Source: an uncultured delta proteobacterium (lineage in GTDB: Bacteria > Desulfobacterota > Binatia > UBA9968). From it: a DNA stretch of 64,000 nt. The DNA lies in NCBI GenBank assembly GCA_963847445.1, contig CAWJZV010000008.1:64001-128000 (forward strand). The letters are read 5' to 3'. Made by a program: the position numbers and the translations under genes. Positions 1-64,000 of this stretch are shown in pieces. Below the pieces are notes generated by a model. The model made no database searches. It was given only the letters and a program-made list of their open reading frames with translations, and was not told the origin of the DNA. The first letter of the stretch is position 1, and every line of letters begins with the position of its first letter.

Positions 1-1071
1 GTCCAACATATGTCGACGCTCTACGCCAACGAGCCGCAGGTCAACTTGGCCGAGAAGTTGGCGCAGATCACGCCGGGCCGTTTGGAAAAATCCTTTTTCA
101 CCAACAGCGGCACCGAGGCCAACGAGACCGCGGTATTGCTGGCGCAGATCTATACCAAGTGCCAGGACGTCATCACGTTGCGCCACAGCTATAGCGGTCG
201 ATCGTATTTGGCCTTGAGTTTGTCGGCGCAGTCGAGCTGGCGCTTGATGCCCAACGTGGTTCCCGGCGTGCATCATATCGCCAACGCTTACTGCTATCGC
301 TGTCCGTTCGGTCTGACCTATCCGAGCTGCGATTTGAAGTGCGCCAAGGACGCCGAAGAGGCGATTCAAACCATGACCTCGCAGGGGCGGGTGGCGGCAT
401 TTCTCGCCGAACCGATTCAGGGTGTCGGCGGTTTCATCGTGCCGCCGAAGGAATATTTCAAAGAGATCGTCGGCATCATTCGCAAATACGGCGGCCTGTT
501 CATCGCCGACGAGGTGCAGACCGGCTGGGGGCGCACCGGCGGCAAGATGTTCGGCATCGAGCATTGGGGCGTCGACCCCGACATCATGACCTTCGCCAAG
601 GGCATGGCCAACGGCGTGCCCATCGGCGCGACCATCGCGACACCGGAAGTGGCCGACAGCATGCAGGGCAATACGATCTCGACCTTCGGCGGCAATCCGG
701 TGACCTGCACGGCGGCGCATGCGACGATCAACGTCATCGAAGAGGAAAACTTGGTCGAGAACGCCCGGGTGATGGGCAACCGGTTGCGCGATGGTTTGGA
801 TGCGCTGCAAGCACAAGTATCCGGTGATCGGCGATGTCCGCGGCATGGGCTTGATGCAAGGCATGGAACTGGTCGGCGAGACAGAAGAAGCCCGACGTCG
901 ACAGCACCAAGCGGTTGATGGAATTGACCAAAAACAATGGTCTTCTGCTGGGCAAGGGCGGCACCTACGGCAATGTGCATGCGCGTCGCGCCGTCGTTGA
1001 ACGTCAACCAGGACGAAGTCGATCACGCGCTCAGGGTTTTGGATCAGTCGTTTGGCCAGTTGGGGCAGTAG
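1..1071 (+). CDS. Class III PLP aminotransferase (GabT/AGXT2-like); 5'-truncated by window, C-terminus frameshifted
   Basis: Motifs FTNSGTEANE, AEPIQGVGG, IADEVQTGWGRTG and TFAKG (PLP Lys). C-terminal pieces (GDVRGMGLMQG, GLLLGKGG) lie in other frames; TAG at 1069-1071. Confidence 0.9.
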
Positions 1072-1142
1072 TGATAACGGTTCAACACCAGGAAATCTGT
1101 GAGTGCTGATAAATCTGAGTTACTTGCTAGCTTTCGCCAGAC

Positions 1143-2146
1143 ATGAACAAACTCATTCGCAGAATCCTCGGCGCGATTCCAGTCTTGCTGGCCATTTCTT
1201 TTCTTATTTTTCTCTTGATGCATATTGCGCCGGGCGATCCGGTCACCTTGATGCTCGGCGACAATGCCACACCCGAAGATGTCGCCAGGCTGCGCAACGA
1301 GTTGGGCTTGGATAAGCCGATAATGGTTCAGTACTGGGATTTTCTCTCCCGCGCCGTGCGCGGCGACTTTGGCCGGTCGCTCAAGTTCGGCGAGCCGGTG
1401 ATCAAGTTGGTCGCCGAGCGGCTGCCGGCGACCCTGGAGTTCGCCTTCGCCAGCTTGTTTGTGGCGATTAGATCGCGGTGCCACTGGGCGTCTACTCGGC
1501 CATCAAGCACAATTCGTTGCTCGATCACGCCGGTATGAGCGTCGCGTTAATCGGTGTTTCCTTGCCGAACTTTTGGTTGGGCATTATGCTGATCTACTTT
1601 CTCGGCGGCCAGCTCAACCTTTTGCCGGTCGCCGGCCGCATCGAGTACGGCATCGACGATCCAGTCGATTACCGGCCTTTATCTTGCTCGATAGCTTGAT
1701 AACGGGAAACTTTGCGGCATGGCCAGCGTCGCTCAAGCATTTGCTTGATGCCGGCGTTTACGCTCGGGACCGCGCTCGCGGCGATCGTCACGCGGATTTC
1801 TCGTTCGAGCGTGCTCGAAGTGATGCGCCAGGATTACGTGACCACCGCCCGCGCCAAGGGGCTGAGCGAAAAAACCGTCATCTGGCGCCATATCGTGCGC
1901 AATGCATTGATTACGATCGTGACGATTCTGGGACTTCAGTTGGGCGCGCTTGCTCAGCGGTTCGGTGGTGACCGAAACGGTATTTTCCTATCCCCGGCAT
2001 TGGCGATCTGTTGATTCAGTCGATCTCGGCGCGTGATTATAAGCTTGACGCAGAGTCTTGATTCTTATGTTCGCCGTGACGTACTTCGCGTCAATTTGTT
2101 GGTGGATTTTCTCTATAGTTGGATCGATCCAAGGATCAAGTTCTGA
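1143..2146 (+). CDS. dppB: Peptide/nickel ABC transporter permease, DppB-like (frameshifted)
   Basis: PGDP, GDFGRS, ERLPATLE, SLPNFWLG and the EAA motif DYVTTARAKGLSE are spread over ORFs 1143, 1478 and 1712; ends DPRIKF-TGA overlapping the next ATG. Confidence 0.85.
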
Positions 2147-2986
2147 TGCTCTCTTTTCGTTATTTAAAAATCTGGGTGGGCGGCGCTATCCTGGCGGTGC
2201 TGGTTGTCTGCGGTGTCGCCGCGCCGCTGATCGCGCCGCGCGATCCGCAAGCGCAAACCTTGGAAGATCGCTGCGCCCGCCGCGTTGGACGGAAAACGGC
2301 TTGCAGGCTTATCTGCTCGGTACCGACAATTTGGGCCGCGACATGTTGAGCCGGATCGTCTACGGCTCGCGGATTTCACTGATGGTCGGCGCGGCCACGG
2401 TGATTTTCGCCGGGCTGGTCGGCTGCTACGCTGGGCGCGATCGCTGGCTACTTCGGCAGAATGGCTGATGATATCGTCAGCAAGATCTCGGAAATTTTTC
2501 TCGCCTTTCCGTTTCTACTGATCGCCATCGCAATCATGGCCTTTCTCGGCCAAGGCGTCGGCAATCTCATCATGGCGCTGATGCTCAGCCGCTGGGTGCA
2601 GTATTGCCGGGTGGTGCGCGGTGAAGTGTTATCGTTAAAGGAGCGCGATTTCGTTACGGCGGCAAAGGCGCTGGGCGGCCAGAGATTGTTATGTGCTTTT
2701 TCACCATGTGTTCCCAATACCTTAGCCAGCGTGACGGTGATCGCCACCTTTGGCATGGCCATCGTCATTATCACCGAAGCGAGTTTGAGTTTCCTCGGTC
2801 TCGGCGTGCCGGTGCATATCCCGACCTGGGGCTCGATGCTTGCCGAGGGACGCAGTTACATCAACCGCGCGCCGTGGTTGACGATCTTCCCCGGCCTGGC
2901 GATTTTTATTACCGTATTCGGCATCAATCTTATTGGGCGATGGCTTGAGGGATATTTTCGATCCCAAGCTGCGGCGACAGCGATAG
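2146..2986 (+). CDS. dppC: Peptide/nickel ABC transporter permease, DppC-like (frameshifted)
   Basis: LGTDNLGRDMLSRIVYGSRISL, ERDFVTAAKALG, EASLSFLGLG, PTWGSML. Confidence 0.85.
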
Positions 2987-2996
2987 AAACCGCAGT

Positions 2997-3031
2997 AATG
3001 GAGAATTGATAATTGAAAATGGAAAATGAAG
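2997..3031 (+). repeat. Imperfect heptamer tandem tract (AATGGAG AATTGAT AATTGAA AATGGAA AATGAAG)
   Basis: Five 7-nt units read directly between dppC and the first SBP. Confidence 0.7.
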
Positions 3032-3063
3032 ATTCTCCGGAGGAACAATAATGAACGGCAATC

Positions 3064-4595
3064 ATGAATCGGCGCCAGTTTCTTCAAACAGAGCGCGACA
3101 GTAGCGGCCGGGGCGGCGCGTTGGGCCCTATTTTTTGCGCAATGCTCAGGCCGCGTCGCGCGATCGCGTGACGATTTTTCATTCGAGCGTGGCCGATTCG
3201 ATCCATCCTTATCAACCATAGCTCGAGCCCGATTTACGGCAACTGGCAGCATGTCATCGAGCCGTTGGTCGAGTACGATGTCGGGCGCAAAGATTTCATC
3301 GGCGTGCTTGCCGAGTCGTGGCAATTCCAGGGTAACAAGTGGGTTTTCAAACTGCGCAAAGGCGTCAAATTCCACAACGGCGCGACCTTTACCTCGAAGG
3401 ATGTCGTCTTTTCGATCGACAAGATGCGCGATGAAAAGGGCGGCAGCTTGCAGGCGCCGAACTTCAAGGATGTCACGCGAGATTCAAACCCCGGACGACT
3501 ATACAGTGGTGTTTCGTGACGAAGCAGCCGAATGCGGTGTTCTTGGATCGCTTGGACAATCGTTTCATGGTCAGCAAAGAAGCGGGCGACAAGTTCGGCG
3601 ACAAGCTCTATGAGAATCTCGATCGGCACCGGTCCCTATAAATTCGTCAGCTATCAGCGCGGCGGCAATTTGGTTTTCACCCGCAACGACAATTACTGGG
3701 GCGGCAAGGCGGTGATCAAAGAAGTCATTTTCAAAAAAGTTACCGAAGACGCCGCCCGACTTGCGGCGCTGGAATCGGGCCAAGCGGATTTCATCAACAA
3801 CGTGCCGGACCATGAAGTGGCGCGCCTGAAAAACCATCCGCGCGTGCGCATCGATCAAGTCGAAGGGCTGCGAATGTTTTTTCTGGCGATCAACTTCGCG
3901 TTCAAACCCTGGGACAACAAACTGGTGCGGCAAGCGGCGAATTATGCGGTCGATGCGCCGGCGATCGTTCGCAATATCTTCGACGGCATCGGCTATCCCT
4001 GCAATGGCCCGGTGGGCGCCAACGTGTCTCGGCGCCGATCCCAAACTTAAAGCGCTACCCGTACGATCCGCAAAAAGTCCAAAGAGCTATTGGCGCAAGC
4101 CGGTTATCCCAACGGCTGCGATATTCAGTTTTACTATTCCGCCGGACGTTATCCGAAAGACCGGGAAGTCTGCCAGGTGGTCGCGGCGCAGATGGCTCAA
4201 GGGCGGTTTTCGCGTCGAGCTGATCTCCCAGGAATGGGCGCTGTTCTGGGACAAGCAGGGGGTCAACGGCGGCCGGTTGCCGTTCTACTATATCGGCCGC
4301 GGCAGTTTGGCCGACGCCGACACGCTCTATGATCAATACTTTCGCACCGGCACGACCAAGCGCACTAACTACAGCAATGCCGAACTACGACAAGCTCATC
4401 GAAGAACAGCAGCACACGCCGGACACCAAGAAGCGGGTGCAGATCTGCTACAGCGAGGCCGGCAAGTTCATCATGGACGAGGCGCTGTTCATCCCGCTTT
4501 ACAATCTCGCCGACATTTACGGCGTCGCCAGGAATCTCGATTGGAAAAAGCGCGCCGACGAAAAAGTGAAGGCGTGGGATATGAAGATCAAGTAG
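3064..4595 (+). CDS. ABC family-5 solute-binding protein, Tat signal (frameshifted)
   Basis: MNRRQFL twin-Arg; LAESW, FKLRKGVKFHNG, IGTGPYKF, DNKLVRQA. Confidence 0.85.
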
Positions 4596-4652
4596 GCTGG
4601 CTTGCACGTCGACTGAGTTGAACAATATTGCCGCGACGGCAAAGGGGGAGCG

Positions 4653-6187
4653 ATGAGTCGAACGGAAATATCAGTCGGCGAGAATTTCTCAAACACGGCG
4701 GAGTTGCCGGATTTGCCACATTACTAGGCGGCTCCATGGTCAAGCTGAGCTATGCCGCGAGCCGCGAGCGCTTGACGGCTTTGAGCAGCATCGGTCTCGA
4801 TACGCTCCATCCCTACGCCCATAGCTCGAGCCCGCAGTATGGTATCTGGCACAACATGATCGAGCCGTTGGTCGAGGTCGATTACGCCAAGCAGCATTTA
4901 TTACGGCGTGCTTGCCGAATCCTGGGAGTTTCAGGGCAAGCGTTGGGTGATCAAGCTGCGCAAGAACGTGCGCTTCCATGACAGCAGCCCGTTCACCGCC
5001 AAGGACGTCGTCTACTCGATCAACCGAATGAAGAACGACAAGCAGAGTCTGCAGAAGGAAAACTTTCGCGACTTTGTCGAAGTGCAGGCGGCCGACGATC
5101 ACACCGTGATCATCACCACCGAGCAACCGGTGGTGGTGATGCTCGACCGCCTGCAGAATCGTTTCATTCTCGCCAAGACCGGCATGGAAGCGCAGGGCGA
5201 TCAGGCGGAGTTAAAGCCGGTGGGCACGGGCCCGTACAAATTTCAAAGCTGGCAGCGCGACGGCAATCTGGTCATGGTGCGCAACGACAGCTACTGGGGC
5301 GCCAAACCGTCGATTCGAGAAATAGTTTTGCGCCGTGTGCGCGAGGACTCGGCGCGCGTCGCCGGTCTGCTCGGCCGGTCAGGGCGATGTCGCCAACAAC
5401 GTCCCGGTGGAAGAGCTGTCGCGTTTCGACAATCATCCGCGCATTCGCGCCGAGAAAGTCGAAGGCGTGCGCATGTACTTCCTCGCCATGAACGTGACTC
5501 ATAAGCCGTTCGACAACAAATTGGTCCGCCAGGCGATCAACTACGCTGTCGATCCGACGGTCATTATCAAGCATATTTACGAGGGCAACGGCTACGTCAT
5601 GAACGGGCCGATGGGTGCCAACGTGATCGGCTTCGATCCGAAGATCAAACGCTACCCGTTGGACTCAACAAGGCCAAGGAGCTGTTGACCAAGGCCGGTT
5701 TTCCGAACGGCTTCGAAATCAAGCTCTATTTCTCGCCGGATCGTTATCCGAAAGCGAAAGAAGTCTGTCAGGTGATCGCCGACCAGTTGGCCAAGGTCGG
5801 CATCAAGGCGGAGTTGGTCTCCCAAGAGTTTGTCATCTTCTGGGGTAAAGAAGGCGTCAACGGCGGCAAACTGGGTTTCTACTACGTCGGTCGGCCGGCA
5901 GCGGACGCGGATACGGTGTACGATCAGTACTATCGTTCCGGCGTGAGCCCGCGCATTCAATACAAGAATCCTGAGTTCGACAAGCTGGTTGACGAAGAGC
6001 AGAAAGACCGGCGGATGCCAAAAAAGCGCCTCGCCATGCTGCATCAGCTCGGGACGCATTCTGATGGAAGATGTGCCGTTCTGCCCGCTTTACACGCTTG
6101 GCGGAAATTTATGGCGTCGCGCGCAACATCAACTGGAAAGCCCGTCCGGACGAGAAATTACTTTATGCGGACATGAGGATTCGTTAA
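4653..6187 (+). CDS. ABC family-5 solute-binding protein, Tat signal (frameshifted)
   Basis: SRREFLK; LAESW, KLRKNVRFHD, VGTGPYKF; close paralog of both neighbours. Confidence 0.85.
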
Positions 6188-6198
6188 GAGGTTGCGTG

Positions 6199-7818
6199 AT
6201 GTCTCGAAGCCAGGAGAATCGAGCGATGAAGACAAAACCAATCGCGTTCGATCGCCGCAGATTTCTTAAGTATGGTGTGCTGGCCGGTGTCGGCGCCTTG
6301 GCCAACACCTCTGGCCCGGTTCAAGCTGGTCGGCGATCGAGGGAGCGCTTGACGATCCTCAGCAGCGTCGCCCTCGACAATCTGCATCCCTACGCGTACA
6401 GCTCCGGGCCGCAGTACGGCATCTGGTACAACATGATCGAGCCGCTGGTCGATGTCGATTTCGCCAAGCGCAGTTACTTTGGCGTGCTCGCCGAGTCCTG
6501 GGAGTTTCAGGGCAAAAAGTGGATCTTCAAGCTGCGTAAAAACGTGCGCTTCCACGACGGCGGCCGGTTTACCGCGGCCGACGTGATTTACTCGTTTAAC
6601 CGGGTGAAGAACGACAAGCAGAGCCTGCAGAAAGAAAACTTTCGCGATCTGGTCGAGATGCAAGCGCTTGACGATCATACCATCGCCTTTGTCACCGAAG
6701 CGCCCAATGCGGTGTTTCTCGACCGGCTGGAGAACCGCTTCATCATCAGCAAAAGCGCCACCGAAGCGCAGGGCGGCGAGCCCGGCGAACAGAAGCCGGT
6801 GGGCACAGGACCGTACCGCTTCGTCAGTTGGCAGCGCGAGGGCAATTTCGTCATGACCCGCCATGATAATTATTGGGGCACGAAGGCGGCCGTCAAAGAG
6901 ATCGTCATTCGCCGAGTTCGCGAGGACGCGGGGCGCGTGGCCGGCTTACTGGCCGGGCAGGGCGACGTGATCAACAATGTGCCGGTGGAAGAGCTGTCGC
7001 GTTTCGATAAGCATCCCAGGGTTAAATCGGAAAGGGTCGAAGGCCAGCGGATGTATTTCCTCGCCATGAACGTGACGCACAAACCCTTCGACAATAAATT
7101 GGTACGGCAAGCGATCAACTACGCCGTCGATCCGACGACGATCGTCAAGCATATTTACGAAGGCAACGGTTATGTGATGAACGGGCCGATGGGCTCGAAG
7201 GTGATCGGCTTCGATCCCAAGATCAAACGCTACCCGGTGGATGTGAAGAAGGGCAAAGAACTCCTCGACAAGGCGGGATATCCCAATGGCCTGGAAGTGA
7301 AACTCTACTTTTCGCCGGATCGCTATCCGAAAGCCAAGGAAGTCTGCCAAGTGATCGCCGACCAGCTCGCCAAGATCGGTGTCAAGGTCGAACTGGTATC
7401 GCAGGAGTTCGCGGTGTTTTGGGGCAAAGAGTGGGTCAATGGCGGCAAGTCGCCCTTTTACTACGTCGGCCGGCCAGCCACCGACGCCGACACCGTCTAC
7501 GATCAATACTATCGCTCCGGCGTCAGCCCGCGCATTCAATACAAGAATCCCGAGTTCGATAAAATTATCGACGAGGAGCAGCGCACCGGCGATGCCAAAA
7601 AACGTGTCGCCTTGCTGCATCAGGCCGGGCGCATCTTGATGGAAGACGTTCCGTTCGTGCCGCTCTACACGTTGGCCGAGATTTACGGCACGGCGCGCAA
7701 CGTCGGCTGGAACGCCAGGCCGGATGAGAAGATCCTCGCCGGAACGATGAAGATCCGTTTGACTGTCGCAATGTCGAGCGATTGTTTGGTTTCGATGCTT
7801 GCCCATGCGCGCAAGTGA
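6199..7818 (+). CDS. ABC family-5 solute-binding protein, Tat signal
   Basis: DRRRFLK; near-complete ORF with LAESW, KLRKNVRFHDG, VGTGPYRF. The true stop is probably TGA at ~7762, since the paralogs end MKIK/MRIR. Confidence 0.88.
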   Translation: MSRSQENRAMKTKPIAFDRRRFLKYGVLAGVGALANTSGPVQAGRRSRERLTILSSVALDNLHPYAYSSGPQYGIWYNMIEPLVDVDFAKRSYFGVLAESWEFQGKKWIFKLRKNVRFHDGGRFTAADVIYSFNRVKNDKQSLQKENFRDLVEMQALDDHTIAFVTEAPNAVFLDRLENRFIISKSATEAQGGEPGEQKPVGTGPYRFVSWQREGNFVMTRHDNYWGTKAAVKEIVIRRVREDAGRVAGLLAGQGDVINNVPVEELSRFDKHPRVKSERVEGQRMYFLAMNVTHKPFDNKLVRQAINYAVDPTTIVKHIYEGNGYVMNGPMGSKVIGFDPKIKRYPVDVKKGKELLDKAGYPNGLEVKLYFSPDRYPKAKEVCQVIADQLAKIGVKVELVSQEFAVFWGKEWVNGGKSPFYYVGRPATDADTVYDQYYRSGVSPRIQYKNPEFDKIIDEEQRTGDAKKRVALLHQAGRILMEDVPFVPLYTLAEIYGTARNVGWNARPDEKILAGTMKIRLTVAMSSDCLVSMLAHARK

Positions 7819-7947
7819 ACATTGGCCCATATGGCGTGAGTTCTAAGTACGCCGACGTTCCGACGAGATTGTTTGCCGTGCGCACAAAATTGCACGTTTC
7901 GACAACAACGATTCACAGAAAATTTGAGAATCCTTCGCACCATTCCT

Positions 7948-7963
7948 TGGCATGCCCGTTGCT
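7948..7963 (+). promoter_or_regulatory. Putative sigma-54 (-24/-12) promoter
   Basis: TGGCATGCCCGTTGCT matches TGGCACG-N4-TTGCW with exact GG/GC spacing, directly upstream of an ORF. Confidence 0.6.
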
Positions 7964-7976
7964 CCCTGATTCTCCC

Positions 7977-8521
7977 ATGGCAACAGGGCTTCTCAACGCG
8001 GTACCACCGGCGCCGGCAAGGATGCGCTATGCTTCGACTCTGCGCTGTTTTGGCCAGTTTCTCGAAGGCATGGAACTCAAGGCGCTGGAAGTCAAAACTC
8101 ACAACGACGATTACATCCTGCAGGCGTGGAACAAGGGGACATCGATGACGATGGACCTGGAAAAGCATTTTCACGCCAGACGACGTGCAAAACTCGAGGC
8201 GGAGAAGCGCGCCAATCGCAAGCCGTTTTCCGGCCCGCCCAACATGCTGAGTCTGCCGCAAGTCTTGCGGCTGGCCGGCAACTATGTCGACCGCATACAT
8301 GGACGGCTGGTGCGGGTGTCGTGGCAAGACCAGTCGGACAAGATCCAATCGATCACGGTGCAGTGGGAAGCGAGCCAGGCAGGCCGAGAACAGGCGACTC
8401 ACAATTGTCCGTGATCGAAGAGTTGTGCATTCACATCTACAAGCAGCGCAAGAAAATCAACTTGGCTTCCGAACGCCAAGGCCACCGGCCCTTTGTCAGC
8501 GTCGGCAAGGCGAATCGTTAA
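7977..8521 (+). CDS. Hypothetical protein (frameshifted near 8170 and 8395)
   Basis: ORFs 7782..8414 and 8126..8521 join into MRYASTLRCFGQFLE...LPQVLRLAGNYVD...IEELCIHIYKQRKK, followed by a terminator. Start is 7977 or 8022. Confidence 0.6.
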
Positions 8522-8548
8522 AACTTATTAGCGCAATAATTAGCGTCT

Positions 8549-8583
8549 AAAAAAAAGGGCGACCCAGCGGTCGCCCTTTTTTT
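8549..8583. terminator. Bidirectional intrinsic terminator
   Basis: A8-GGGCGACC-CAGC-GGTCGCCC-T7 between convergent genes. Confidence 0.85.
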
Positions 8584-8610
8584 CGGGCGATCACCGCTCC
8601 GCCACCCCCA

Positions 8611-8633
8611 GGGCGTATGCCATACGCCCCTAC
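8611..8633 (-). repeat. GTAG-family REP-like palindrome
   Basis: Minus strand reads GTAG-GGGCGTATG-G-CATACGCCC, the GTAG-tetranucleotide-plus-hairpin layout of REP elements. Confidence 0.65.
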
Positions 8634-8718
8634 CAAGAGATCGGAACTTTGCGTGCTTTGCGGGAGATATTCCAAGTTTCGGTTGCGGCGATGGCGCGTT
8701 GTATTTGTTGTGCGCTCG

Positions 8719-10364
8719 CTAGGCCTGGTACTTCACTTCACCGCCGACCAAAGTCATCTGCGACCTTCAGTTCTCGAATCTTCTCGGGTTGTACGCGCGA
8801 AGGGGTCCTCGGCCAGGACCGCGATGTCGGCGAGCTTGCCGACTTCGAGGGTGCCCTTGTCATTTTCTTCGAAGCCGACCCATGACGCTGTGGTCGTGTG
8901 CATGGCGAAGGCCTCGGCGACGGTAATCTTTTCTTCGGGAATCCACACTTCGCCCCAGCGCATTTTACGGGACGCAGCGGTGGCGATGTCGCGCAGCGGA
9001 TCCACCGGCCAGTAGCCCGGCGAGTCGGAGCCGCCGGACATGATGACGCCGTTCTTCAACAGCGTGTGGAAGGGAAACGCCTTGGTCAGACGCCGTTCGC
9101 CGACGCAATCGAGAATCGCATCGCCGATGTAATAGGCAAAGGCGATATTCGGCACGGCGACGATGCCTGAGCGGACCATGCGACCGATCAATTTGGGCGT
9201 GGCGAGCCAGTTGCCCATATGTTCGATGCGATGGCGATGATCTTTGCGCGGCGAATGCTCGATGGCGTTCTCATAGGCGTCGAGCGCCATGTCGAAGGCT
9301 TTGTCGCCGATGGCGTGCACGCAGCAGCGCAGGCCGGCGTCATGGCAGACTTGCACGGTGTGGTTCAATTCATCCTGCTGGATTCTGATTATGCCATGAT
9401 TATGCTCGTCGTTTTCATAGGGTTCGTGGAAGCAGGCGTTGCGCCCGGTGATGCCGCCGTCGATGCTCATCTTGACGCCGCCGATGCGCAGCCACTCGTT
9501 GCCGAAGCCGGTGATGAGGCCCAGCTCGGTCAAGCTTTTGCTTTCGATCATCGATTCGATGACGCGCGGCAGGATGCTCACCCGGGCGTTCATGCGGCCT
9601 TCTTTATATAGTTCTTGGTAAGCGCGCACCGGTTCGGCGTAGCGGACGATGTCATGCACGGTGGTGACGCCGCGTTCGAGACATTGGTTCAGGGCGTAGA
9701 CGATGCCTTCTTTTAGCTGCAGGTAGTTAAACTCCGGCGCGACCTTTTTGAGAATCAACTGCGCCCGCTCATGGAGCTCGCCGGTGGGTTCGCCGGTCTG
9801 CGGATCATGTTTGATATGGCCGCCGGCGGGATCAGGCGTGTCACGGGTGATTTTCGCTGCTGCCAGGGCCAGAGAGTTGCCGATCGTCACATGGGCGCCG
9901 AAGGAGATCGACATCGGATGATCCGGCACGGCGCGGTCGAGGTCATGCTTGTCGGGGAAACGATGGTCACTGATGCGGAAGTCCTGCATCGGGCTGCCAT
10001 GAGAGACCAGCCAGGATCCCTTGGGCGCGCTGGCGGCGGCATTGGCCAGGCGCTGCAAGATATCCGACACCGAATTTACATCGACATAGAAGTCGCGGCA
10101 GTCGACCAGCTCCATCTCAGCCGTGCCTTTTTCCGATAGATGCACATGGGTGTCGGTGAGGCCGGGAATCGCCGTGTATCCCTTGAGATCGATCATCTCG
10201 GTGTCGGGCCCGGCGAAACGGCGAATATCCTCGAATTTTCCCGTCGCGACGATTCGCGATCCCGAGCAAGCGAGGGCTTCGCAGGTCGAGGTCTCGGTCT
10301 GGAAAGTGCGGATCTTGCCGTTGAAAAGAATTGCATTGGGATAAGGCAGCGGTCGGGATTTCAT
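8719..10364 (-). CDS. Amidohydrolase family 3 (YtcJ-like)
   Basis: PGLTDTHVH, GVKMSIDGG, HAIGDKA, RHRIEH, GGSDSP, KGTLEVGKLAD; true C-terminus MTLVGGEVKYQA follows a terminal frameshift. Confidence 0.9.
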
Positions 10365-10405
10365 TGGATGACTCCTTAAATCAAATTGCTTGGCGTTGAT
10401 GGCGG

Positions 10406-11462
10406 CTATCTTCTTTGTCCGAACAGTCGGCGGATCAACTGTTCCCATTGGCCGTATTTAGTTTCCAACTCCTCGATGGAATATTTCTCGTCGAGATAAC
10501 TCTTTTTGAAGCGTTGTTCCACCGTGCCGATATCGTCGCGCGGCGACCACAGGCCGCCCTTCATAATCACCTGCTGGCCTTCCTTGGAATGGATGTAGTC
10601 GAGCAGCAGCATGGCGCCATGGGGATTGGGCGATTTGATCGAAAGGCTCGAGTAGCCGACGTTGGTGACCACCGGTTCCAACGGGCGCCATTCTATCGGC
10701 GCGCCTTTCTGTTTATGAACGCTGACGTTGGCGTCGAAAATGGTCGGCGACAGTGGCACTTCTCCGGTGACGACTAAGCCGGATAAAGCGGCGCCGGACA
10801 TATCCTGCAAGCGTATATCCTGCTCGGCCAATTTTTCGACGAACTCGCGCCCCATGGCGTCCAGGGCGTTGCCGATCCAGCGCGTCCCCGAGGAGCTGGT
10901 CACCAAAGACATCTTGCCTTTCCATTTGGGATTGAGCAGATCGCGCAGAGTTTTAGGTGCTTCGGCCTGGGCAATGAGATTGGTGTTAAAGCCCAAGCCG
11001 ATGTATGTCTCACGGTCGCCGACATAGTGAAAACCGTTTTTGCCTTTCGACTTTACATCGTCAGGAAAAAAACGCGCCTCGGGCGAGTAGTATTCTTGCA
11101 GCAGGCCGTCGCGCTTGAGAATGCCCATCGCTTCCGGCGTGGTTTCGACGACATCGACGAGACTCCGGCTCGCTTTGGCTTCATCGGTCACGCGCTGCAA
11201 GAGATTCTTCGAATCATTGCGCCACTCGGCAACTTTGATGAACGGGTATTTCTTTTCGAAATCCTTGACGAAGGTGCGAAACCAGGTATGCGAGTTGTAG
11301 AAGGTGACCTGGCCCTCGCGCTTGGCGCCCTGCGACGAGAATCTTTTCGCGGTCGGCGCCTTGATAGAGGGCAATCTGCGCGACCGTAGTTGGCGCGCTG
11401 GCGGCAAAACTGTTTGTTGCCAACAAAACGACAATTACCGCTAACAATGATTTGCTCGTCAT
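10406..11462 (-). CDS. FbpA/AfuA-like extracellular solute-binding protein (frameshift near N-terminus)
   Basis: Signal peptide; AKREGQVTFY, DLLNPKWKGK, GEVPLSPTIF, PNPHGAMLLLDY, SKEGQ. Confidence 0.85.
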
Positions 11463-11683
11463 GGGTTTGATTCTCTTCGCAGAGTAGGTGGCCGATGCTA
11501 TGAGCGAAGCTTCGTCTTGTCAATAGCGCTCGTGTGACTTGCCTCTGCATTTGTCAGCGATACTCAAAGGTTTTAGGCCTGTTGAAAATGATTAAAGCGC
11601 CGCGGCACGGCACAGGACGAGGAGACCCAACCGGTCAAGTCTGGAGTTAGCGAAACGGGGCGGGAGCTTTATACGATGTAAGC

Positions 11684-12703
11684 CTACTTCACCCCATAGG
11701 CAGCATAGAGCTGATCGATGAATCCGCTCTCATCGAGTTCGCGCATGATTCTTCCGTCGATCAGGCTTTCGGTTTTGAGGTCGGCGACGGCGGGGTTGCG
11801 CTGCGCCATCAGGCGCTGGACGTTGCGTAAACCTTCGAGCGAGGGGAATGGTTTGCGGTCGGTGGCTTGCTGCAGGTCCTGATAACCGCGCTCGGCGAGG
11901 TCCGGGTCGGTGATTTTCAAATTGCGCATGATGGCGGCGATCACGGCGGGCTTCATTTTGGGACTGAGGGCGTAGGCAACTCCTTCCAGCCATCCCTTCA
12001 CCACGTTGCGCGAGACGTCGGGCTGCTGTTGCAGAAAGTTGCCGCGGGCGACGATGCCGTTGCTGACGAAGGGAATATTGGCTTTGGACAGCTCGACGAG
12101 GATGGAAAAGCCGCGCGCCTTGAGCGTGTTGCTAAAGGCGCTGTCGACGACGATCGCGTCGACGGTGCCCCTTTCTAGCGCTTGGGTGAGCAGCGTTTGT
12201 TCGCCGGCGGCGACGACTTGAATCGAGTCGCGGCGCGGGTCGAGCCCCAAGTGTTCGAGGCCTAACAGTCCGGCCATCCAAATCGTTCCGCCGATCGCCT
12301 GAATGCCCAGTCGTTTGCCGCGCAGGTCTTTGCCGTCTTTGATCGACGAGCTGGCGACGATATCGAAGGGGATGCGGCTGGTGAACGTGCCGATGACCTT
12401 CAAATCCAAACCGCCTACCACGGCGCCCAGGGCGGTGCTGCCGCCGCTGTTGGCGAGCTGGATTTGGCCGGTGGCGAGAGTGGCGAACAATGCCGGCGCG
12501 CCGGGCATATAGACGGCTTGCAACTGCACCCCGTATTTCGAGAAGAAGCCTTTCTCACGGGCGAGCCATAGCGGGCTCACCCTGGCGCTGATGTTGGCGT
12601 AGCCGAGCATGACGTCTTGGGCGCCTGGGCCGCGCGCACCGTGTGCGGCGCCGCCAGTAGGCAGATAATACCGACAATCAGGCCGGCAGGTTTTGTTACG
12701 CAT
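11684..12703 (-). CDS. NMT1/THI5 (SsuA-like) ABC substrate-binding protein
   Basis: PLWLAREKGFFSKYG, DLRGKRLG, RELDESGFIDQLY. Confidence 0.85.
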   Translation of the reverse strand: MRNKTCRPDCRYYLPTGGAAHGARGPGAQDVMLGYANISARVSPLWLAREKGFFSKYGVQLQAVYMPGAPALFATLATGQIQLANSGGSTALGAVVGGLDLKVIGTFTSRIPFDIVASSSIKDGKDLRGKRLGIQAIGGTIWMAGLLGLEHLGLDPRRDSIQVVAAGEQTLLTQALERGTVDAIVVDSAFSNTLKARGFSILVELSKANIPFVSNGIVARGNFLQQQPDVSRNVVKGWLEGVAYALSPKMKPAVIAAIMRNLKITDPDLAERGYQDLQQATDRKPFPSLEGLRNVQRLMAQRNPAVADLKTESLIDGRIMRELDESGFIDQLYAAYGVK

Positions 12704-12751
12704 GATATCCTCGGCAAATCGGCGCGGAAAATCGGGCTAGTACGCGTCAAA

Positions 12752-13831
12752 TTATTTCCGTCTCATAAACAACTTCTGCATCAGCCCTTCCCACTCGGCG
12801 TATTTCTTCTCGGCTTCTTCGACGCCATATTTTTCGTCGATATAGGATTTTTTGAACTTTTGCGCCAGCGAACCGATGTCTTCCCGCGGCGACCAGAGGC
12901 CGCCTTTCATAATCATCTGCTGGCCTTCTTTCGAGTGCATCCAGTCGATGAACAGCAGCGCCGCGTACGGGTGCGGCGCTTTGGCCAACAGGCCGGTGTA
13001 GGCGACGGTGGTGACCACCGGCTCCAGCGGGCGCCATTCCACCGGCGCGCCCTTTTGCTTGGCCTGCGTAATGTTGGCGTCGAAGATGGTCGGCGACAGC
13101 GGCACTTCGCCGGAGACCACCAGGCCGGCCAGGGCTGCGCCGGCCATGTTTTGGACCTTGATCTCTTGCTCGGCGATTTTCTCCAGGTATTCCCGGCCGA
13201 AGTTTTCCATCGTGTTGCCGATCCAGCGGGTGCCCGTCGTCGTGTTGACGATGGATATCTTGCCTTTCCATTTGGGATTCAGCAGATCTAGCATAGTCTT
13301 CGGCGCCTCGGCCGGCGTGATCGCCGCTGTGTTGAAACCCAAGCTGGCGTAGGTCTCGTAATGGCCGACGTAATGAAACCCATTCTTGCTTTTGGGCTTA
13401 ACCTCGTCTGGATAGAAGCGCGCTTCGGGCGTCCAATGCTCAAGAAACAGACCCTCCCGCCTCATCATGTCCATCTGCTCGCCGGTGGTGGCGATGATAT
13501 CGGCGAGATATTGACCGGCTTTGTTTTCCTCGATGGCGCGCTTGATCAAGGTCCGGCCGTCGGTGCGGTATTCGGTAACCTTGATGAAGGGAAATTTCTT
13601 CTCGAACTCCTTGGCCATGGTACGGTACCAACTATGGGAACCGTACAACATCATGGCGCCTTCCTTCTTGGCGCCCTCGATGAGAATCTTCTCCCGGTCG
13701 GAGCCTTGGTAGAGGGCGACTTGCGCGACTGTCATGGGCGCATTGGCGGCTATGACAGTCGCGCCATTTAACAGACACGCGGTTAACGCCGCCGATATCG
13801 TGCGGCTGTAATAGCTCTTGTCGATAACCAT
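12752..13831 (-). CDS. FbpA/AfuA-like solute-binding protein
   Basis: ALYQGSDREKILIEGAKKEG, DLLNPKWKGK, APHPYAALLF. Confidence 0.87.
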   Translation of the reverse strand: MVIDKSYYSRTISAALTACLLNGATVIAANAPMTVAQVALYQGSDREKILIEGAKKEGAMMLYGSHSWYRTMAKEFEKKFPFIKVTEYRTDGRTLIKRAIEENKAGQYLADIIATTGEQMDMMRREGLFLEHWTPEARFYPDEVKPKSKNGFHYVGHYETYASLGFNTAAITPAEAPKTMLDLLNPKWKGKISIVNTTTGTRWIGNTMENFGREYLEKIAEQEIKVQNMAGAALAGLVVSGEVPLSPTIFDANITQAKQKGAPVEWRPLEPVVTTVAYTGLLAKAPHPYAALLFIDWMHSKEGQQMIMKGGLWSPREDIGSLAQKFKKSYIDEKYGVEEAEKKYAEWEGLMQKLFMRRK

Positions 13832-13966
13832 GGTTTCTTCCTCTGTTAGTCGGCTTGATTCCGGCTTGGTTAACGTCGGCGCAGCAGGTTTTCCCATTGG
13901 CCTAGTTTCACTTCCATCTCTTCCGACGAATACTTTTCGTCCATCTAGTTTTTCTGCCGAATGAAA

Positions 13967-15049
13967 TTATCTTTTTCTGATAAAATGTTTTTGAATCAAC
14001 TCTTCCCACTCGGATAGTTTCTTTTCGTACTCGTCGACGGAATATTTCGCTTCGAAATAAACTTTCTTGAACTTCTGGTTGACCAGCGACTCGACATCGT
14101 CGCGCGGCGAGCTCAGACCGCCTTTGACAATGAACTGCTGGCCCTCCTTGGAGTGGAGGTAGTCGATGAGCAGCAGCGCCGCGTGGGGATGGGGCGCTTT
14201 GCTGACGATGCCCGAGTAGCCGACGTTGGCGATCACCGGTTCCACCGGCAGCCACTCGACCGGCGCGCCCTTGCGCTTGGCGACGAAAATATTCGAGTCG
14301 AAAATCGTCGGCGAGATCGGCACTTCGCCGGTGACCACGAGATTGGCCAGGGCAGCACCGGATAGTTTGTGAACGTTGATGTCGTGGCGGCCGAGTTTTT
14401 CAATGAACTCTCGTCCCGCCGATTCCACCACGGCGCCCACCCAGCGCGCCGAGGTGGCGCCGCCGGCCAGCGACATCTTGCCTTTCAGCCTGGGGTCGAG
14501 CAGGTCGTTGAGCCGCTTCGGCGCGTCGGCAACGGCGACATGGGTCGTGTTGAAGCCCAGGCTGATATAGGTCTCGCGGTCGGCCCAATAGAAGACGCCG
14601 CGTTTTCCTTTGGCCACCACGTCGTCGTCAAAAAAGCGCAGCTCGGGCGACGCGTGTTCTTGCAAAAGATTGTTTTTATGCAGCCCACCGATGTTGCCCG
14701 CGGTGCTTTCGACGACATCGGTGAGAAAACGGCCGGCGCGGTTCTCCTCGATGACGCGCTTCATCACATCGGCGCCGTCGGCGCGCCATTCGGCGACTTT
14801 GATGAATGGATATTTTTTTTCGAACTCTTGGGCGACCGCCTTGAACCAGGTGTGGGAGTTGTAGAAAACCACCTGGCCTTCTTTCTTGGCGCCCTCAATG
14901 AGGAGCTTTTCCCGGTCAGCACCTTGGTAGAGGGCGATCTGAGCAGCCGACACCGGCGCATTGGCGGCGCCCAGGCGGCTTGCGGTAAAGCTCGACGACC
15001 CCACGCAAAACGTCAGCAGAGCGAACTGAATCGCACGCAACCAAAACAT
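13967..15049 (-). CDS. FbpA/AfuA-like solute-binding protein
   Basis: RBS AGGAGG, signal peptide, IALYQGADREKLLIEGAKKEG, APHPHAALLL. Confidence 0.87.
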   Translation of the reverse strand: MFWLRAIQFALLTFCVGSSSFTASRLGAANAPVSAAQIALYQGADREKLLIEGAKKEGQVVFYNSHTWFKAVAQEFEKKYPFIKVAEWRADGADVMKRVIEENRAGRFLTDVVESTAGNIGGLHKNNLLQEHASPELRFFDDDVVAKGKRGVFYWADRETYISLGFNTTHVAVADAPKRLNDLLDPRLKGKMSLAGGATSARWVGAVVESAGREFIEKLGRHDINVHKLSGAALANLVVTGEVPISPTIFDSNIFVAKRKGAPVEWLPVEPVIANVGYSGIVSKAPHPHAALLLIDYLHSKEGQQFIVKGGLSSPRDDVESLVNQKFKKVYFEAKYSVDEYEKKLSEWEELIQKHFIRKR

Positions 15050-15084
15050 CGTCACCTCCTTGGTCAACTTGCCGGATAGCCGCG

Positions 15085-15113
15085 AATTTATGGATTGTCG
15101 CCTTATCTGTCAA
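15085..15113 (-). promoter_or_regulatory. Putative sigma-70 promoter for the SBP cluster
   Basis: Minus strand TTGACA-17 nt-TAAATT upstream of the 15049 start. Confidence 0.5.
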
Positions 15114-15254
15114 TCCGAAACCGAACCCCTGTACGCGACGCGCTGAAGAAAAAGATTGTCAACTTGGGAGCCCCCAAGTTGACACAACGCGCGTTATTCC
15201 AATAGTCTAACCAGAGTTAGATCTTGGGCTGTGACGGAGTCGCTTAAATCAAAC

Positions 15255-15596
15255 ATGCCGTTATTCGAATATCGCTGTGGCAAGTGCGCAGCCATCACTG
15301 AGGCGCTGATCCAGCGCGCTGAGTCCAATGGCGGGACCGTAACTTGCGCGCACTGCGGCAGTGCGGCGGTGACCAAGTTGTTTTCGCTGGTGAGCTTCAA
15401 AGTCGCGCGCCGGGCCAAGTATAGCGACGAGTTTCTCGATAAAGCGAAGCCGTTTTTGCAGAGGCAAAGAGCGACCGCTCAGTATTTCACCGAAGGCCAT
15501 GGCTCGGACGATTCGAAGACGTTTGAGCTTGCCGAGCAGATTGGCAAGCGCATCGATCGGACACTGGCGAGCCAGTTGCCGACGCGCAAAAACTAG
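15255..15596 (+). CDS. FmdB-family zinc-ribbon protein
   Basis: MPLFEYRCGKC...CAHCGS...KLFS signature. Confidence 0.85.
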   Translation: MPLFEYRCGKCAAITEALIQRAESNGGTVTCAHCGSAAVTKLFSLVSFKVARRAKYSDEFLDKAKPFLQRQRATAQYFTEGHGSDDSKTFELAEQIGKRIDRTLASQLPTRKN

Positions 15597-15633
15597 CCGC
15601 CGCCGGCGCAAATTTTGTCGAGGGGGGCGAACC

Positions 15634-16770
15634 ATGTGGAACGGATTTAAAGTCATCGACTCGGATGCGCACCACCATGAGCCGCAAGATTTATGGGCGC
15701 GCTACGTCGAGCCAAAATTCCAGGATCGAGTGCCGCGGGTTATCGGCATGAAGCGCAACTTTTTTGTCTACGCGCCCGACCAAAAATTTTCGACAATGCT
15801 TGAACAGGGCGGCGACTATCGTCCGAACCACGACCAGTGGATGGCTGACAAGTATGGCGACGCTTACGACCGCTGGTGGTGCCCCGAAGTTCGTCTCAAA
15901 GACATGGATCGTTTTGGCTGGGATATCCAGGTGATTCTCTCAACTAACGGCAACCGCATCATGGAGGCCGCGCTGGCTGACGCGGAAGTCGGCCTAGCGA
16001 TGGCCCGGGCGTACCACAACTGGTGCTACGATTACGCCAGCGCCGACTCGGCGCGGCTAAAATTCACCGCCACGTTGGCGGCCGGCGACTCAGCTGGAAT
16101 GGTTGTCGAAGCGCGCCGTGCGGTGGAGCAGCTCGGCGCCGTCTCGGTGCGCAACCCGCTGTTGCCCAAGGGTAAATGGCTGCATGAGCCTGACTACGAT
16201 GGCTTGTGGCAACTCGCTGACGATCTCGATTTTCCAATCTCGCTGCATGGCGAGTCGCGCCACCTTAGAGCCGCGCCGTTTCGCGAACTGCGCGCCGCGG
16301 AGATCTTTAGCGCTCTCGATCACATCATCGGCTTTCCCATGGATAACATGGTGACGATGGCGCATTTTATTTTCGGCGGAGTTTTAGAACGCTTCCCGAA
16401 ACTCCGCCTCGGCGTATTGGAGTCAAACGCCGGCTGGGCGAATTTTTGGCTGCCCCGGATGGACGACCACTCCCATGGGCGCCGGCTCGTCTTGGGCGCC
16501 GGTTTGCCGATGAAACCGAGCGAGTATGTCAAACGGCAATGTGTGATCTCCGCGGATCCCGACGAGCCAGGCCTCGATGACGTCATCAAATTCATGGGTG
16601 ACGATAATTTGGTGTGGAATACGGACTACCCGCACCCGGATGCGCCCGATCCGGATAAGGTGCTGCCCTGGTTCGGCGCTCAACCGATCTCAGACGATAG
16701 CAAGCGAAAGATTCTGTGGGACAACGCGGTCCGGCTCTACGGCCCCCGCCTGTTGGAAAGAGCGCCGTAA
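15634..16770 (+). CDS. Amidohydrolase family 2
   Basis: VIDSDAHH, LERFPKLRLGVLE, TDYPHPD, RKILWDNA. Confidence 0.9.
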   Translation: MWNGFKVIDSDAHHHEPQDLWARYVEPKFQDRVPRVIGMKRNFFVYAPDQKFSTMLEQGGDYRPNHDQWMADKYGDAYDRWWCPEVRLKDMDRFGWDIQVILSTNGNRIMEAALADAEVGLAMARAYHNWCYDYASADSARLKFTATLAAGDSAGMVVEARRAVEQLGAVSVRNPLLPKGKWLHEPDYDGLWQLADDLDFPISLHGESRHLRAAPFRELRAAEIFSALDHIIGFPMDNMVTMAHFIFGGVLERFPKLRLGVLESNAGWANFWLPRMDDHSHGRRLVLGAGLPMKPSEYVKRQCVISADPDEPGLDDVIKFMGDDNLVWNTDYPHPDAPDPDKVLPWFGAQPISDDSKRKILWDNAVRLYGPRLLERAP

Positions 16771-16822
16771 CCGCGGCGGTTTCTTGTATTTGAGACCCGC
16801 CAAGGTATTCAGGATAAATGCC

Positions 16823-17764
16823 TCAGCGCAGCTTCGCTTTGTTTTCCACCAGCCAGTTGGCGATGCGCGCGATGCCATCTTCCAAATATATCTTCGGTTG
16901 CCAGCCCAGTTCTTTTCTCGCCAGCGAGATGTCGAGCGGGCTGCGCAGCCGGTGCGGCGCGACTTCGGCGGCGTTGGGATGTTTGCCGATTTCAAATTCC
17001 AAGCTCGGCAGGGCTTTTTGAATCGCGCGCTGCAAATCGTCACTGACGTAGGCTTTGTCGAGGCCGATGTTATAGGCTTTACTGAGCGGGCCGGCGGTGA
17101 AAAGGGCGCGGCTGATGCCGTCGACGACATCGTCGACGAAAATTAAATCGTCCAGCGGGCGGGTGAGAAACGGCCGGCAGGGCTGGCCGAGGATGCCTTT
17201 TTTCAATTCCAACGGGATGCTGCGATAGAGTCCCGGGCCATAGACCGAAGAATATCTCAGGGCGACGAAGTCGACGCCATGCTTCTCCTGGTAAAAATTT
17301 CCCATCCATTCGGAGACGGTTTTCGCGGCGCGGTAGAAATAAGTCGGATAGATCGTCACGGCGTCGTCTTCTTTGACCAGACCGCCATCGGGTTTGTTGA
17401 CCTGGCCGTAGATCGACGCCGAGCTGGAATAGACCACACGCTGGATATTTAAGTCCTTCGCCGCTTCCAGGATATTGGTCATGGCTTTGTAGCAGTAGTC
17501 CAACACGGTCGGCGTCTCGTCGCGCGGCGGATGGGCGGCATGAAACAGATGGGTCGGCCGTTCCTTTTCACAGAGGGCGCGGAACGCGGCGCTGTCGGTG
17601 ACGTTCATCAAGTGGCTGGTGGCTTTGACGCCAAGTAAAGTGAGATCCGGCGCGCGCGGGACGACGTCGATGGCCACGACTTTGTGGCCTGCCGACTCCA
17701 TCAGCTTGGTGCAGTGGGAGCCGATGAAGCCGTTGGCGCCGGTGATCAGTACGGTTGCTGACAT
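16823..17764 (-). CDS. NAD-dependent epimerase/dehydratase (extended SDR)
   Basis: LITGANGFIGS, YSSSASIYG, YRAAK (YxxxK), LRYSSVYGP. Confidence 0.9.
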   Translation of the reverse strand: MSATVLITGANGFIGSHCTKLMESAGHKVVAIDVVPRAPDLTLLGVKATSHLMNVTDSAAFRALCEKERPTHLFHAAHPPRDETPTVLDYCYKAMTNILEAAKDLNIQRVVYSSSASIYGQVNKPDGGLVKEDDAVTIYPTYFYRAAKTVSEWMGNFYQEKHGVDFVALRYSSVYGPGLYRSIPLELKKGILGQPCRPFLTRPLDDLIFVDDVVDGISRALFTAGPLSKAYNIGLDKAYVSDDLQRAIQKALPSLEFEIGKHPNAAEVAPHRLRSPLDISLARKELGWQPKIYLEDGIARIANWLVENKAKLR

Positions 17765-17808
17765 GATGCCTCCTTAGTTGCCGCGCGTGGATTTCTCCCC
17801 ATCGCAGC

Positions 17809-18843
17809 CTAGTTTTTGCGATAAAGACCGTCGATGAAGCCGGATTCATCGAGTTTGCGAACGATTCTATTGTCGATGATCTCTTCGACTTTGGCATGGC
17901 TGGCTTTGGGATTGATCGTCGACATGATCCGTTGAATGTTGCGCAGGCCGTCCAAGGCGGCGTAGGGTTTGCGCTCCAGGCCGACGAGCAGATCCTGATA
18001 GCCGTCTTCCAAAAGCGCCAAGTCGTTGAGTTTCATATGGCGCGCCATGATTTGCAGCACGCTGTTTCGGTTCGCCGGCGCGGTGATGAACGCTTGCGCC
18101 TCGAACATCGCTTTCAACACCGCTTCGACGGTTTCCGGCCGTTCTCTGAAAAAACTACCGCTTACCGCCCAGGCGGTGTTGGTGAAGGGAATCTTGGCGC
18201 GCTGCAACTCGATCAGCACCGGCAACCCTTTTGATTTCGTCCGCCGGCTGAGAAACGGATCGAGCAGCGTGGCGTCGATTTGCGCCGATTCCATCGCTTG
18301 AGCGAGGATCGTCTGGTTGCCGATGGCGTTGATGCGGATTTGATCGCGGTGGGCGTCGAGTCCCAAATGTTCGAGGGCGAGATAGGCGGCCATCCACACC
18401 GTGCCGCCGATGCTGGTGATGCCGAAGCGCTTGCCGCGCAAGTCCTTGGCTTCCTTGATTTCCGGCCGGACCACCAGATCGTAGGTTAGCCGGTTGCTCG
18501 GACTGGCGATGATTTTGATATCTTGCCCGGCTGCCGCGGCGCCGAGCACCGGCGAACCGCCGCTGGCGGCGAACTGAACTTCGCCGGTGCTGAGGGCGGT
18601 CATCTGCATCGGACTGCTGCGCAGATAGACGACTTCGGCTTCGACGCCATGCTTGGCGAACAGGCCGAGCTCTTGGGCGCTCCAGAGAATCGTCGAGCGC
18701 GCGCTCACCGCCGACTGGCTGATGCGGACTTTGACCGCCGGTTTTGTAGTTTTCTCAGCGGCTTGCGCGCCATACCCCGACGCCGTTGCCACCCAGCACA
18801 GGGCAATGGCCAAGGCCCGGCAGCTCTTTAGCGGCGCGCTCAT
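17809..18843 (-). CDS. NMT1/THI5-like ABC substrate-binding protein
   Basis: GLFAKHG, DLRGKRFG, RKLDESGFIDGLY; paralog of 11684..12703. Confidence 0.85.
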   Translation of the reverse strand: MSAPLKSCRALAIALCWVATASGYGAQAAEKTTKPAVKVRISQSAVSARSTILWSAQELGLFAKHGVEAEVVYLRSSPMQMTALSTGEVQFAASGGSPVLGAAAAGQDIKIIASPSNRLTYDLVVRPEIKEAKDLRGKRFGITSIGGTVWMAAYLALEHLGLDAHRDQIRINAIGNQTILAQAMESAQIDATLLDPFLSRRTKSKGLPVLIELQRAKIPFTNTAWAVSGSFFRERPETVEAVLKAMFEAQAFITAPANRNSVLQIMARHMKLNDLALLEDGYQDLLVGLERKPYAALDGLRNIQRIMSTINPKASHAKVEEIIDNRIVRKLDESGFIDGLYRKN

Positions 18844-18850
18844 GCGGCAA

Positions 18851-19921
18851 CTAGCGCTTGCTGATGAACAGCTTGCGCATGAGTCCCTCCCACTCGTTCA
18901 TTTTTTTCTCATATTCTTCGGGCGTGTATTTGCTTTCGAGGTAGAGTTTTTTGAACTTTTGCTCCAACGACCCGATATCGCTTCGTGGCGAGCTGAGCCC
19001 GCCTTTCATGGCGACCTGCTGCCCTTCCTTGGAATGAATGTAGTCGAGAAATAGCAGCGCGGCATGGGGATGAGGCGACCCAAGCACCATACCGGAAATG
19101 CCGACGCCGGCGATCACCGGGTCCAAGGGGCGCCATTCCACCGGCGCGCCTTTTTGCTTGTGGGTCAAGATGTTGGAATTAAAAATCGTCGGCGATAGGG
19201 GAACCTCGCCGGAAGCGACGAGTCCGGATAAAGCCGCGCCTGAAATATTCTGCACATTGATCTCTTGGGCGCTGAGCTTCTCGAGAAATTCGCGGCCCAT
19301 CAGCTCGAGCAGCGCGCCGATCCATTGCGTTCCGGTCGTGGTTCCGGCAATCGACATTTTTCCTTTCCATTTGGGATCGAGATAATCTTTGATGCTCTTC
19401 GGCGCGTCCGCGGGCGCGATCACCTTCGAGTTGTATCCGAGGCTGATGTAAATTTCGCGGTTGGACCAGCCGTAAACGCCGTTTTTGCCTTTGAGCTTTG
19501 CCTCATCATCGTAAGCGCTCAGCTCCGGCGAGAAATGCTCATAGAGCATTTTTTCGCGCAACATAATCGCCATGTACTCGGGGCTGGTTTCGACAACGTC
19601 GGCGATGTTGCGGTTCGCAGCGATCTCCTCCGTGAGCCGCTTCAACAGCGCTTTGGAGTCGCTGCGCCAGACGTTGGCCTTGACGAAAGGATATTTCTTT
19701 TCGAACTCCTGCGAGACCGGGCCGGCCACCCATGTGTTTGACGTGTAAAAGACGACCTGGCCTTCTTTCCGGGCGCCTTCGAGTAAAATCTTTTCCCGGT
19801 CCTTGCCTTGGTAGAGCGCCAGTTCAACCGGCGACAGCGGTTTGGCCTGGGCCGCCAAGGAGGATGCGGTTGGTAGGCCGGCCATTAGCAATACAAAGAT
19901 CAGCAACGTTTTAGAAAGCAT
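18851..19921 (-). CDS. FbpA/AfuA-like solute-binding protein
   Basis: LALYQGKDREKILLEGARKEG, LDPKWKGK, GEVPLSPTIF. Confidence 0.87.
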   Translation of the reverse strand: MLSKTLLIFVLLMAGLPTASSLAAQAKPLSPVELALYQGKDREKILLEGARKEGQVVFYTSNTWVAGPVSQEFEKKYPFVKANVWRSDSKALLKRLTEEIAANRNIADVVETSPEYMAIMLREKMLYEHFSPELSAYDDEAKLKGKNGVYGWSNREIYISLGYNSKVIAPADAPKSIKDYLDPKWKGKMSIAGTTTGTQWIGALLELMGREFLEKLSAQEINVQNISGAALSGLVASGEVPLSPTIFNSNILTHKQKGAPVEWRPLDPVIAGVGISGMVLGSPHPHAALLFLDYIHSKEGQQVAMKGGLSSPRSDIGSLEQKFKKLYLESKYTPEEYEKKMNEWEGLMRKLFISKR

Positions 19922-19954
19922 CGAGCGATCTCCCTTGTTTGGCTAGATAATAAG

Positions 19955-21133
19955 CTAATCGAAGTAACCGTGCTTGTGCGCCCACAGCCATAGGTAGGCG
20001 ATTTTTTCATTGTAAAGCTCGGAATAGCCAACGTGGCCATAGCGTGGGATGAAAACAACATGGGCGCCGCGTGTGTTTGCGGCATATTTCCGCGCCCATG
20101 AACATCTCGCGCTTGTTTTCCAACGGCGCGCCGCCGTTGACCCAGTGGCCCTTGTCGTTTTCGCCGGCGACAAGCAAAACGCGAATCGATTGCAGCCAAT
20201 TCGCATCCGGTTCCTGTAAGTGATCGAAGTACTCTTCGCGCGGCAGGCCGGTGCGCTTGGGGTACTCTTCCAAGATGTCCCACCGCTGCGTTGTGCTGGT
20301 TATCGCACAAACTGGTTTTCATTTGGGAACGCAGCGGGCTGACCAGACGAATGTAATCGTCAGCGCCGCCCCACGGCGTTAAGTCCTCCGGATCGACGTA
20401 GCCTGAGTTTTTGAACGAGTCCGGGGAGCGCCGCGACACATGGTCCACTGGAATCTCCCGGTATTTTTCCGCGCCGGTCTGGTCGCGCCACTCCTTGCGC
20501 CAGCCGTCGGGGCCGCCGCTGCCAAATCCGACCAGGCCGATCACTTTGGTTCTCTTGCTGAAACGCGCCAGGTGCGCGGCCATGGGACCGCCGGTGGAAT
20601 GGCCGAAGCCGATGATTTCACGTCCCGCCAGATGTTGATCAGTAAGCGCCCCTGCCCCCTGGAGAATGACGTTGAAGGTGCATTTCAAATTGCGGTCAGC
20701 AATTTCTTCCTGACTCAGCTCTCGATCCATGAGATAGATCGGCATGCGCTCGGGGATGGGAACTTTCCACACGCCGCCTGGCGGGTAATGGCCTGGATAG
20801 GTGAGCGCGAGGACTTTGAAACCCCTGGGCAGCGACAACCCGCGCCAGACCGGGCCGTCCGTCGGGCGTCAAGTCCATGATCTTTTCACTGCCTGCGCCG
20901 CCGTGAAAAAAGACAAAGGCGCGGCGCGGATCGGTTTCCTGCTCCGGCGTGTACAGCGTGCCGTGCATGTCCCAGTCGTAACCGTTGCGCTGATAACGAG
21001 CGGTTACATCGGTGCTGGTAAACTTTCTGTCAGAGTAGGGTGGCGCGATGGCCAACCATTCGTCCCAGGTGAACTTCAATAACAGCTCGTCGGATTTCAA
21101 TCCATCTAAGTATTTTTCGATAGCGCTGGCCAT
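19955..21133 (-). CDS. Alpha/beta-hydrolase-fold protein of unknown function (frameshifted)
   Basis: FFHGGAGS oxyanion loop, GHSTGG nucleophile elbow, VAGENDKGH, YGHVG across ORFs 20696, 19900, 20007 and 19955. Confidence 0.7.
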
Positions 21134-21147
21134 GGCAGTGTCTCCGG

Positions 21148-21979
21148 TTACGATTTGCTGGCGTAGGTGTCGAGATAATACTTGGCGATCTCGCCTTTGG
21201 TGGCGAACCAAACATCGGGAAACCCTTTGGCGTAGCGAATGCATTCTTCGAACACGCCGATGATGTTGGGCCGGCCGCCGATATGGGCATGGACCAGGCA
21301 ATCGATCAGCTTGGGCGCGCCGGCTTGTCCTTCGGCGTAGAGACAATCGAAGGCGGCTTTGAAACTATCGAAATAGTCTCGCGCAGGGTTTTTGTGGGTG
21401 AACAAAAGGCTCAAATCATTGGCGTAATCGAGCCGCGGCATGATGATCAAAGGTTTGCCGTTGACCATGCGATGCTGCGGAATATCGGGCCCCGGCAGGT
21501 CACCGGTCCAAAAAATGCCTTCGTCGACGAAATTACCGAAGGTGATAGTCGTTGACGCGATGGCCGGGACTTACCCAGCCCACTGGACGTTTACCGGTCA
21601 CCGATGCGATGGCATCGAGCGTACGCTTGATCAACGCTCGTTCACTGGCGGCATCGAGCTCGGAAAGGGCCGTGTCGTTGACCCAACCGTGGCCGACGAT
21701 TTCATGGCCGCCGGCATGGAGCTCTTTCAAAGCGTCCGGAAAATCTTCGGCGATGCGGCCGTTGGTGTCGATGGTGCCTTTGACGCCGTTGCGGCCGAGC
21801 GCATCCATGATGCGCCAGATGCCGGCCTTGCCGCCGTATTCGCCGTAGGCGAGCGATGCGTAATCCGGTTTGCCCTCGCTGCGGCGATACTGTGAAGATT
21901 TTTCGAAAGCTTCGAAGGCAACGAAGAAGCTGACGGCGATCTTGGCGTTGTTCGGCCACTTGATCGGTGCGAGTCTCAT
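21148..21979 (-). CDS. Polysaccharide deacetylase family, PuuE/allantoinase-like (frameshifted)
   Basis: WPNNAKIAV, EYGGKAGIWR, HEIVGHG, PVGW, FDCLYAEG, HAHIGGRP. Confidence 0.85.
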
Positions 21980-21992
21980 AATGGTTTCCTTT

Positions 21993-23007
21993 TTATTGCT
22001 TAGGCCCGCCGAAAATATTGCGGAACTGTTCGTAGTTTTTATTGAAGTCGTCGCCGGCGCTGAATTCGTCGATGACGAAAGTTAGTTTTTCCAAACCCTG
22101 GACGGTGGTCGGCACGGCGCGGCGAGTCGGTACCCGGCCAAAGGATGCGATGATTCTTTGTCCCTCTTCGGACAGCATGAAGTCGACGAAGAGTTTCGCC
22201 GCGTTCGGGTGCGGCGCCTTGGCGGCGACGCCGATCGGTTGGAACTTGGTGAAGACCGGATCCTGCGCCAGCCAATCCACCGGCGCGCCTTTGCGCTTGG
22301 CGTCCTCGGCGTTGTGAATGTAGGTGTTGAGCACCAGCGGAAACTCGCCGGCGGCGAGCAGGCCGGTGATGATCGTCAGCCCTGAATAAAGTTGAAACTC
22401 CTGAGCGCCGAGTTGCTTCATATAGGCCAAGCCTTTGTCCTGGCCCAGCCGTTTGAGCTTCCAGGAAAACCACTCGGGCTTGGTGTCGTCCATGCCGATC
22501 TTGCCGCGCCATTTCGGGTTGAGCAGATCGTCGTCGGCTCACCGGCACTTCGCTGCGCTTCACCATGCGGGTGTTGTAAGCGATGACGTTCGGCATCATG
22601 TAGATCGCCGCCCAAAACCCGTCGGCGTCGAAGAAACCTTTCTGCAACTGTTTGGTTTCGGGTGAAAGATATCTGGCCAACAGGTTTCTCTTCTTGAAAA
22701 AATAGGCTTGGGTCTCGGCGGACTGGACGACATCGAAGTCGAAGCGCCCGGCTTGGGTCTCGGTCATGATCTTGGTCAGCAGCCGTTCGCCGACGGCGCG
22801 AAACATGTGGACCTGCAGGAAAGGATACTTGACGCGAAAGGCATCGTTGAGCTTCTGCGCCTGGTCGACGGTCATCGAGGTGTAAAGGACGAGCGATCCT
22901 TCTTTCTTGGCCGCTTCGATCAGTGAGTCATGATTATTCGCGTTCAGCGGTGTTGCGAATAAAAGACACGATAAGACGCATAGCGCTAGGTGGCTGACTC
23001 TGTTCAT
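21993..23007 (-). CDS. FbpA/AfuA-like solute-binding protein (frameshifted)
   Basis: AAKKEGSLVLYTS, IAYNT, GAPVDW, APHPNAAKLFVDF, SEEGQ. Confidence 0.85.
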
Positions 23008-23101
23008 GGTTCTTGCCCCGATTGGAACTCGTGCCGGATACTATCAAGGCGTTAGCGAAAGGGTCAACCGCGTCGCCACGCGAAGTTTCCCCGCATGAAA
23101 C

Positions 23102-23130
23102 AAAAAAGGGATGCCGATGGGCATCCCTTT
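23102..23130 (-). terminator. Intrinsic terminator closing the boxB-fd-nuoF operon
   Basis: AAAGGGATGCC-CATC-GGCATCCC-TTTTTT on the minus strand, 25 nt after the nuoF-like stop. Confidence 0.8.
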
Positions 23131-23155
23131 GATTAACCGGATCGAGTCTTATCCG

Positions 23156-24406
23156 TTAGGCCGTCGCGAGCAGCGCCTGGAAGTCGTCGGGGAAAAGCTT
23201 GAGGGCGCTTTCGATGGGCGGTCCGGGCATGGCGATCAAGTTACAGAAACCCTTGCCTTTGTTAAAAGCCAGCACCTTGCCGAACTGTTCAAGGATCGCC
23301 GCGTTACCCTGGCCTTGTTGAACTTTCTTCATCAGCATAGAAAGCGTGTTGGTCTCCATGCGGCAGGCGGCGCATTGGCCACAGGATTCGGCGGCAAAAA
23401 AGCCGGTGATGCGCACCAACTCGTCGACGATGGAATCGCCCTCGCGAACGATATGGACGACGCCGCAGCCGAGCATGGAACCGGCGTCGCGCATGGCGTT
23501 GGGTTCCAACGGCGTATCGATCTTGTCCGCCGGCAAGTAGGCGGATGACGGCGAGCCGGGCATGAGAGCTTTGATTTTCTTGCCATCTTTCAGGCCGCCG
23601 CCGCATTCTTCAATCAGATAGCGCAGCGGTGTGCCGAAGGGGAGCTCGTAGATGCCGGGTCTTTTTACCTCTTCGGTTTCGTTGAGGGCGAACAGCATGG
23701 TGCCGGGACAATCTTTGGTGCCGAAGCCGCGATACCAGTCGGCGCCTTTCAATAAAATGCGCGGTACGTTGGCCAGGGTCTCGACATTATTTACCGATGT
23801 CGGTTTGCCGAACAGGCCGACGGTGACCGGGAAGGGCGGTTTTTGCCGCGGCAGGGGCTGCTTGCCTTCGATCACTTCGAGCACGGCGGTGTCTTCGCCG
23901 GCAACATAGTTATGCGGCGCGGCGACGATCTCGATGTCGAGGTCGTAGCTGCTGCCCAGAATTTTTTCGCCCCAGTAGCCCGCCGTTCTGGCTTCGCCCA
24001 AAGCGTCGTTGACGCTTTTGATCGCCGCTTCGTACTTGGCGTTGATGTAAAGATAGGCCTTCGCCGCGCCGATGGCATAGGCGCCAAGGACTGCGCCTTC
24101 GATGACCAGATGGGGCAGGTTCTCCAACAGCACGCGGTCTTTGTGGCTGCCCGGTTCATCTTCGCCGCCATTCATCACCAAATAGCGCGGCAGCTCGGCA
24201 GCTTCGCGGGTAAACTGCCACTTTTTGCCGGTGGGGAACCCCGCCCCGCCATGGCCGCGCAGCCCGGCGTCGGAGATTATTTTAATTACATCGTCGGGGC
24301 TTCCCTTGAGGGCCTGGGTCAACGCTTCATATCCGCCGCGGGCCTGATACTCTTTCAGCCCTTCGCGGCCCTCGACCACGCCCTTGGGGAAAAGGATGCC
24401 TTCCAT
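23156..24406 (-). CDS. Stand-alone NuoF/HoxF-like NAD(P)H-binding FMN/[4Fe-4S] protein
   Basis: GLRGHGGAGFPTGKKW, NGGEDEPG..KDR, YVAGEDTA, NNVETL, ESCGQCAACR...FC; no other nuo genes nearby. Confidence 0.9.
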   Translation of the reverse strand: MEGILFPKGVVEGREGLKEYQARGGYEALTQALKGSPDDVIKIISDAGLRGHGGAGFPTGKKWQFTREAAELPRYLVMNGGEDEPGSHKDRVLLENLPHLVIEGAVLGAYAIGAAKAYLYINAKYEAAIKSVNDALGEARTAGYWGEKILGSSYDLDIEIVAAPHNYVAGEDTAVLEVIEGKQPLPRQKPPFPVTVGLFGKPTSVNNVETLANVPRILLKGADWYRGFGTKDCPGTMLFALNETEEVKRPGIYELPFGTPLRYLIEECGGGLKDGKKIKALMPGSPSSAYLPADKIDTPLEPNAMRDAGSMLGCGVVHIVREGDSIVDELVRITGFFAAESCGQCAACRMETNTLSMLMKKVQQGQGNAAILEQFGKVLAFNKGKGFCNLIAMPGPPIESALKLFPDDFQALLATA

Positions 24407-24409
24407 TGG

Positions 24410-24739
24410 TTAGAATACTCCAGTGTCGAGTAGTTGGTAGATCAATTCCTTCAACGACGAATCGATGGTGTCCAAGCGTTGCACATGGGGTGCGCCGGCG
24501 AGATGGGCGACGATGTCGTCGAGATCTTCGCTCTTGACGTGAGCGTACCAGTTTTTTTCAGGGTAGATCACAACATTGGGACCTTCCTGGCAGGCGCCAA
24601 AACACATGTAGGGTTTGACGTCGACATCGGTTAGCCCCTTGGCGGCAATTTTTTGTTGCAGTTCCGCCGCCAGCTGCTCCGATCCACGGGACTTACAATC
24701 GATATTCTGACAGACCAGACAGCTTTGGCTCACGGGCAT
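24410..24739 (-). CDS. Thioredoxin-fold [2Fe-2S] ferredoxin (NuoE C-terminal-like)
   Basis: C10-x4-C15-x30-C46-x3-C50 followed by EGPNVVIYPEKNWY. Confidence 0.85.
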   Translation of the reverse strand: MPVSQSCLVCQNIDCKSRGSEQLAAELQQKIAAKGLTDVDVKPYMCFGACQEGPNVVIYPEKNWYAHVKSEDLDDIVAHLAGAPHVQRLDTIDSSLKELIYQLLDTGVF

Positions 24740-24812
24740 CTCCTTGGGGTTCTACTTACTAACGCTCGATTCGATATGCAACAGTTGATACGGCCAACAG
24801 CGACATGGCGAC

Positions 24813-25918
24813 TCAGTTCAACTGAATTTGCGAGACCCAGTCCTTGCCCTTGATGATTTCGGCGAGGATTTTTTCATCTTCGGCGTTGGGCAGAACTTCG
24901 TACAGGTGTTTCTGATAATCTTCGGTGCTGAGCAATTCGCCGGTGACGCTATAGGTCTTGCCGACATGCTCGCCGATGGAGCGGTTAAATTTTAGATCAG
25001 GCGCCTTCAGTTTGGCTTGGCCTTCCGGCACCAGCTGATTGAGCTGGTCGATCAGCTGTTGCGACTCGCTCATGTAATGTTCGCGGGCGAGATCGTTGAG
25101 TTTGTCTTTCTCCGCCGGCACGGTCGCGCATGTTCGTCGTAGCGGCCTTTGATACCCCAGGTATAGGCCCAATTCGCTGACGAGGAATGGTGGTGCCGAA
25201 CAGATCGTAGGCTGTGGAGAGCCATTTATTGAAATATTTTTGCACGATCGGCACGGGAATCTTTTGAGCTCTGAGTACTCGGGTCAGACCGGTGTGGCCG
25301 GTGAACATGTGAAAATGCTCTTCCTTGAGCATCGCCGTGACGCTTTCGGCAAGCGGGGCGAAGGATGAGTGGCTGAGCATGGTCAACTGATACTTGCCGT
25401 CGCGGTCGACAAATTCCGTGTAGGTGAAAAAGTCGAGCCAGTTGTTCACCGGCGCGTTGAAACGAGCCGAGCAGCCGGTCGCCGCGGAAAGCGCGGCGCT
25501 CGAGCATTTTACGCGCCTCAAGCTTGCCGGAGTCGCCAAAGTAGTTCACCAGCAGGTAACACATCTGCCAGCCATGGCGCATCTCTTCGCTGTTGACCCG
25601 AGTGAGCGCTTTGCGGTCGTATTCAGTGGGCGCGGTATCGAGCAGATTCTTTTGCTGTTCGACCGAGGCGAACTCGGTATCGCCCTGGTAGACGATCAGA
25701 TTCATTAGGGCGTCGCGGATCGATTGGTTGGGAATCTGGCCGACCCGCTGCCATTTCGGCTGACCTTGGAAGTCGCCAAACTCGATGTCAGGCGAGTGAA
25801 GCTCACCCAGCTTGGTTTCGAACTTGTAGTCGCCGAGCAGCGCCGCATCGTAGCCGATGTCTTTTTGCCATTGATGGAAATAGTCGATCCAGTCATCGAA
25901 GGTAGAGATTTTGATCAT
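24813..25918 (-). CDS. boxB: BoxB-like di-iron aromatic-CoA epoxidase subunit, short form (frameshifted)
   Basis: QGDTEFASVEQQ, EEMRH, DRDGKYQL and EEHFH match BoxB di-iron ligand motifs; ~368 codons over ORFs 25226, 24997 and 24813. Confidence 0.78.
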
Positions 25919-25945
25919 GGACGGTCCTTTCGTCTTAAACAATTA

Positions 25946-25963
25946 TTCGAACGATCGTTCGAA
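25946..25963. promoter_or_regulatory. Perfect 18-bp palindrome, putative repressor operator
   Basis: TTCGAACGATCGTTCGAA lies between a TTGATT..TATAAA promoter-like pair (minus strand) and the boxB RBS. Confidence 0.65.
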
Positions 25964-26057
25964 CTTATTTATAACGCTTTGACATGGGAGAAATCAACTC
26001 GCCACCGGATCCGCTGATCACTAAGCCGCGGCAGTTTGGCACCATAAAGAGACCCAG

Positions 26058-28460
26058 TTAGCGGTACATTTCCAATAGCTCGACCATTTCAAGTTGGCGA
26101 ATTTGTTCAAACAAGATAGCGTTTGATTTCGCCGACAGTATCCATTCCGAGAACGATTTGGGCGGTCGTTTTGGCGGCTTGATAGCTGATCGAACGAATC
26201 GCTTTCTTGATCACGGGAAGATAAAGCGCCCCCATGCTGAACTCTTCCAGACCCATGCCAAGAAGCACCAGGGCGCAAAGCGGGTCGCCGGCCATCTCGC
26301 CGCACATGCTGACCCGCTTGCCGGCTTTCTTGCCGGCATCAATGGTGGCATTGAGCGCCGAGAGGACGGCGGGGTGCAACGGTTCATAAAGGTTGGCGAC
26401 TTTACGGTTGCTACGGTCAACGGCCAGGAGGTACTGGATAAGATCATTGGTACCGATGCTCAAAAAATCGACTTCGCGCAGAAAACGCTCAGCCAGCTGC
26501 ACGGCCGACGGGCACTTCGACCATGATCCCCAGCTCCATCTGCCGGTCGAACGGTGTGCCTTCCCGCTCTAATTCAACCTTGGCCTCGGCCAAAAGCTCT
26601 TTGACCTTTTGGATCTCTTCGAGACTGGAAATCATCGGCACCAACATGCGCACCGAGCCCAGATCGCCAACGCGCAATATAGCGCGCAGCTGGGTCTTGA
26701 AGATCTCTTCGACTTCTAAGGATATACGGATCGAACGCCAGCCCAAAAATGGATTGGGCTCGGTGGCGACGCTGCGCATGTAGCTGGGATATTTGTCGGC
26801 ACCGATGTCGAGGGTCCGAATGGTGACGGGTTTGTCCATCATGCCTTCGACAACGCGCTTATAGAGAGCGTATTGTTCTTCTTCGCTGGGAAAATCCCGG
26901 TGCGACAAGAACGGAATCTCGGTTCTGTAGAGGCCGATGCCCTGGGCGCCATGGAGATGGGCGAAGGCCACGTCGCTCAGCAGGCCGACGTTTGCGCACA
27001 GCGAGACCCGATGACCGTCGGTGGTTTCCGCCGGCAAGTCCTTGAGTTCGCCGAGTTCGCGGTTGAGCTCCGCATAGTCGCTTTTCAAACGATCGTATTC
27101 GCGAATAACCTCGGCGGTCGGATTGACATGCACGCTGCCGGCGTTGCCGTCGATGATCAATTGATCGCCCTGGTGCACCCGTTCCATCAGGTCTTCGACG
27201 GCAACGATGCTGGGAATTTCGAAGGACTTCGCCAATATCGAGGCGTGGGACGTGACGCCGCCGGTGGCCAAGATGATACCTCTGAATTTGTCACCTTCGA
27301 GCATGCTCAAGTCGGCGGGCGAGAGGTCCTGGGCGACCAGGATCGCGTCGTCGGGCACATCGTATTGTTGCCCATCACCGCCGGAAAGAGTTTCAAGCAA
27401 GCGTTGCGCGGCATCTTTAACATCGGCGGTTCGTTCACGCAGATAGTTGTTGTCGATCTTGGCGATGGATTCCAGGTAGCGCTCGAAGACCACCCGCACG
27501 GCATACTCCGCGATGAAGCCGCCTTTGCGAATCTGTTGCTCGATCTGGTGAATGATCTGCGGGTCTTCGAGGATCAACCGATAGACGTCGAAGATCGCTC
27601 CCTCTTCGGCGGAAATCAGCTCACTCATGCGCCGCTTAACGACGTTGATCTGGTCGATGCCGCGCTCCACGGCGCCGCGAAAGCGCTCGATTTCATGCTT
27701 GGGATTACGCGATTTTTTCTTTCTAATCGCGTTCAGTTCCATGCGCGGCTCGAGGACGAACGCGTGGCCGCGGCCAAAGCCGGGCGACGCCGCCAAGCCA
27801 GACAACCGGCCGCGCCATTTCTGCTTGGTTTTTGCCGACGTCTCCGGCGGCGTGCCTTCATAGGACGCGCAGCTTGCGCATGGCGTCATTCATGCGCTTC
27901 TGGTATTGCTTGCGCTCCTCTTCCTTGGAGCGCAGGTGGTCGCTGAGACGAGCCTGGAGGATGATGCTCGCCGCTTGTCCGGAAATCGTCGTCAAAAGCC
28001 GAATTTCATCGCGGGAAAACTCACGCCGGCGGGAAGTTTGTACGACGAGCACGCCTAATGGCGTTTTCTTCTCCAATAGCGGCACGCCGAGGAACGAGTG
28101 GAAATGTTCTTCGTGGGTTTCCGGAAAGTATTTGTAACGCTTGTGTGCCAGGGCGTCGACCACCATCACCGGCTTCATCTGCTCGATGACCAAACCGGTC
28201 AACCCTTCGCCTGTGGCCATGGACACTTTGCCGATGGACTCGGGGTCGAGGCCCATGGTCGCGACCAGGATCAAGCGATTTTTTTTGGCATCGAAAATAT
28301 ATAGCGAGCAGACTTCGGTCTGCATGCGTTCGGCGACGGTGGCGACCAGCCGATCCAGGGTCTCTTGCAGGTCGTGGGAATGGGTGATCAGCGTGCTGAT
28401 GTCCGCGAGTATGCCCAAGTGGGGATAGGTGGTGCGGGCGATCTTAGTGTTCTTGGCCAT
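26058..28460 (-). CDS. ptsP: PEP-protein phosphotransferase EI-Ntr with N-terminal GAF domain (frameshifted)
   Basis: GAF domain (EVCSLY, GEGLTG, SFLGVPL) plus GGVTSHASILA (phospho-His), GIGLYRTE, RTLDIGADK, NPFLGWR, SIGTNDL, MCGEMAGDP. Confidence 0.92.
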
Positions 28461-28605
28461 GGTTGAAGATTAAAGACGAAGATAGAGTTTTCTATAAAAC
28501 ATAAATTTCACGGATTCGCCAGGCAGACTGCCGTTGTCGGTAGACGCCGTCTGTGCACGGACGGGCGAAACTACATTTTCACGCGCAGTATGCTATATTG
28601 CCGTC

Positions 28606-29016
28606 ATGAGTCAGATTGCCGGATTACGGGGTATGCGCCACCTCGCGCTCAAAGTGCGCGACCTGGCGCGCGCGAAACGTTTTTATCAAGATGTGCTCGG
28701 CATGGAAGTGGTCTGGGAGCCGGATGGCAAGAACGTTTATCTTTCCTCCGGCTGCGACAATCTGGCGCTCCATGAAGTTACCGATGGCTTCGCTCGGTCC
28801 GCTGAGGAACGACAGCTCGATCATCTCGGCTTTATCGTCGAAAGCATCGACCGGGTGCGGGAATTGGAGCAGGAATTCATTCGCCAAGGCGTAACCCTTG
28901 TCCATCCATTCAAGATTCATCGCGACGGCAGCGCGTCGTTTTACTGCGCCGATCCCGACGGCATCGTCATTCAAATGCTTTACGAGCCTACCTTGAGTTC
29001 GCAAAACATTAGCTGA
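28606..29016 (+). CDS. VOC/glyoxalase family protein
   Basis: HLALKVRD, FYQDVLG, LDHLGF, FYCADPDG. Confidence 0.88.
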   Translation: MSQIAGLRGMRHLALKVRDLARAKRFYQDVLGMEVVWEPDGKNVYLSSGCDNLALHEVTDGFARSAEERQLDHLGFIVESIDRVRELEQEFIRQGVTLVHPFKIHRDGSASFYCADPDGIVIQMLYEPTLSSQNIS

Positions 29017-29154
29017 GGGACTTATGCTCTACGAATCCGAACGGGGCGATTTTTCGCTGCTGTTGTTGGGCGATGTCATGCCGACGCGGCGCTTGGCGGT
29101 ATTCGGCGAGGCAATAAATTCTCGTCAACCACTCAGGACGCGGCGAGTATTCCG

Positions 29155-29288
29155 TTATGCCTCTTTGGAAAAGAGGGGCTAGGGGAGATTTTTTTTCCAT
29201 GCGGCGCCACCGTGCAGAAGATTGTCGGTCTGCTGCGAACCCCCCACCCCAGCAAATCCCTCTTAATCCCCCTTTTTCAAAGGGGGAG
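29155..29288. repeat. Inverted pair of palindromic repeats (AAATCCC..CCCCTTTTTCAAAGGGGG type)
   Basis: 29155-29192 reverse-complemented (AAATCTCCCCTAGCCCCTCTTTTCCAAAGAGGC) aligns with 29254-29288 (AAATCCCTCTTAATCCCCCTTTTTCAAAGGGGGAG). Confidence 0.65.
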
Positions 29289-29550
29289 TCAGATCAGATC
29301 AGCTAGCTATTTATTTCGTCAGCTCCCGTGTACAGCAAAGCAAGTGTGTCGCATGTTTAGTTGCAAAATGGGAGAAAAGAAAACAGCGAGTCATTGTCCG
29401 CTGACTCCGGTGTCCGGCGAACAAGATATGCATGTCAGGTCTGCTTGACCGGGGACTGTCACTTCGATTAACGTTTGTCTTTCTAGGGAAAATGGGAAAA
29501 TCATCGACGCCGCGGGTCAACTGCGACGCAAAGCTAATAAGGAGCGCACA

Positions 29551-31239
29551 ATGTACGATCTTTTAATCAAGGGCGGGCGGATTTACGACGGCTCGGGGCT
29601 GCCGAGTCACCATGGCGATGTTGCCATCGCCGACGGCAAGATCGTCGAGACCGGACGAGTTAATGGCAGCGCGAAACAAACGTTAAAAGTCGACGGGCTG
29701 GCGGTGGCGCCGGGTTTCATCGATCCGCACACGCATATGGACGCACAGCTGTTCTGGGACCCGATGGGCACTTCGTCTTGTTTCCATGGCGTGACTTCCG
29801 TCGTCGTCGGCAATTGCGGCCTGAGCTTGGCGCCGGCGAAACCGGAGAACCGCGATTCCGTGGTGAAGAGTTTCGTGCGCGTCGAAGCGATTAGCCGGCG
29901 CGTGCTCGAACAAGGCTTTGAATGGCAATGGACTTCGACGGCGGAATATTTGCGCGCCCTGGGCACGCGGTTGGGGATCAACGTCGGCGCCTTGGTCGGC
30001 CATATCGCCGTGCGCCATTACGTCATGGGCGAAGACGCCGTCGAGCGCGCGGCGACGCCGGAAGAAATCATCAAGATGAAACAACTGGTGCGCCAAGGCA
30101 TGGAAGCCGGCGCCGTCGGCTTTTCCACCAATCAGAATCCGCGTCATATCCGCGAGGATTTAAAGCCGGTGGCGAGCCGGCTCGCTAGCGATGAAGAGCT
30201 CGGATCTTTACTTGACGTGCTCGGCGAGATGAATGCCGGCGTGGTGCAGTTGAGCGGCGGCGGCACCGACGCGCGCGGGCGCATCGAGTACGCCTCCGGG
30301 TTGGCGCGGCGCACCGGCCGGCCGGTGCTTTGGCAAAGCATTTCTCATAGTTGGACGCGGCCCGATCATTGGCGCGGCATGCTGGAAGCGACGGCGAAAG
30401 TTTTCCAGGAAGAAGGGTTGCCGATTTACGCCATGACTCAGGCCAAGCCGTTCGAGATGCGCTACAGCTTGCTCGATGCCCAGTGCTTCGATGAATTTTC
30501 CACATGGAAAACCGCGATGTTTAGCCCCGTGGACGTGCGCAAGCAGATGTTCGGCGATGCCGATTGCCGTAAAAAACTGCGCGCCGAGGCGATTGAAGAC
30601 AAATCGGCGTCGGTGTTTCCGCGGCGCTGGGATGTGGTCAACGTCGACCAGGTGAAGCTGGCGAAGAACAAATCCTTTGAACGACAATCGGTCGAAGCGG
30701 TCGCCAAGCTTCAAGGCAAGGACGGCTTGGATTGTTTCTTGGACTTGTCGCTCGAAGAGAATCTCGAAACCCGCTTCTCGCATATCACCACCCAGGGCGA
30801 TCCCAAGGCGGTGTGCGAGATTCTTAAACATCCGTCGGTGGTGGTCGGCCAGTCGGATGCCGGCGCCCATATGGGATACGACGCGCGCTTCGGTTACTGC
30901 ACCGCTTTCCTCGGCCGCTGGGTGCGCGATTACGGCATCATGAGCTTGGAAGAGGCGGTGTCGAAACTGACTTTTCGCGTCGCCTCGATCTTCGGTCTCA
31001 ACGACCGCGGCTTGCTGCGGCCCGGCATGGTCGCCGACATCGCGGTTTTCGATCCGGCGACGATCAACACGCAGGAGCCGGAGTACGTGCAAGACTTGCC
31101 TGGCAACGAAACGCGCATGATTCAAAAAGCCACCGGTGTGCCGTTTACCGTGGTGAACGGCACAGTGGTGATCGAGAACGGCGCGCCCACCGGCGCGTTC
31201 CCTGGTAAAGTGCTCAGGCCGACGGCGTGGAAGAATTAG
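29551..31239 (+). CDS. N-acyl-D-amino-acid deacylase-like amidohydrolase
   Basis: YDLLIKGG, PGFIDPHTHMD, HGVTSVVVGNCG, SDAGAH, DRGLLRPG. Confidence 0.9.
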   Translation: MYDLLIKGGRIYDGSGLPSHHGDVAIADGKIVETGRVNGSAKQTLKVDGLAVAPGFIDPHTHMDAQLFWDPMGTSSCFHGVTSVVVGNCGLSLAPAKPENRDSVVKSFVRVEAISRRVLEQGFEWQWTSTAEYLRALGTRLGINVGALVGHIAVRHYVMGEDAVERAATPEEIIKMKQLVRQGMEAGAVGFSTNQNPRHIREDLKPVASRLASDEELGSLLDVLGEMNAGVVQLSGGGTDARGRIEYASGLARRTGRPVLWQSISHSWTRPDHWRGMLEATAKVFQEEGLPIYAMTQAKPFEMRYSLLDAQCFDEFSTWKTAMFSPVDVRKQMFGDADCRKKLRAEAIEDKSASVFPRRWDVVNVDQVKLAKNKSFERQSVEAVAKLQGKDGLDCFLDLSLEENLETRFSHITTQGDPKAVCEILKHPSVVVGQSDAGAHMGYDARFGYCTAFLGRWVRDYGIMSLEEAVSKLTFRVASIFGLNDRGLLRPGMVADIAVFDPATINTQEPEYVQDLPGNETRMIQKATGVPFTVVNGTVVIENGAPTGAFPGKVLRPTAWKN

Positions 31240-31363
31240 CAGGCTGCTGAAAAAGACCCTATGCTTCGTTGCGCTCAATCGCCTCGCGTCAACGTACTGC
31301 CGATGTACGCTCCGCTCGTCGATATTTCGCGCGCCTCGCCTATGGATCTTTTGAGCAGCCTGC
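31239..31363. mobile_element. ~125-bp MITE-like non-autonomous element
   Basis: Terminal inverted repeats GCAGGCTGCTGAAAAAG / CTTTTGAGCAGCCTGC and no ORF; the left end abuts the upstream TAG. Confidence 0.7.
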
Positions 31364-31408
31364 AAGAGGCTTTTTCCGCAACCTGGTAGGAGATTGGAAT
31401 ATGGAGTG

Positions 31409-32482
31409 ATGGGAAATTTGTTCAAGAGTTCAAAGGTTCAAGGGTTCAATCGGATCGTGCTTGGGTTTCTTTTCTTTACCCTTGAACCCTTGAACCTTGA
31501 ACGGGCATTCGCGCAGGCGAACTTTTATGCCGGCAAGACGGTCACCGTCGTCGTCGGATCGGCGCCGGGCGGACTTTATGATATCTGGGCACGGCTATTC
31601 GCTCGGAACATGGGGAAGTATATTCCCGGCAATCCGACCATGTTGGTGCAAAACATGCCGGGCGGCGGTTCGATGATCGCGGCGAATTATCTTTACGGCA
31701 TCGCCAAACCGGATGGTCTCACCATCGGCATGTTCCAGACCCATATGTATCTTGAGCAGCTGATCGGCCGGCCTCAGGTCAAGTACGACGTGCGCAAGTT
31801 CAACTGGCTCGGCTCCCAGGAAAAAGGCCAGATGATGCTCTACATCCGCGCCGACTCGCCGTATAAGTCGATTGACGACATCATCAAATCCAATGATGCG
31901 CCCAAGTGCGGCGGCTCCGGCAGTGCCGATCAGACGGCGTTATTGACTCGCTTGATCGAAGAAACCGTCGGCGGCAAATTCCACCGGATACTCGGTTACA
32001 AGAGCGGCAGCGAGGTTGATTTAGCCATGGAGCGCGGCGAAGTGGTCTGCCGGGCGACCCGGGTCACGGTCCATTTCAGCCGCGAGCCGTTTCTATCCTG
32101 GGAGAAAAAGGGTTTCGACCGTCATTTGCTGCAAGCCGGCAAGAAACGCGATGGCCGGTTGCCTGATGTGCCGACGATCTACGAGCTCATGGACAAGTAC
32201 AAGACGCCTGACATCGGCCGCCGATTGGCGCAGATATTTTTAGCCGGCGATGAATTGGGCCGGCCGATGACGGCGCCGCCGGGCGTGCCGGCGGATCGAG
32301 TGAAAATTCTCCGCGAGGCCTATGCGCGAGCGCTCAAAGATCCCGATCTATTGGCCGAAGTCGACCGGCAGAGGTTGGACATGGAGCCGTCCAGCGGCGA
32401 AGAGATCCAAGCGCTGCACAGAGATTTGCTGGATCAGAAGCGCGAGGTCATCGAGCGGGTGAAGAAGATTTTGGAGAATTAA
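31409..32482 (+). CDS. Bug/TctC tripartite tricarboxylate transporter receptor
   Basis: FYAGKTVTVVVGSAPGGLYD, VQNMPGGG, KPDGLTIG, LAMERGEV, GRPMTAPPGVP. Confidence 0.9.
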   Translation: MGNLFKSSKVQGFNRIVLGFLFFTLEPLNLERAFAQANFYAGKTVTVVVGSAPGGLYDIWARLFARNMGKYIPGNPTMLVQNMPGGGSMIAANYLYGIAKPDGLTIGMFQTHMYLEQLIGRPQVKYDVRKFNWLGSQEKGQMMLYIRADSPYKSIDDIIKSNDAPKCGGSGSADQTALLTRLIEETVGGKFHRILGYKSGSEVDLAMERGEVVCRATRVTVHFSREPFLSWEKKGFDRHLLQAGKKRDGRLPDVPTIYELMDKYKTPDIGRRLAQIFLAGDELGRPMTAPPGVPADRVKILREAYARALKDPDLLAEVDRQRLDMEPSSGEEIQALHRDLLDQKREVIERVKKILEN

Positions 32483-32531
32483 CCGAATAGTCGGGGCTCA
32501 CAGAGTGAGCTTTGTGTCGTTACTTTTCGAG

Positions 32532-32947
32532 TTACGTAAATGGATTGAGCAGTCGAACACCTAATCCTTCAAAATGATCGAGGTTCCGCGTACCACTGTC
32601 AGATCATGGGTCAATGCGGTGGCGGCGATCTGTTTGTCGATAGCGTTTTCTGGATGCGGCACTCGCAGTCGACCCCACACCTGCGCTTCATCGTGAGCGA
32701 AATTGAGAATATGGTCTTCGAACTCTCTCAGCAGGAGTGCAAGCCATGATTCCAATCGTCTTGCCTGCCTGGTATCTCCTCGGTGCCGAATCAGTTCGAT
32801 GCCGCGGCGTATTTCGCCTATGGTAATCACGCTGACGTAGAGCTAGTCGCCATTCACTTGAGCTTGTTCGAAGAAACGAATGACGCCGGGATTGGCTTTA
32901 TCGCGCTTGCGGGCTTCGCTAACGACGTTGGTATCAATCAAGTACAT
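32532..32947 (-). pseudogene. vapC: VapC/FitB PIN-domain toxin with in-frame TAG and a frameshift
   Basis: MYLIDTNVVSE...GD*LYVSVITIGE...DKQIAATA...TRN...LLNPF; TAG at 32843-32845 is in frame with the ATG. Confidence 0.8.
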
Positions 32948-33167
32948 TAGAACTGTTTTTGTCTTGCACGCGCTTAAAGTCGGAGTCTTTGCCCACATTC
33001 GGCATTGCGGCGATCGCTTGAGCGAATGATCGTTTGCGTGGTTTCAACAATACCTGCGCGAGGATTTTGCGATGTTCAGCCTCGGCGTTGGTGCCGTGTC
33101 GCCCGGCCCTCGACTTGAGCGCTTTGATGATGTTCTCATCGACATTTCGGACAATTAGGTTTGCCAT
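32934..33167 (-). CDS. FitA-like ribbon-helix-helix antitoxin
   Basis: MANLIVRNVDE...LKSRAGRHG...EAEHRKIL; overlaps the vapC start. Confidence 0.85.
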   Translation of the reverse strand: MANLIVRNVDENIIKALKSRAGRHGTNAEAEHRKILAQVLLKPRKRSFAQAIAAMPNVGKDSDFKRVQDKNSSNVLD

Positions 33168-33700
33168 ATTCCCTCCGATCGAATCCGATGATTGCAATGA
33201 TATCATTCGACTCCCTAGCCGCCAAGATGCTGTGCGATCCGGACTCGTTATGGGCCGTCTATCAAAAAGGGCGTCGCGTCTGCTCTTGGCATTTAGCCAG
33301 AACGGGTCAATCTTGAAGGCGTCGCCCGCTCCCTTGTTTTCTCTTATCCTCGCTATTACCAACAGAACAAGAACGCCCGGCTAGTGGAAAGCAAAGGGTT
33401 CAAGTCGGCTTTTTGCTCTTAGCCAATATTTCGTCGATCTTTTGAACCATCTGGATAGCCTCTCTCTTCAGCAGGGACGCCAATAGTGACCCCATTAAAT
33501 TGCCGACATGTTATTGCAATTTTTGTACGGCAGCTTCGGCACAGCGCTCGCCATCCATGGCTGCCGAGACGATGACGCAGGCGAAGCGAATAGCGTGTTA
33601 AATGGTTCTTGTCGCTCCTAATATCGGCGGCTCTTGACCTGTCTGACCGAATGAACCGAAGGCAATGCAATCGAACTGCGTCGCTAGTTGATGCACGCGA

Positions 33701-33720
33701 ATTAGCGTATATACGCTAAT
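33701..33720. promoter_or_regulatory. Perfect 20-bp palindrome, putative TA autoregulation operator
   Basis: ATTAGCGTATATACGCTAAT immediately 5' of the brnT coding sequence. Confidence 0.55.
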
Positions 33721-34118
33721 AGTTGGGACCCGCAAAAGGCCATCGCTAACTTTGAGAAACACGGCATCTCCTTTGACGAATCCGCCACTATTTTTCTAGA
33801 TTCCATTTAACCACGCCTCTTGAGGCGGGCACAATTACGTGGGGTTTCCAAAGGGGGCGAGCATCCCCTTTGGTCGCGAGCGGGGTTCAAACCCCGCTCG
33901 CGAATTCAATTAATGCACTGGCTTTGGACTGGGAGGATTTAACTCATGCCTCGCAGGGTAAAAGATACAAACGACTTGGCACCTCAAGCGAGGGAAAAAT
34001 TTTGTTGGTAGTTTATACAGTTAGGCGATCGAAAGATGAAAAAGAAACGATCAGGATCAACAGCGCGCGATGGGCGAGCCGCAAGGAACGCAATGCCTAT
34101 GCTAAACCGGCACATTGA
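33721..34118 (+). pseudogene. brnT: BrnT-family toxin interrupted by a hairpin insertion
   Basis: SWDPQKAIANFEKHGISFDESATIFLD, then the insert with a stop, then ALDWED...ILLVVYT...IRINSARWASRKER; no clear start codon. Confidence 0.8.
33805..33912. mobile_element. ~105-bp multi-hairpin insertion (REP/MITE-like)
   Basis: Stems CGCCTC/GAGGCG, CCAAAGGGG/CCCCTTTGG and TCGCGAGCGGGGTT/AACCCCGCTCGCGA lie inside brnT; boundaries approximate. Confidence 0.65.
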
Positions 34119-34330
34119 TTTATCGGACATTCCGGAATCGACGGATGAGGAGCTTCGCAGGGCGCGCAGAGTCGGGCGGCCGAAATCCTCGCGCCGCCGC
34201 GCCGCTCATCGCTATCAGGATTGATCCGGTGTTATTGAAGCAGCTGAGAAAACTCGCCGCGAAACAAGACAAGCCCTATCAAACCTATATCCATGAACTA
34301 CTCGAAAGCGCGGCGAGAAAAGCGGCCTAA
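34099..34330 (+). CDS. brnA: BrnA-like antitoxin (one frameshift)
   Basis: IDLSDIPE, RVGRPK, IAIRIDPVLL, KPYQTYIHELL. Confidence 0.8.
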
Positions 34331-34632
34331 TTTCCTCGTAGCATCGACGTGTACGGGCAACAGGCACGGGTTTGACAGTAGATAGTCGCCGTAATTGGGA
34401 TCGGCGTCGGTAACGAGCGAGCTTGTCGGGCCGCTCGCCAACAGCGAGCCTCGATGCGCAATGAACGCGCGCGTTAGGGTGGTCATTCCCGTGGAGTCGC
34501 GCGATGGTTCGGTACGTTGATGGAAGCGACCTGAGTGGCATCCCGGCTTTTGACAATCGGCTGATTGATGTCGCCAAGAGTTCGGCGCCGTCGGGATTTC
34601 CTCATGCTCGAGACGGGTCCAATCCATCGGGA

Positions 34633-35880
34633 TTATTTCTGGAGTTGGGTTGCAAAGATCTTGGCGATCTCGCTGAGAGTTTGTTTTTCACTGCGAGTCG
34701 GGGATGGGCTAATGGGATCTTTGGGTTGCGGACTGACGCGCGGGTTGGCCATCGCAAAGATGCGCTCAAGCTTTTGCTCGATGCGTTTGGCCAGCTCAAA
34801 GGGATCGGTCTGGTCGCGTAGCCGTTTAAGCTGCTGGACTTTGACCGGATCGGCCTGGGGACATTGGAGCACCCGCTCCAATGGAGTCTGCGGTTTGTCG
34901 TAGCAGCGCTTGAGCTTGGAGCCTATCCGGGTTTTCTTGCTTAGCTTCATGGAGGGGAGAAACAGGTTTTGAAAGATTCTCAGTTCGTTTTGGTAAAGCT
35001 CGTTGATGGCTTGTTGCGCTGCCAGCGAGTCGTAGCGTAGGTAGCCCAAGATCTTGCGCACGTGGGTGTAATTTTTCTGTTCGATATGGGCGTTGTCATC
35101 TTTCTTGTAGGGCCGGCCGCGGGTGAGCTGGATACCCTTCTGATCGCAGAAGGTCTTGAGATGGTAGTTGATAAATTCCGAGCCATTGTCCGAATCGATG
35201 CCCAAGAGTTTGAAAGGCAGAGCCCGTTCAATGTCCTGCATGGCGTTAAGCACCCCGATCTGGCTTTTCCCCATCACCGCACGGCTTTCCACCCAGGTGG
35301 TATGGATGTCGGTGACGTTGAGCGAGTGCAGGAACTCGCCTGAAGCCGAGTTGCCCGAGTGAGAGACCAGATCGATCTCGGTAAAGCCGGGCGTTTTGAC
35401 ATCCCAGTTGTCGGTCTTGATTGGGATGTGGTGTTTGAGCAAGGTGCCCGGCTTGGTGCGCCCGTAGAGGCGCTTTTTGAGCTGGCCTCTTTTTCCCCTG
35501 AGCCGCCGGTCGATGGTTGCCGGGCTGATCGTGAGCAGTTGCTTTTGCACTGGGGCCGTCAGCGCCATGCGCTTGATCGCCCACGGCAGCCACAGGGGCA
35601 ACAGGGCTTTGAGCCGCACCGAGCACGGATAGCCAGCGGCTTCCCAGATCGCCGTCAGCGCTGAGATCACTTTGCCGCCATAGGCCGACCGACGCCCTTT
35701 TCGTACGATCGTCTTGGGCTTTTGCGGCGCTGGGCCATTGAGCAAGCGAATGGCGTATTTGCGATTGTAGTCGCAGACCTGGCAAAACTCGTCGAGAATC
35801 CGAGCTCTGAGCGGCTTGGATACTTTCTTGTAGCGTAAGTAAATCGCTTTGAGATAATCCCATCTGGTCTTTCCACTCAT
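34633..35880 (-). mobile_element. DDE (rve-type) transposase, ISNCY / Rv2807-like
   Basis: ILDEFC...RKYAIRLL, ISPATIDR, EIDLVSH, DSDNGSEFIN, RPYKKDDNAHIEQKN; intact 415-aa ORF, element ends not resolved. Confidence 0.88.
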
Positions 35881-36294
35881 CTATGCGTAACCCTCCCTGG
35901 TGGCTGTTTTTTCCAACCATCTCTGGGTTACATTCACAACAATCTGCGCGGCGCGCGGCGCTCGATGAATTCTCATAATCATCTATGCGAGCTGGCTCGG
36001 CGAACGATGCCGATCGCTCGCCGGCGTTCAGCGATACCCCTAGCGCCGCTGCGGCTGGCCGACGTGCGGGCGCTTGGCAGTGCGCCCAATGAGGCTGCCG
36101 TCACTGCGAGTACACAAGCCAGAAGCCGAGCTGCTTGGCCCGTGACGGGCGCGCCGGATTGACGTGAACGTGGCGCGGTTGCGCTGGCGCTTGCACGGGT
36201 AACCCGAAGGCGACCAGAGGCGCCGGCGGACTCCGCAAACGTCCGGCGCAGTGAGTTGAGCTTCATGGCAAACCGCCTTCAAGATCTTGCGCCG

Positions 36295-37275
36295 CTAACG
36301 TCTCGCCCGTTCAGCGAAGCTCCAATCGACGACCACCGAAGGTTTGGCGGTGATTTTTTCTTTGGCGCGAAAGGTGCCGACGGCGATCCATTCTTCGACG
36401 ACCGAGTCGGGCACGGAGAGGTCGGGGTTATACTGGTCGCGATAGATGCCGTAGAAGCGCTCGGCGACGGGCCGGTCGAGCTTGAGCAATTTTTCGATCA
36501 AGCTGACCCCGGCTTCGCGCTGGCTCTGCAAAAACAGGATGGCGTTGCGCAGGGCGCGCAGATAACGGACGATCTCGTCAGGTTCTCTATCGATTTTTCT
36601 CTGTGTGGTGCTCAAGCCGACGATCGGTATTTTGACGAACTCGGCGGTTTCCTTCACGGATAATAGCGTCTTAAAGCCTTTTTGCTCGGCGCGGTATTCG
36701 AACGGACTATTGACCACGGTGGCGTCGACGGCGCCGCTCAGCAGCGCGGCGAAACGGGCGTCCGGGCTGCCGGCGATCGCCTGCAAGGTGACGTCTTTGT
36801 TGGGATCGAGGCCGTTGCGGCTGAGCAGTTGATAGATCGCGAAGTCCGCCGAGCTGCCAAAGGTGTTGATGGCGATTCTCTTGCCCTTGAGCGCTTTGAC
36901 GCTGTCGATATCGGGCCGGGAGATGATCGCATAGCCGCTCGGTCTTGACCGTGGCGGCGACGATTTTCACCGGCAGACCGCGGGTAGCCGCGCCGGCGAT
37001 GAACGGCAGGATCGTCACATAATCGAGCTCGTTGGCCATCAAGGCGCTGAGCATCAGGTTGGTTCCTTGAAACTGCATGTAGCGCGGCCTGAGCCCTTCT
37101 TTTTCGAAGAAGCCGCGCTCCATGGCGACCCGGTCCGGCAGCGCGGTCCAGGCGGTGCCGCCGGTCCAGCCGATGTTGAGCAGCTTGGGCTCGGCGGCGA
37201 CGACTTGTGCGAGGCGCGACTGCGAGCGCATAGGACCGATAGGACGTGTAGAACTAATAAAAAGGGCAGCTTCAC
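36295..37275 (-). CDS. NMT1/THI5-like ABC substrate-binding protein (frameshifted)
   Basis: VAMERGFFEKEGL, RFAALLSGAVDAT, VVDWSF. Confidence 0.8.
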
Positions 37276-37288
37276 TTTTGCCTCGGGC

Positions 37289-38027
37289 TCAGCCTGCCGC
37301 CGCGACTTTCTTCGGCGCTGCGGCGAGATGTTTTTGGAAAAATTCCAGGCTCCTGCGCCCAGGAGGTCGCATCAAGGTCGGGCTTGTATGTCTTCCCATC
37401 GCTGCGATTAAAGCCATGGTGCGTGTCGGGATAAAAGAAAAATTCATGGGGTTTGCCCAAGCGGGTGAGCTCGGCGTCGAGCTTGCGCATTTCGTCAGGC
37501 GGCGGATTCTTATCGAGCTCGCCGAAGTGGCCTTGCACCGGGCAGCAAACATTCGCCGCCATGGTTGCCGGCGCCGGGCGGTCGCCCCATTGCGAGTAAC
37601 AGCCGCCGCCGTAGAAATCGACGGCGGCTTTGAATAGCGTGGTCGCCGCCGCGCCGAGAAAGGCGATGCGCCCGCCCATGCAGAAGCCGACGATGCCTAA
37701 CCGCGAGGTGTCCGCCGCGGCGCAGCCTTTGAGAAAATTAATCGTCGCATCGATGTCGCTCATGACGTTGGCGTCGCTGCGGCTACTCTTGATGCTCGCC
37801 GTCGCCTCGGGGGTCTTGGGTTCGCCCTCGCGATGATAGAATTGCGGCGCGATGCCGACATAGCCGGCGGCGGCGACCCGGCGGGTCATTTCTTGGGTAA
37901 ACTCGGCGACGCCGTCTTGATTCTGCACGACGATGATCGCCGGCACGGCGCCAGCGACTTCGGGTTGAGCGAGGTACATGCCCATGGGGCTATTGTCGAC
38001 AGTGGCCTTTTCCCAGGATGTTTTCAT
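37289..38027 (-). CDS. Dienelactone hydrolase family protein
   Basis: GIVGFCMGG nucleophile, FYG, GHFGELD, HGF; terminal frameshift. Confidence 0.9.
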
Positions 38028-38276
38028 AAATCTTTGGTCCAGCCTCTCAACAGGATTTTGTCTTCATTTATGCCCCCATGGGTGAGCTGTCAAACGCTGC
38101 GTGCGCCGGTAGTGGTTCAGTTTCGAAATCAGTGGGGCGACCTGTGCTCGCTCAGGGGCAGTAAGTTGCCCTTGTCGTCGAAATCAGTAACCATAAGTTC
38201 CTTGTCGCCGAAATATGTTACAAATAGGACCATGACAAGAGTGGTTATGCAGGAGTTTTCGCGATGAACGCCAAAC

Positions 38277-39737
38277 GTGGAGAGTTCTATTTCCGCATAC
38301 AGAGCCTGGGCGGCGCTTTGGATCGCGCTGCTGTTTCTCGCCGCCGCTCTGAATGCCGAAGGGGCCGCGGCCAAGCCGACCAAGCGCAAGGCGGCGAACG
38401 CCAAAGCAGCCGCCGCCAAGCAAACCAAACCGGCGGCAAAAGCAGAGAGCGCCGCGGCAAAATCTTACGATATCGTTTTTGACGAGTTCAAACTCAAAAA
38501 CGGCCTGCGCGTGCTGCTCGCCGAAGATCACCGCGCGCCGACCTTTTCCATCTGCATGACCTACAATGTCGGCTCCCGCGATGAGCGCCCCGGGCGCACC
38601 GGCTTTGCCCATCTGTTCGAGCATATGCTGTTTCAAGGCTCGGAAAATGTCGGCAAGGGCGAGCATTTCATCCTGGTGCAAAACAACGGCGGCAGCGCCA
38701 ACGGCACGACCAACACCGATCGCACCAACTATTTTGAAACGCTACCGGCCAATCAGCTGGAACTGGCAATCTTTCTCGAGGCCGACCGCATGCGCGCGCC
38801 GGCGATCAACCAGGCGAACTTCGACAATCAACGCTTGACGGTGCAAGAGGAGCGCCGGCAGAGCTATGACAACCGCGCCTACGGCAAGACCTATGAGGCG
38901 GTGATCGATCTGGTCTACGACAATTTCCCCTACAAACATTCGACCATCGGCTCCATGGAAGATTTGAACGCCGCGACGCTGGACGATGCCATGGCTTTTT
39001 TTCGCACTTACTACGCGCCCAACAATGCGGTGCTGTCGATGGTCGGTAGTTTCAAAACCGAAGCCGCCTTGGCATTGATCAAGAAGTATTTCGAGAATAT
39101 TCCGGCGCAGCCGGCGCCGGCGCCGGCTGACATGAATGAGCCGGAGCAGCAAGCCGAGCGGCGCAAGACTGTCGAAGACGGTTTCGCGCAAACGCCCCGC
39201 CTCGATATCGTGTTCAAAATTCCCCCAGCCAATACGCCGGATTGGTACGCCTTGGAAATGCTCGGGCAGGTCCTTTCCAGCGGCGTGTCCTCGCGGCTGT
39301 ATCAGAAGTTCGTCAAGGAAAAAGAAATGGCCTTGAGTGTCTATGCCGACGCCGAGGAGAAGCGCGGGCCGTCGCTGTTCTGGTTCAGCCTGATGGCGCG
39401 GCCGACCACCGACTTGGGCGCCCTGGAGAAACTGCTCTACGAAGAGATCCTGCGGATTCAAAAAAGCCCGGTGGAAGATTCGGAGTTAAATAAAGTCCGC
39501 ATGCAGATGCGCCGCCAACGGGCGCAGCAGCTCTACAGCACGCGGTCGCGGGCTAACTCGCTGGGCCATTTCGCCGTCTACTACAACGATCCCGGTTTGA
39601 TCAACAAGGTTTGGGCGCGCTACGAGCAGATCACCAAGGCCGATATTCAACGCGTCGCGCAAAAATATTTCACTGACTCCAACCGTACGGTGGTGACCAC
39701 CCTGCCTAAGGCGGCCGCGGCGCCGAGCGGCGGTTGA
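38277..39737 (+). CDS. M16 (pitrilysin) zinc peptidase, catalytic subunit
   Basis: LKNGLRV, GFAHLFEHMLF (HxxEH), NGTT..DRTNY, LEADRM, YYAPNNAVL. Confidence 0.93.
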   Translation: MESSISAYRAWAALWIALLFLAAALNAEGAAAKPTKRKAANAKAAAAKQTKPAAKAESAAAKSYDIVFDEFKLKNGLRVLLAEDHRAPTFSICMTYNVGSRDERPGRTGFAHLFEHMLFQGSENVGKGEHFILVQNNGGSANGTTNTDRTNYFETLPANQLELAIFLEADRMRAPAINQANFDNQRLTVQEERRQSYDNRAYGKTYEAVIDLVYDNFPYKHSTIGSMEDLNAATLDDAMAFFRTYYAPNNAVLSMVGSFKTEAALALIKKYFENIPAQPAPAPADMNEPEQQAERRKTVEDGFAQTPRLDIVFKIPPANTPDWYALEMLGQVLSSGVSSRLYQKFVKEKEMALSVYADAEEKRGPSLFWFSLMARPTTDLGALEKLLYEEILRIQKSPVEDSELNKVRMQMRRQRAQQLYSTRSRANSLGHFAVYYNDPGLINKVWARYEQITKADIQRVAQKYFTDSNRTVVTTLPKAAAAPSGG

Positions 39738-39746
39738 ACGGCTAAC

Positions 39747-41251
39747 ATGAGTAAATCGATGGCGAAATTTCATCGCATTTTTTGCACCGTCGTTGCCCTC
39801 GCGATGCGGCTTAACCCTGGCACCGGCAGCGGTGCGCGGCCAAGAGGGCGCGGCGATGCCGCCGAGCCAAAGTCGAGCGCAAGAACCGCGCGCCGGTGGC
39901 GCGGGATATTCTCACCTTGAAACTTCCCAGACCGGTGGAAGCCAAGCTCAAAAATGGCCTGACGGTTCTAATTGTCGAAGATCGCCGCGCCCCTTATGTC
40001 AGCGTGCAGCTGCATGTCGGCGGCGCGGGCGGTTTGTTTGAACCGACGGCGCTGACCGGCTTGGCCAGTGTCACGGCGCAAATGCTGCGCGAGGGGACGA
40101 AAACCAAGAACAGCATTCAGCTCGCGGAGTATATTGACCGGCTGGGCGCGTCCATCGGCGCCAGCTCTTCGTTCGGCTCGTCGGACACGGTGCTGAGCGC
40201 TGCCGGTCTCAGTGATAACTTTGACGACTGGATGGGCATCGCTTTTGAGATCCTGCTGCAACCGAGTTTTGCCGCCGATGAGTTAGAGAAGCTCAAACAA
40301 CGGCTGCGGGTGCAGCTGCGCGAGCAGCGCTCCAACGCTAATTTTCTCTTGAGCGAACGTTTCAACCGGGCCGTCTACGGCGACCATCCGGCGGCCAACG
40401 TGTCGGTGACGGCGGAGTCTCTCGACCGGCTCACTCCGGACGGGCTGCGCCAGTGGCACCGCGAGCGCTATGCGCCGCAGAATGCGATCCTCGGCATCGC
40501 CGGCGATGTCCGCGCCAAGGATCTCATCGCCAAATTAGAAAAGCTGCTCGCCGGTTGGAAAAAGACCGAGCTGAAGCCGAGCCTGCCGCGCGATCCACAG
40601 GCCGCGAGCGCGCGCAAAGTGTTTCTCGTCCACCGCCCTAACTCGGTGCAGACGACGGTTTCCCTGGGCAACATCGCCATCGACCGGCGCAGCCCCGACT
40701 ACATGCCGATGGTGGTGATGAACGATGTCATCGGCGGCGGCGCGTCGGCGCGATTGTTTCTCAACCTGCGCGAGGAAAAAGGCTACACCTACGGGGTTTA
40801 CAGCGACTTTACCGCGGTACGGTATCCCGGACCCTGGCGCGCCGGCGGCAACATGCGCACGGAAGTCACCGAGGGCGCGATGGTCGAATTTTTCAACGAG
40901 ATCCGGCGCATTCGCGATGAACCAGTCCCGCTCGGCGAATTGGCAGAGAGTCAGCGCTCGATCGTCGCGAGCTTCGCGCTGTCATTGGAGCAACCGTCGC
41001 GCGCGTTGGGCTTTGCCATTACCCGTAAGCTTTACGGCTTGCCGGCCGATTATTGGGATGGTTATGCCGCCAAGATCGCCGCGGTGACGGCGGCGGATGT
41101 GCAGCGGGTGGCGCGCAAGTATCTCGATCCCGACAAGCTTCAGATCGCCGCCGTCGGCGATGCCGGCAGGATCAAAGCGGTTTTGGAAAAATACGGCGCG
41201 GTGGAAGTGTACGACAGCAACGGTGCGCCGTTGCCGCCTGGCAAGTCTTAG
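39747..41251 (+). CDS. M16 peptidase, non-catalytic partner subunit
   Basis: LKNGLTV, GLASVTAQML (no HxxEH), RLFLNLREEKGYTY; N-terminal frameshift. Confidence 0.88.
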
Positions 41252-41391
41252 CCGGCGCGGCCAATTTCATCTTCGTCGGCAGCGCCAGCGAATGGTCCAG
41301 GGCGAATCTGTTGGCGTCTTGTTTCCTAGCGGCAACTTTAAATATACTCCGAGAGCTTGAGCGAAGACGCACTTTAGAATGGAGCTTCTCG

Positions 41392-43804
41392 ATGTCTGAT
41401 TCCAATCCAGCCACCGGCGCCTTGGCCGGCCTGCGTGTCCTCGACCTGACCGGCCGCATGGGCGGCTATTGCGGCTTACTGCTGGCCAATCTTGGCGCCC
41501 AAGTATTGCTCATCGAAGCGCCGGGCGGCGATCCGATGCGCCGCGAAGGGCCGTTCCAAAATACCACGCCCCATCGCGAACGCAGCTTATCCTTCGCCGC
41601 TTATCATACCAACAAGCATGGCGCGGTTTTGAATCTTGAAGATGCCAATGACAGGCAAAAATTTCGTGAGCTGGCGGCCGATGCCGATGTGGTGATCGAA
41701 GACAAACCGTTTGGCTATCTCGACGCTTTATGGCTCGGCTACGCTGAGCTGCAAAAGATCAACCCGGCGCTGGTGCTGACGTCGATCAGCGGCTTTGGCC
41801 GCACCGGACCCTATCGAGAATTCAAGGCGCCGAGCATTGTCGCCTTCGCCATGGGCGGACTGATGAATCTGTGCGGCCATCCGGGCCGCGCCCCGCTCAT
41901 GGGTCCGTGCGATGTGGCCTATCATCTGGGATCGGTGCATGCGGCCTTCGGCACCATGGCCGCGCTGTTCAACCAGCGCGCCACGGGTGTCGGCGATCAT
42001 GTCGATATATCGCTGCAGGATGTCTTGGCCGCCGATCCGTTTTTGCGCATTATTTCTCGATACAGCGTTACCGCGGAAGTGCCGGAGCGCAGCGGCCATA
42101 GCCAGTCGACTACCGTGGCGGAAACCTATCAGTGCCAGGACGGCTACGCGCGCATTTTCGTCAACCAGCCGGAGCATTGGCGCCGCTTCGTCGAGTGGTT
42201 GGGCAAACCGGCGGAACTGCTCGATCCGAAACTGGAGAATGTTCAGAGCCGCTTCGCGCTGCGCTCGATGATCGATCGTCTGGTCGAAGCGCGCACGCTC
42301 AACTATCCGGTCAAGAAATTCTTCGAGGAGTTTCAGACCAATCGTTTAGCCGCGGCGCCGATCAATCCGCCGAGCGGTTACGTTCTCGATGACCAGACCA
42401 AACATCGCAACTATTTTGTCGAAGTCGATCACCCCGAGTTGGGCAAGCATCGCTTTCCCGGCGATCCCTATAAGTTTTCCGCCAGTCCCTGGCGTATCGC
42501 GCGCGGCGCACCGCTGCTCGGCGCCAGCGCTGACAAAATTCCCGAGGAATTTATCGGCCCGTCCACTGTGGCGCGACGGCGTGGCGTTAGCGACGACTGC
42601 GAATGCGGCGATGCGCAAACCTCTCGAAGGTATTCGCGTGATCAGTTTCCCGACGGGAATCGTCGGTCCGGCGCTGGCTGGGCTCCTGGCCGATCAGGGC
42701 GCTGAGGTGATTACCATCGAAGCCAGCCGGGTCATCCGCAGCCCGCAACGGGGCCAGCGTTGGCAGGTAGCGGCGGATCTCGAAAGCAACCGCGAGCGTA
42801 AGCGCATCGCTCTCGACATGAAAAATCCCGAGGGGCTGGAGCTGGCGAAACAATTGATCGCCAAATCGGATGTGGTGGTAGAGAATTTCAGCGCACGGGT
42901 GATGGCGAGTTGGGGGCTGGATTATCCGCGCATGAAAGAAATTCGCCCGGACATCATCATGGCAAGTTTGCAGGCTTTCGGTCAGACCGGTCCGCGGCGC
43001 GACTATGTCAGCTTCGGTCCGATCCTCATGGCCTATTCCGGCATGACTTATCTCTGGCGCGATCCGCAGATAGAGCGGCCGGGTGCCGGCAGCCAGACCG
43101 CCTTTCCCGACTACATTGCGCCATCCTATGGCGCGGTGGCGATCCTCGCGGCGCTGCACCATAGAGCCCGCACCGGCGAAGGGCAGTACATCGACATCTC
43201 GCAAGCCGAAACCGCCGCGTCGATGATCGGCCCGGCGTTATTGGAACTGCTGGTCAACGGCCGCGAGCCCGAACCCCAGGGCAATTTCAGCGCGACGGCG
43301 GCGCCCCATGGCTGCTACCGCTGCAACGGCAACGATCGCTGGTGCGCCATTGCCATTGACGGCCAAGAAGAATGGAAACGATTCTGTGAAAGTATCGGCC
43401 ACCGCGAATGGCTCGCCGACGCGCGCTTTGCCAGCCCCGCGGCGCGCATCGCCAACCGCGCCGAGCTCGATGCCGAGATCGAAGCATGGACGAGCAAGTA
43501 CACACCGCATCAGTTGATGATCCTGTTGCAGCGCGATGGCTTCGCCGCCGGGGTTGTCCAGACGGCTGAAGATTTGTACCGCGATCCGCACCTGCGCGAG
43601 CGCGGCCTGGCGCGGGATGTGCATCATCGCGAGGTCGGCTGGGTAACCAGAGCCGGCCCGACGGCACGGCTGAGGCACAATAGAGTTATCACCGACGACC
43701 CGGTTCATGTCGCCGGCGAAGACAACGAAGCGGTATTGGGCGATCTCCTCGGCATGTCGGCCGAGGATATTCGTTGGTTATACGAACGCAAAGTGCTGCG
43801 TTAG
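41392..43804 (+). CDS. Class III CoA-transferase, two-domain CaiB-CaiB (frameshift at linker)
   Basis: Domain 1 LAGLRVLDL..NK..APLLG; domain 2 PLEGIRV..DVVVENFS..FGQTGP..FPDY. Confidence 0.85.
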
Positions 43805-43861
43805 GCACGCCGCTTAATCATTCGCCGCTGCCTTGGCAGCGGACAGGCGCGGGAGAGAAAG

Positions 43862-45002
43862 ATGCTGCAAGGTTATCGTCTGTTTGACGCCGATGCTCAT
43901 GCGATGATGAGCCCGCGCATGTGGAAGACCTTGCCGCAAGAGTTCGTGGCGCGCCGGCCGCGGCCGACGCGGGTGCATGACATCGCTGACATGGGACGGT
44001 GGACCAACGGTTGGTTGGTCGAGGGACAAATCATTCCCCACGCGTTAGGCCCTGGCAGCCAACCCGGCAATGAACCGGCGCGGGTGCTCGAAGAGTTCGG
44101 CGCCAAGACCCACAGTCCGGAATTTCCTCTCAGCGGTTTCGATCTATCCGACACCGGCGCGCGCCTGCGCGGCCTGGATTACATGGGCATCGATCACCAG
44201 ATGCTCTATCCGACCACGCTCTATGCGCGCATGACCAACGATCCGGCGTTCGAAGCGGCGCTGATGCGCTCGTACAATCGTTATGTCGGCGGCCAGTGCG
44301 CCGCAGCGCCGCAACGGCTCAAGTGGGCCGGGCTCTTGCCGCTGCGCGACGCCCGTCAAGGCTGCGCAGGCGTTGGCTGAGATGAAAGAGCTGGGCGCCA
44401 CTGCCGCCGTGGTTTACGGCACCGCCGGTGACCGCTTGCTGTGTCATCCCAGTTTTACTCCGGTGTGGGATGAGTTCGCTCGATCCGGTCTGCCGTTGTG
44501 CGTGCATATGGGCATGAGCTATCCGCCCTTCGCCGATGTCTGCAATGGCCTGCTCGCCGCCCATGGCATCGGCATGAGTCTGCCGGCACAGATGGCGTTT
44601 GTCGCCATCGTCGGCCATGGCATGCTCGACCGCTATCCGAATTTGAAAGTCGGCTTTCTCGAATTCGGCGCCGAGTGGATGCTCTACATGGTGCCGCGCC
44701 TCGATCACTACCTGCCCATCGACCGCAGTCAGATGCCGATCAAAACCGAAGTGCCGCAACGCGCCGTTGAAGAGTACGCCAAGTCGGGCAGGATTTTCAT
44801 CGCCGGCGAAGCCGACGATAAATTACTGCCGCAGGAAATCGAGCTGCTCGGCGAAGATCAGATTCTCTACTCCTCCGACCTGCCCCACGGCGAAGGCCGC
44901 CACAACGCCGCCAAGGAAATCATCGCGCGCAAAGATATCAATGAAAGACAGAAGCAGAAGATTCTCTACGACAACGCGGTCAACTTTTTCGGCGAGCCGT
45001 GA
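43862..45002 (+). CDS. Amidohydrolase family 2 (frameshifted)
   Basis: FDADAH, LDRYPNLKVGFLE, SSDLPH, KILYDNA. Confidence 0.88.
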
Positions 45003-45043
45003 ACTCAACTGACTATGCAGGGCTGGCAAATTGACTGATACCT

Positions 45044-45683
45044 ATGGAGCAATCTCCCAACTCGCTCGACAAGATTATTGCCGCCCAAGCGATTCGCAAG
45101 GCCGAACGCCATTTGGCCAAAGCCGACCCGATCATGAAACGGCTAATCGCCAGGCATGGTCACTGCCCCATCGCCGAGCGCGAGTTCGAGCCGTTTCATA
45201 TGCTCGCCAACTCGATCATCAGCCAGCAGCTTTCGACTAAAAGCGGCGGCGTCGATCAAAGTTCGTGTCGGCGCTCTCGTCGGCGTGCCGTTTCAAATCG
45301 GCAAGGTGCTTTCCATCGCGCCGGCGGAATTACGCGGTGCCGGACTTTCGGGGGCAAAGACCCGTTACATCGGCGAGCTTGCGGCGCATGTCAGTGACGG
45401 CAGGTTGGACTTCGAGGAAATCTTGTTCCTCAATGACGAAGCTGCGATTGAGAAACTGGTTATAGTTCCCGGCATCGGTCGCTGGACCGCGGAGATGTTT
45501 CTGCTGTTCGGCTTGAAGCGATTGGATGTCCTCGCCATCGGTGACGCCGGGTTGCAACGAGCCGCGCGAAATCTTTACGGCAAAAAGCGCAGTTCAGCTA
45601 CATTGTTGCCGCTGGTTGCGGAAAACTGGCGGCCGTATCGGTCGATTGCGTCGTGGTATCTGTGGCGGTCTTTAGAAGACTGA
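45044..45683 (+). CDS. alkA: DNA-3-methyladenine glycosylase II (HhH-GPD), frameshifted
   Basis: IISQQLS, GLSGAK, PGIGRWTAEMFL, DVL..GD, WRPYRSIASWYLW. Confidence 0.88.
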
Positions 45684-45843
45684 AGGTTATGCCGTTTATT
45701 ACCCGTAACCTTGCATACCGAGCCCTTGAGCCCCGTCTTCTCATTGTGGGAATTTGTTACGGGTTGATTAATCAGATTACACTGTAGTAATTAGACACGT
45801 TCGCCCGTTCACAAATTACTGCCTAACCAAACTGGTGACGTTC

Positions 45844-46401
45844 ATGACTTGGCAAAATTCTGATCTAGTTGTCTACCACGGAAGTGACGAAGTATCAGCA
45901 AATCGAATACGTAAAACGTCAATGACTTCGCAAAATGGGATAGACCTTAAGCTATGTAAACCACGTACGGACTTTGGCCGAGGATTTTATACTACAACAA
46001 ATTTACACCAAGCGCGGAACTGGGCAAATCTGCGTGCGAAGAGATTAAACGCTGCGAGTGCTAACTCCGCTAGAGCAACGGTAATACAATTCAGTGTTAA
46101 GCGGGATGAATTTACTCGACTGAATACTTTGTGCTTTGTCACTGAAGGTTTGAATCCTGGGAACTCCGACTATTGGGAGTTTGTCAGTAGTTGTAGGAAC
46201 GCAACGATCTCTGACCATCAATTTAAGCCCGACCCAGCGCTTCCTGCTACGTCTAACTATGACGTGGTAATTGGGATCGTATCCTTATGGCCGCAGACGT
46301 TAGTTGTTAAGGATTGCGATCAAGTAAGCTTTCACACTCCTAAAGCAATCACGTTCCTCCTTAGTCCAACACTTATTTTAACTGGGAATCCTTATCTTTA
46401 A
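45844..46401 (+). CDS. DUF3990-like protein (ADP-ribosyltransferase-like fold)
   Basis: VYHGS, GIDLKLCKPRTDFGRGFYTTT..QA.NWA, YWEFV..CR, YDVVIG, QVSFHT. Confidence 0.8.
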   Translation: MTWQNSDLVVYHGSDEVSANRIRKTSMTSQNGIDLKLCKPRTDFGRGFYTTTNLHQARNWANLRAKRLNAASANSARATVIQFSVKRDEFTRLNTLCFVTEGLNPGNSDYWEFVSSCRNATISDHQFKPDPALPATSNYDVVIGIVSLWPQTLVVKDCDQVSFHTPKAITFLLSPTLILTGNPYL

Positions 46402-46424
46402 CCAAATTACAGGAGAACAGTAAC

Positions 46425-46700
46425 ATGCCAATAATTGATTCTTCTATTCCACCTATTCAGATCGACGAATATTGGTATGTTGTCCGAAAGACTGTGGAGG
46501 AAGTGTTTAACTGTAAGGACACCTCCGGTGTCGATAGGCTACGAACTGAAATACTTCGAAGCAAAGCGGATGAGCAGATATTGTTCTACCATGCTGAACC
46601 ATTAGACGTGGCAGCGGATCTTTCAGGCAAGTCTCCTGGAGAAGAGGAGATCAAAAAATACAATCAACTAGTTGAAAGGCATCGCAGATCGATACCATGA
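46425..46700 (+). CDS. Small helical hypothetical protein, probable partner of the DUF3990 protein
   Basis: RBS AGGAGA; begins 23 nt after the DUF3990 stop; motif LFYHAEPLDVAADL. Confidence 0.7.
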   Translation: MPIIDSSIPPIQIDEYWYVVRKTVEEVFNCKDTSGVDRLRTEILRSKADEQILFYHAEPLDVAADLSGKSPGEEEIKKYNQLVERHRRSIP

Positions 46701-46738
46701 AGGTGTTCAGCAAGGAAAACCGAGTCGTAATAAGGAAA

Positions 46739-47713
46739 CTAAAGTAAAAATTCGCTTGATTCCAAACGTTCGTCGAGGGGGAGTTCCAAAATTTCCCGCA
46801 AGAGTTCTGTTCGAAGTACATCCGACGAAGTCGTGATTGGGGCGTGAAATGCGTATCGTGTTTTTAAATAAAGAGGCAATCCTTGTTCAATACGTGACGC
46901 ACGTACCACAACCTGATACTTTGTGCTATCTGGCGGTAAATTGGCAATATCGCCCTGAATGATCATTGTTTCCCAACCTACACCTCCCAACCTCCCGTCA
47001 GCTTTCTGTTTATACGCTTCGTCGCTTACAATTATCACTTTATGCGCCAACGCCAATTCGTTGCACATCCATTGGGGAAGATCCATACCGCGTCTAAGAT
47101 TAAACTTGTCTAGCCTCGCTTGAATACCTTTGTCTATCAGAAAGAGAGCAAGTTCTTTTACCCATTCCACCGATTCTTCCGTTTTAGAGGTATGGCTTAT
47201 GAATACTCGTATCGACTCCCGAGGTTTGCCCTCGATTGTTTTTCGGATTCCTTGAATCCGATCATAAACTTCTTTGTGTAATACGTGGACGATAAGGCTC
47301 GCGCTGTTTTTCTCTATACTACCAAACCCACGATGTAGTGCTGACAGTGCCTTTTGACTCTGAATACCCCCAGCGCCCGCCCCAAGTAATGGTGCTGCAA
47401 TAGATCGAACTGACGGCTGCTCACTTGCAAACTCGCCAAGAGTCTTACCGATTAGCTCGATTGCATCGACTGTTGACGACATTCCTTCAACAGACGCTGC
47501 ATAGGCAACGAACTGTGCAATATTTTCACCGCCTTCGAAAGGTAATATTTCGACCTCCCCGAGAGCCATTCCCTCCTTCGGGTGAGGGATAGAATAATGT
47601 TCCAATGATCGGGCAACAAAACGAGTGACGGTTCCGGCGGAAGAGCATGGTAGAACGATCAAGTCGGACGGTCCATCAAAAAGATTGCCGAGTCGCACTT
47701 TTACGTACGCCAT
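46739..47713 (-). CDS. Macrodomain-SEFIR/TIR fusion protein
   Basis: N-half VRLGNLF..DLIVLPC..G...SIAAPLLGAGAGG (macro). C-half RVFISH..WV.ELA..L...GI...LD...G.DL..WM...YKQKADGRLGGVGWE (SEFIR/TIR). Confidence 0.85.
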   Translation of the reverse strand: MAYVKVRLGNLFDGPSDLIVLPCSSAGTVTRFVARSLEHYSIPHPKEGMALGEVEILPFEGGENIAQFVAYAASVEGMSSTVDAIELIGKTLGEFASEQPSVRSIAAPLLGAGAGGIQSQKALSALHRGFGSIEKNSASLIVHVLHKEVYDRIQGIRKTIEGKPRESIRVFISHTSKTEESVEWVKELALFLIDKGIQARLDKFNLRRGMDLPQWMCNELALAHKVIIVSDEAYKQKADGRLGGVGWETMIIQGDIANLPPDSTKYQVVVRASRIEQGLPLYLKTRYAFHAPITTSSDVLRTELLREILELPLDERLESSEFLL

Positions 47714-48041
47714 GCGTATACCTCGAAACTGGTTTGGTGATTATTAGCACTTGATACGGAGACATCCTTTTTGGCAACGTGTTCCGCTCGTTTCGACTAA
47801 TCCCATACCGCAAGTCCCACGGAGTACTCATCTCGTGATTCGTCATTGCCTAATGTGGTTTCAGGTTCTCTGTCTAGGCAAATCGCACGCACAAGAATTC
47901 CGAACGATTTTTCAACCTATCAGCCAGAAAATATACTAGATGCGTTGAAGATCATGCAAATATCAAAACCCCTAGAAGTGGCTTCCGGGGAAACTTCTTG
48001 TAAAGCAAGCGTAAATTTCTTTGGGAACTCGGGTTTAGTTT

Positions 48042-48854
48042 CTACTTCCGATCTTCCGGCTTGACGTATTTCACCGTGCCGCCGCCTTTTTGCGAGTGCA
48101 GGTAGCCTTCGACGTCGTTCAATGGATTGGTGTAATAGCGCAGGCGGTGTTGCACCAGGTCGTCGGCGCGCAGCGCCATGTCGAAGGGCAAATCTTTTTG
48201 CATGTAAGCGGCGATCTTAGCGTTCTCCAAGGTCGGGCCGTTGCGGCTGGCGAGTTCTTTCGCCAGGGTGTCGACGTAGCTGTCCAAGTCTTTTTCCGGC
48301 ACGACGTCGGAAACTAAACCGACGCGCTCGGCTTCGACGCCGGTCAGGTTTCTGCCGGTGAGCGAAATAAAGAAAGCTTTCTTGAACGGGATTCCCGCAT
48401 GAAATAGCGACGGTGTCGCGGTGGCGCCGTAGCTGCCGCGGATGACTTCGGGCATGCCGAACTTTGCCGTGTCGGAGCTGATGACGAGATCGTGACCGTT
48501 GATCATCGCCAGACCGCCGCCCAGGCACCAGCCGCGCACTTTGGCGACGGTGACTTGCGGAAGTCTACGCATGATGTCGACGATCTCGGCGACGCCGCCG
48601 AAGCCGCGGGTGCGGCGCCGGTTGTCCTGGCCGCGCATGTCGTAGAGATCGCGGCCCGAAGAGTAGGAGTCGCCGGCGCCGGCGGTGACGATGCAGCGAA
48701 TTTTGTCGTTGTTCGCCAGCTCGCGCAGGGTGGTCGCGATCTCGGCGAGCAGGGCGACGCTCAGGGCGTTTTTCTTTTCCGGCCGATTGAAGGTCAGCCA
48801 GGCGATGCCGATGTTTTCGTCGATGTTGGCGGTGATTTGTTTCAGGTCGGACAT
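48042..48854 (-). CDS. Enoyl-CoA hydratase/crotonase family (hydroxycinnamoyl-CoA hydratase-lyase-like)
   Basis: NRPEKKNALS, SGRDL, GWCLGGG, FGMPE, EAERVGLV. Confidence 0.88.
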   Translation of the reverse strand: MSDLKQITANIDENIGIAWLTFNRPEKKNALSVALLAEIATTLRELANNDKIRCIVTAGAGDSYSSGRDLYDMRGQDNRRRTRGFGGVAEIVDIMRRLPQVTVAKVRGWCLGGGLAMINGHDLVISSDTAKFGMPEVIRGSYGATATPSLFHAGIPFKKAFFISLTGRNLTGVEAERVGLVSDVVPEKDLDSYVDTLAKELASRNGPTLENAKIAAYMQKDLPFDMALRADDLVQHRLRYYTNPLNDVEGYLHSQKGGGTVKYVKPEDRK

Positions 48855-48876
48855 TTAACTTCTCCGTGGGTTTAGT

Positions 48877-48916
48877 TTCGTTCAAATCGTTCAATAAGTT
48901 CAAGCCGTTCAAATCG
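48877..48916 (+). repeat. GTTCAA-core short tandem tract
   Basis: gttcaaatc gttcaataa gttcaagcc gttcaaatc (9-nt period); related tracts at 31420-31502 and ~50075-50103. Confidence 0.65.
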
Positions 48917-48932
48917 TCGGTCGAATGCTAAA

Positions 48933-48998
48933 CTGCCATTTCGAGATGAAGCCGAGAAATATTTTCGCATAGATCTCTCACTTCGTTCGAGATGACAG
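48933..48998. repeat. Inverted-pair palindromic element (TGTCATCTCGA..GAGAGATCT type)
   Basis: CTGCCATTTCGAGATGAAGCCGAGAAAT pairs imperfectly with AGATCTCTCACTTCGTTCGAGATGACAG. Confidence 0.6.
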
Positions 48999-49020
48999 CA
49001 TTGGCAATGACGACTTTCTA

Positions 49021-50029
49021 TTAAGCGAACCGGTAAAAATTTTTGGCGTTGCCGGCGAGGATTTTTTGCTTGGTCTGGTCCGAGATGTCTTTGCGTTTGA
49101 CCACCTGGCTGACGCTGTGCGGCCACTCCATGTCCCAGTGGGGATAATCCGACGCGTACATCATGCACTCGTCGCCGAACTGTTCGATGACCAACGGCAG
49201 CGCCGACTCTTCGCCTTCGCAGGTGAAGTAGCAGCGGTGGTCTTTGATGTACTCGCTGGGGAGCATTTTGAGCGGCTCCATCTCGGCTTTTCTAATCAAA
49301 TATTTCTCGTCGAAGCGCTCCATCCAATAGGGCAGAAAGCCGACGCCGGCTTCGAGAAAGCCGACTTTGAGCTTGGGGAAACGGTCGAGCACGCCGTTGG
49401 AGATGACTCGAGACCACCGACAGCATCTGTTCGAACGGGTGCGAAGTCATGTGCACGCCGATGTATTTATGAAAACGGGTGTTGCCGACGGCGACTTGGG
49501 CGGTGGCGTGAAAGCCGATGGGCACGCCAAGGTCCTGCGCCGCGGCGTAGATCGGGTCGAACTGCGGCTGGCCCAAGTCGAGGCCTTGCTGCACGTAGGT
49601 CGGCATCATGACGCCGACGGCGCCTTTCTCGGTGACGGCGCGGCGGACTTCTTTCGCCGCTTCAGCCACGACTTGCGGCGCGATCACGGCGGCGTACTTG
49701 ACGCGACCGCCGCTTTGTTTGCAGAAATCGGCAGCCCAGTCGTTGTAGGCTTTGGCCAGTTCCACGGCGAGGTCGAGTTCGCGCACGAGTCCGATGGCCA
49801 GCGCGTTACTGGGATAGGCGACCGCGTCGCCGATCTTTTCGACGTCGAGGTCTTGGCAATACTCGGCCGGGTTGGCCGGCTTTCTGCCGGTGGTGTCATT
49901 CAAAAAAATGTCCCAACCGAAGGATGGAAAATACGGCCCGCTGCGGATGCGAAACTTTTCCGGCAGGTATTGTTTATAAGCCGCGCCGTCCAAGTGATGG
50001 GCGTCGGCGTCGATGATGGTGAACTCCAC
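49021..50029 (-). CDS. Amidohydrolase family 2 (frameshifted)
   Basis: IIDADAH, AYNDWA, LDRFPKLKVGFLEAG, ASDYPHWD, KILAGNA. Confidence 0.88.
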
Positions 50030-50118
50030 GGTCAAACCTCCAAGCAAAATGAGAAATGCCTTCGACGTTACGAGTTCGTTCAAGTTCAAACGTTCAAACT
50101 CAACCCGAAACGACTAAA

Positions 50119-51814
50119 CTAGTCTTGTAACCCGTGGCGCTGGGCGAGCTTGAGAAAAACCGAGCCCACGACCACCGTGCCCATGGCGATGACTAGACTG
50201 AAGGCGGCGAGTTCGCCAACATGTCCGTTGTCCCATAGTTCCCAAATCGTTACCGCGACCACTTGTGAGCCCGGGGAATAAAGCAACAAAGCGATGGAAA
50301 GTTCTCTGAACGTGATCAGGAAAATATAGATCCAGCCGGCGAGCAAGGCCGGCATGATCAGCGGCACGACCACATGGCGCACCATCTGGAACCAACTGGC
50401 GCCGCTGGCCATGGCGCCTTCTTCGAGTTCTTTGTGCAGGCTCAAAAGCGCGGAGTGGCTGAAGCGAATGCCATAGGGCAGATAGCGCGCGATGAAAGCG
50501 AGCACGAGTATCCAGATGGTGCCGTACACGGGAACCGGCAGCCAGAGGTACATTTTCAAGATCGCGATGCCCATGACGATGCCGGGAAAGACCAGGGGCA
50601 ACATTGCCATCTGATCGAGCACCCAGCGCGCTTTGATCGAGGCGCGGACGACCAGCCAGGCGGCAAAGAAGGTGACGATGATGGCGATGGTCGCCGAGGT
50701 GACGCTTACGGTCAAACTATTCATCACCGAACGGACGATGCTGCTGTCGGAGAAGGCGCTGCGATAGTTATTCAAACTGAGCAGTCGAGACCGCTTTCCA
50801 CGACGGCGCTTGGGCGAAGGGCAAGAATGACGACCATGTGATCGCCATGATCGGGAAAAATTGCAGCGCCGGCAAAACCAGCATGAGCAAGCCGCCCACC
50901 CAGCGCCACTTGCCCAGGTCGAAGCGGTGCGGCCGATAAGCTTTGCCGCTGATGGTGGTGAATTTATAAGTTTTGCTGGTGACGCGGTAGTAAGGAATGA
51001 GGCCGAGGCCGACCAGGCCGATGAGAATGATGGAATACGCGCTGGCTTCGCCGTATTTAGGAATCAAGCCGCCTTTGATTTGCAAATAAATTTTCGTGGT
51101 AAAAACTTCGACGCCGGCGGGAATGCCGATCAGCGCGGGAATCTCGAAGGCCTCCAGTGAACGGATAAAAGTCAGAATCAACACCGCCAGGACGCTCGGC
51201 ATGGCGAGCGGGAAGGTGACCTTTCTAAAAACCTGCCAACCGGTGCTGCCGGCGGTGGTGGCGGCTTCTTCCAGGGAGGGGTCCATGGACCGAAACGGTG
51301 TCGACATCAACAAGAAGACGATGGGTATCCAAAGAAAGCTCTCGACCAAAATCATCCCTTGCATTGAAAAGATGTTGAGCAGGGGCCCGCCGGTAATCGG
51401 TGCGACGAACGAATTGAGGATACCGGCTTTAGGCCCAAGCAACATGATCCAGCCGACGACTTTGATGATTCCTGGAATGGCGAAGGAGACATAGGCGGTG
51501 ATGTAGGCCACGGTGCGAAACGGCGCGTTGGAACGTTCGGCGAGCCAGGCGAGCAGGGTGCCGTAACAGATCGCGATGCCCGCGCTACCGATGGAAAATA
51601 TCATCGAGTTGGTGAACAAGACTCCGACATCGCCGAGGGAGTCGACGATGTTGGCGAAATGCTGAATCGTGAAGCTGCCGGCCTGCAACCCTCGGTCGGT
51701 GACTAGACTCGTATGCAGGATGAAAAAGAACGGCGGCAGCACCAAATAAGCCAGCGTCACGCCAGTGAGCAGAAACATGATCTGGGCTGGATTACGCATC
51801 ATTAACGCAAACAT
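50119..51814 (-). CDS. FbpB-like iron(III)-type ABC permease (frameshifted)
   Basis: Two EAA loops, MDPSLEEAA and HKELEEGA; FEIPALIG; multiple TM segments. Confidence 0.88.
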
Positions 51815-51930
51815 AAATTCACCCCTTTCAAATCGGCAAGTCCGGTCTCCTGGCCACAGCCGCTCAGCAGTCCTTGGGCTGGGAGATATATATTACAATT
51901 CGACGGCGTAAGACAATTGGCGTCGGGAAA

Positions 51931-52024
51931 GTTAGGCGTAAATAGTTAGGAGTGAGGAGGGAGGCCGGAGTCGGCCTTGAGCGACTGCGAACTGCTTACT
52001 TCTGACTACTCACTCCTCACCCTC
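51931..52024. repeat. Inverted pair of imperfect heptamer tracts
   Basis: GTTAGGC GTAAATA GTTAGGA GTGAGGA GGGAGGC ... TGCTTAC TTCTGAC TACTCAC TCCTCAC. Confidence 0.7.
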
Positions 52025-53221
52025 TTACGCCCAGGGGCCGATGTACGGTTCGCCGGTGTAGGTGTCGGATAGCGGTTCGAGGATGTCCGGCCAGTGGTTC
52101 GGATCGACTTTGCGGCGCAATTCTTGCGGCCGCGGTTTGCCGTCCCAGCCCACCTGCTCCATGGAGTAGTAAAGCTCGAGGCAATGGCCGTCGGGATCGA
52201 AGGCGTAGGCGGCGTAGTCGATGCCCGGATGAAGTTCCGGCGGGATGATATCGGTCTCGACGCGCACGCCGTGGCCGCGCAGGAACTGCACCGCGTCTTG
52301 CAGCTGCCGGTAATTGGCCAATTGCAGGCCGAAGGACAGGTTCGACGTGGTTTCGCTCAGGCCGAGCTTTTTGCGCCATGATTTGGGGAAAATTCCCAGC
52401 GAATGATGTTCGTTGTTGCAGCGCAGGAAGGCGCATCGTTCGCCCTGCCAGTCCACTTCTTCGGTCAAGGTAAATCCCAGCACTTCCATGTGCCAGCGTT
52501 TGAGTCTCTCATAATCGTCGACGAACAGTTTCACCGGACCGACGCGAGTGATCTTGAAGGGTTGCGGCAGCAGGACGCCGTCGACGTTGTACTTAAGCGG
52601 CATCGCGCTGACGTAACGGGCGCCGTCGAGGACGGGGATGCCTTTGTTTATGTCCTCGGTGATGAGCTGGTAGTCCGGCAGCTGCGCTTCGCTGGGCGCG
52701 ACCGCGGTGCCGTGGCGCATGGCGACTGGACGGGCGTAACCGTTCCAGCTGATCTGCTCGATGCCATAATAGAGTTCGAAGATCTGTTCGTCCGGCGCCC
52801 AGACGTAGAGGTGAAATTGCGAACCGCCGCCACCGGCACGCCCCTCGCGCATGACCTCGACGCCGATGTCATGAAAATATTTTGTCGCGCCGGCCATCTC
52901 GGCGACGCTTTGGACCTGCCAGGTGATTTGATTGATGTCGTTTTCTTCCCGGAAATGTTTGGCGTTATCGCCGGCGTATTGGCGCTGGTTGAATTTCTTT
53001 TTCTCGAACAGGGCGAACGAGTGATGATCGCCGGCGTGGCGGCCGAAATAACCTGCGCCGGCGGGCTCAGTGATAAAGAAGCCAAGCAAGTCGAAATAGA
53101 AACGCCGGCTGGCTTCTAAGTCGGCGGCGTTGAAACCGAAGTGACCGAGGCGGAGAATCTTAAACGGCCGGTCGAGGGCGACGCCGCCGACGTTGTATTT
53201 TGCTCCATTGATTTTCGCCAT
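52025..53221 (-). CDS. Two-domain VOC protein, extradiol dioxygenase-like
   Basis: RLGHFGF, DHHS, EHHSLG, YAFDPDGHCLELYY. Confidence 0.82.
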   Translation of the reverse strand: MAKINGAKYNVGGVALDRPFKILRLGHFGFNAADLEASRRFYFDLLGFFITEPAGAGYFGRHAGDHHSFALFEKKKFNQRQYAGDNAKHFREENDINQITWQVQSVAEMAGATKYFHDIGVEVMREGRAGGGGSQFHLYVWAPDEQIFELYYGIEQISWNGYARPVAMRHGTAVAPSEAQLPDYQLITEDINKGIPVLDGARYVSAMPLKYNVDGVLLPQPFKITRVGPVKLFVDDYERLKRWHMEVLGFTLTEEVDWQGERCAFLRCNNEHHSLGIFPKSWRKKLGLSETTSNLSFGLQLANYRQLQDAVQFLRGHGVRVETDIIPPELHPGIDYAAYAFDPDGHCLELYYSMEQVGWDGKPRPQELRRKVDPNHWPDILEPLSDTYTGEPYIGPWA

Positions 53222-53439
53222 AGGTCTTTCTCCTCTATGAGCATTCGGCAGTCAATGAGTGATTACTTTACCGGCGCGCTGACTATCGCTTCGGGAGTAT
53301 ATGCCGACGCACCGGATCGACGACCTCACACCGTTGCGGCATCGAGATCGTGGCGCAGCCATAAGCTTTTATAGAAACTTGCCGGCCTGGCGTCAAACCC
53401 GACGAGTTGCCCAGGAAGCTTTCGCAGCCGGCTCCTCAG

Positions 53440-55174
53440 CTACGGCAGGCGCGCGAGATCGAGCAAAACGAGTCCATTGCGATTGAACACCGCCGCTTCT
53501 TGCTGCAGCGATGCGTTCATCAGATAGGCCTTATCTCGCACCGCTGCCAGTCGCGGGCCGATCCGCGAACGCCAGGGCGAGAAATATTCCGGCGGTCGTT
53601 TAGGATCGCTAAAGTGGTGCGTTTCGACCAACAGGTGGGTGACGCCAAACTGGTCTCGTAGCCGCCGCAGCGGCGCGGCGTCGACACTGAAGTAGGCTTC
53701 GAAGACGGCGTCCATGCGCTGGCGCATGGTTTCGACGAATTCAAGGTGGAGCACTTGGTGCAGTTGCGCGGTTAAGAAGGCGTTGCGCCGAGCGGCATAT
53801 TCGATGTTCTTGATTTCGCCGTAGGGCCAACCGGCGACCAAGCTGTTTTTCGGCAGGGCAGCGATGGCTGCGAATAACGGCTGTGACGCCTTTGCCACCA
53901 TGAAGCCTTTTTCAATCTCAACGTTGCCGCGCCCGCCGAAGGCGATGAGATAAACACCGATGATCGCCAGGAATGTGCAGTCGCGCAGTCTGCGGCGCTG
54001 TTTGGAATCTGCCGATGCGGCCGACAAGTAAATATAGCGACCAAGGAAAGATCAAAGTCACGATAAACGGCAACGAGAACATCAAGTAGCGGGTCGGTAT
54101 ATAAAGATAGGGCGCGGCTAGCCAGGCGACGACGTGCAGCAAAACGCAGACAATAAAAAATCCGAGCAAGCGGATTCCGGCGCCACGCTGATCGCTTTGC
54201 AAGACCCTGCGTAGACCCGCTGAGACGACGACTAAAATAGCCAATGCCGCGGCAGCCAACGCGGCGAGCAGCGTCACGGGGTCCAGGTTCTTGTGCAGGT
54301 TGACCCAGGGTGCGATGGCATCGCCGTGGCTATACAGAGGACCGAGATAGTACGACAGCGACTCTTGACCGAAAAGCGGATAGGGAAGCTGATCGTAGGG
54401 ACGATAGTTCCCATCGGCCCCGGCTTCGGGATAGTTGACGGTATCGGCGGCAACCAGACGCCGGCCATAGGCGCCATGACCCAGCAATAACGGCACGAGG
54501 CAGCTCACGGTGAGAAGCCCAGCCGCTGCCAAAGTCGCCAGCCGCCGCCGCAGCGACCAGCGGGTAACGCTACTCTGTTTTGCAAAAAGCGGCAGGATGA
54601 GCCAACCGCTAAGGCAAATGCCGGCGATGCTGGCAACGATCGGATAGAGTAACGCGCCGAGTATCGCCATTAGGCCAAGCAGCCGCGGGCGATCGCGCAC
54701 CAGGGCGTAAAGAGTGATCGCGATCAAGGGATAACCGTACATCCGCGGTGCCCCGCCGATGAATCCCAGGCCGATAAAAATCCATGCGCTGATAGTCAAC
54801 GCCATGACCGCGAAACTGAGCGCGGCCCCGCCCAACAGCCATCCGATGCGCCCCATGACGGCGACAAAGAGGCCGTAGGCTGCGTACATCAAGACCAATT
54901 GAACGTCGCGCACGTCGGCAAACCGGGCGCCGAGCGCGAGCGAGGCTTTGTATAGCGGCGGGCAGATGGCGTTGAGAAAGTATTCTTTTATGTAGGTCGT
55001 CGGTACCGGGTCGTTGGCGTCGAACTTGAAAAAGGCCGGGATGTACTGCACAGCGTCGAACGGCACGAAGTAAGGATCGCGGGCGATTTTCCAATGGTGC
55101 TGGATGCCGGGGCCAAAGAGAAAACCCAGCGACAAGAGGACGAGGAGTAATTTGCCGCAGGCAGGTATGTGCAA
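53440..55174 (-). CDS. Polytopic membrane protein with soluble C-terminal domain, possibly GT-C-like (frameshifted)
   Basis: Many hydrophobic segments; GGAPRMYGYP, LYIPTRY; C-terminal LRDQFGVTHLLV. Confidence 0.6.
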
Positions 55175-55427
55175 TGGTGTTCCTCGGAAATGTCCAAAGC
55201 GAGTTGCGTCAATGATTAGGTCATTCTCCGCTACCTAATTTTCATGGTCAAGCCGCCGCCAACGACTCACTCTAGCCAGCCGATGGCGAAGTTGCCTAAG
55301 ATCGCGCAGCAAAATTGCTGGCGCTGTCGGATGTCGCGGTTGCACGCGACAACGAACTTTGGGATATGATTGGGGGCTGTAAGCTAGGAGCCGACATCAT
55401 AACCACGAGAAGGGAAGCTGCGAAATC

Positions 55428-57165
55428 ATGGCACAAGCAGGGAACAATAATTGGGATCTCGAAGCCGACGTCATCGTCATCGGCTCAGGCGCGGCGGGCT
55501 TGCCGGCGGCGATCAAAGCCGTTGACAATGGCGCATCGGTGATCGTGGTCGAGGCGAATTACGACGTCGGCGGCCACGCGATTCTCAGCGGCGGCCATAT
55601 GGCCCTGGGCGGCGGCACCAGCGCGCAGAAGAAATATAATATTCCCGACTCGCCGGACACGGTGTTCTCCGATCTCACCGATTGGTCTATCGTTCAACCC
55701 AATGGCACGCCGGACTTTCGCTACAACGACCGGGCGGTGATGCGCGCCTTCGCCGATCACTGTGCCACGGCGTTCGAGTTTTTACTGGCCAATGGCGTCG
55801 AGTTCGCCGATAAGGCGCCGGACAATCAAGGCGCGTCAACCACCGGCAACTCGGCGCCGCGGGAAAATCATGCGATTTGGAGCAAAGGCGCGGGGCTGGA
55901 GAGCCCCAACGCGGCCAACGGCACCAGCGTGATCCGGCCACTGGAGGCGAGCGCGCGGGCCAAGGGCGTCAAGTTTTTGCTCAATTACAAAATGACCAGC
56001 CTGATTCGCGAGCCGTCGTCAGAGAAAAATCCCGGCCACGTGATCGGCATCGACGCGCAGTACAACCCGCATATCATGCCGGGCGCGACCGCGCCGCTAA
56101 AGAGTTTTCGCTCCGAAGGCAACATCGACAGCAGCAAACCGACGATGAAATTGCGCGCGCACAAGGCCGTCATCGTCGCCACCGGCGGCAGCACCAGCGA
56201 CGTAAATTTCCGCCGCATGTTCGATCCGCGCTTGACGCCGGAGTTTCAGGTTGGCGGCGAGCCGTACAGTTACCAAGACGCCAGCGGTGAACTCGCCGCC
56301 ATGGCCGTCGGCGCTTCGCTGTGGGGGTTGGTCCATCAGGCGCTGGAGAACGGCGCGACCATGCGCTCCCAGCGCGCCCTGGCGACCAAATATAACTACA
56401 CGACCTGGAAACTTGAGAGTCCGATCTTCCCGTTGGTGAAGTCAACGGGTTTCAACGTCAAAGACTGGCAGGATTTGATTCTCGTCAACCAAGTCGGCCA
56501 GCGGTTCTACGACGAGACCAAGGGCGATCCGCCGCACGGCAACCATGGACATGCAATATCCGGATTGCACGCCGAACGATTATCGCAACGCGGAAAACGT
56601 CAAGTACAATCCAACCCGATACAATTTTGTCAACGCGGCGTTGGCGATGAACGCATACTCCGAGCCGCCGGATTACTGTCCCGGGCCGCAGTGGGCGATC
56701 TTCGACGCCGACGCGGTGGAGCGCGAAGGCTGGAAGGTGGTGCCGCCCTACGTCGATCCCGATGGTTATTTTTTCTCCGGTAACACCCTCGGTGAACTCG
56801 CTGCCGCGATCAAGAATGAATATCAAGCCAAGCCGATGAGGGGGGAAGTTTTGCAAGCGACCGTCGAGCGTTACAACTCTTTCGTCGACGCGGGTGTCGA
56901 TGCCGACTTCGGCAAGCCCGCGCCCAAGTACAAAATCCAAAAGCCGCCGTTCTACGCCGCCTGGGGTACGGTGATCGTCCATGATACCCGCGCCGGTTTG
57001 CGCATCAACGCGCGCTGCCAAGTGGTCGACATGAGCGGGCAAGTGATTCCCGGACTTTACTGCGCCGGTGAATCGGCCGGCGGTTTCAATCAGCATGGCA
57101 TGGGCCGCTGCGTCACCCAGGGTTATATTTGCGGCAGCGACGCGGCGAAGCTGCCGCGACGTTAG
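55428..57165 (+). CDS. FAD-binding oxidoreductase (fumarate reductase/KstD flavoprotein family), frameshifted
   Basis: DVIVIGSGAAG, GGHAILSGG, VIVATGG, ILVNQVGQRF.DE, GLRIN, IPGLYCAGE. Confidence 0.88.
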
Positions 57166-57171
57166 AAGATC

Positions 57172-57242
57172 GTTAGGGGTGAGGCGTCAGGGGTTAGGGG
57201 TTCCGGACGCCTCACCCTCACCCCTCACCCCTCACGATTCAC
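57172..57242. repeat. Inverted pair of heptamer tracts
   Basis: GTTAGGG GTGAGGC GTCAGGG GTTAGGG ... GCCTCAC CCTCAC CCCTCAC CCCTCAC GATTCAC. Confidence 0.75.
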
Positions 57243-57302
57243 GGTTTCGTCGCGGAGTGAACACCTTCGGTCATGAAGTCGAAAATCGAAAGGAAGATGA
57301 AG

Positions 57303-59318
57303 ATGTCACGCAATCAAATTCGCCTGGAGTTCGAGAGCAAAACCAGTTTCGCCGGCGGCAAGTCGTTCGGCGCCGTCGGGCCCTATGAGCGGCTGCTCGG
57401 CATGGTCCATTTCGCCATCGATCCCGATGAAAAAGATCTGCCGTTTGTTTGCGATCTCGAATTCGCGCCGCGCAATGCTGACGGCTTGGTCGAGTTCAAA
57501 GCGGTGATCGATCTGGTCAAGCCGGTGGACATGAGCAAAAGCAATGGCAAGTTGCTATTCGATTTTTCCAATCGCGGCGGGCGCGGCGCGTTCACGCGCT
57601 TGAACGACGGCGGCGGCGACTATACGAAAGAAAATTGCGCCGGCAACGGTTTTCTCAATCGCCAAGGTTACGCGGTGGTCACGGTGGGCTGGCAAGGCGA
57701 TTTGGTTTATAGCGGCAGCAATGTCGTCGCATTCGTGCCGGAAGCGCGCCAGAACGGCCAGCCATTGCGCGGCAAAGTGCGCCAGGAATTTATTTCCGAC
57801 AGAAAGGGAGTCCTTTCGATGCCGGTCAGCGGCGCGGCCAACATTCAATGCTACCCGGTGCTCAATCGCGCCACCGCGACGCTCACCCTTCGGGAAAAAG
57901 AAGCCGACCCTCGGGTGGCGGTTCCGGCGAGCGAATGGGATTTAGCCAAGGCCAAGGAGGTCGACGGTAAGATCGAGCTCAAACCTTCGAACGTCGATCT
58001 TTACATCAAGGGTGGATTCAAGACCGGCTGGATTTACGAATTGATCTACGACACCGAAGGCTCGCGCGTCATGGGGCTCGGCTTCCTCGGTCTGCGCGAT
58101 GTGGTTTCTTTCTTACACCATGGCAGTAAAGATGCCGCCGGTGTGGCCAATCCGCTCGCCGGCGCGATCGACAAGGTCTATGGTTACGGCGCATCGCTGG
58201 CCGGCCGGGTGGTGCGCGAGTTCGTATACGAAGGCTGGAATCGCGACGCCGAGGGGCGCAGAGTTTTCGACGCGGTGCAAACCCATACCGGCATCGGCCG
58301 TTTGTATTGCAACATGCGCTTCGCCCAGATCGGCCGCTATCCGCGCCAGCATGAAGAACATTCCTATCCGTCGGAGCGCTACCCATTTAACTTTGCGGCG
58401 ATTCCCGACCCATTTACCGGCAAAACAGACGCGGTGCTCAAGCGTCCCGACAGCGATCCGTTGCTGGTTCACTGTCATACCTCAAGCGAGTATTGGGAAC
58501 GGCATGGCTCGATGACCCACACCGATCCGCGCGACGGCAGCGACGCTGAGATTCCCGCCAACGTGCGCATGTACATGCTCGCGGGCTCGCCCCACGCGGC
58601 GATCGCCGCCGACAATCCCAAATGGGTCGGTCAACTGCCGCCGAGCAATTTTTCACCGCAGCCGTTCCTGCGCGCCTGTTTCGTTCTCATGGACCGCTGG
58701 GCGAGCGCCGGCGTGGCGCCGCCGCCCAACCGCGTGCCGCGACGTTCAGAGGGACAGTTGGTGTCGCCTAAAGAAGCGCTCAAGCGGTTTCCAAAAATCC
58801 CCGGCGTCAATCTGCCCGCCACGCCAAGCCGCTTGCCGCTATGGAACTACGGTCCCGACTTCGATGAGCGCGGCATCATGAGTATTTTCCCGCCTGAGGC
58901 GGTGCCGGGCAAAGAGTATCCGATCCAAGTACCGCAGGTGGACGCCGACGGCAACGACTTGGGCGGCGTGCGCTACCCGGACATGCAGGCGCCGATCGCG
59001 ACGTATATCGGCTGGGCGCTACGCAAAGCCGGCTTCGCCGAAGGCGAGCTGATGATGACCAACGGTTGTTTGAAGGCCTTTGCGCGCACCAAAGCCGAAC
59101 GCGAAAAAATCGGCGATCCACGCTTGTCGATCGCAGAGCGCTATCCGAGCCATCAGGCCTATGTCGACATCGTCAAACGCGCCGTCGATGAATTGGTCAA
59201 GGAAGGTTTCCTGCTGCCGGAAGACGGCGAAGACTACGTCGCAGCCGCCCAGCGGAAGAACCCGCTGGACCCGGCGGTGACGATCGAGCCGTTGGTGACG
59301 GCAGGCAGGGAGGATTAA
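57303..59318 (+). CDS. Large alpha/beta hydrolase-domain protein
   Basis: FGAVGPYERL, NRGG, GWQGD, GASLAGR (nucleophile elbow), SSEYW, VPQVDADGNDLGG, DPRLSIAERY. Confidence 0.8.
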   Translation: MSRNQIRLEFESKTSFAGGKSFGAVGPYERLLGMVHFAIDPDEKDLPFVCDLEFAPRNADGLVEFKAVIDLVKPVDMSKSNGKLLFDFSNRGGRGAFTRLNDGGGDYTKENCAGNGFLNRQGYAVVTVGWQGDLVYSGSNVVAFVPEARQNGQPLRGKVRQEFISDRKGVLSMPVSGAANIQCYPVLNRATATLTLREKEADPRVAVPASEWDLAKAKEVDGKIELKPSNVDLYIKGGFKTGWIYELIYDTEGSRVMGLGFLGLRDVVSFLHHGSKDAAGVANPLAGAIDKVYGYGASLAGRVVREFVYEGWNRDAEGRRVFDAVQTHTGIGRLYCNMRFAQIGRYPRQHEEHSYPSERYPFNFAAIPDPFTGKTDAVLKRPDSDPLLVHCHTSSEYWERHGSMTHTDPRDGSDAEIPANVRMYMLAGSPHAAIAADNPKWVGQLPPSNFSPQPFLRACFVLMDRWASAGVAPPPNRVPRRSEGQLVSPKEALKRFPKIPGVNLPATPSRLPLWNYGPDFDERGIMSIFPPEAVPGKEYPIQVPQVDADGNDLGGVRYPDMQAPIATYIGWALRKAGFAEGELMMTNGCLKAFARTKAEREKIGDPRLSIAERYPSHQAYVDIVKRAVDELVKEGFLLPEDGEDYVAAAQRKNPLDPAVTIEPLVTAGRED

Positions 59319-59588
59319 AAGCAATGCGAAGAATCGTAGAACAATCTCCGTTAAACTCTGCAGAAGCATGACTTTGACCGGAGATCTGGACGAAGCCTTA
59401 GCCGAACTGCCCGAGGCGATCAATCGCAATGTGCTGGAGTTTATCCGGGGGCACTAGGCGACAGGGACGTGAAGTTTGTCATTCTGGCCGCATCGGTTGC
59501 ATCTTGCTCGGGTTCAAAGCGTGATGAGCGATCTCGTGCAGTTCGCTCGCCGGCAGATAACAGCGAGAGAAGAAAGAGGAGGCCATTT

Positions 59589-60653
59589 GTGATTACTCAT
59601 GGAGCGGGCGTTAAAATAACCGCTTTGGGCGCGCTCTTAGTGTCCGCAGTGCTCTCAGCCGATCGCGGTTTCGCCCAAGCGTCATTTTATCAGGGGAAAA
59701 CCATAACCGTCGTCGCCGGTACCGCGCCGGGAGGAATCGGCGATGGCCGAGTAAAGTCGCTGATTCCGTATCTGCGCAAATACATCCCGGGCAGTCCGGC
59801 GATCGTGGTCGAATACATGGACGGCGGCGGTGGTCGCCAGGTAGGCAACCATATGGCTCGCAACGCCCGGCCGGACGGGCTCACCATCGGCGCATTCAGC
59901 AGCAGCGTGATCTCACTGAATATTCTGCGCGAAAGCGGCGTGATGTACGACATCGATAAATTTTTCTACCTCGGCTCGCCGGAAAGCACCAGCCACCTGG
60001 TGTTCTATACCAGAAAGGAAGCGGGTCTGAGCAATTTGGAGAAACTCCGAGCCACATCAGGAGTCAGAGTCGGTGCTCGGCCGGTTGGGCACAGCGCCTA
60101 CGTCGCGGCCCGTTTATTTGCCTATTATCTCGGTTTAAAAGACAGCAAGTTCATCCCGGGCTACGCGGCTCCGGAGCTAGACGTTGCCCTGCTGCGCGGC
60201 GAGGTCGATGCCAGAGCGAACACCTCGGCGTCGGTCTGGCAGCGCAATCCCGATTGGCTAGAAAAAGGTTTGATGGATTTTCACGCCGCGTTGGAGGTTC
60301 CCAAGGGAATCAAGCCTCCCCGCTTCGGCCATATCCCTGAGATCGAGAGCTTCGCCAAATCTGAAAAAGAGATCAAGCTTCTCACCATGGCGCGAACCTT
60401 CAGACTGACGGGCTCGCCCTACGTCATGCCTCCGGGAACGCCTAAAGATCGCGTGGAGATTGTCCAAGAGGCGATGCGCAAGGCGCTTAAAGATGGCGAT
60501 TTTCAGCGCGAATACCGTAAGATCGTCGGTGAGGACGCCGATCCCCTGATGCCCGAGGAATTGGCCAAGGCCATTCGCGACACCCCACGGGACGCTGAAT
60601 TGATCGAGATGTTCAAAACCCTCTCGGGCCCCGCGCCGCTGCCGGCGCGCTAA
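59589..60653 (+). CDS. Bug/TctC tripartite tricarboxylate transporter receptor
   Basis: FYQGKTITVVAGTAPGG, RPDGLTIG, ALLRGEVD, PPGTPKDRV. Confidence 0.88.
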   Translation: MITHGAGVKITALGALLVSAVLSADRGFAQASFYQGKTITVVAGTAPGGIGDGRVKSLIPYLRKYIPGSPAIVVEYMDGGGGRQVGNHMARNARPDGLTIGAFSSSVISLNILRESGVMYDIDKFFYLGSPESTSHLVFYTRKEAGLSNLEKLRATSGVRVGARPVGHSAYVAARLFAYYLGLKDSKFIPGYAAPELDVALLRGEVDARANTSASVWQRNPDWLEKGLMDFHAALEVPKGIKPPRFGHIPEIESFAKSEKEIKLLTMARTFRLTGSPYVMPPGTPKDRVEIVQEAMRKALKDGDFQREYRKIVGEDADPLMPEELAKAIRDTPRDAELIEMFKTLSGPAPLPAR

Positions 60654-60975
60654 ACCCGCAAGTGAAGATTAGGAAGCAAATCTTTTTCCGCGAGCATATC
60701 GGCGCTTGGGCGCACGCTGGCGCCATTGAAATTGATCTGATCCCTCGATGCTTGTCTCGCATTGGCTGGCACTTCGACTTGAGTCGGTATTCACATCCCA
60801 GCGGTTTCAAGTTGACATAACGCGAACCTATCGAATACGGTTTGACCCACAGATGAGGATAGGTTGCCAGTCGGTTTTCTGAATTAGCTGCTCGCGAGTC
60901 TGAAACACCGGCTTGCATGGTCTGCGGCCCCGATTGCCGCTTGATCAGGAATTCACACCCCACGAGAGGTCGGTC

Positions 60976-63900
60976 ATGAAAAAGACAACGAAAGCCAAAC
61001 GATCCACCGCTGCCACACGGAAGCCCGCAACTCGCGCCGCCGCGGCCGTCGAGGTCGAACGACGAGTCTCGGCGCTCGACTGGAAGGAACTCGCGACCGG
61101 TTTGGGCGGCGCGACCCGCGGCACAGGCGGCATATCAGAGAACGACCTGAGGGATTACTTCGGCGCCGAGGAATTCGAGCGGCTTCAGCAGCTCGCCGGA
61201 TTCAGTCAGACCGTGCGGTCGCGCTCGGCGCCGCTCGGCAACGTGATCTTTCTCCACGGCATCACCGGCTCGGACCTGGGCGTTGCCGCCGGTTCGGGAG
61301 AGCCGGACGAAGTCTGGGTGAACTTTTTCCGCCTGATCAACGGCCGCATCGAACGCCTCAAGCTCGCCGCGGACGGCGCCAAGGAAGCGGACCGCACTTG
61401 GCGAGTCGTGCCGATGGGGGTGAATAAGCGCTACTACGCCCGCGCCGTGCTCGCCCTCGGCGGCCGCTGGAACGTCACGCCCTTCGCCTACGACTGGCGC
61501 AAAGACATCGACGACTCTTCGAACGAGCTCGCTAAGCTCATCCGCCGCGACTTTCAGGGCAAGCCCGTGCATCTCGTCGCCCACTCGATGGGCGGGCTGG
61601 TCTGCCGCAATTTTATCCGGCTGCACCAGGATCTTTGGGAGGCCATGAAAGACCCTGGGCTCGTGCGCGGCGGGCGCCTGATCATGCTCGGCACACCGAA
61701 CTACGGCTCGTTCGCCATCCCGCAGGTAATCACCGGGCAGGACAAGATGATCAGCCTGCTCGCCACGCTCGACGTGAGGCACGATCTGGGCGAACTCCTC
61801 GAGGTTACCAACTCGTTCGTCGGCAGTTACATGATGCTTCCGGCCCCGGCGAAGCTGACTCCCGCGCTCCAGAAGCTGTATCGCGGCGAAACCTGGGGTG
61901 AGAGCACAGGGCTGGTGTCGCAGCGCCACCTCGACCGCTCCTATCAGTTCCATCACGATCTCGAGGCTGCTGCGCCGACTATCGACCCGACGCGCATGAT
62001 CTACGTCGCAGGATGCCGGCAGGCGACACTGTCCGGGTTGAAGATCGCCAGCCGCGGCGACTTCGATTACGAGTTGACCTACGCCGGCGACGGGCGGGTG
62101 CCGCACGACCTCGGCCTGCTGGAGAACGTGCCGACCTACTACGTCGACGAAGCGCATGGCGATCTTGCGCGCAACGAATCGGTCATCGCCGCCGTCGATG
62201 AGTTGCTCGAAAGAGGCCAGACGGCGACGCTCGGGACACAGGTGCTGCGCGCGGTGAAACGCGCGGCGCCGACGATGCGCGACTACCGTACACCTGAGGA
62301 TAAGCAGCTTATCGAGGATCTCGGGCGGCTCGCGCGCAAGGCCGAGGCAACTCACCAGGCTGTTCGCGGCGCCGGTGCGCGCGCCGACGAGACCGAACGT
62401 GCCGCGCTGCGCGCCACCTTCACCGACGAAGAGGCGCGCTTCGCCGAAGACGCAATCGTCAAGGCTGCGCTCGGCGGCCGCGGCCGCCCGGCGCAGCAGA
62501 TAGCGGTGCAACCGATGTCGCCGGCGGTGCGCGCTCAGATCAAGCCAATCAACGTCACCCTGCTCAAGGGCGACATCACCGAGGTCGAGGCACCGCTTGT
62601 CGTCGTCGGCCATTACAAGGGCGTGCCGCCGACGCGCGCGGTCGGCGCCATCGACCATAAACTCGGCGGCTGGATCGAGCGTGCCGGGCGCCTGGGCATG
62701 ATCGGCGGGAACCTCGGCGAGACGTTCTTCGTGCCGAACGTCGCCAATGCGTTAAAGGCCGGAGGCGCGGTCCTCGCAGGCATGGGCGAGTTCGGCAAGT
62801 TCACGCGTGATGACCTGGTGCTCCTCATGTCGAACGTGACCATAGGCGTATCGGCTCTCGGCCTGAAGGGCTACGCCAGCGTGCTGATCGGTTCCGGTGA
62901 AGGCAACCTCGACCGCGAGAGCGCGCTCAAGGCTTTTCTCGAGGGCGTCGCTGCCGGCGCCGAGCGCTTCGAGAAGGAGTCCGACGGCAGACTGGCGGCG
63001 TCTCGGTCGCTGACGATCGTCGAGAAGTACGACGCCCCGTTCAAGAGCCTGGAAGAGCAGCTTCGGCGGCTGGCAGGACCCCAATCCTCAAGGGCGGGTA
63101 AAGAGCGGACAAGCGGCCGCAAGTCCGCGCGCCCGCAAGGCAAGGCGTCGCGCATCGACGAGGCGGAGGCGAACGCGCCGATCACGCTCACCGTCAAAAA
63201 GGGCGCGCGCTCGGCGGCCAAGCCGGCGCAGCGCGACAGAGCCGGGAAAAGGGCCGACGTTCCATCGAGCCTGGATGAAGTGCGGCTCACCGTCGAGCAG
63301 TTGAAGGAGGGCACGTTCCGCTTCTCGGCTCTCGCGGAGACGGCCGTCGTGCCGGTGCGCGAGGTCGAGATCAACGCGACATTCGCCAGGGGCGCCGCCG
63401 ACCGGTTGATGAGCTCGACGACGCGCGACGAGCAGATCAAGTTCGGCGAGCTGCTCTACACCTACCTGGTGCCGGAAGACTTTCACCGGATGATCGATAG
63501 CGGCAAACCGCTCAAGCTCATCCTCGACCGCAGCACCGCCTCGTATCCTTGGGAGATGGCATGCTTCCGCAGCGCGCAGAATCCGAATCGCGTCTCGAGC
63601 CTCGGCGTCGACCTGCGCGTGACACGCCAGTTCCGCACGCTGCTTTCGAGCGCGCCGGGCATGAAGCCGGTGCTCAACCGCAACCTCAAGGTGCTGATCA
63701 TCGCCGACCCTGCGCGGGAGCCGGACTACCAGCTACCGGGCGCGCGCCGCGAGGGACGCGAGGTGGCGAGCGTCTTCCGCAACTTCCCGGCGAAGCAGCA
63801 CGGGATCTTTATCGAGGTCGATGAACATATCGGCCCCGATCAATGCGACCCGGTCGAGATCCTGGCGCTGCTGCTCTCCGGAGCATTCGATATCGTGCAT

Positions 63901-64000
63901 TACGCCGGTCACGGCGGCTATGACAAGGACAACCCGGCCGGAAGCGGCTGGATCTTCGGCAAGGACTGCGTCCTGTCCGCGCGGGAGATCTTCCGCGCGC
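60976..64000 (+). CDS. Lipase/acyltransferase + macro-like + CHAT (caspase-like) multidomain protein, 3'-truncated by window
   Basis: Own translation from ATG 60976, open to the window end: FLHGITGSDL, FAYDWR, LVAHSMGGL, MLGTPNYGS, GDGRVP; then LLKGDITEV..VVGHYKG..AGMG..LIGSG; then YPWE, VLIIADP, LPGARREG, DIVHYAGHG. Confidence 0.85.
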   Translation, partial: MKKTTKAKRSTAATRKPATRAAAAVEVERRVSALDWKELATGLGGATRGTGGISENDLRDYFGAEEFERLQQLAGFSQTVRSRSAPLGNVIFLHGITGSDLGVAAGSGEPDEVWVNFFRLINGRIERLKLAADGAKEADRTWRVVPMGVNKRYYARAVLALGGRWNVTPFAYDWRKDIDDSSNELAKLIRRDFQGKPVHLVAHSMGGLVCRNFIRLHQDLWEAMKDPGLVRGGRLIMLGTPNYGSFAIPQVITGQDKMISLLATLDVRHDLGELLEVTNSFVGSYMMLPAPAKLTPALQKLYRGETWGESTGLVSQRHLDRSYQFHHDLEAAAPTIDPTRMIYVAGCRQATLSGLKIASRGDFDYELTYAGDGRVPHDLGLLENVPTYYVDEAHGDLARNESVIAAVDELLERGQTATLGTQVLRAVKRAAPTMRDYRTPEDKQLIEDLGRLARKAEATHQAVRGAGARADETERAALRATFTDEEARFAEDAIVKAALGGRGRPAQQIAVQPMSPAVRAQIKPINVTLLKGDITEVEAPLVVVGHYKGVPPTRAVGAIDHKLGGWIERAGRLGMIGGNLGETFFVPNVANALKAGGAVLAGMGEFGKFTRDDLVLLMSNVTIGVSALGLKGYASVLIGSGEGNLDRESALKAFLEGVAAGAERFEKESDGRLAASRSLTIVEKYDAPFKSLEEQLRRLAGPQSSRAGKERTSGRKSARPQGKASRIDEAEANAPITLTVKKGARSAAKPAQRDRAGKRADVPSSLDEVRLTVEQLKEGTFRFSALAETAVVPVREVEINATFARGAADRLMSSTTRDEQIKFGELLYTYLVPEDFHRMIDSGKPLKLILDRSTASYPWEMACFRSAQNPNRVSSLGVDLRVTRQFRTLLSSAPGMKPVLNRNLKVLIIADPAREPDYQLPGARREGREVASVFRNFPAKQHGIFIEVDEHIGPDQCDPVEILALLLSGAFDIVHYAGHGGYDKDNPAGSGWIFGKDCVLSAREIFRA

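Follow-up and report, generated by a model that had tools for sequence, protein, structure and literature searches.

The window analysed here, by which we mean the whole 64,000-nucleotide stretch of DNA from an uncultured delta proteobacterium, carries a compact unit of three genes on its minus strand. The first is a boxB-like di-iron oxygenase gene (24813..25918) that encodes both E-E-x-x-H motifs and has three single-base indels in the assembly; it is followed by a gene for a thioredoxin-like [2Fe-2S] ferredoxin of 109 amino acids (24410..24739; PF01257) and by a gene for a NuoF-like flavoprotein of 416 amino acids with an FMN/NADH domain, an SLBB domain and a [4Fe-4S] domain (23156..24406), which starts 3 nt past the ferredoxin stop codon. 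A perfect 18-bp palindrome (25946..25963), a putative repressor operator, precedes the boxB-like ATG by 27 nt, and at the other end of the unit we found a minus-strand hairpin with a T run resembling an intrinsic terminator (23095..23130; stem-loop at 23105-23130 with 11 pairs, six of them G-C, and a loop of 4). The order of operator, boxB-like gene, ferredoxin gene, nuoF-like gene and terminator was as the preliminary description had given it, with every element in place, and the coordinates bear out the 3-nt gap. Neither boxA, boxC or paa genes nor other nuo genes adjoin the three-gene unit, which also agrees with that description.

Reading the sequence further, we noted a promoter-like stretch on the minus strand (TTGATT, an 18-nt spacer and TATAAA; 25968..25997) that would end 4 nt before the palindrome. 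Its TATAAAT stretch is common to the related loci L005 and L006 (alignment A1), and it is absent from our consensus scan because the rule demands that the second hexamer end in T. Parts of all three genes are matched by RNA contigs from run X15, which derive from relatives and may reflect DNA carry-over.

The boxB-like region of the window passes through three changes of frame (A to B to A to C), with one extra base at about 25459, one missing base at about 25187 and another at about 25126. The gene of about 368 codons that had been described from the sequence thus stands as regards both EExxH motifs and its length, which fits intact relatives (exactly 368 amino acids in 111 of the 120 boxB-like relatives among the matches listed), but not as a single intact frame, as the three frameshifts had been overlooked. 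In contigs from three runs of three studies, all of unrelated metagenomes and none of the runs containing more than 0.39 of the sampled words, the frame-restoring base was present at 25459 and at 25187 in 3/3 runs each, and at 25126 in run X3 only, X1 and X6 listing no depth there; the ferredoxin and NuoF-like coding regions showed zero indels against the contigs of the same runs. In addition, tblastn detected seven frame changes in four neighbouring genes, namely ptsP (three), two solute-binding protein genes (one and two) and a deacetylase gene (one), whose protein segments are otherwise 71-100% identical. Including the three in the boxB-like gene, this amounts to 10 frame changes in about 8.8 kb, or approximately 1.1 shifts per kb; only the last boxB-like fragment was among the tblastn matches listed, and the boxB-like shifts rest on frame reading, alignment A1 and the contigs. 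Same-genus copies are uninterrupted in all 16 cases found, and 25 of 30 relatives have a copy that is full-length, free of stops and at least 70% identical, a tally that counts the unpublished genome G215.

A true pseudogene in the source strain, in a unit that is decaying there, would account for three frameshifts falling within 1.1 kb, with both genes downstream remaining intact. Set against this are the equal density of shifts in ptsP, the two solute-binding protein genes and the deacetylase gene, the nature of the first shift (an extra T within a T run), the restoring base in every covering contig of the three other studies and, indels aside, a protein identity of 87-97% to the intact relative P0001 (97% over the first 151 residues of the window product), and we hold pseudogenization to be very improbable. 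As the restoring base is present in three other metagenomes and neighbouring genes show a like density of shifts, we read the three frameshifts as probable long-read assembly errors.

Relatives and cofactor residues of the three proteins

By phmmer, P0001 matches BoxB (3PER) with an E value of 7.7e-51, and superposition of its AlphaFold model (pLDDT 94.1) on the structure of BoxB with benzoyl-CoA bound, 3PM5, gave a TM score of 0.90 normalized to the query and 0.71 normalized to the target. The middle fragment of the window protein reaches 28.7 bits on PF05138 (PaaA_PaaC), above the gathering score of 28.5, and this family is precomputed for 120/120 full-length relatives among the matches listed. 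On the BoxB equivalog TIGR03225, P0001 scores 236.5 bits, below the cut-off of 499.1, which counts against an aryl-CoA reading. In an alignment to 3PER, all six di-iron ligands of BoxB (E120, E150, H153, D211, E240 and H243) are identical, as are five of the seven second-shell residues that orient the benzoyl group (Q116, T119, S123, F193 and F203), with F206 replaced by tyrosine and T210 by valine; both sets of residues are those listed in PMC5489048, where Q116 is given as hydrogen-bonding to the thioester. The DFT work in the same paper ties T210 to regio- and stereo-selectivity, and we count its change to valine, one of the two altered pocket residues, against the oxygenation of an aryl-CoA that we favour below.

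With BoxAB of Azoarcus evansii (3PER and 3PM5), the protein has in common the di-iron four-helix-bundle fold, the six metal ligands and five of the seven benzoyl-orienting residues, but it is approximately 100 residues shorter than BoxB (368 against about 470 amino acids), and ferredoxin and NuoF-like genes lie downstream in place of BoxA. The BoxA reductase contains FAD and two [4Fe-4S] clusters and uses NADPH. The phenylacetyl-CoA epoxidase PaaABC(D)E likewise belongs to PF05138 and to the di-iron oxygenases acting on aryl-CoA, but PaaA is far more distant than BoxB (E value of 2.8e-8; query-normalized TM score of about 0.55), and the PaaB, PaaC and PaaD partners are absent at the present locus. 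Its reductase, PaaE, belongs to the FNR type, carries FAD together with a plant-type [2Fe-2S] cluster, and is not of the NuoF type.

The ferredoxin scores 36.5 bits on PF01257 (E value of 5.2e-9; cut-off 24.8), and its best solved relatives are the Aquifex [2Fe-2S] ferredoxin 1F37 (E value of 9.5e-12) and the N-terminal domain of HydB (7Q4V_B; E value of 9.9e-11), so that it is nearer to Aquifex Fd4 and to the HydB N-terminal [2Fe-2S] domain than to NuoE. Its cysteines C10, C15, C46 and C50 show no variation among 29 sequences and align with cysteines of 1F37 and HydB, the first two being four residues apart as in HydB. It resembles Aquifex aeolicus Fd4 in size (109 against 110 amino acids), fold family and cluster cysteines, and differs in that its gene is flanked by those for an oxygenase and a NuoF-like protein. 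A complex prediction for the BoxB-like protein and the ferredoxin gave a best score of 0.29 against a mark of 0.32, which speaks neither for nor against binding.

In the NuoF-like protein, PF01512 (E value of 1.1e-43), the SLBB family PF10531 and PF10589 are all present, and the score on the NuoF equivalog TIGR01959 is 411.2 bits, below the cut-off of 558.65. Its [4Fe-4S] cysteines (C342, C345, C348 and C388) are invariant in 29/29 aligned NuoF-like proteins, and so are a G-E-D-T-A stretch and the glycine-rich FMN loop NGGEDEPG; the latter, singled out in the preliminary description for a putative effect on cofactor preference, is thus real as a sequence feature, and it stands where NfnB has NADEGDPG. 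The module had been called complex-I-derived, which is imprecise, since NfnB (9N5U_B, 339.7 bits), Thermus Nqo1 (2FUG_1, 329.4) and HydB (323.6) are near-equal as best solved relatives and the ferredoxin lies closer to Fd4 and HydB than to NuoE. The FMN/NADH, SLBB and [4Fe-4S] domains, with every cluster cysteine, are common to complex I NuoF/Nqo1, HydB and NfnB, and the separate ferredoxin corresponds to the [2Fe-2S] domain fused at the N-terminus of HydB. By contrast with complex I and the hydrogenases, the unit has neither the N-terminal helical part of NuoE nor NuoG or a hydrogenase partner, and the NuoF-like protein does not extend into a C-terminal ferredoxin domain as do HydB and NfnB, which are proteins of about 600 amino acids. 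Other NuoF copies in the genome, on contigs C7 and C48, are 38-46% identical to it. An apparent ferredoxin-NuoF fusion in L032 (a 514-amino-acid ORF) was discarded, as it is only an upstream extension of the NuoF frame and the genes are separate.

As had been proposed beforehand, we also searched for the usual partners of BoxB at genome scale. In the source genome (7.19 Mb, 91.8% complete) and in five complete relatives, the best scores were 32.9 and 27.9 bits respectively for BoxA (cut-off 459.2) and 50.2 and 74.6 bits for BoxC (cut-off 712.3), so that neither protein was found at cut-off in any of the six genomes. A canonical boxA elsewhere in the genome had been named beforehand as speaking against the proposal, and this outcome favours it.

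Conservation of the unit and a proposed supply of electrons

Lack of conserved synteny had been named in advance as speaking against the link between these genes. Among 30 close loci (70-92% identity), the ferredoxin and NuoF-like genes adjoin the boxB-like gene on the same strand with tight spacing in 28, and the other two are cut by contig edges, L011 ending at the match and L028 after the ferredoxin gene. The close loci form one clade of 30 rows with an SH-like support of 99 in a FastTree tree, which offers SH-like support only and omits L034 on account of a frameshift in its BoxB-like gene. What we have here is a genuine operon of three genes, conserved as a unit across one order of uncultured soil bacteria, and the synteny check thus came out in favour of the proposed link. 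In a sister clade of three rows (L039, L065 and L074), the ferredoxin is present and an intact NuoF-like gene is absent; this makes the association with the ferredoxin the older of the two and agrees with a role for the ferredoxin as the putative direct partner of the BoxB-like protein. Using an E value of 1e-120 or below as the criterion (matches 65-79% identical), a NuoF-like ortholog was found in 9/9 sampled genomes of the same order and in none of 71 genomes from 15 other families of the class. Where a genome's BoxB-like genes are all distant ones, its top NuoF match was no more than 35-42% identical (five of five such genomes).

From these comparisons, we consider it moderately probable that the conserved operon encodes a soluble three-component di-iron oxygenase, in which electrons would run from the NuoF-like protein through the ferredoxin to the BoxB-like protein and serve the oxygenation of an aryl-CoA. 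The NuoF-family flavoprotein would take hydride from NADH at its FMN and send single electrons onward via its [4Fe-4S] cluster, and the thioredoxin-like [2Fe-2S] ferredoxin would deliver them to the di-iron centre of the shortened BoxB homolog. There, O2 would be activated and a CoA thioester oxygenated, most likely an aromatic, benzoyl-CoA-like one.

The pair might instead be an independent NADH:ferredoxin oxidoreductase that provides, for example, low-potential electrons for other enzymes, with another protein reducing the di-iron centre. Distant BoxB-like genes do manage without the pair nearby, as both the ferredoxin and the NuoF-like gene are absent within about 6 kb in 47 of 50 distant loci, and other possible partners occur beside such genes, namely ArsC/glutaredoxin-like proteins in 3/15 loci and a CCG-domain protein next to the boxB-like gene in L065 and L102-L104; NuoF-type modules, moreover, serve many different enzymes. 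However, the NuoF-like ortholog was found only where the BoxB-like clade occurs, the tight spacing and common strand hold in nearly all close loci, a single operator and a single terminator enclose the three genes, and the flanks show no conserved gene for another candidate client enzyme. We regard an independent pair as quite unlikely, and retain the three-component oxygenase as our preferred reading.

Operator, gene neighbourhood and likely substrate

In 28/30 close loci, as against 1/50 distant ones, a copy of the operator with no more than four mismatches precedes the start codon by 19-46 nt. The palindrome itself is unique in the source genome, and the next-best site (two mismatches) precedes the sole boxB-like paralog by about 126 nt. 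The window and 27 of 28 related sites match every one of the ten bases specified in the consensus for the TetR-type repressor PaaR of Thermus thermophilus, as quoted in PMC6651687, the variation being confined to the N positions of that consensus and to the flanks. A PaaR-like candidate repressor may thus act on the palindrome at the transcription start. Two results count against this or limit it: the PaaR-type pattern has 6 matches genome-wide against 8.3 expected, and is therefore not enriched, and no regulator gene of any kind was seen among the flanks of the close loci, nor was a cognate PaaR-like one identified elsewhere. A wider PaaR regulon including paa genes was rejected on the same count of this loose consensus; the three near-matches around a paa-like locus on contig C4 all fall inside ORFs, and no paa link is therefore shown. 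The palindrome also fits the LexA-box pattern of Gram-positive bacteria, and a reading as an SOS box was dropped, this pattern having just 17 genome matches against 8.3 expected.

The flanks of the close loci contain ptsP and genes for a VOC/glyoxalase protein, a radical SAM protein and Leu/Phe-tRNA-protein transferase, together with transport genes, a context that looks like housekeeping rather than catabolism and that we count against our main reading. Among 85 flanking ORFs of 11 close loci, we found no BoxC-like ring hydrolase, aldehyde dehydrogenase, CoA ligase or enoyl-CoA hydratase, and a route for an epoxide product is not visible in these flanks, which also counts against it. Links to CoA and aromatic metabolism, which favour the main reading, come from 15 sister and distant loci: an enoyl-CoA hydratase gene lies beside the boxB-like gene in eight and a 3-hydroxyacyl-CoA dehydrogenase gene in four, and the sister-clade loci L039 and L074 carry a divergent gene for an HTH plus shikimate-kinase-like regulator, which is the BoxR/BzdR architecture. 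The only boxB-like paralog of the source genome has PFK, GAPDH, CBS and Usp proteins, a bicupin and cytochrome oxidase genes as its neighbours; these do not obviously indicate aromatic catabolism, a further point against the main reading, and the bicupin, downstream of the paralog, is of a type known from ring-cleaving dioxygenases.

Given this context, the BoxB-like protein might catalyse another reaction, either hydroxylating or desaturating an acyl-CoA that is not aromatic, or simply reducing O2 at the expense of NADH in response to oxygen or redox stress. The absence of BoxC, and of aromatic-pathway genes from the close flanks, would suit such a role, as would a unit that is core to one order and sits amid housekeeping genes, a paralog placed beside Usp and CBS proteins, cytochrome oxidase and glycolysis genes, distant relatives beside beta-oxidation-type genes, and the score under the BoxB equivalog cut-off. 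Against it stand the identity of five of the seven benzoyl-orienting residues, including the thioester-bonding Q116, an operator that fits the consensus of an aryl-CoA-responsive repressor, the BoxR-like regulators of the sister clade and the bicupin that follows the paralog. We judge a different reaction to be rather unlikely, and an aryl-CoA remains the substrate class that we favour for the three-component oxygenase.

Implications for di-iron oxygenases and soil bacteria

The reductants known for di-iron oxygenases are FNR-type reductases, Rieske ferredoxins or BoxA, and at the level of titles and abstracts we found no description of a BoxB-like gene with a NuoF-type partner. If our reading is true, a NuoF-type FMN/[4Fe-4S] module acting through a thioredoxin-like ferredoxin would be a new electron supply for these enzymes, and the present system the first known di-iron oxygenase fed by an NADH module of the complex-I/HydB type. 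As the unit is small, self-contained and easily synthesized, the proposal is directly testable. Databases hold thousands of 368-amino-acid proteins named 'benzoyl-CoA 2,3-epoxidase subunit B', and aerobic benzoate degradation called from boxB-like matches in soil metagenomes may be wrong for this lineage, since the genomes that carry the gene are without BoxA and BoxC at cut-off. We suggest, tentatively, that the BoxB-like enzyme with its NuoF-type and ferredoxin partners could catalyse the first reaction of an aerobic aryl-CoA pathway, as yet undescribed, that does without both BoxA and BoxC, or could make an oxygenated aryl-CoA for a non-catabolic purpose; such an aryl-CoA route would then belong to the core functions of an entire order of soil bacteria that are abundant and uncultured.

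Anatomy of the unit and integrity of its reading frames

The genes of the unit all lie on the minus strand. A perfect palindrome of 18 bp at 25946–25963 precedes the boxB-like coding region (25918 to 24813), followed by genes for a 109-aa thioredoxin-like [2Fe-2S] ferredoxin (24739–24410; PF01257) and a 416-aa NuoF-like protein with Complex1_51K, SLBB and NADH_4Fe-4S domains (24406–23156), the latter starting 3 nt after the ferredoxin stop codon, and by a hairpin of 11 pairs with a T run (23130–23105). Upstream of the palindrome, TTGATT and TATAAA can be read 18 nt apart, a pair absent from the promoter list of the consensus scan. The palindrome, ferredoxin, NuoF-like gene, 3-nt gap and hairpin are thus all in place as set out in the preliminary description, but the boxB-like gene is not a single open frame, its reading frame running in the order A, B, A, C.

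Aligned with three close loci, the boxB-like gene of the window carries one T too many in a run of Ts and is one base short at each of two later sites. In contigs from three sequencing runs of three different studies (X1, X3 and X6; 90–99% like the window), the frame-restoring difference was found in 3/3 runs at both 25459 and 25187, and at 25126 in X3 only, X1 and X6 having no listed depth there; these contigs showed no indels inside the ferredoxin or NuoF-like genes. When proteins of the syntenic locus L006 were mapped onto the window, frame changes appeared in ptsP (three), a deacetylase gene (one) and two solute-binding protein genes (one and two), with none in the VOC, ferredoxin and NuoF-like genes; including the three in the boxB-like gene, this gives 10 frame changes in approx. 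8.8 kb. The only paralog of the gene, on contig C28, and its neighbour are also frameshifted, and in each of the 16 genomes of the same genus in which the boxB-like gene occurs, the copy is uninterrupted, a tally that takes in the unpublished genome G215. Given the restoring bases in other studies, the shifts in neighbouring genes and in the C28 paralog, and the intact same-genus copies, we conclude that the frameshifts are indel errors, left in a long-read assembly that was not polished; that this copy is a true pseudogene, as three interruptions in one gene might suggest, is very improbable.

Across 18850–29000 of the window and G000:C28:42304–45591 (locus L003), genes that are well conserved in other respects carry single-base shifts at a density of approx. 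1.1 per kb; they comprise ptsP, the deacetylase gene, both genes for solute-binding proteins, the C28 paralog and its bicupin neighbour. The entire assembly of this genome looks like unpolished long-read data, so ORF-based readings of it call for care. Elsewhere in the window, 46001–48000 has a G+C content of 0.454, against 0.55–0.62 in the remainder, with minus-strand ORFs at 46739–47713 and 48042–48854, and may be an acquired segment.

The BoxB-like protein and its candidate redox partners

Using the first 151 residues as the query (E ≤ 0.001) and counting longer proteins, we obtained 3378 matches; the 120 that were listed include 111 with a length of exactly 368 aa and 87–97% identity. P0001, an intact relative of 368 aa, matched Azoarcus BoxB (3PER) with an E value of 7.7e-51 and PaaA with only about 1e-8; the BoxB equivalog model, with a cut-off of 499.1 bits, gave it a score of 236.5. 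Its predicted model (pLDDT 94.1) superposed on benzoyl-CoA-bound BoxB with TM scores of 0.90 (query-normalised) and 0.71 (target-normalised), and the protein corresponds to the BoxB core minus about 100 residues. By the residue list in the excerpt of PMC5489048, aligned to 3PER, all six iron ligands of BoxB are identical, as are five of the seven benzoyl-orienting residues (Q116, T119, S123, F193 and F203), whereas F206 is replaced by Y and T210 by V.

The cluster cysteines of the ferredoxin (C10, C15, C46 and C50) are invariant among aligned relatives, and the best-matching proteins of known structure are Aquifex Fd4 and HydB, the latter through its N-terminal [2Fe-2S] domain, NuoE being a much weaker match (E about 1e-3). 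In the NuoF-like protein the FMN loop is retained, as are all four cysteines of the [4Fe-4S] cluster; its NGGEDEPG loop, first noticed in the window, is invariant in 29/29 sequences, where NfnB reads NADEGDPG. NfnB, Nqo1 and HydB score almost alike against it, so the earlier label of a ‘complex-I-derived’ module was too narrow. Judged by these similarities, the pair looks like an HydB/NfnB-type flavoprotein in which the N-terminal ferredoxin domain is a separate gene and the C-terminal ferredoxin domain is missing. A G-E-D-T-A stretch of the NuoF-like protein is invariant among the aligned sequences; acidic side chains at the corresponding position of NuoF give a preference for NADH rather than NADPH, and by analogy the NuoF-like protein would also prefer NADH.

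Conservation and genomic context

A BoxB-like relative is encoded in 596 genomic stretches, from which 80 loci were kept. In the 30 close loci (70–92% identity) the ferredoxin gene comes next in 29 and the ferredoxin and NuoF-like genes both adjoin in 28, bearing out the proposed synteny; of the other two, L011 stops at the match and L028 just past the ferredoxin. Among the 50 loci at 56–63% identity, a full NuoF-like gene was found in none and a ferredoxin in three (L039, L065 and L074). FastTree placed the 30 close rows in a single clade (SH-like support 99), with the three ferredoxin-only loci as its sister (joint support 96). Since these sister loci have the ferredoxin without a full NuoF-like gene, the link to the ferredoxin is no younger than that to the NuoF-like gene, which fits a path in which electrons would pass from the NuoF-like protein to the ferredoxin and on to the BoxB-like protein.

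Near its boxB-like gene, L065 holds remnant-like NuoF-like fragments in several frames (9188–9796, FMN domain absent) and, as the next ORF, a 486-aa protein that is aldehyde dehydrogenase-like by sequence (9930–11390). Some short contigs in MAGs that bear the names Limnocylindrales, Udaeobacter, Eisenbacteria and Verrucomicrobiia also carry close copies of the unit (L005, L013, L014, L018 and L023; 79–92% identity, inside the Binatia-type clade); for these, mis-binning seems likelier than recent cross-phylum transfer.

A NuoF-like ortholog is present in 9/9 sampled genomes of the same order and in none of 71 sampled across a further 15 families of that class; a BoxB-like copy of at least 70% identity occurs in 25/30 relatives, and any BoxB-like match in only four of the 201 genomes of the phylum sample, this one included. 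The best NuoF matches are 35–42% identical in five genomes with distant BoxB-like genes only, and the other NuoF copies of this genome are 38–46% identical to the NuoF-like protein. The absence of boxA and boxC was noted at first for the neighbourhood; genome-wide, neither BoxA nor BoxC had a match reaching its cut-off here or in any of five relatives with complete genomes.

Flanks were scanned in 11 of 12 chosen close loci (85 ORFs; L027 was left out for poor ORF calls). They hold ptsP upstream in 7/11 and Leu/Phe-tRNA-protein transferase downstream in 6/11, together with VOC, radical SAM, M16 peptidase and transport genes, and none of the 85 ORFs encodes a CoA ligase, enoyl-CoA hydratase or aldehyde dehydrogenase. 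In 15 sister and distant loci, enoyl-CoA hydratase adjoins in eight and 3-hydroxyacyl-CoA dehydrogenase in four; L039 and L074 carry a divergent HTH plus shikimate-kinase-like regulator, an architecture that we take to be that of BoxR/BzdR.

Four Acidobacteriota and Gemmatimonadota loci show enoyl-CoA hydratase, boxB-like and, downstream, 3-hydroxyacyl-CoA dehydrogenase genes, the last two separated by a small ArsC/glutaredoxin-like protein (L038, L044 and L055) or a GDPD phosphodiesterase (L073); this has the look of a compact pathway for CoA esters, centred on the short BoxB-like enzyme and without a NuoF-like gene. In L102–L104 (same-order genomes G230, G232 and G234) and L065, a CCG-domain (HdrD/GlcF-like) Fe-S protein of 420–503 aa follows a distant boxB-like paralog on the opposite strand, a possible alternative redox partner in this branch of the family.

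Putative operator and proposed function

A copy of the palindrome (≤4 mismatches) lies 19–46 nt upstream of the start codon in 28/30 close loci, the exceptions being L029 (cut at the contig end) and L033 (none), and in only one of the 50 distant loci. Little or no variation is seen at ten positions, and the variable ones coincide exactly with the flanks and N positions in the consensus of Thermus PaaR, a phenylacetyl-CoA-responsive TetR repressor, as quoted in PMC6651687; the window site and 27 of 28 related sites fit that consensus. The palindrome is unique in this genome, and the next best site (two mismatches) lies approx. 126 nt upstream of the C28 paralog, with approx. 0.15 such sites expected genome-wide by chance on our estimate. 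The loose consensus showed no genome-wide enrichment, and no regulator gene for the palindrome was identified. The site is a putative PaaR-type operator, a good lead rather than proof.

The C28 paralog itself (G000:C28:43345–44400; L003, L097) is 48% identical to P0001. To one side its neighbours are a CBS protein, PFK and GAPDH, and to the other a bicupin, Usp and CBS proteins and subunits of cytochrome c oxidase, an order shared with the same-genus genome G224 (L106).

A search of literature listings and abstracts found no paper describing the BoxB-like/ferredoxin/NuoF-like arrangement. Because the context is housekeeping-like and no BoxC exceeded the cut-off, we keep open a non-catabolic and a non-aromatic role for the unit. 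What the analysis establishes is the unit itself, its cofactor sites and its distribution; the electron path, the substrate and the product are inferred. The best-supported reading is that of a di-iron oxygenase with three components, which would depend on NADH and act on an aryl-CoA, and in which a NuoF-type flavoprotein plus ferredoxin would replace BoxA as the reductase and a PaaR-like regulator would repress the operon.

Follow-up and report, generated by a model that had tools for sequence, protein, structure and literature searches.

The three-gene islet described here probably consists of two independent, horizontally acquired cassettes of the defense type that have only the insertion site in common: cassette A, a putative toxin (ORF1) with its putative neutralizer (ORF2), and cassette B, a stand-alone macrodomain-SEFIR gene (ORF3). 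The islet lies in a 64,000-nucleotide segment of a contig from an uncultured delta proteobacterium (hereinafter, the window, that is, the whole stretch of DNA that was analyzed). The two cassettes were not found together in any of the surveys. None of the 70 macrodomain-SEFIR loci contained, within at most 10 kb on each side, a relative of the DUF3990 protein ORF1 or of ORF2, as assessed with a DUF3990 hidden Markov model (built on 120 homologs; ORF1 in the window, the positive control, was matched at 4.9e-82) and with phmmer searches using ORF1 and ORF2. Conversely, no relatives of ORF3 were detected in 130 DUF3990 loci (80 from metagenomes and 50 on viral contigs), PF13151 (DUF3990) was found in none of 10 whole genomes with macrodomain-SEFIR genes, and 89 further genomes from the taxonomic family of the host contained no DUF3990 gene. 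The first-pass annotation, which favored a single circuit, added the caveat that these could be two independent cassettes, and this caveat agrees with the lack of co-occurrence throughout.

The islet, its genes and domains, and the flanking host genes are:

45044..45683, plus strand: host HhH-GPD glycosylase gene, left flank (Pfam HhH-GPD, 8.7e-7)
45678..48045, no strand: foreign low-GC islet between the 3' ends of two convergent host genes
45844 (ATG)..46401, plus strand: ORF1, DUF3990, putative toxin, 185 aa (188 aa from GTG at 45835; Pfam, PADLOC, fold model)
46425..46700, plus strand: ORF2, 91 aa, putative neutralizer of ORF1 (synteny, complex model)
46739..47713, minus strand: ORF3, macrodomain-SEFIR, 324 aa (Pfam, PADLOC, PDB profile, fold comparison)
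47234..47713, minus strand: N-terminal macrodomain of ORF3, aa 1 to about 160 (PDB profile, VIA-align)
46766..47218, minus strand: C-terminal SEFIR domain of ORF3, aa 166-316 (Pfam, PADLOC, PDB)
48042..48854, minus strand: host enoyl-CoA hydratase gene, intact, right flank (Pfam ECH_1, 4.9e-36)

The three ORFs are intact and lie where the annotation placed them, and the motifs it quoted (VYHGS and GFYTT in ORF1, GGVGWE in ORF3) are present. The islet is AT-rich, as originally described, with a GC content of 0.43-0.49 over positions 45600-48200, compared to about 0.58-0.64 in the flanks; GC3 is 0.39, 0.39 and 0.42 in ORF1, ORF2 and ORF3, respectively, and 0.64-0.80 in five host genes.

ORF1 and ORF2, a putative toxin and its putative neutralizer

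The assignment of ORF1 to DUF3990, with an ADP-ribosyltransferase (ART)-type fold, proved correct. The protein matches the Pfam family DUF3990 (PF13151; E 4.7e-15, 56 bits, cut-off 32.2), which is included in the Pfam ART clan according to PMC7955679, and the PADLOC models PDC-M13B (4.3e-16) and PDC-M13A (6.5e-14). When the AF2 model of ORF1 (pLDDT 86.9, pTM 0.85) was compared to known structures with VIA-align, the scores were Z 8.8 for ParT (139 aligned residues, rmsd 3.6), 8.5 for exotoxin A and 8.3-8.6 for diphtheria-toxin-like proteins (8.3 for the catalytic domain of diphtheria toxin), values of 8-9 being barely above the range that this tool calls common; MbcT, RES and DarT followed at 7.2, 6.8 and 4.0. 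The best 50 matches are ART-fold proteins almost throughout, 7 of these at Z of at least 8, and Z of at least 5 was reached by 35 chains, nearly all of them ART folds; in a Foldseek check, the ART-fold matches were weak (best E 2.8e-3). Across 40 sequences of the ORF1 family, H12, G13, D43, Y49, Q56, W60, R118 and D159 are invariant. The invariant H12 (in YHG) and Y49 (in GFY) are located on strands 1 and 2 of the model, and D159 and Q160, on the strand spanning residues 153-163, are candidates for the third catalytic residue. ORF1 models as an ART fold, probably of the H-Y-E kind, the one of diphtheria toxin, PARP and ParT. Among the proteins of the islet, matches to PHROGs were limited to families of function unknown, including phrog_14664 for ORF1 (3.3e-5), and no NCBIfam match came near any cut-off. 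A literature search on DUF3990 and DUF3791 recovered mentions in none of which the function had been tested.

ORF2 starts with an ATG located 23 nt past the stop codon of ORF1 and is preceded by AGGAG 9 nt upstream. The order of the putative toxin first and its partner second departs from the antitoxin-first order usual in type II systems. Counting outward from DUF3990 loci, the gene that immediately follows DUF3990 belongs to the ORF2 family, and has the same orientation, in 25 of the 27 closest loci; the remaining two are a contig that stops 163 bp past the gene (L089) and one that carries an Rhs fusion followed by a different small ORF (L097). In one locus (L079), DUF3990 and an ORF2-family protein are fused in a single frame of 323 aa. 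A profile search with ORF2 retrieved 1114 cluster representatives at E of 1e-3 or below, and a word-indexed search, only 4 relatives. There were no matches to ORF2 in Pfam, PADLOC, NCBIfam or PHROG; none of 63 ORF2-family representatives passed a Pfam cut-off; in the Atlas, ORF2 falls in unnamed clusters, at 0.87 or below; and its profile found nothing at 1e-5 in 400 other genomes sampled from the phylum, with 12 candidates scored per genome.

Structural modeling supports direct binding of ORF2 to ORF1. The modeled complex scored 0.71 (median of 3 runs), compared to 0.20 for the best of 3 controls. Of 80 solved complexes, 58 reached the mark used, as did 2 of 110 mismatched pairs; these counts hold only roughly here because our own alignments were used for the complex model. 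At least 88% of the contacts are common to the runs, and the partner pLDDT is at least 86. The predicted interface is formed, on the side of ORF2, by the conserved motif YHxEPxxVAxDL (aa 52-62) together with aa 65-68 and, on the side of ORF1, by the family-invariant D43, Q56, W60, R118 and V146. Given that solved complexes of ART toxins and antitoxins exist, the score might owe to likeness.

Several known systems resemble cassette A in part. PDC-M13, a PADLOC entry with the order DUF3791 - DUF3990 - DUF3791-like, shares the DUF3990 models that match ORF1 and a small gene directly after, but the upstream DUF3791 gene is absent in the window and in all 27 closest loci, the PDC-M13 models match none of 8 ORF2-family members, and hhalign comparisons of ORF2 with DUF3791-type partners gave 0.7% and 3.4%. 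Partner types differ sharply by clade: DUF3791-type partners were found in 0 of the 27 closest loci and in 82 of 103 loci of more distant clades, the latter including none with an ORF2-type partner. More distant DUF3990 clades thus appear to carry DUF3791-type partners in place of ORF2, which would make cassette A a partner-swapped variant and, apparently, new in this respect. In Serratia Rhs5, DUF3990 is described as the C-terminal toxin domain, with a small immunity ORF downstream (PMC4524185), an arrangement similar to that of ORF1 and ORF2 with respect to the toxin domain and the presumed immunity gene, except that ORF1 is free-standing, at 185 aa, and has no delivery or repeat region; in the locus with the Rhs fusion, an RHS-repeat protein at least 2140 aa long similarly ends in DUF3990. 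The pairs ParT-ParS, MbcT-MbcA, RES-Xre and DarT-DarG share with cassette A the predicted ART fold, the two-gene organization and a partner predicted to sit on the conserved face. However, ORF1 is not a member of these families at the sequence level, and none of the searches linked ORF2 to ParS, MbcA, Xre or DarG. In the case of DarTG, moreover, ORF1 belongs to DUF3990 and is structurally far from DarT, the DarG HMMs yielded E of 0.043 and 0.097 (11.9 bits, with the cut-off at 250), and the genes form one operon, unlike the convergent ORF1-ORF2 and ORF3, which never co-occur in the related loci surveyed.

Cassette A is most likely a toxin-antitoxin-like pair. ORF1 would use NAD+ in modifying or degrading some target in the cell; ORF2 would sit over the conserved face of ORF1 and hold it inactive; and ORF1 would be released upon disturbance of the pair, as may happen when a phage infects the cell or the locus is lost. 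A rather unlikely alternative is that ORF1 and ORF2 are an enzyme and its regulatory or substrate-like subunit, possibly, an anti-defense or competition modifier derived from a phage or another mobile element. Such an origin would fit the presence of more distant DUF3990 genes on the 50 viral contigs, the match to phrog_14664, the enzyme-first gene order and the status of PDC-M13, which is listed as a candidate system only (10.1101/2024.01.29.577857), but not the role of DUF3990 as the toxin tip of Rhs proteins with an immunity gene downstream, the tight synteny of the two genes, the modeled coverage of the conserved face by the partner or the lack of phage genes beside ORF1 in the window. If a toxin and its neutralizer are indeed involved, DUF3990 toxins appear to have exchanged partner families between clades, and the ORF2 family, which counts about 1100 representatives and lacks a Pfam model, would add a new group of antitoxins or immunity proteins to those that act on ART-fold toxins.

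The macrodomain-SEFIR protein and its family

Both profile and fold comparison confirm the annotation of ORF3 as a macrodomain-SEFIR fusion. A profile search of the PDB matched aa 2-152 to TTHA0132 (2dx6; 1.2e-7), and VIA-align superimposed the macrodomain on the same structure at Z 17.8 (rmsd 2.5, 152 aligned residues), on AF1521 at 16.3 and on the DarG macrodomain at 15.6. Altogether, 583 of 999 chains reached Z of at least 8, those among the matches shown being macrodomains or designs built on them, and the best E in a Foldseek check was 5.3e-7. The invariant loop P108-L-L-G111-x-G113-x-G115 aligns with PlLGtGvGgL of 2dx6, the glycine-rich phosphate-binding loop. The first macrodomain loop reads PCSSAGTVT in the clade of the window and PCN..GGV in the Firmicutes clade; this replacement of the N...GGV-type motif suggests that ligand binding or hydrolysis may differ. 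In macrodomains that hydrolyze ADP-ribose linkages, the residues involved are those of an Asn/GGV-type first loop or the Lys of DarG and TARG1.

The C-terminal domain is closer to SEFIR than to TIR both in Pfam (SEFIR, 1.2e-10; TIR_2, 2.1e-8) and in the PDB profile search (the prokaryotic SEFIR 5y8e, 4.5e-37; best TIR, 1.3e-5). The PADLOC bSEFIR profile matches aa 162-316 at 1.2e-35, over positions 37-188 of 412. In 46 sequences of the ORF3 family, down to 30% identity, R169, S173, R200, D202, E219 and G244-V-G-W-E248 are invariant. D202, in the RLD motif, aligns with the Asp of LDRW in 5y8e and, we infer, is equivalent to D40 of the Bacillus sp. NIO-1130 bSEFIR protein, in which this Asp is reported to be needed for defense (D40A).

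This stand-alone, sporadic and horizontally spread bSEFIR anti-phage system (Millman et al. 2022) has a clearly related SEFIR domain and is likewise encoded by a single gene with no conserved partner, NAD+ cleavage being the output expected of ORF3 too; SEFIR proteins have been described as single-protein, NAD+-depleting defense (10.1101/2022.05.11.491447; 10.1101/2024.02.11.579819). However, SEFIR is C-terminal in ORF3, whereas the selection rule of the bSEFIR authors placed it at the N-terminus (10.1101/2022.05.11.491447), and profile positions 189-412 have no counterpart in ORF3, in which the other half is the macrodomain. Cassette B is therefore an architectural variant of bSEFIR and seems to be new as such. 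Type II Thoeris similarly pairs NAD+ processing by a TIR-superfamily domain with the handling of ADP-ribose (ADPR) derivatives by a Macro domain, Macro domains being reported to read TIR-made ADPR signals (10.64898/2025.12.03.692087). In ORF3, the two domains are joined in one polypeptide without a separate TIR partner (a TIR gene is immediately beside a relative of ORF3 in 1 of 66 loci, L020), and the effector part of type II Thoeris is a membrane domain, of which ORF3 has none. The first-pass annotation knew of no named system with this make-up; each cassette partly matches a PADLOC entry, bSEFIR in one case and PDC-M13A/B in the other.

The ORF3 family is widespread and horizontally spread, with a typical length of about 325 aa and no conserved neighbor. 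Among 4791 candidates, 1110 homologs were identified at E of 1e-3 or below, the best 119 of which share 66-74% identity, are 324-341 aa long and come from many phyla. The largest cluster of neighbors is present in 8 of 70 loci, at varying positions. The GC content of the relative of ORF3 is lower than that of the flanks by at least 5 points in 44 of 60 loci and higher by at least 5 points in none. PADLOC matches (at 1e-8) were found for 14 of 119 immediate neighbors, in 12 of 66 loci, a raw count without a background rate; the defense-type neighbors include TIR, SIR2, type IIG RM, DRT and mad3. Among the 89 further genomes from the family of the host, one encodes a full-length ORF3 (G061; 69% identity), at a different locus. 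Searches with the ORF3 protein yielded 130 plasmid records, none covering at least 80% of the query and with the SEFIR part alone matching, and 2 phage records, again matching the SEFIR part alone. A literature search found no macrodomain-SEFIR or macrodomain-TIR fusion; supplementary lists, such as that of the SEFIR homologs of Millman et al., might hold one.

By analogy with bSEFIR, the SEFIR domain of ORF3, once activated, would cleave NAD+ to ADP-ribose and nicotinamide and so abort the infection; the macrodomain would take the place of the C-terminal domain of bSEFIR and serve as a regulatory or sensor module that binds a ligand of the ADP-ribose type. It is quite unlikely that, instead, SEFIR serves only for interaction or as a scaffold, with the macrodomain acting as a housekeeping ADP-ribose hydrolase. 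Bacterial SEFIR domains were, to be sure, first proposed as general interaction domains (Yang et al. 2018, cited in 10.1101/2022.05.11.491447), and 105 of the 119 immediate neighbors have no PADLOC match at 1e-8. Nevertheless, the invariance of E219, E248 and GGVGWE and the strong bSEFIR match argue against this, and the sporadic, low-GC distribution of the gene is what one would expect of mobile accessory genes rather than of housekeeping genes.

As for the role of the macrodomain in a putative immune NADase, a tentative reading, to which we give a limited chance, is that proteins of the ORF3 family unite sensor and effector, the macrodomain handling a molecule derived from ADP-ribose in one of two ways. 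Either the macrodomain reads a signal, which could be the product of SEFIR itself or phage-made ADP-ribosylation, and turns on the fused NADase, in a one-protein analog of type II Thoeris, or it captures, by binding or processing, the ADPR that SEFIR releases, which would starve NAD+ reconstitution by the phage (NARP1) of substrate. In the latter case, the fusion would be a built-in counter to phage counter-defense. The macrodomain-SEFIR family, with 1110 clusters from a single search, is large, strongly conserved and represented in many phyla; should these predictions hold, defense catalogs may under-count or mislabel it, given that the rule defining bSEFIR shuts it out; the fusion of a macrodomain with an NAD+-cleaving domain would then provide a simple test case for the control of TIR-superfamily enzymes by ADP-ribose ligands.

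The insertion site and the host flanks

The flanks of related genomes can be aligned with the window up to position 45676 and again from 48043 on. The contigs of relatives from three public runs of three other studies (X3, X8 and X9) depart from the window sequence at 45677, and those from X8 and X9 resume it at 48046; at the same spot, other genomes of the genus contain different cargo or about 300 bp. A search for repeats and target-site duplications at the ends of the islet found only 12-nt pairs, at the chance level, and a promoter and terminator scan found 3 and 3 sites, respectively, compared to 3.9 and 2.7 expected from shuffled sequences. Rfam had no matches at E of 0.1 or below over 45500-48200, and a distant-mode search of plasmids with the islet DNA produced none either.

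It is very improbable that the islet is a chimera created in the assembly of this metagenomic genome and present at this place in no real chromosome. This genome is binned in 48 contigs, with contamination at 6.91%, and, among the public-run contigs listed, none bridges 45677 or 48046, a result that speaks neither for nor against the junctions, the islet being uncovered in X3, X8 and X9 and covered in part in X1; but both junctions coincide exactly with the 3' ends of the convergent host genes, the content of this spot varies across the genus, and parts of the islet as far as 48033 are matched by identical sequence in run X1. The conclusions on both gene families do not depend on the islet junctions.

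The single circuit of the first-pass annotation, in which ADP-ribose marks made by the DUF3990 protein, under restraint from ORF2, would be read or erased by the macrodomain of ORF3, which in turn activates SEFIR, is extremely improbable: the adjacency of three genes of similar GC3 in one low-GC islet and the coherent domain logic, with precedents in the ART-macrodomain pair of DarTG and the signal-reading Macro domain of type II Thoeris, are outweighed by the complete lack of co-occurrence in all loci and genomes surveyed, including the survey of macrodomain-SEFIR neighborhoods for DUF3990 that the annotation itself had suggested, by the lack of a conserved neighbor of ORF3, and by the convergent orientation of the two units, each of which is found elsewhere, complete and alone. 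The similar GC3 of the cassettes may indicate joint arrival, which leaves a low probability that they are functionally linked at this locus. More generally, adjacency of genes within one islet is not evidence of a common circuit.

The surrounding genes had been described as riddled with indels. Four split host genes were indeed identified, but these are spread over about 19 kb. When compared to the related genome G003, three have 1-bp insertions (at 44370, 45238 and 49408), that near 45238 splitting the HhH-GPD gene, and the fourth is a pair of overlapping ORFs at about 56553. By our estimate, with about one split gene per 4 kb, the 1.8 kb of islet coding sequence would be intact by chance in about two cases out of three, so that the contrast between the intact islet and the split flanks is not evidence of selection, and the idea of selection acting on these ORFs was dropped. 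The extra bases at about 44368 and at 45236-45239 are missing from contigs of three public runs, and the respective frameshifts may be either assembly errors or strain-specific changes. On the side of the enoyl-CoA hydratase gene, positions 48043-49500 of the window are 96% identical to G003.

A low-GC islet at a variable intergenic site

The three ORFs described in the first-pass annotation are real and intact, and lie at 45.8-47.7 kb in an islet marked by a drop in both GC and GC3.

Genes of the islet and its flanks (window coordinates)
Left flank, + strand: split HhH-GPD glycosylase gene, 3' end toward the islet
45844-46401, + strand: ORF1, DUF3990 (PF13151) protein, 185 aa from ATG; a GTG at 45835 gives three residues more
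46425-46700, + strand: ORF2, small partner protein, 91 aa, intact
46739-47713, - strand: ORF3, macrodomain-SEFIR (macro-SEFIR) fusion, 324 aa, intact
Right flank, - strand: enoyl-CoA hydratase gene, 3' end toward the islet

ORF2 is separated from the ORF1 stop by 23 nt, has AGGAG 9 nt ahead of its ATG, and is convergent with ORF3, their stops being separated by 38 bp. The GC content is 0.43-0.49 over 45600-48200 compared to about 0.58-0.64 outside, and GC3 is 0.39 in ORF1 and ORF2 and 0.42 in ORF3 compared to 0.64-0.80 in host genes (n=5).

The islet was inserted into an intergenic spot whose content varies. When the DNA of 30 relatives was searched (a tally that includes G005, a genome flagged unpublished, on which none of the individual statements depends), the flanks were present in all 30, and positions 45677-48042 had no match, among those listed, outside the window's own genome, a bin of 7.19 Mb in 48 contigs (91.8% complete, 6.9% contamination). 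Relatives' contigs from three public runs of three studies (X3, X8, X9) depart from the window at 45677 and are identical to one another past this point; those of X8 and X9 rejoin it at 48046, so that the insert spans 45678-48045. Because no contig among those listed for the public runs bridges the 45677 or the 48046 junction, both are known from the assembly alone. Across the genus, the interval separating the glycosylase gene from the enoyl-CoA hydratase gene (window 45677/48043; loci L211-L218) varies in content: it is about 300 bp long in genomes G015 and G006, holds solute-binding-protein genes plus an isochorismatase or CmcI-type methyltransferase gene in five others (G003, G004, G014, G007, G008), and a PIN-domain gene in G009. 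The CmcI-type methyltransferase gene is itself low in GC.

The first-pass annotation set the intact islet against indel-riddled surroundings. Relative to G003, single-base insertions at 44370, 45238 and 49408 each split a host gene, and a fourth split gene lies near 56553; those affected are the glycosylase gene, a gene at 55428-57165 and two of amidohydrolase type. Contigs of three public runs do not have the additional bases at about 44368 and 45236-45239, and the insertions in host genes may reflect either errors of assembly or changes specific to the strain. The claim of indels holds only in part, and the intactness of the islet is not telling: at a density of four split genes in about 19 kb, an uninterrupted 1.8 kb of coding sequence is nothing unusual (chance probability about 0.6, by our estimate).

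Co-occurrence of the two transcription units

All three genes had been proposed to form a single circuit, with an ART writer, its inhibitor and a macro-SEFIR reader or eraser, a proposal to be abandoned if the two units never co-occurred elsewhere. For 70 loci with ORF3 relatives, each species being represented by one genome, we took flanks of up to 10 kb and scanned the ORFs of all six frames with a DUF3990 HMM made from 120 homologs (positive control, the window's ORF1, 4.9e-82) and with ORF1 and ORF2 directly; neither search found DUF3990 or ORF2 relatives at any of the 70. Conversely, among 80 metagenome and 50 viral-contig DUF3990 loci, all 130 of which were re-matched by the HMM, none contained an ORF3 relative, and PF13151 is missing from all 10 whole genomes carrying macro-SEFIR. 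The window's family has 89 further genomes in the set; DUF3990 is found in none of them and full-length ORF3 in one (G061, 69% identical), with flanks unrelated to those of the window. Because the two units co-occur at none of the surveyed loci or genomes, the reading of ORF1-ORF2-ORF3 as one system is largely refuted. The islet consists of two unrelated accessory cassettes, ORF1 with ORF2 (cassette A) and ORF3 alone (cassette B), which landed there together or in turn, each belonging to a sizeable uncharacterised family.

The DUF3990 protein and its small partner

ORF1 matches Pfam DUF3990, a family listed in the ADP-ribosyltransferase clan of Pfam according to PMC7955679. Its AlphaFold model (40-sequence alignment; pLDDT 86.9, pTM 0.85) gave weak Foldseek matches, all to ART folds, the best (E 2.8e-3) being the diphtheria toxin catalytic domain. 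In a VIA-align run against 48,161 chains, the top 50 were ART-fold nearly throughout, including ParT (Z 8.8), diphtheria-toxin homologs (Z 8.3-8.6), exotoxin A (Z 8.5), MbcT (Z 7.2), RES toxin (Z 6.8) and the RhsP2 tip (Z 6.7). H12 (YHG) and Y49 (GFY), two putative catalytic residues, are invariant. The Pfam match and the predicted fold agree with the initial identification of ORF1 as a DUF3990-like ART.

In Serratia Rhs5, DUF3990 is described as the C-terminal domain, with a small ORF for immunity downstream (PMC4524185). At one of the DUF3990 loci (L097:1-6420), DUF3990 ends an RHS-repeat protein whose frame, cut off by the end of the contig, runs to at least 2140 aa. This protein also contains Laminin_G domains and is followed by a 100-aa ORF without a family match, an arrangement suggestive of a polymorphic toxin and its immunity gene.

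An iterative search from ORF2 found a homolog directly downstream, on the same strand, at 25 of the 27 closest DUF3990 loci; the other two are L089, which ends 163 bp past the gene, and the Rhs fusion in L097. At another locus (L079:714-1682), DUF3990 and ORF2-family domains share a single continuous 323-aa frame, either a natural partner fusion or a sequencing error. A profile built from 23 ORF2-family sequences matched 1114 cluster representatives at E<=1e-3 (379 at E<=1e-10), mostly of 85-130 aa, and none of the 63 sampled passed a Pfam cut-off.

No ORF2-family gene was found at 103 more distant DUF3990 loci; DUF3791-type small genes occur at 82 of these, on both sides at 74. In samples that we chose from the 103, upstream ORFs matched Pfam DUF3791 (9/9, two with an added HTH domain) and PADLOC PDC-M13A models (5/5), and downstream ORFs matched PDC-M13B or PDC-M13C models (10/11). 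By hhalign, the upstream proteins are related to the downstream ones (93.6%) and the ORF2 family to neither (0.7% and 3.4%). In this PDC-M13-type layout (L098-L200; for example, L135:4157-5181), the small proteins flanking DUF3990 are distant paralogs. The PDC systems are presented as untested candidates from 'guilt-by-embedding' (preprint 10.1101/2024.01.29.577857). Cassette A has an ORF2-family partner in place of the DUF3791-type ones, and we read it as a partner-swapped, two-gene relative of PDC-M13.

Complex prediction supports binding of ORF2 to ORF1, with a median score of 0.71 compared to 0.20 for the best of three controls; for calibration, 58 of 80 solved complexes attain the mark for this score, as do 2 of 110 mismatched pairs, counts that apply only roughly because own alignments went into the prediction. 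The runs have at least 88% of contacts in common, with partner pLDDT of at least 86, and the modelled interface places the conserved YHxEPxxVAxDL motif of ORF2 on an ORF1 face with invariant D43, Q56, W60, R118 and V146. On our reading, ORF1 would be an ART-fold toxin restrained by its cognate small protein; here we infer toxicity, target and any defence role of cassette A.

The macro-SEFIR protein

The proposed macro-SEFIR fusion is well supported. A 46-member ORF3-family profile matched the solved prokaryotic SEFIR domain 5y8e (4.5e-37, aa 166-302) and the macrodomain TTHA0132 (2dx6; 1.2e-7, aa 2-152); next in rank were the macrodomains of alphavirus, PARP9 and DarG. The ORF3 model (pLDDT 86.1, pTM 0.58) has the same two domains, with Foldseek matches to macrodomains from E 5.3e-7 and to 5y8e at 8e-6, and VIA-align scores of Z 17.8 for 2dx6, 16.3 for AF1521 and 15.6 for the DarG macrodomain. 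The SEFIR half has invariant R169, S173, R200, D202, E219 (QWMxNE) and GVGWE248. In the macrodomain, the glycine-rich loop PLLGxGxGG is invariant but the first loop is clade-specific (PCSSAGTVT in the window's clade versus PCN..GGV in the Firmicutes clade), so that conservation makes the macro fold and ADP-ribose-type binding likely, a claim that stops short of hydrolase activity.

The PADLOC bSEFIR model matches ORF3 at 1.2e-35, over profile positions 37-188 of 412 only. As described, bSEFIR consists of one gene whose product has its SEFIR domain at the N-terminus, and a D40A mutant loses defence (preprint 10.1101/2022.05.11.491447), and later preprints have it depleting NAD+ via this domain (10.1101/2024.02.11.579819). 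Therefore, by analogy, ORF3 most plausibly works like bSEFIR; nevertheless, it misses two defining features and is an architectural variant, with a macrodomain in place of the bSEFIR C-terminal domain. Since Macro domains of type II Thoeris are reported to read TIR-made ADPR conjugates (preprint 10.64898/2025.12.03.692087), a sensing or regulatory role is the leading candidate for the ORF3 macrodomain. What this domain contributes to the fused putative SEFIR NADase is the most attractive question raised by the islet. A literature search, whose reach excluded supplementary tables, found no paper naming the fusion.

The ORF3 family is large: of 4791 candidates, 1110 matched at E<=1e-3, and the best 119 show 66-74% identity and lengths of 324-341 aa; named sources include Geobacter, Paraburkholderia, Mesorhizobium, Pseudolysobacter, Collimonas and Caldilineaceae. 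Its GC is below that of the host at 44 of 60 loci and above it at none. The family has no conserved neighbour; PADLOC matches (1e-8) were obtained for 14 of 119 immediate neighbours, which lie in 12 of 66 loci, raw counts without a background control. In one draft genome (L064:202-1222), the macro-SEFIR gene appears split, and the next downstream ORF has its match in a later stretch of the bSEFIR profile. In Marinicella sp. W31 (L020:9409-11994), alone among the 66 loci, the macro-SEFIR gene is flanked by two TIR-domain genes on the same strand, one ThsB-like and the other with a TIR effector-type match.

Follow-up and report, generated by a model that had tools for sequence, protein, structure and literature searches.

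The window (the whole 64,000-nucleotide stretch of DNA that was analysed) contains a gene for a 324-amino acid protein in which a diverged macrodomain is followed by a SEFIR domain (Macro-SEFIR; Table 1). We consider the chances about even that this is an immune protein of the SEFIR class which depletes NAD+, stands alone, moves horizontally and is gated by its macrodomain. The C-terminal SEFIR domain would be the effector, cleaving NAD+ to ADP-ribose and nicotinamide via E248 (by homology), probably after self-association. The N-terminal macrodomain would be a non-hydrolytic ligand-binding module, in the role that the C-terminal sensor region has in canonical bSEFIR, and would gate the NADase by binding ADP-ribose, or a derivative or conjugate of it. 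That Macro-SEFIR cleaves NAD+, serves in defence and binds a ligand is inferred, as is the direction in which it is regulated.

Among bacterial responses to phage, NAD+ depletion ranks with the commonest, and for most single-protein systems the question is how the NADase stays silent until it is released. The present family is large and strongly conserved, and the fold of its presumed regulatory module, in which the distal-ribose site is remodelled, can be recognised as one that binds ligands; therefore, a small set of candidate ligands should suffice to test directly for the trigger.

Domain architecture of the Macro-SEFIR protein

The open reading frame is a true gene and not a chance one, because it has 1110 homologues among 90%-identity clusters and 3675 among 50%-identity representatives (E ≤ 0.001 in both cases). 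It is present in a single copy in the 7.19-Mb genome. The initial annotation had described an unusual fusion of a DarG-like macrodomain to a SEFIR/TIR domain. The fusion itself was confirmed, as were the motifs quoted for it (G9-N10-L11-F12, L21-P22-C23-S24-S25, S104-IAAPLLGAGAGG-G116 and G243-GVGWE-E248), but 'unusual' does not hold, since the family is large and widespread.

Table 1. Positions, in the window, of the Macro-SEFIR gene, its parts and its surroundings
Feature	Position	Strand	Basis or remark
Macro-SEFIR gene	46739..47713	-	324 codons + stop; exact ORF in ORF list
GAGG ribosome-binding site (Shine-Dalgarno)	47721..47724	-	7 nt before ATG; read directly from sequence
Diverged macrodomain, residues 1-160	47234..47713	-	AF2 model; Foldseek and VIA-align to solved macrodomains; N-domain profile vs 2dx6
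L21-P22-C23-S24, at the place of the MacroD-type catalytic VNAAN motif	47642..47653	-	HMM alignment to TTHA0132
Phosphate-binding loop 2, P108-LLGAGAGG-G116	47366..47392	-	aligns with FPLLGTGVGG of 2dx6 and equivalent alphavirus and DarG loops
Variable linker, residues 161-168	47210..47233	-	mean column identity 0.53; lower pLDDT
SEFIR (TIR-superfamily) domain, presumed NADase, residues 169-300	46814..47209	-	Pfam SEFIR, TIR_2; PADLOC bSEFIR; BcSEFIR 5y8e
G243-GVGW-E248, motif with presumed catalytic Glu	46970..46987	-	opposite GGVGTE of BcSEFIR
2.36-kb low-GC insert	45684..48041	.	holds Macro-SEFIR gene, DUF3990 gene and 91-aa ORF; between 3' ends of two convergent core genes
DUF3990 gene	45835-46401		convergent with Macro-SEFIR gene, same insert

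The C-terminal half matched the Pfam families SEFIR (42.3 bits; cut-off 23) and TIR_2 (35.1 bits; cut-off 28), the PADLOC model of bSEFIR (PDLC03957; E = 1.2e-35, model positions 37-188 of 412) and BcSEFIR (PDB 5y8e; E = 3.9e-23), with GGVGWETMII opposite GGVGTETMII. As anticipated in the initial annotation, the Glu of GGVGWE is kept: E248 occurs in every one of 18 close relatives and, in a set of 24 diverse ones that takes in proteins fused to TIR_2, in at least 90%; D202 (end of strand B) is conserved as well. Judging from its position, E248 would be the catalytic Glu of the SEFIR domain (the conserved Glu after strand C of TIR-superfamily NADases). The loop carrying GGVGWE was modelled by AF2 with a pLDDT below 50.

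The N-terminal half is more diverged. Taken alone, the protein remains below the cut-off of Pfam Macro (PF01661; 12.9-14.2 bits vs 22), which three distant relatives exceed (P0161, 32.3 bits; P0165, 24.2; P0159, 22.7). When a profile of the N-domain alone was used, TTHA0132 (PDB 2dx6) was matched best (E = 2.5e-6, positions 3-133). The AF2 model of the 324-amino acid protein had a mean pLDDT of 77.1, with values of 73-95 per 10-residue block over residues 1-160; with this model, Foldseek retrieved TTHA0132 (E = 3.7e-6, target TM 0.75) as well as DarG and alphavirus macrodomains (target TM about 0.7). When model residues 1-165 were aligned by VIA-align to about 50 solved macrodomains, Z-scores of 14.6-16.9 and rmsd values of 2.4-3.9 Å were obtained over 139-160 aligned residues. 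In the model, residues 1-165 thus have the three-layer alpha/beta/alpha macro fold, so that the AlphaFold check proposed earlier bore out the fold. The relative geometry of the two domains is uncertain (pTM 0.56).

Assignment to a macro subclass by structure was rejected, the top 50 rows being tied over the same Z range for viral, MacroD, macroH2A, YmdB, PARP and DarG macrodomains. The label 'DarG-like' was therefore unspecific, also because weak HMM matches of N-domain family members were equally frequent for DarG (4 of 15, best E = 0.0025) and for ThsA-Macro (4 of 15, best E = 0.00098). The structure matches entitled 'designed serine hydrolase' correspond, according to their sequences and titles, to engineered TTHA0132 or Af1521 scaffolds. 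In the ESM Atlas, the best matches of residues 1-160 were unnamed clusters (0.89-0.90) and one Macro cluster (0.88), to be taken as leads only.

Across phyla, mean column identity is 0.77 in the macro part and 0.86 in the SEFIR core vs 0.53 in the linker; both domains are strongly constrained. The macrodomain is nevertheless missed by annotation in the core clade, where the precomputed Pfam fields of the best 120 homologues hold SEFIR and TIR_2 only in all cases; therefore, searches by domain architecture under-count Macro-NADase fusions.

Macro motifs kept and lost

Loop 2 (G-x-G-x-x-G type) is kept, and none of the 24 diverse relatives departs from P108, G111, G113 or G115. Together with G9 and P22, which likewise never vary in this set, these are the only invariant residues of the N-domain, and all are structural or phosphate-binding. 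The residue opposite the Asp of GDIT (position 10) was D or N in 13 of the 15 diverse N-domains compared.

MacroD/Af1521-type hydrolases are characterised by a Gly-rich loop 1 and by the catalytic Asn of VNAAN, while DarG/TARG1-type macrodomains have a catalytic Lys. The HMM alignment to TTHA0132 puts DAIVNAAN opposite DLIVLPCS, with both Asn replaced (L21 and S24), and the Gly-rich loop 1 LGAGVAG opposite VT(R)FVA(R) (T30-x-F32-V33). An Asn at the VNAAN columns occurs in 0 of the 24 diverse relatives, and no Lys is invariant in residues 1-156 of close relatives (n = 18). With neither Asn retained, no Gly-rich loop 1 and no conserved Lys, ligand binding appears to be more likely for this macrodomain than hydrolysis of the MacroD type, which agrees with what had been proposed earlier from the replaced Asn.

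It is also conceivable, albeit rather unlikely, that the macrodomain acts enzymatically through a non-canonical active site and processes the product of the SEFIR/TIR domain or a related signal, in which case the two domains would carry out successive steps of one pathway instead of serving as sensor and effector. Such an enzyme could, for example, convert ADP-ribose to a form that phage NAD+-reconstitution enzymes cannot use, or could destroy stray signal and thereby set an activation threshold. An array of strictly conserved polar residues in close relatives (D13, D17, C23, T30, R35, Q67, S74, H146 and R152) could equally well mark an unconventional active site, and, as predicted by Aravind's group (Iyer et al., PMC9503650), Macro domains of TIR systems would be regulators that target cADPR. 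Against an enzyme stand the loss of the Asn residues and of loop 1, the lack of a conserved Lys and the purely structural or phosphate-binding nature of what the diverse members share; even C23, invariant in close relatives, is replaced by V, I, A or S in some of the more distant members.

Comparison with known systems and partner domains

bSEFIR (Bacillus sp. NIO-1130; Millman et al., 10.1101/2022.05.11.491447) resembles Macro-SEFIR in its SEFIR domain family, in being a single gene and, for BcSEFIR, in GGVGxE. That preprint and 10.1101/2024.02.11.579819 present SEFIR as a single-protein defence that depletes NAD+, the latter reporting depletion for bSEFIR. However, by the selection rule given in the methods of 10.1101/2022.05.11.491447, the SEFIR of bSEFIR is at the N-terminus, and about 220 model positions that follow it are unmatched here, whereas Macro-SEFIR has the opposite order, with the macrodomain first and SEFIR at residues 162-316 of 324. 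The protein was therefore rejected as a canonical bSEFIR, the order of domains being reversed and the PADLOC model matched in part, and the function proposed above is one transferred across architectures.

In type II Thoeris, as had been stated correctly in the initial annotation, the Macro domain is carried by a separate effector protein, ThsA (PMC7272460; 10.64898/2025.12.03.692087). The same papers describe a TIR-superfamily NAD-processing domain paired with a macrodomain that binds, and does not hydrolyse, an ADPR derivative, the signal being His-ADPR; to this extent the two systems are alike. In contrast, ThsB (TIR) and the Macro membrane effector ThsA are separate proteins, while here both domains form one chain and no neighbour is conserved. 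With a single fused gene, no ThsA match at E ≤ 1 for the protein of the window and no conserved neighbour in 76 loci, type II Thoeris was rejected.

A one-protein switch on the same principle is possible, though on the unlikely side; its macrodomain would read an ADP-ribose-type product of NAD cleavage. If this product came from neighbouring protomers, the outcome would be a feed-forward, all-or-none collapse of NAD+; alternatively, the ligand might be supplied by other NADase defences or by phage enzymes (ADP-ribosyltransferases, NAD+-reconstitution intermediates). Macro-SEFIR would then be a second-line amplifier or guard in NAD+ warfare, and the independent pairings of the macro subfamily with four NAD-cleaving types, described below, would be the genomic trace of product or signal sensing.

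Among macrodomains, TTHA0132 (2dx6), Af1521 and MacroD-type proteins share with Macro-SEFIR the fold (Z 15.7-16.2, among the top structural matches), a start with GD/N and a hydrophobic residue, and phosphate loop 2, and differ from it in retaining the VNAAN Asn residues and the Gly-rich loop 1. DarG of DarTG shares the fold (Z 14.6-14.8) and the GNL start; unlike DarG, Macro-SEFIR has no conserved Lys and no DarT partner. The NCBIfam DarG model gave 11.9 bits against a cut-off of 250, and DarG models matched residues 98-135 only (E = 0.02-0.1); on the grounds of this score, the missing invariant Lys and the missing conserved neighbour, identity with DarG was rejected.

The best 150 representatives at 50% identity comprise 71 with macro + SEFIR and 32 with the macro domain and at least 100 amino acids of other sequence. 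Pfam was run on 31 of these 32 (P0256 left out) and found TIR_2/TIR in 11, a CAP12-PCTIR TIR in 3, TIR_2 + Mrr in 1, DUF4062 in 1 and weak TIR-type matches in 2. DUF4062 is reported as an NADase in 10.64898/2026.09.04.749371. One macro subfamily has thus been fused repeatedly to NAD-cleaving domains (SEFIR, TIR_2, CAP12-TIR and DUF4062), which suggests that NAD+ cleavage and the sensing of ADP-ribose are connected by a general rule. In a quick tree of 108 N-domains, SEFIR and TIR_2 partners are intermixed and well-supported branches force at least 6 changes of the TIR_2 label; therefore, the NADase partner has been swapped repeatedly.

The macro domain also occurs fused to the effector-associated domains EAD1 and EAD5 alone. 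Enzymatic effectors are expected at this position, so that these fusions count further in favour of an enzyme. Kaur, Burroughs, Iyer & Aravind (PMC7159879) name Macro among the domains of conflict systems for which ADPr or NAD+ may be the target. EAD7 is placed ahead of the Macro-SEFIR dyad in P0122 (53% identical), P0270 has an additional AAA ATPase and in P0213 the macro domain is joined to HTH and a KAP NTPase. The association of macro domains with EAD adaptors and TIR is common to these proteins and to the conflict systems of PMC7159879 and PMC9503650, whose available text covers the theme in general terms and does not describe the 325-amino acid Macro-SEFIR family. The EAD1, EAD5 and EAD7 fusions suggest that the macro domain may belong to the effector module and not to the phage sensor.

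On the strength of P0122, P0270 and P0213, it could be argued that the Macro-SEFIR dyad is an effector cassette requiring a separate sensor (e.g. the NTPase of EAD-linked systems), the copy in the window being an orphan or dependent on a partner in trans. We regard this as improbable, since such forms are rare: the best 120 of the 1110 90%-identity clusters are all 324-341 amino acids long (66-100% identical), and longer fused forms were represented by a single example. The lack of a conserved neighbour likewise opposes it, and the very high sequence conservation that the stand-alone form shows in different phyla speaks for its working by itself.

No description of a SEFIR + macrodomain fusion was found in the passages of the literature that were surveyed.

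Distribution and genomic setting

Macro-SEFIR proteins are about 325 amino acids long and 66-74% identical between distant phyla. Within the phylum, 400 other genomes yielded just one with a full-length copy, and such patchy occurrence is typical of defence genes. The family is widespread and has spread horizontally. Among 72,556 plasmids and 50,697 phage records, respectively, 0 of 130 and 0 of 2 matches covered at least 80% of the protein, all of them being SEFIR-only.

No conserved neighbour was detected in the 76 genome loci. Antisense shadow ORFs within the Macro-SEFIR gene account for the two biggest clusters of neighbours (30 and 21 loci), and ABC-type ATPases in variable positions for the next one (8 loci); a conserved operon partner was rejected on this basis. 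Given also the single longer fused form, Macro-SEFIR is a one-gene unit.

The insert has a GC content of 0.44-0.46 vs about 0.6 in its flanks. Both flanks match same-genus genomes as far as the two stop codons, and the insert itself has no match in any of 20 same-genus and same-order genomes. The Macro-SEFIR gene was therefore recently acquired at this site. This absence from 20 of 20 relatives and the patchiness within the phylum speak for the defence reading. Against it, the insert is surrounded by metabolic genes and not by a defence island.

A non-immune role has a low probability, whether Macro-SEFIR would regulate NAD+/ADP-ribose as a housekeeping or stress-linked protein or act as a toxin-like growth-arrest element of a selfish island. 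The metabolic genes around the island would fit it, as would the lack of full-length copies on plasmids and phages and the 28 of 38 homologous loci that are without a PADLOC-recognisable defence gene within 5 kb; on the other hand, patchiness combined with the identity seen between phyla is unlike housekeeping genes, and the closest characterised relatives are defence proteins. A plausible defence gene lies within 5 kb in about 10 of the 38 loci. In view of the 28 others, and with no control set, the association of Macro-SEFIR loci with defence genes is merely suggestive.

The protein encoded by the DUF3990 gene matches the PADLOC candidates PDC-M13A and PDC-M13B and has a weak ADP-ribosyltransferase-like match (ART-PolyVal, E = 0.15). 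Being in the same insert, it might be supposed to form with Macro-SEFIR a toxin-antitoxin pair of the DarT-DarG kind, the macrodomain acting as antidote. This seems highly improbable: the two genes are not one operon because they are convergent, and the NCBIfam DarG score is far below its cut-off (11.9 bits vs 250). A DarTG-like link was rejected, as no DUF3990 homologue was found among the ORFs of the other 76 family loci.

The 91-amino acid ORF is separated by 38 bp from the stop of the Macro-SEFIR gene. No tRNA was found in the window, and promoter- and terminator-like sites around the insert were not commoner than in shuffled sequences. Direct repeats of at least 14 nt flanking the insert were not found; the sole repeats observed there, one 15-nt two-copy pair and two 16-nt inverted pairs, look like chance occurrences.

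The Macro-SEFIR gene and its two domains

The ORF lies exactly where the initial annotation placed it when checked against the ORF list (see the table of coordinates), it has a GAGG ribosome-binding site 7 nt upstream of its ATG and it is a real gene, present in one copy in its own 7.19-Mb genome. All four quoted motifs were found in its product. The fusion had been described as unusual, which was not borne out, since 1110 proteins match it at E ≤ 0.001 in the 90%-identity collection; among the matches listed (the best 120 of 1110), lengths are 324–341 aa and identities 66–100%, and the sources are very different lineages (e.g. Geobacter, Paraburkholderia, Mesorhizobium, Pseudolysobacter, Collimonas, Caldilineaceae and Thiodiazotropha). 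Searching the 50%-identity library gave 3675 matching representatives at E ≤ 0.001, of which 86 reach E ≤ 1e-30. Macro-SEFIR is a common and conserved family with a cryptic macrodomain; no description of it was found in the literature searched.

Coordinates of the features discussed (nucleotide positions in the window unless a locus is named; residues are those of the Macro-SEFIR protein)
Feature	Position	Strand	Details
Macro-SEFIR gene	46739–47713	−	324 aa
GNLF	residues 9–12		
LPCSS	residues 21–25		
SIAAPLLGAGAGG	residues 104–116		
GGVGWE	residues 243–248		
Low-GC stretch	~45684–48041		2.36 kb; GC 0.44–0.46, surroundings ~0.6
DUF3990 gene	45835–46401	+	Pfam 4.7e-15; PADLOC candidates PDC-M13B 4.3e-16, PDC-M13A 6.5e-14
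91-aa ORF	46425–46700	+	24 bp downstream of DUF3990 gene; no family match
HhH-GPD glycosylase-like gene	45044–45683	+	left of insert; two overlapping frames
Glycosylase-like gene, first frame	45044–45397	+	117 aa
Glycosylase-like gene, second frame	45156–45683	+	175 aa; Pfam HhH-GPD 8.7e-07
Inverted repeat, first arm	46580–46595		in 91-aa ORF
Inverted repeat, second arm	47644–47659		5' part of Macro-SEFIR gene
TIR genes, locus L022 (Marinicella sp. W31)	4409–4951, 6098–6994	+, +	both sides of Macro-SEFIR gene; ThsB-like 3.7e-10, TIR effector model 1.1e-11
Second SEFIR protein, locus L049 (Rhodoplanes elegans contig)	6646–7851	+	402 aa; directly downstream of Macro-SEFIR gene

The C-terminal half was correctly recognized as a SEFIR/TIR-superfamily domain that keeps the Glu of GGVGWE. 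Pfam SEFIR and TIR_2 both pass their cut-offs (42.3 bits against 23 and 35.1 bits against 28), the PADLOC bSEFIR model matches residues 162–316 at 1.2e-35 (model positions 37–188 of 412), and a profile of 18 relatives matches 5y8e, a crystal structure of the SEFIR domain from Bacillus cereus (BcSEFIR), at 3.9e-23, aligning GGVGWETMII with GGVGTETMII. This Glu, E248, does not vary among 18 close relatives, and at least 90% of 24 diverse ones have it too, among them proteins with a canonical TIR_2 C-terminal half; all 24 also share D202, which ends strand B and aligns with an Asp of BcSEFIR. In Millman et al. (10.1101/2022.05.11.491447), defence was abolished by mutation of D40, a possible counterpart of D202, and the selection rule given there requires an N-terminal SEFIR domain, whereas that of Macro-SEFIR is C-terminal. 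The last two-fifths of the PADLOC model are missing as well. By homology Macro-SEFIR would work like bSEFIR, but these two differences set it apart from the canonical members.

The N-terminal half is barely seen by standard libraries: Pfam Macro reaches 12.9–14.2 bits on the window protein (cut-off 22), and the precomputed Pfam fields hold SEFIR and TIR_2 only in all 120 homologues among the matches listed. Three independent lines (structure, sequence profile and distant relatives) nevertheless bear out its assignment as a macrodomain. An AF2 model built from an alignment of 18 sequences (mean pLDDT 77.1, pTM 0.56) has pLDDT 73–95 in blocks across residues 1–160. Foldseek matched it to TTHA0132 (2dx6; E 3.7e-6, target TM 0.75) and to DarG, alphavirus and macroH2A macrodomains (target TM about 0.6–0.73), and VIA-align of residues 1–165 against ~50 macrodomain entries gave Z 14.6–16.9 and rmsd 2.4–3.9 Å over 139–160 residues; all rows being tied, the structure expresses no subclass preference. 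The profile of 15 diverse N-domains matches 2dx6 at E 2.5e-6 (positions 3–133), and the Pfam Macro cut-off is passed by more distant members (P0161, 32.3 bits; P0165, 24.2; P0159, 22.7).

The label ‘DarG-like’ did not hold, since DarG models cover only residues 98–135 of the window protein (E 0.02–0.1) and ThsA-Macro is matched, likewise weakly, by as many N-domain members (4/15 each; best E 0.0025 for DarG and 0.00098 for ThsA-Macro). DarG identity was rejected on a score far under the cut-off, the lack of a conserved Lys (none is invariant in residues 1–156 of the close relatives' alignment) and the lack of a DarT partner.

The proposed replacement of the usual macro Asn was upheld: in the HMM alignment, DAIVNAAN of TTHA0132 faces DLIVLPCS, so that both Asn are lost (L21, S24). 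The Gly-rich loop LGAGVAG faces VT(R)FVA(R), GDIT faces GNLF (13 of 15 diverse N-domains have D or N at position 10), and the diphosphate loop is retained (FPLLGTGVGG facing APLLGAGAGG). G9, P22, P108, G111, G113 and G115 are invariant in 24 relatives down to 26% identity, D17 nearly so, while the invariance of C23 is limited to the closer clade. In macrodomains, hydrolysis of the MacroD type relies on the Asn and loop 1, and that of the TARG1/DarG type on a Lys. Given these roles, with adenine and diphosphate contacts kept and the distal-ribose site remodelled, a predicted binder is more likely than a classical hydrolase, although an unconventional active site in the macro half is conceivable.

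Partner domains and proposed function

The 150 best 50%-identity representatives were classified with HMMs made from the two halves: 71 are macro plus SEFIR, 32 macro plus at least 100 aa of other sequence, 28 macro with little else (many probably fragments) and 19 SEFIR-only or N-terminally short. A Pfam scan of 31 of the 32 macro-plus-other proteins (all but P0256) found TIR_2/TIR in 11 (plus 1 weak match), CAP12/Pycsar-type TIR in 3 (plus 1 weak match), and in one each TIR_2 with an Mrr nuclease, DUF4062 (newly reported as an NADase; 10.64898/2026.09.04.749371), EAD1, EAD5, protein kinase with GGDEF, HTH with a KAP NTPase, DUF2203, a carboxypeptidase-regulatory-like domain and PD40 repeats; 6 have no recognized partner. 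The CAP12-type fusions have the opposite order, with a C-terminal macro domain. In a quick maximum-likelihood tree of 108 N-domains (SH-aLRT support) the partners are intermixed, e.g. P0210 (TIR_2) with P0211 and P0188 (SEFIR), and P0252 (TIR_2) with P0183 (SEFIR), and the well-supported branches require the TIR_2 label to change at least 6 times. The partner list and the intermixed tree imply repeated fusion of this macro subfamily to different NAD-cleaving domains, with either domain coming first, a pattern that points to a link via chemistry (NAD+, ADP-ribose) and not one fixed protein–protein fit. Rare extended forms were also seen: P0122 (421 aa), EAD7 plus Macro-SEFIR, and P0176 (880 aa), protein kinase plus GGDEF plus a C-terminal macro domain.

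We give even odds to Macro-SEFIR being a defence protein encoded by one gene, which depletes NAD+ under the control of a ligand-binding macrodomain. The SEFIR half would, by homology, be the effector; SEFIR is reported as a single-protein defence depleting NAD+ to ADPR and nicotinamide (10.1101/2024.02.11.579819; 10.64898/2026.01.28.702374). The macrodomain would take the place of a regulatory or sensor module, its predicted ligand being probably ADPR or an ADPR derivative. A reported precedent is type II Thoeris, where a macrodomain reads a TIR-made ADPR conjugate (PMC7272460; 10.64898/2025.12.03.692087), and Aravind and colleagues note generally the presence of Macro domains alongside TIR systems, with a possible regulatory role (PMC9503650; PMC7159879). 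In type II Thoeris the domains are split and the effector separate, whereas Macro-SEFIR is one chain; with its two domains fused, no separate effector and no conserved neighbour in the 76 loci scanned, that identity was rejected. The EAD-linked forms argue that the dyad could serve as a pure effector cassette and weaken a role of the macrodomain as primary phage sensor. They favour a putative role tied to the NADase reaction: product or signal sensing, feed-forward activation or threshold setting. The initial observation was confirmed and its interpretation supported in part; the finding is directly testable.

Gene neighbourhood and origin of the insert

One genome per species was scanned, giving 76 loci (69 covering both domains), and every ORF of 70 aa or more found there and in the window (2735 in total) was clustered. 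No conserved partner besides the Macro-SEFIR gene itself emerged from the 76 loci: apart from its own cluster, the two largest (30 and 21 loci) consist of antisense shadow ORFs within it, and the next (8 loci) comprises ABC-type ATPases at varying positions. Since, in addition, only one longer fused form was found (P0270, 637 aa, with an extra AAA ATPase), the family is, as far as these loci tell, a one-gene unit.

PADLOC was applied to flanking ORFs of at least 150 aa at 38 of the 43 loci with full 5-kb flanks (L058 in part), and 14 of the 38 have a match at E ≤ 1e-10. Four matches are generic (ABC-ATPase-like mad3/AriA at L018, L050 and L055; subtilase at L056), which leaves a plausible defence neighbour at ~10 loci: ThsB-like TIR plus HNH effector (L003), PN-superfamily effector (L005), mad2 (L017), WYL (L019), HEC-06/Orf5-like (L026), LmuA-like (L034), restriction-modification genes (L035), ThsB plus SIR2 (L046), and those of L022 and L049 (table). 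Because the counts stand without a control set and 28 of the 38 loci show nothing, the defence association is suggestive only. At L022 the TIR-type genes and the Macro-SEFIR gene form a small TIR cluster. The second protein of L049 also has a C-terminal SEFIR domain (residues 241–399; bSEFIR 4.7e-47), after ~240 uncharacterized residues.

In the window, the gene sits in a low-GC insert between two convergent core genes (HhH-GPD glycosylase-like and enoyl-CoA hydratase), reaching from one stop codon to the other; its two flanks are present in 12 same-genus genomes at 78–96% DNA identity. The insert itself had no match in any of the 20 relatives searched, a conclusion independent of the one unpublished genome among them (G005). 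Among 400 other genomes sampled evenly from the phylum, a full-length copy occurs in one (G070, 54% identity) and SEFIR-only matches in 4. This patchiness, the absence of the insert from the relatives and the 66–74% identity to proteins of unrelated phyla indicate horizontal acquisition. None of 130 plasmid matches and neither of 2 phage-record matches is full-length.

The same spot is variable within the genus (loci L084–L089, from genomes G003, G004 and G006–G009), with gaps from ~295 bp (G006) to ~3.1 kb; by reading of translations only, the cargo includes solute-binding proteins, isochorismatase-like and methyltransferase-like genes and, in G009, a PIN-like ORF. The DUF3990 gene of the insert, whose product has a weak ART-PolyVal match (E 0.15), and the 91-aa ORF may form a two-gene candidate system of their own, for defence or of toxin–antitoxin type; their products recur at none of the 76 loci. 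A 16-nt inverted repeat (94% complementary, arms 1048 nt apart) is probably due to chance. The overlapping frames of the glycosylase-like gene suggest a frameshift or an assembly error near 45230–45260.
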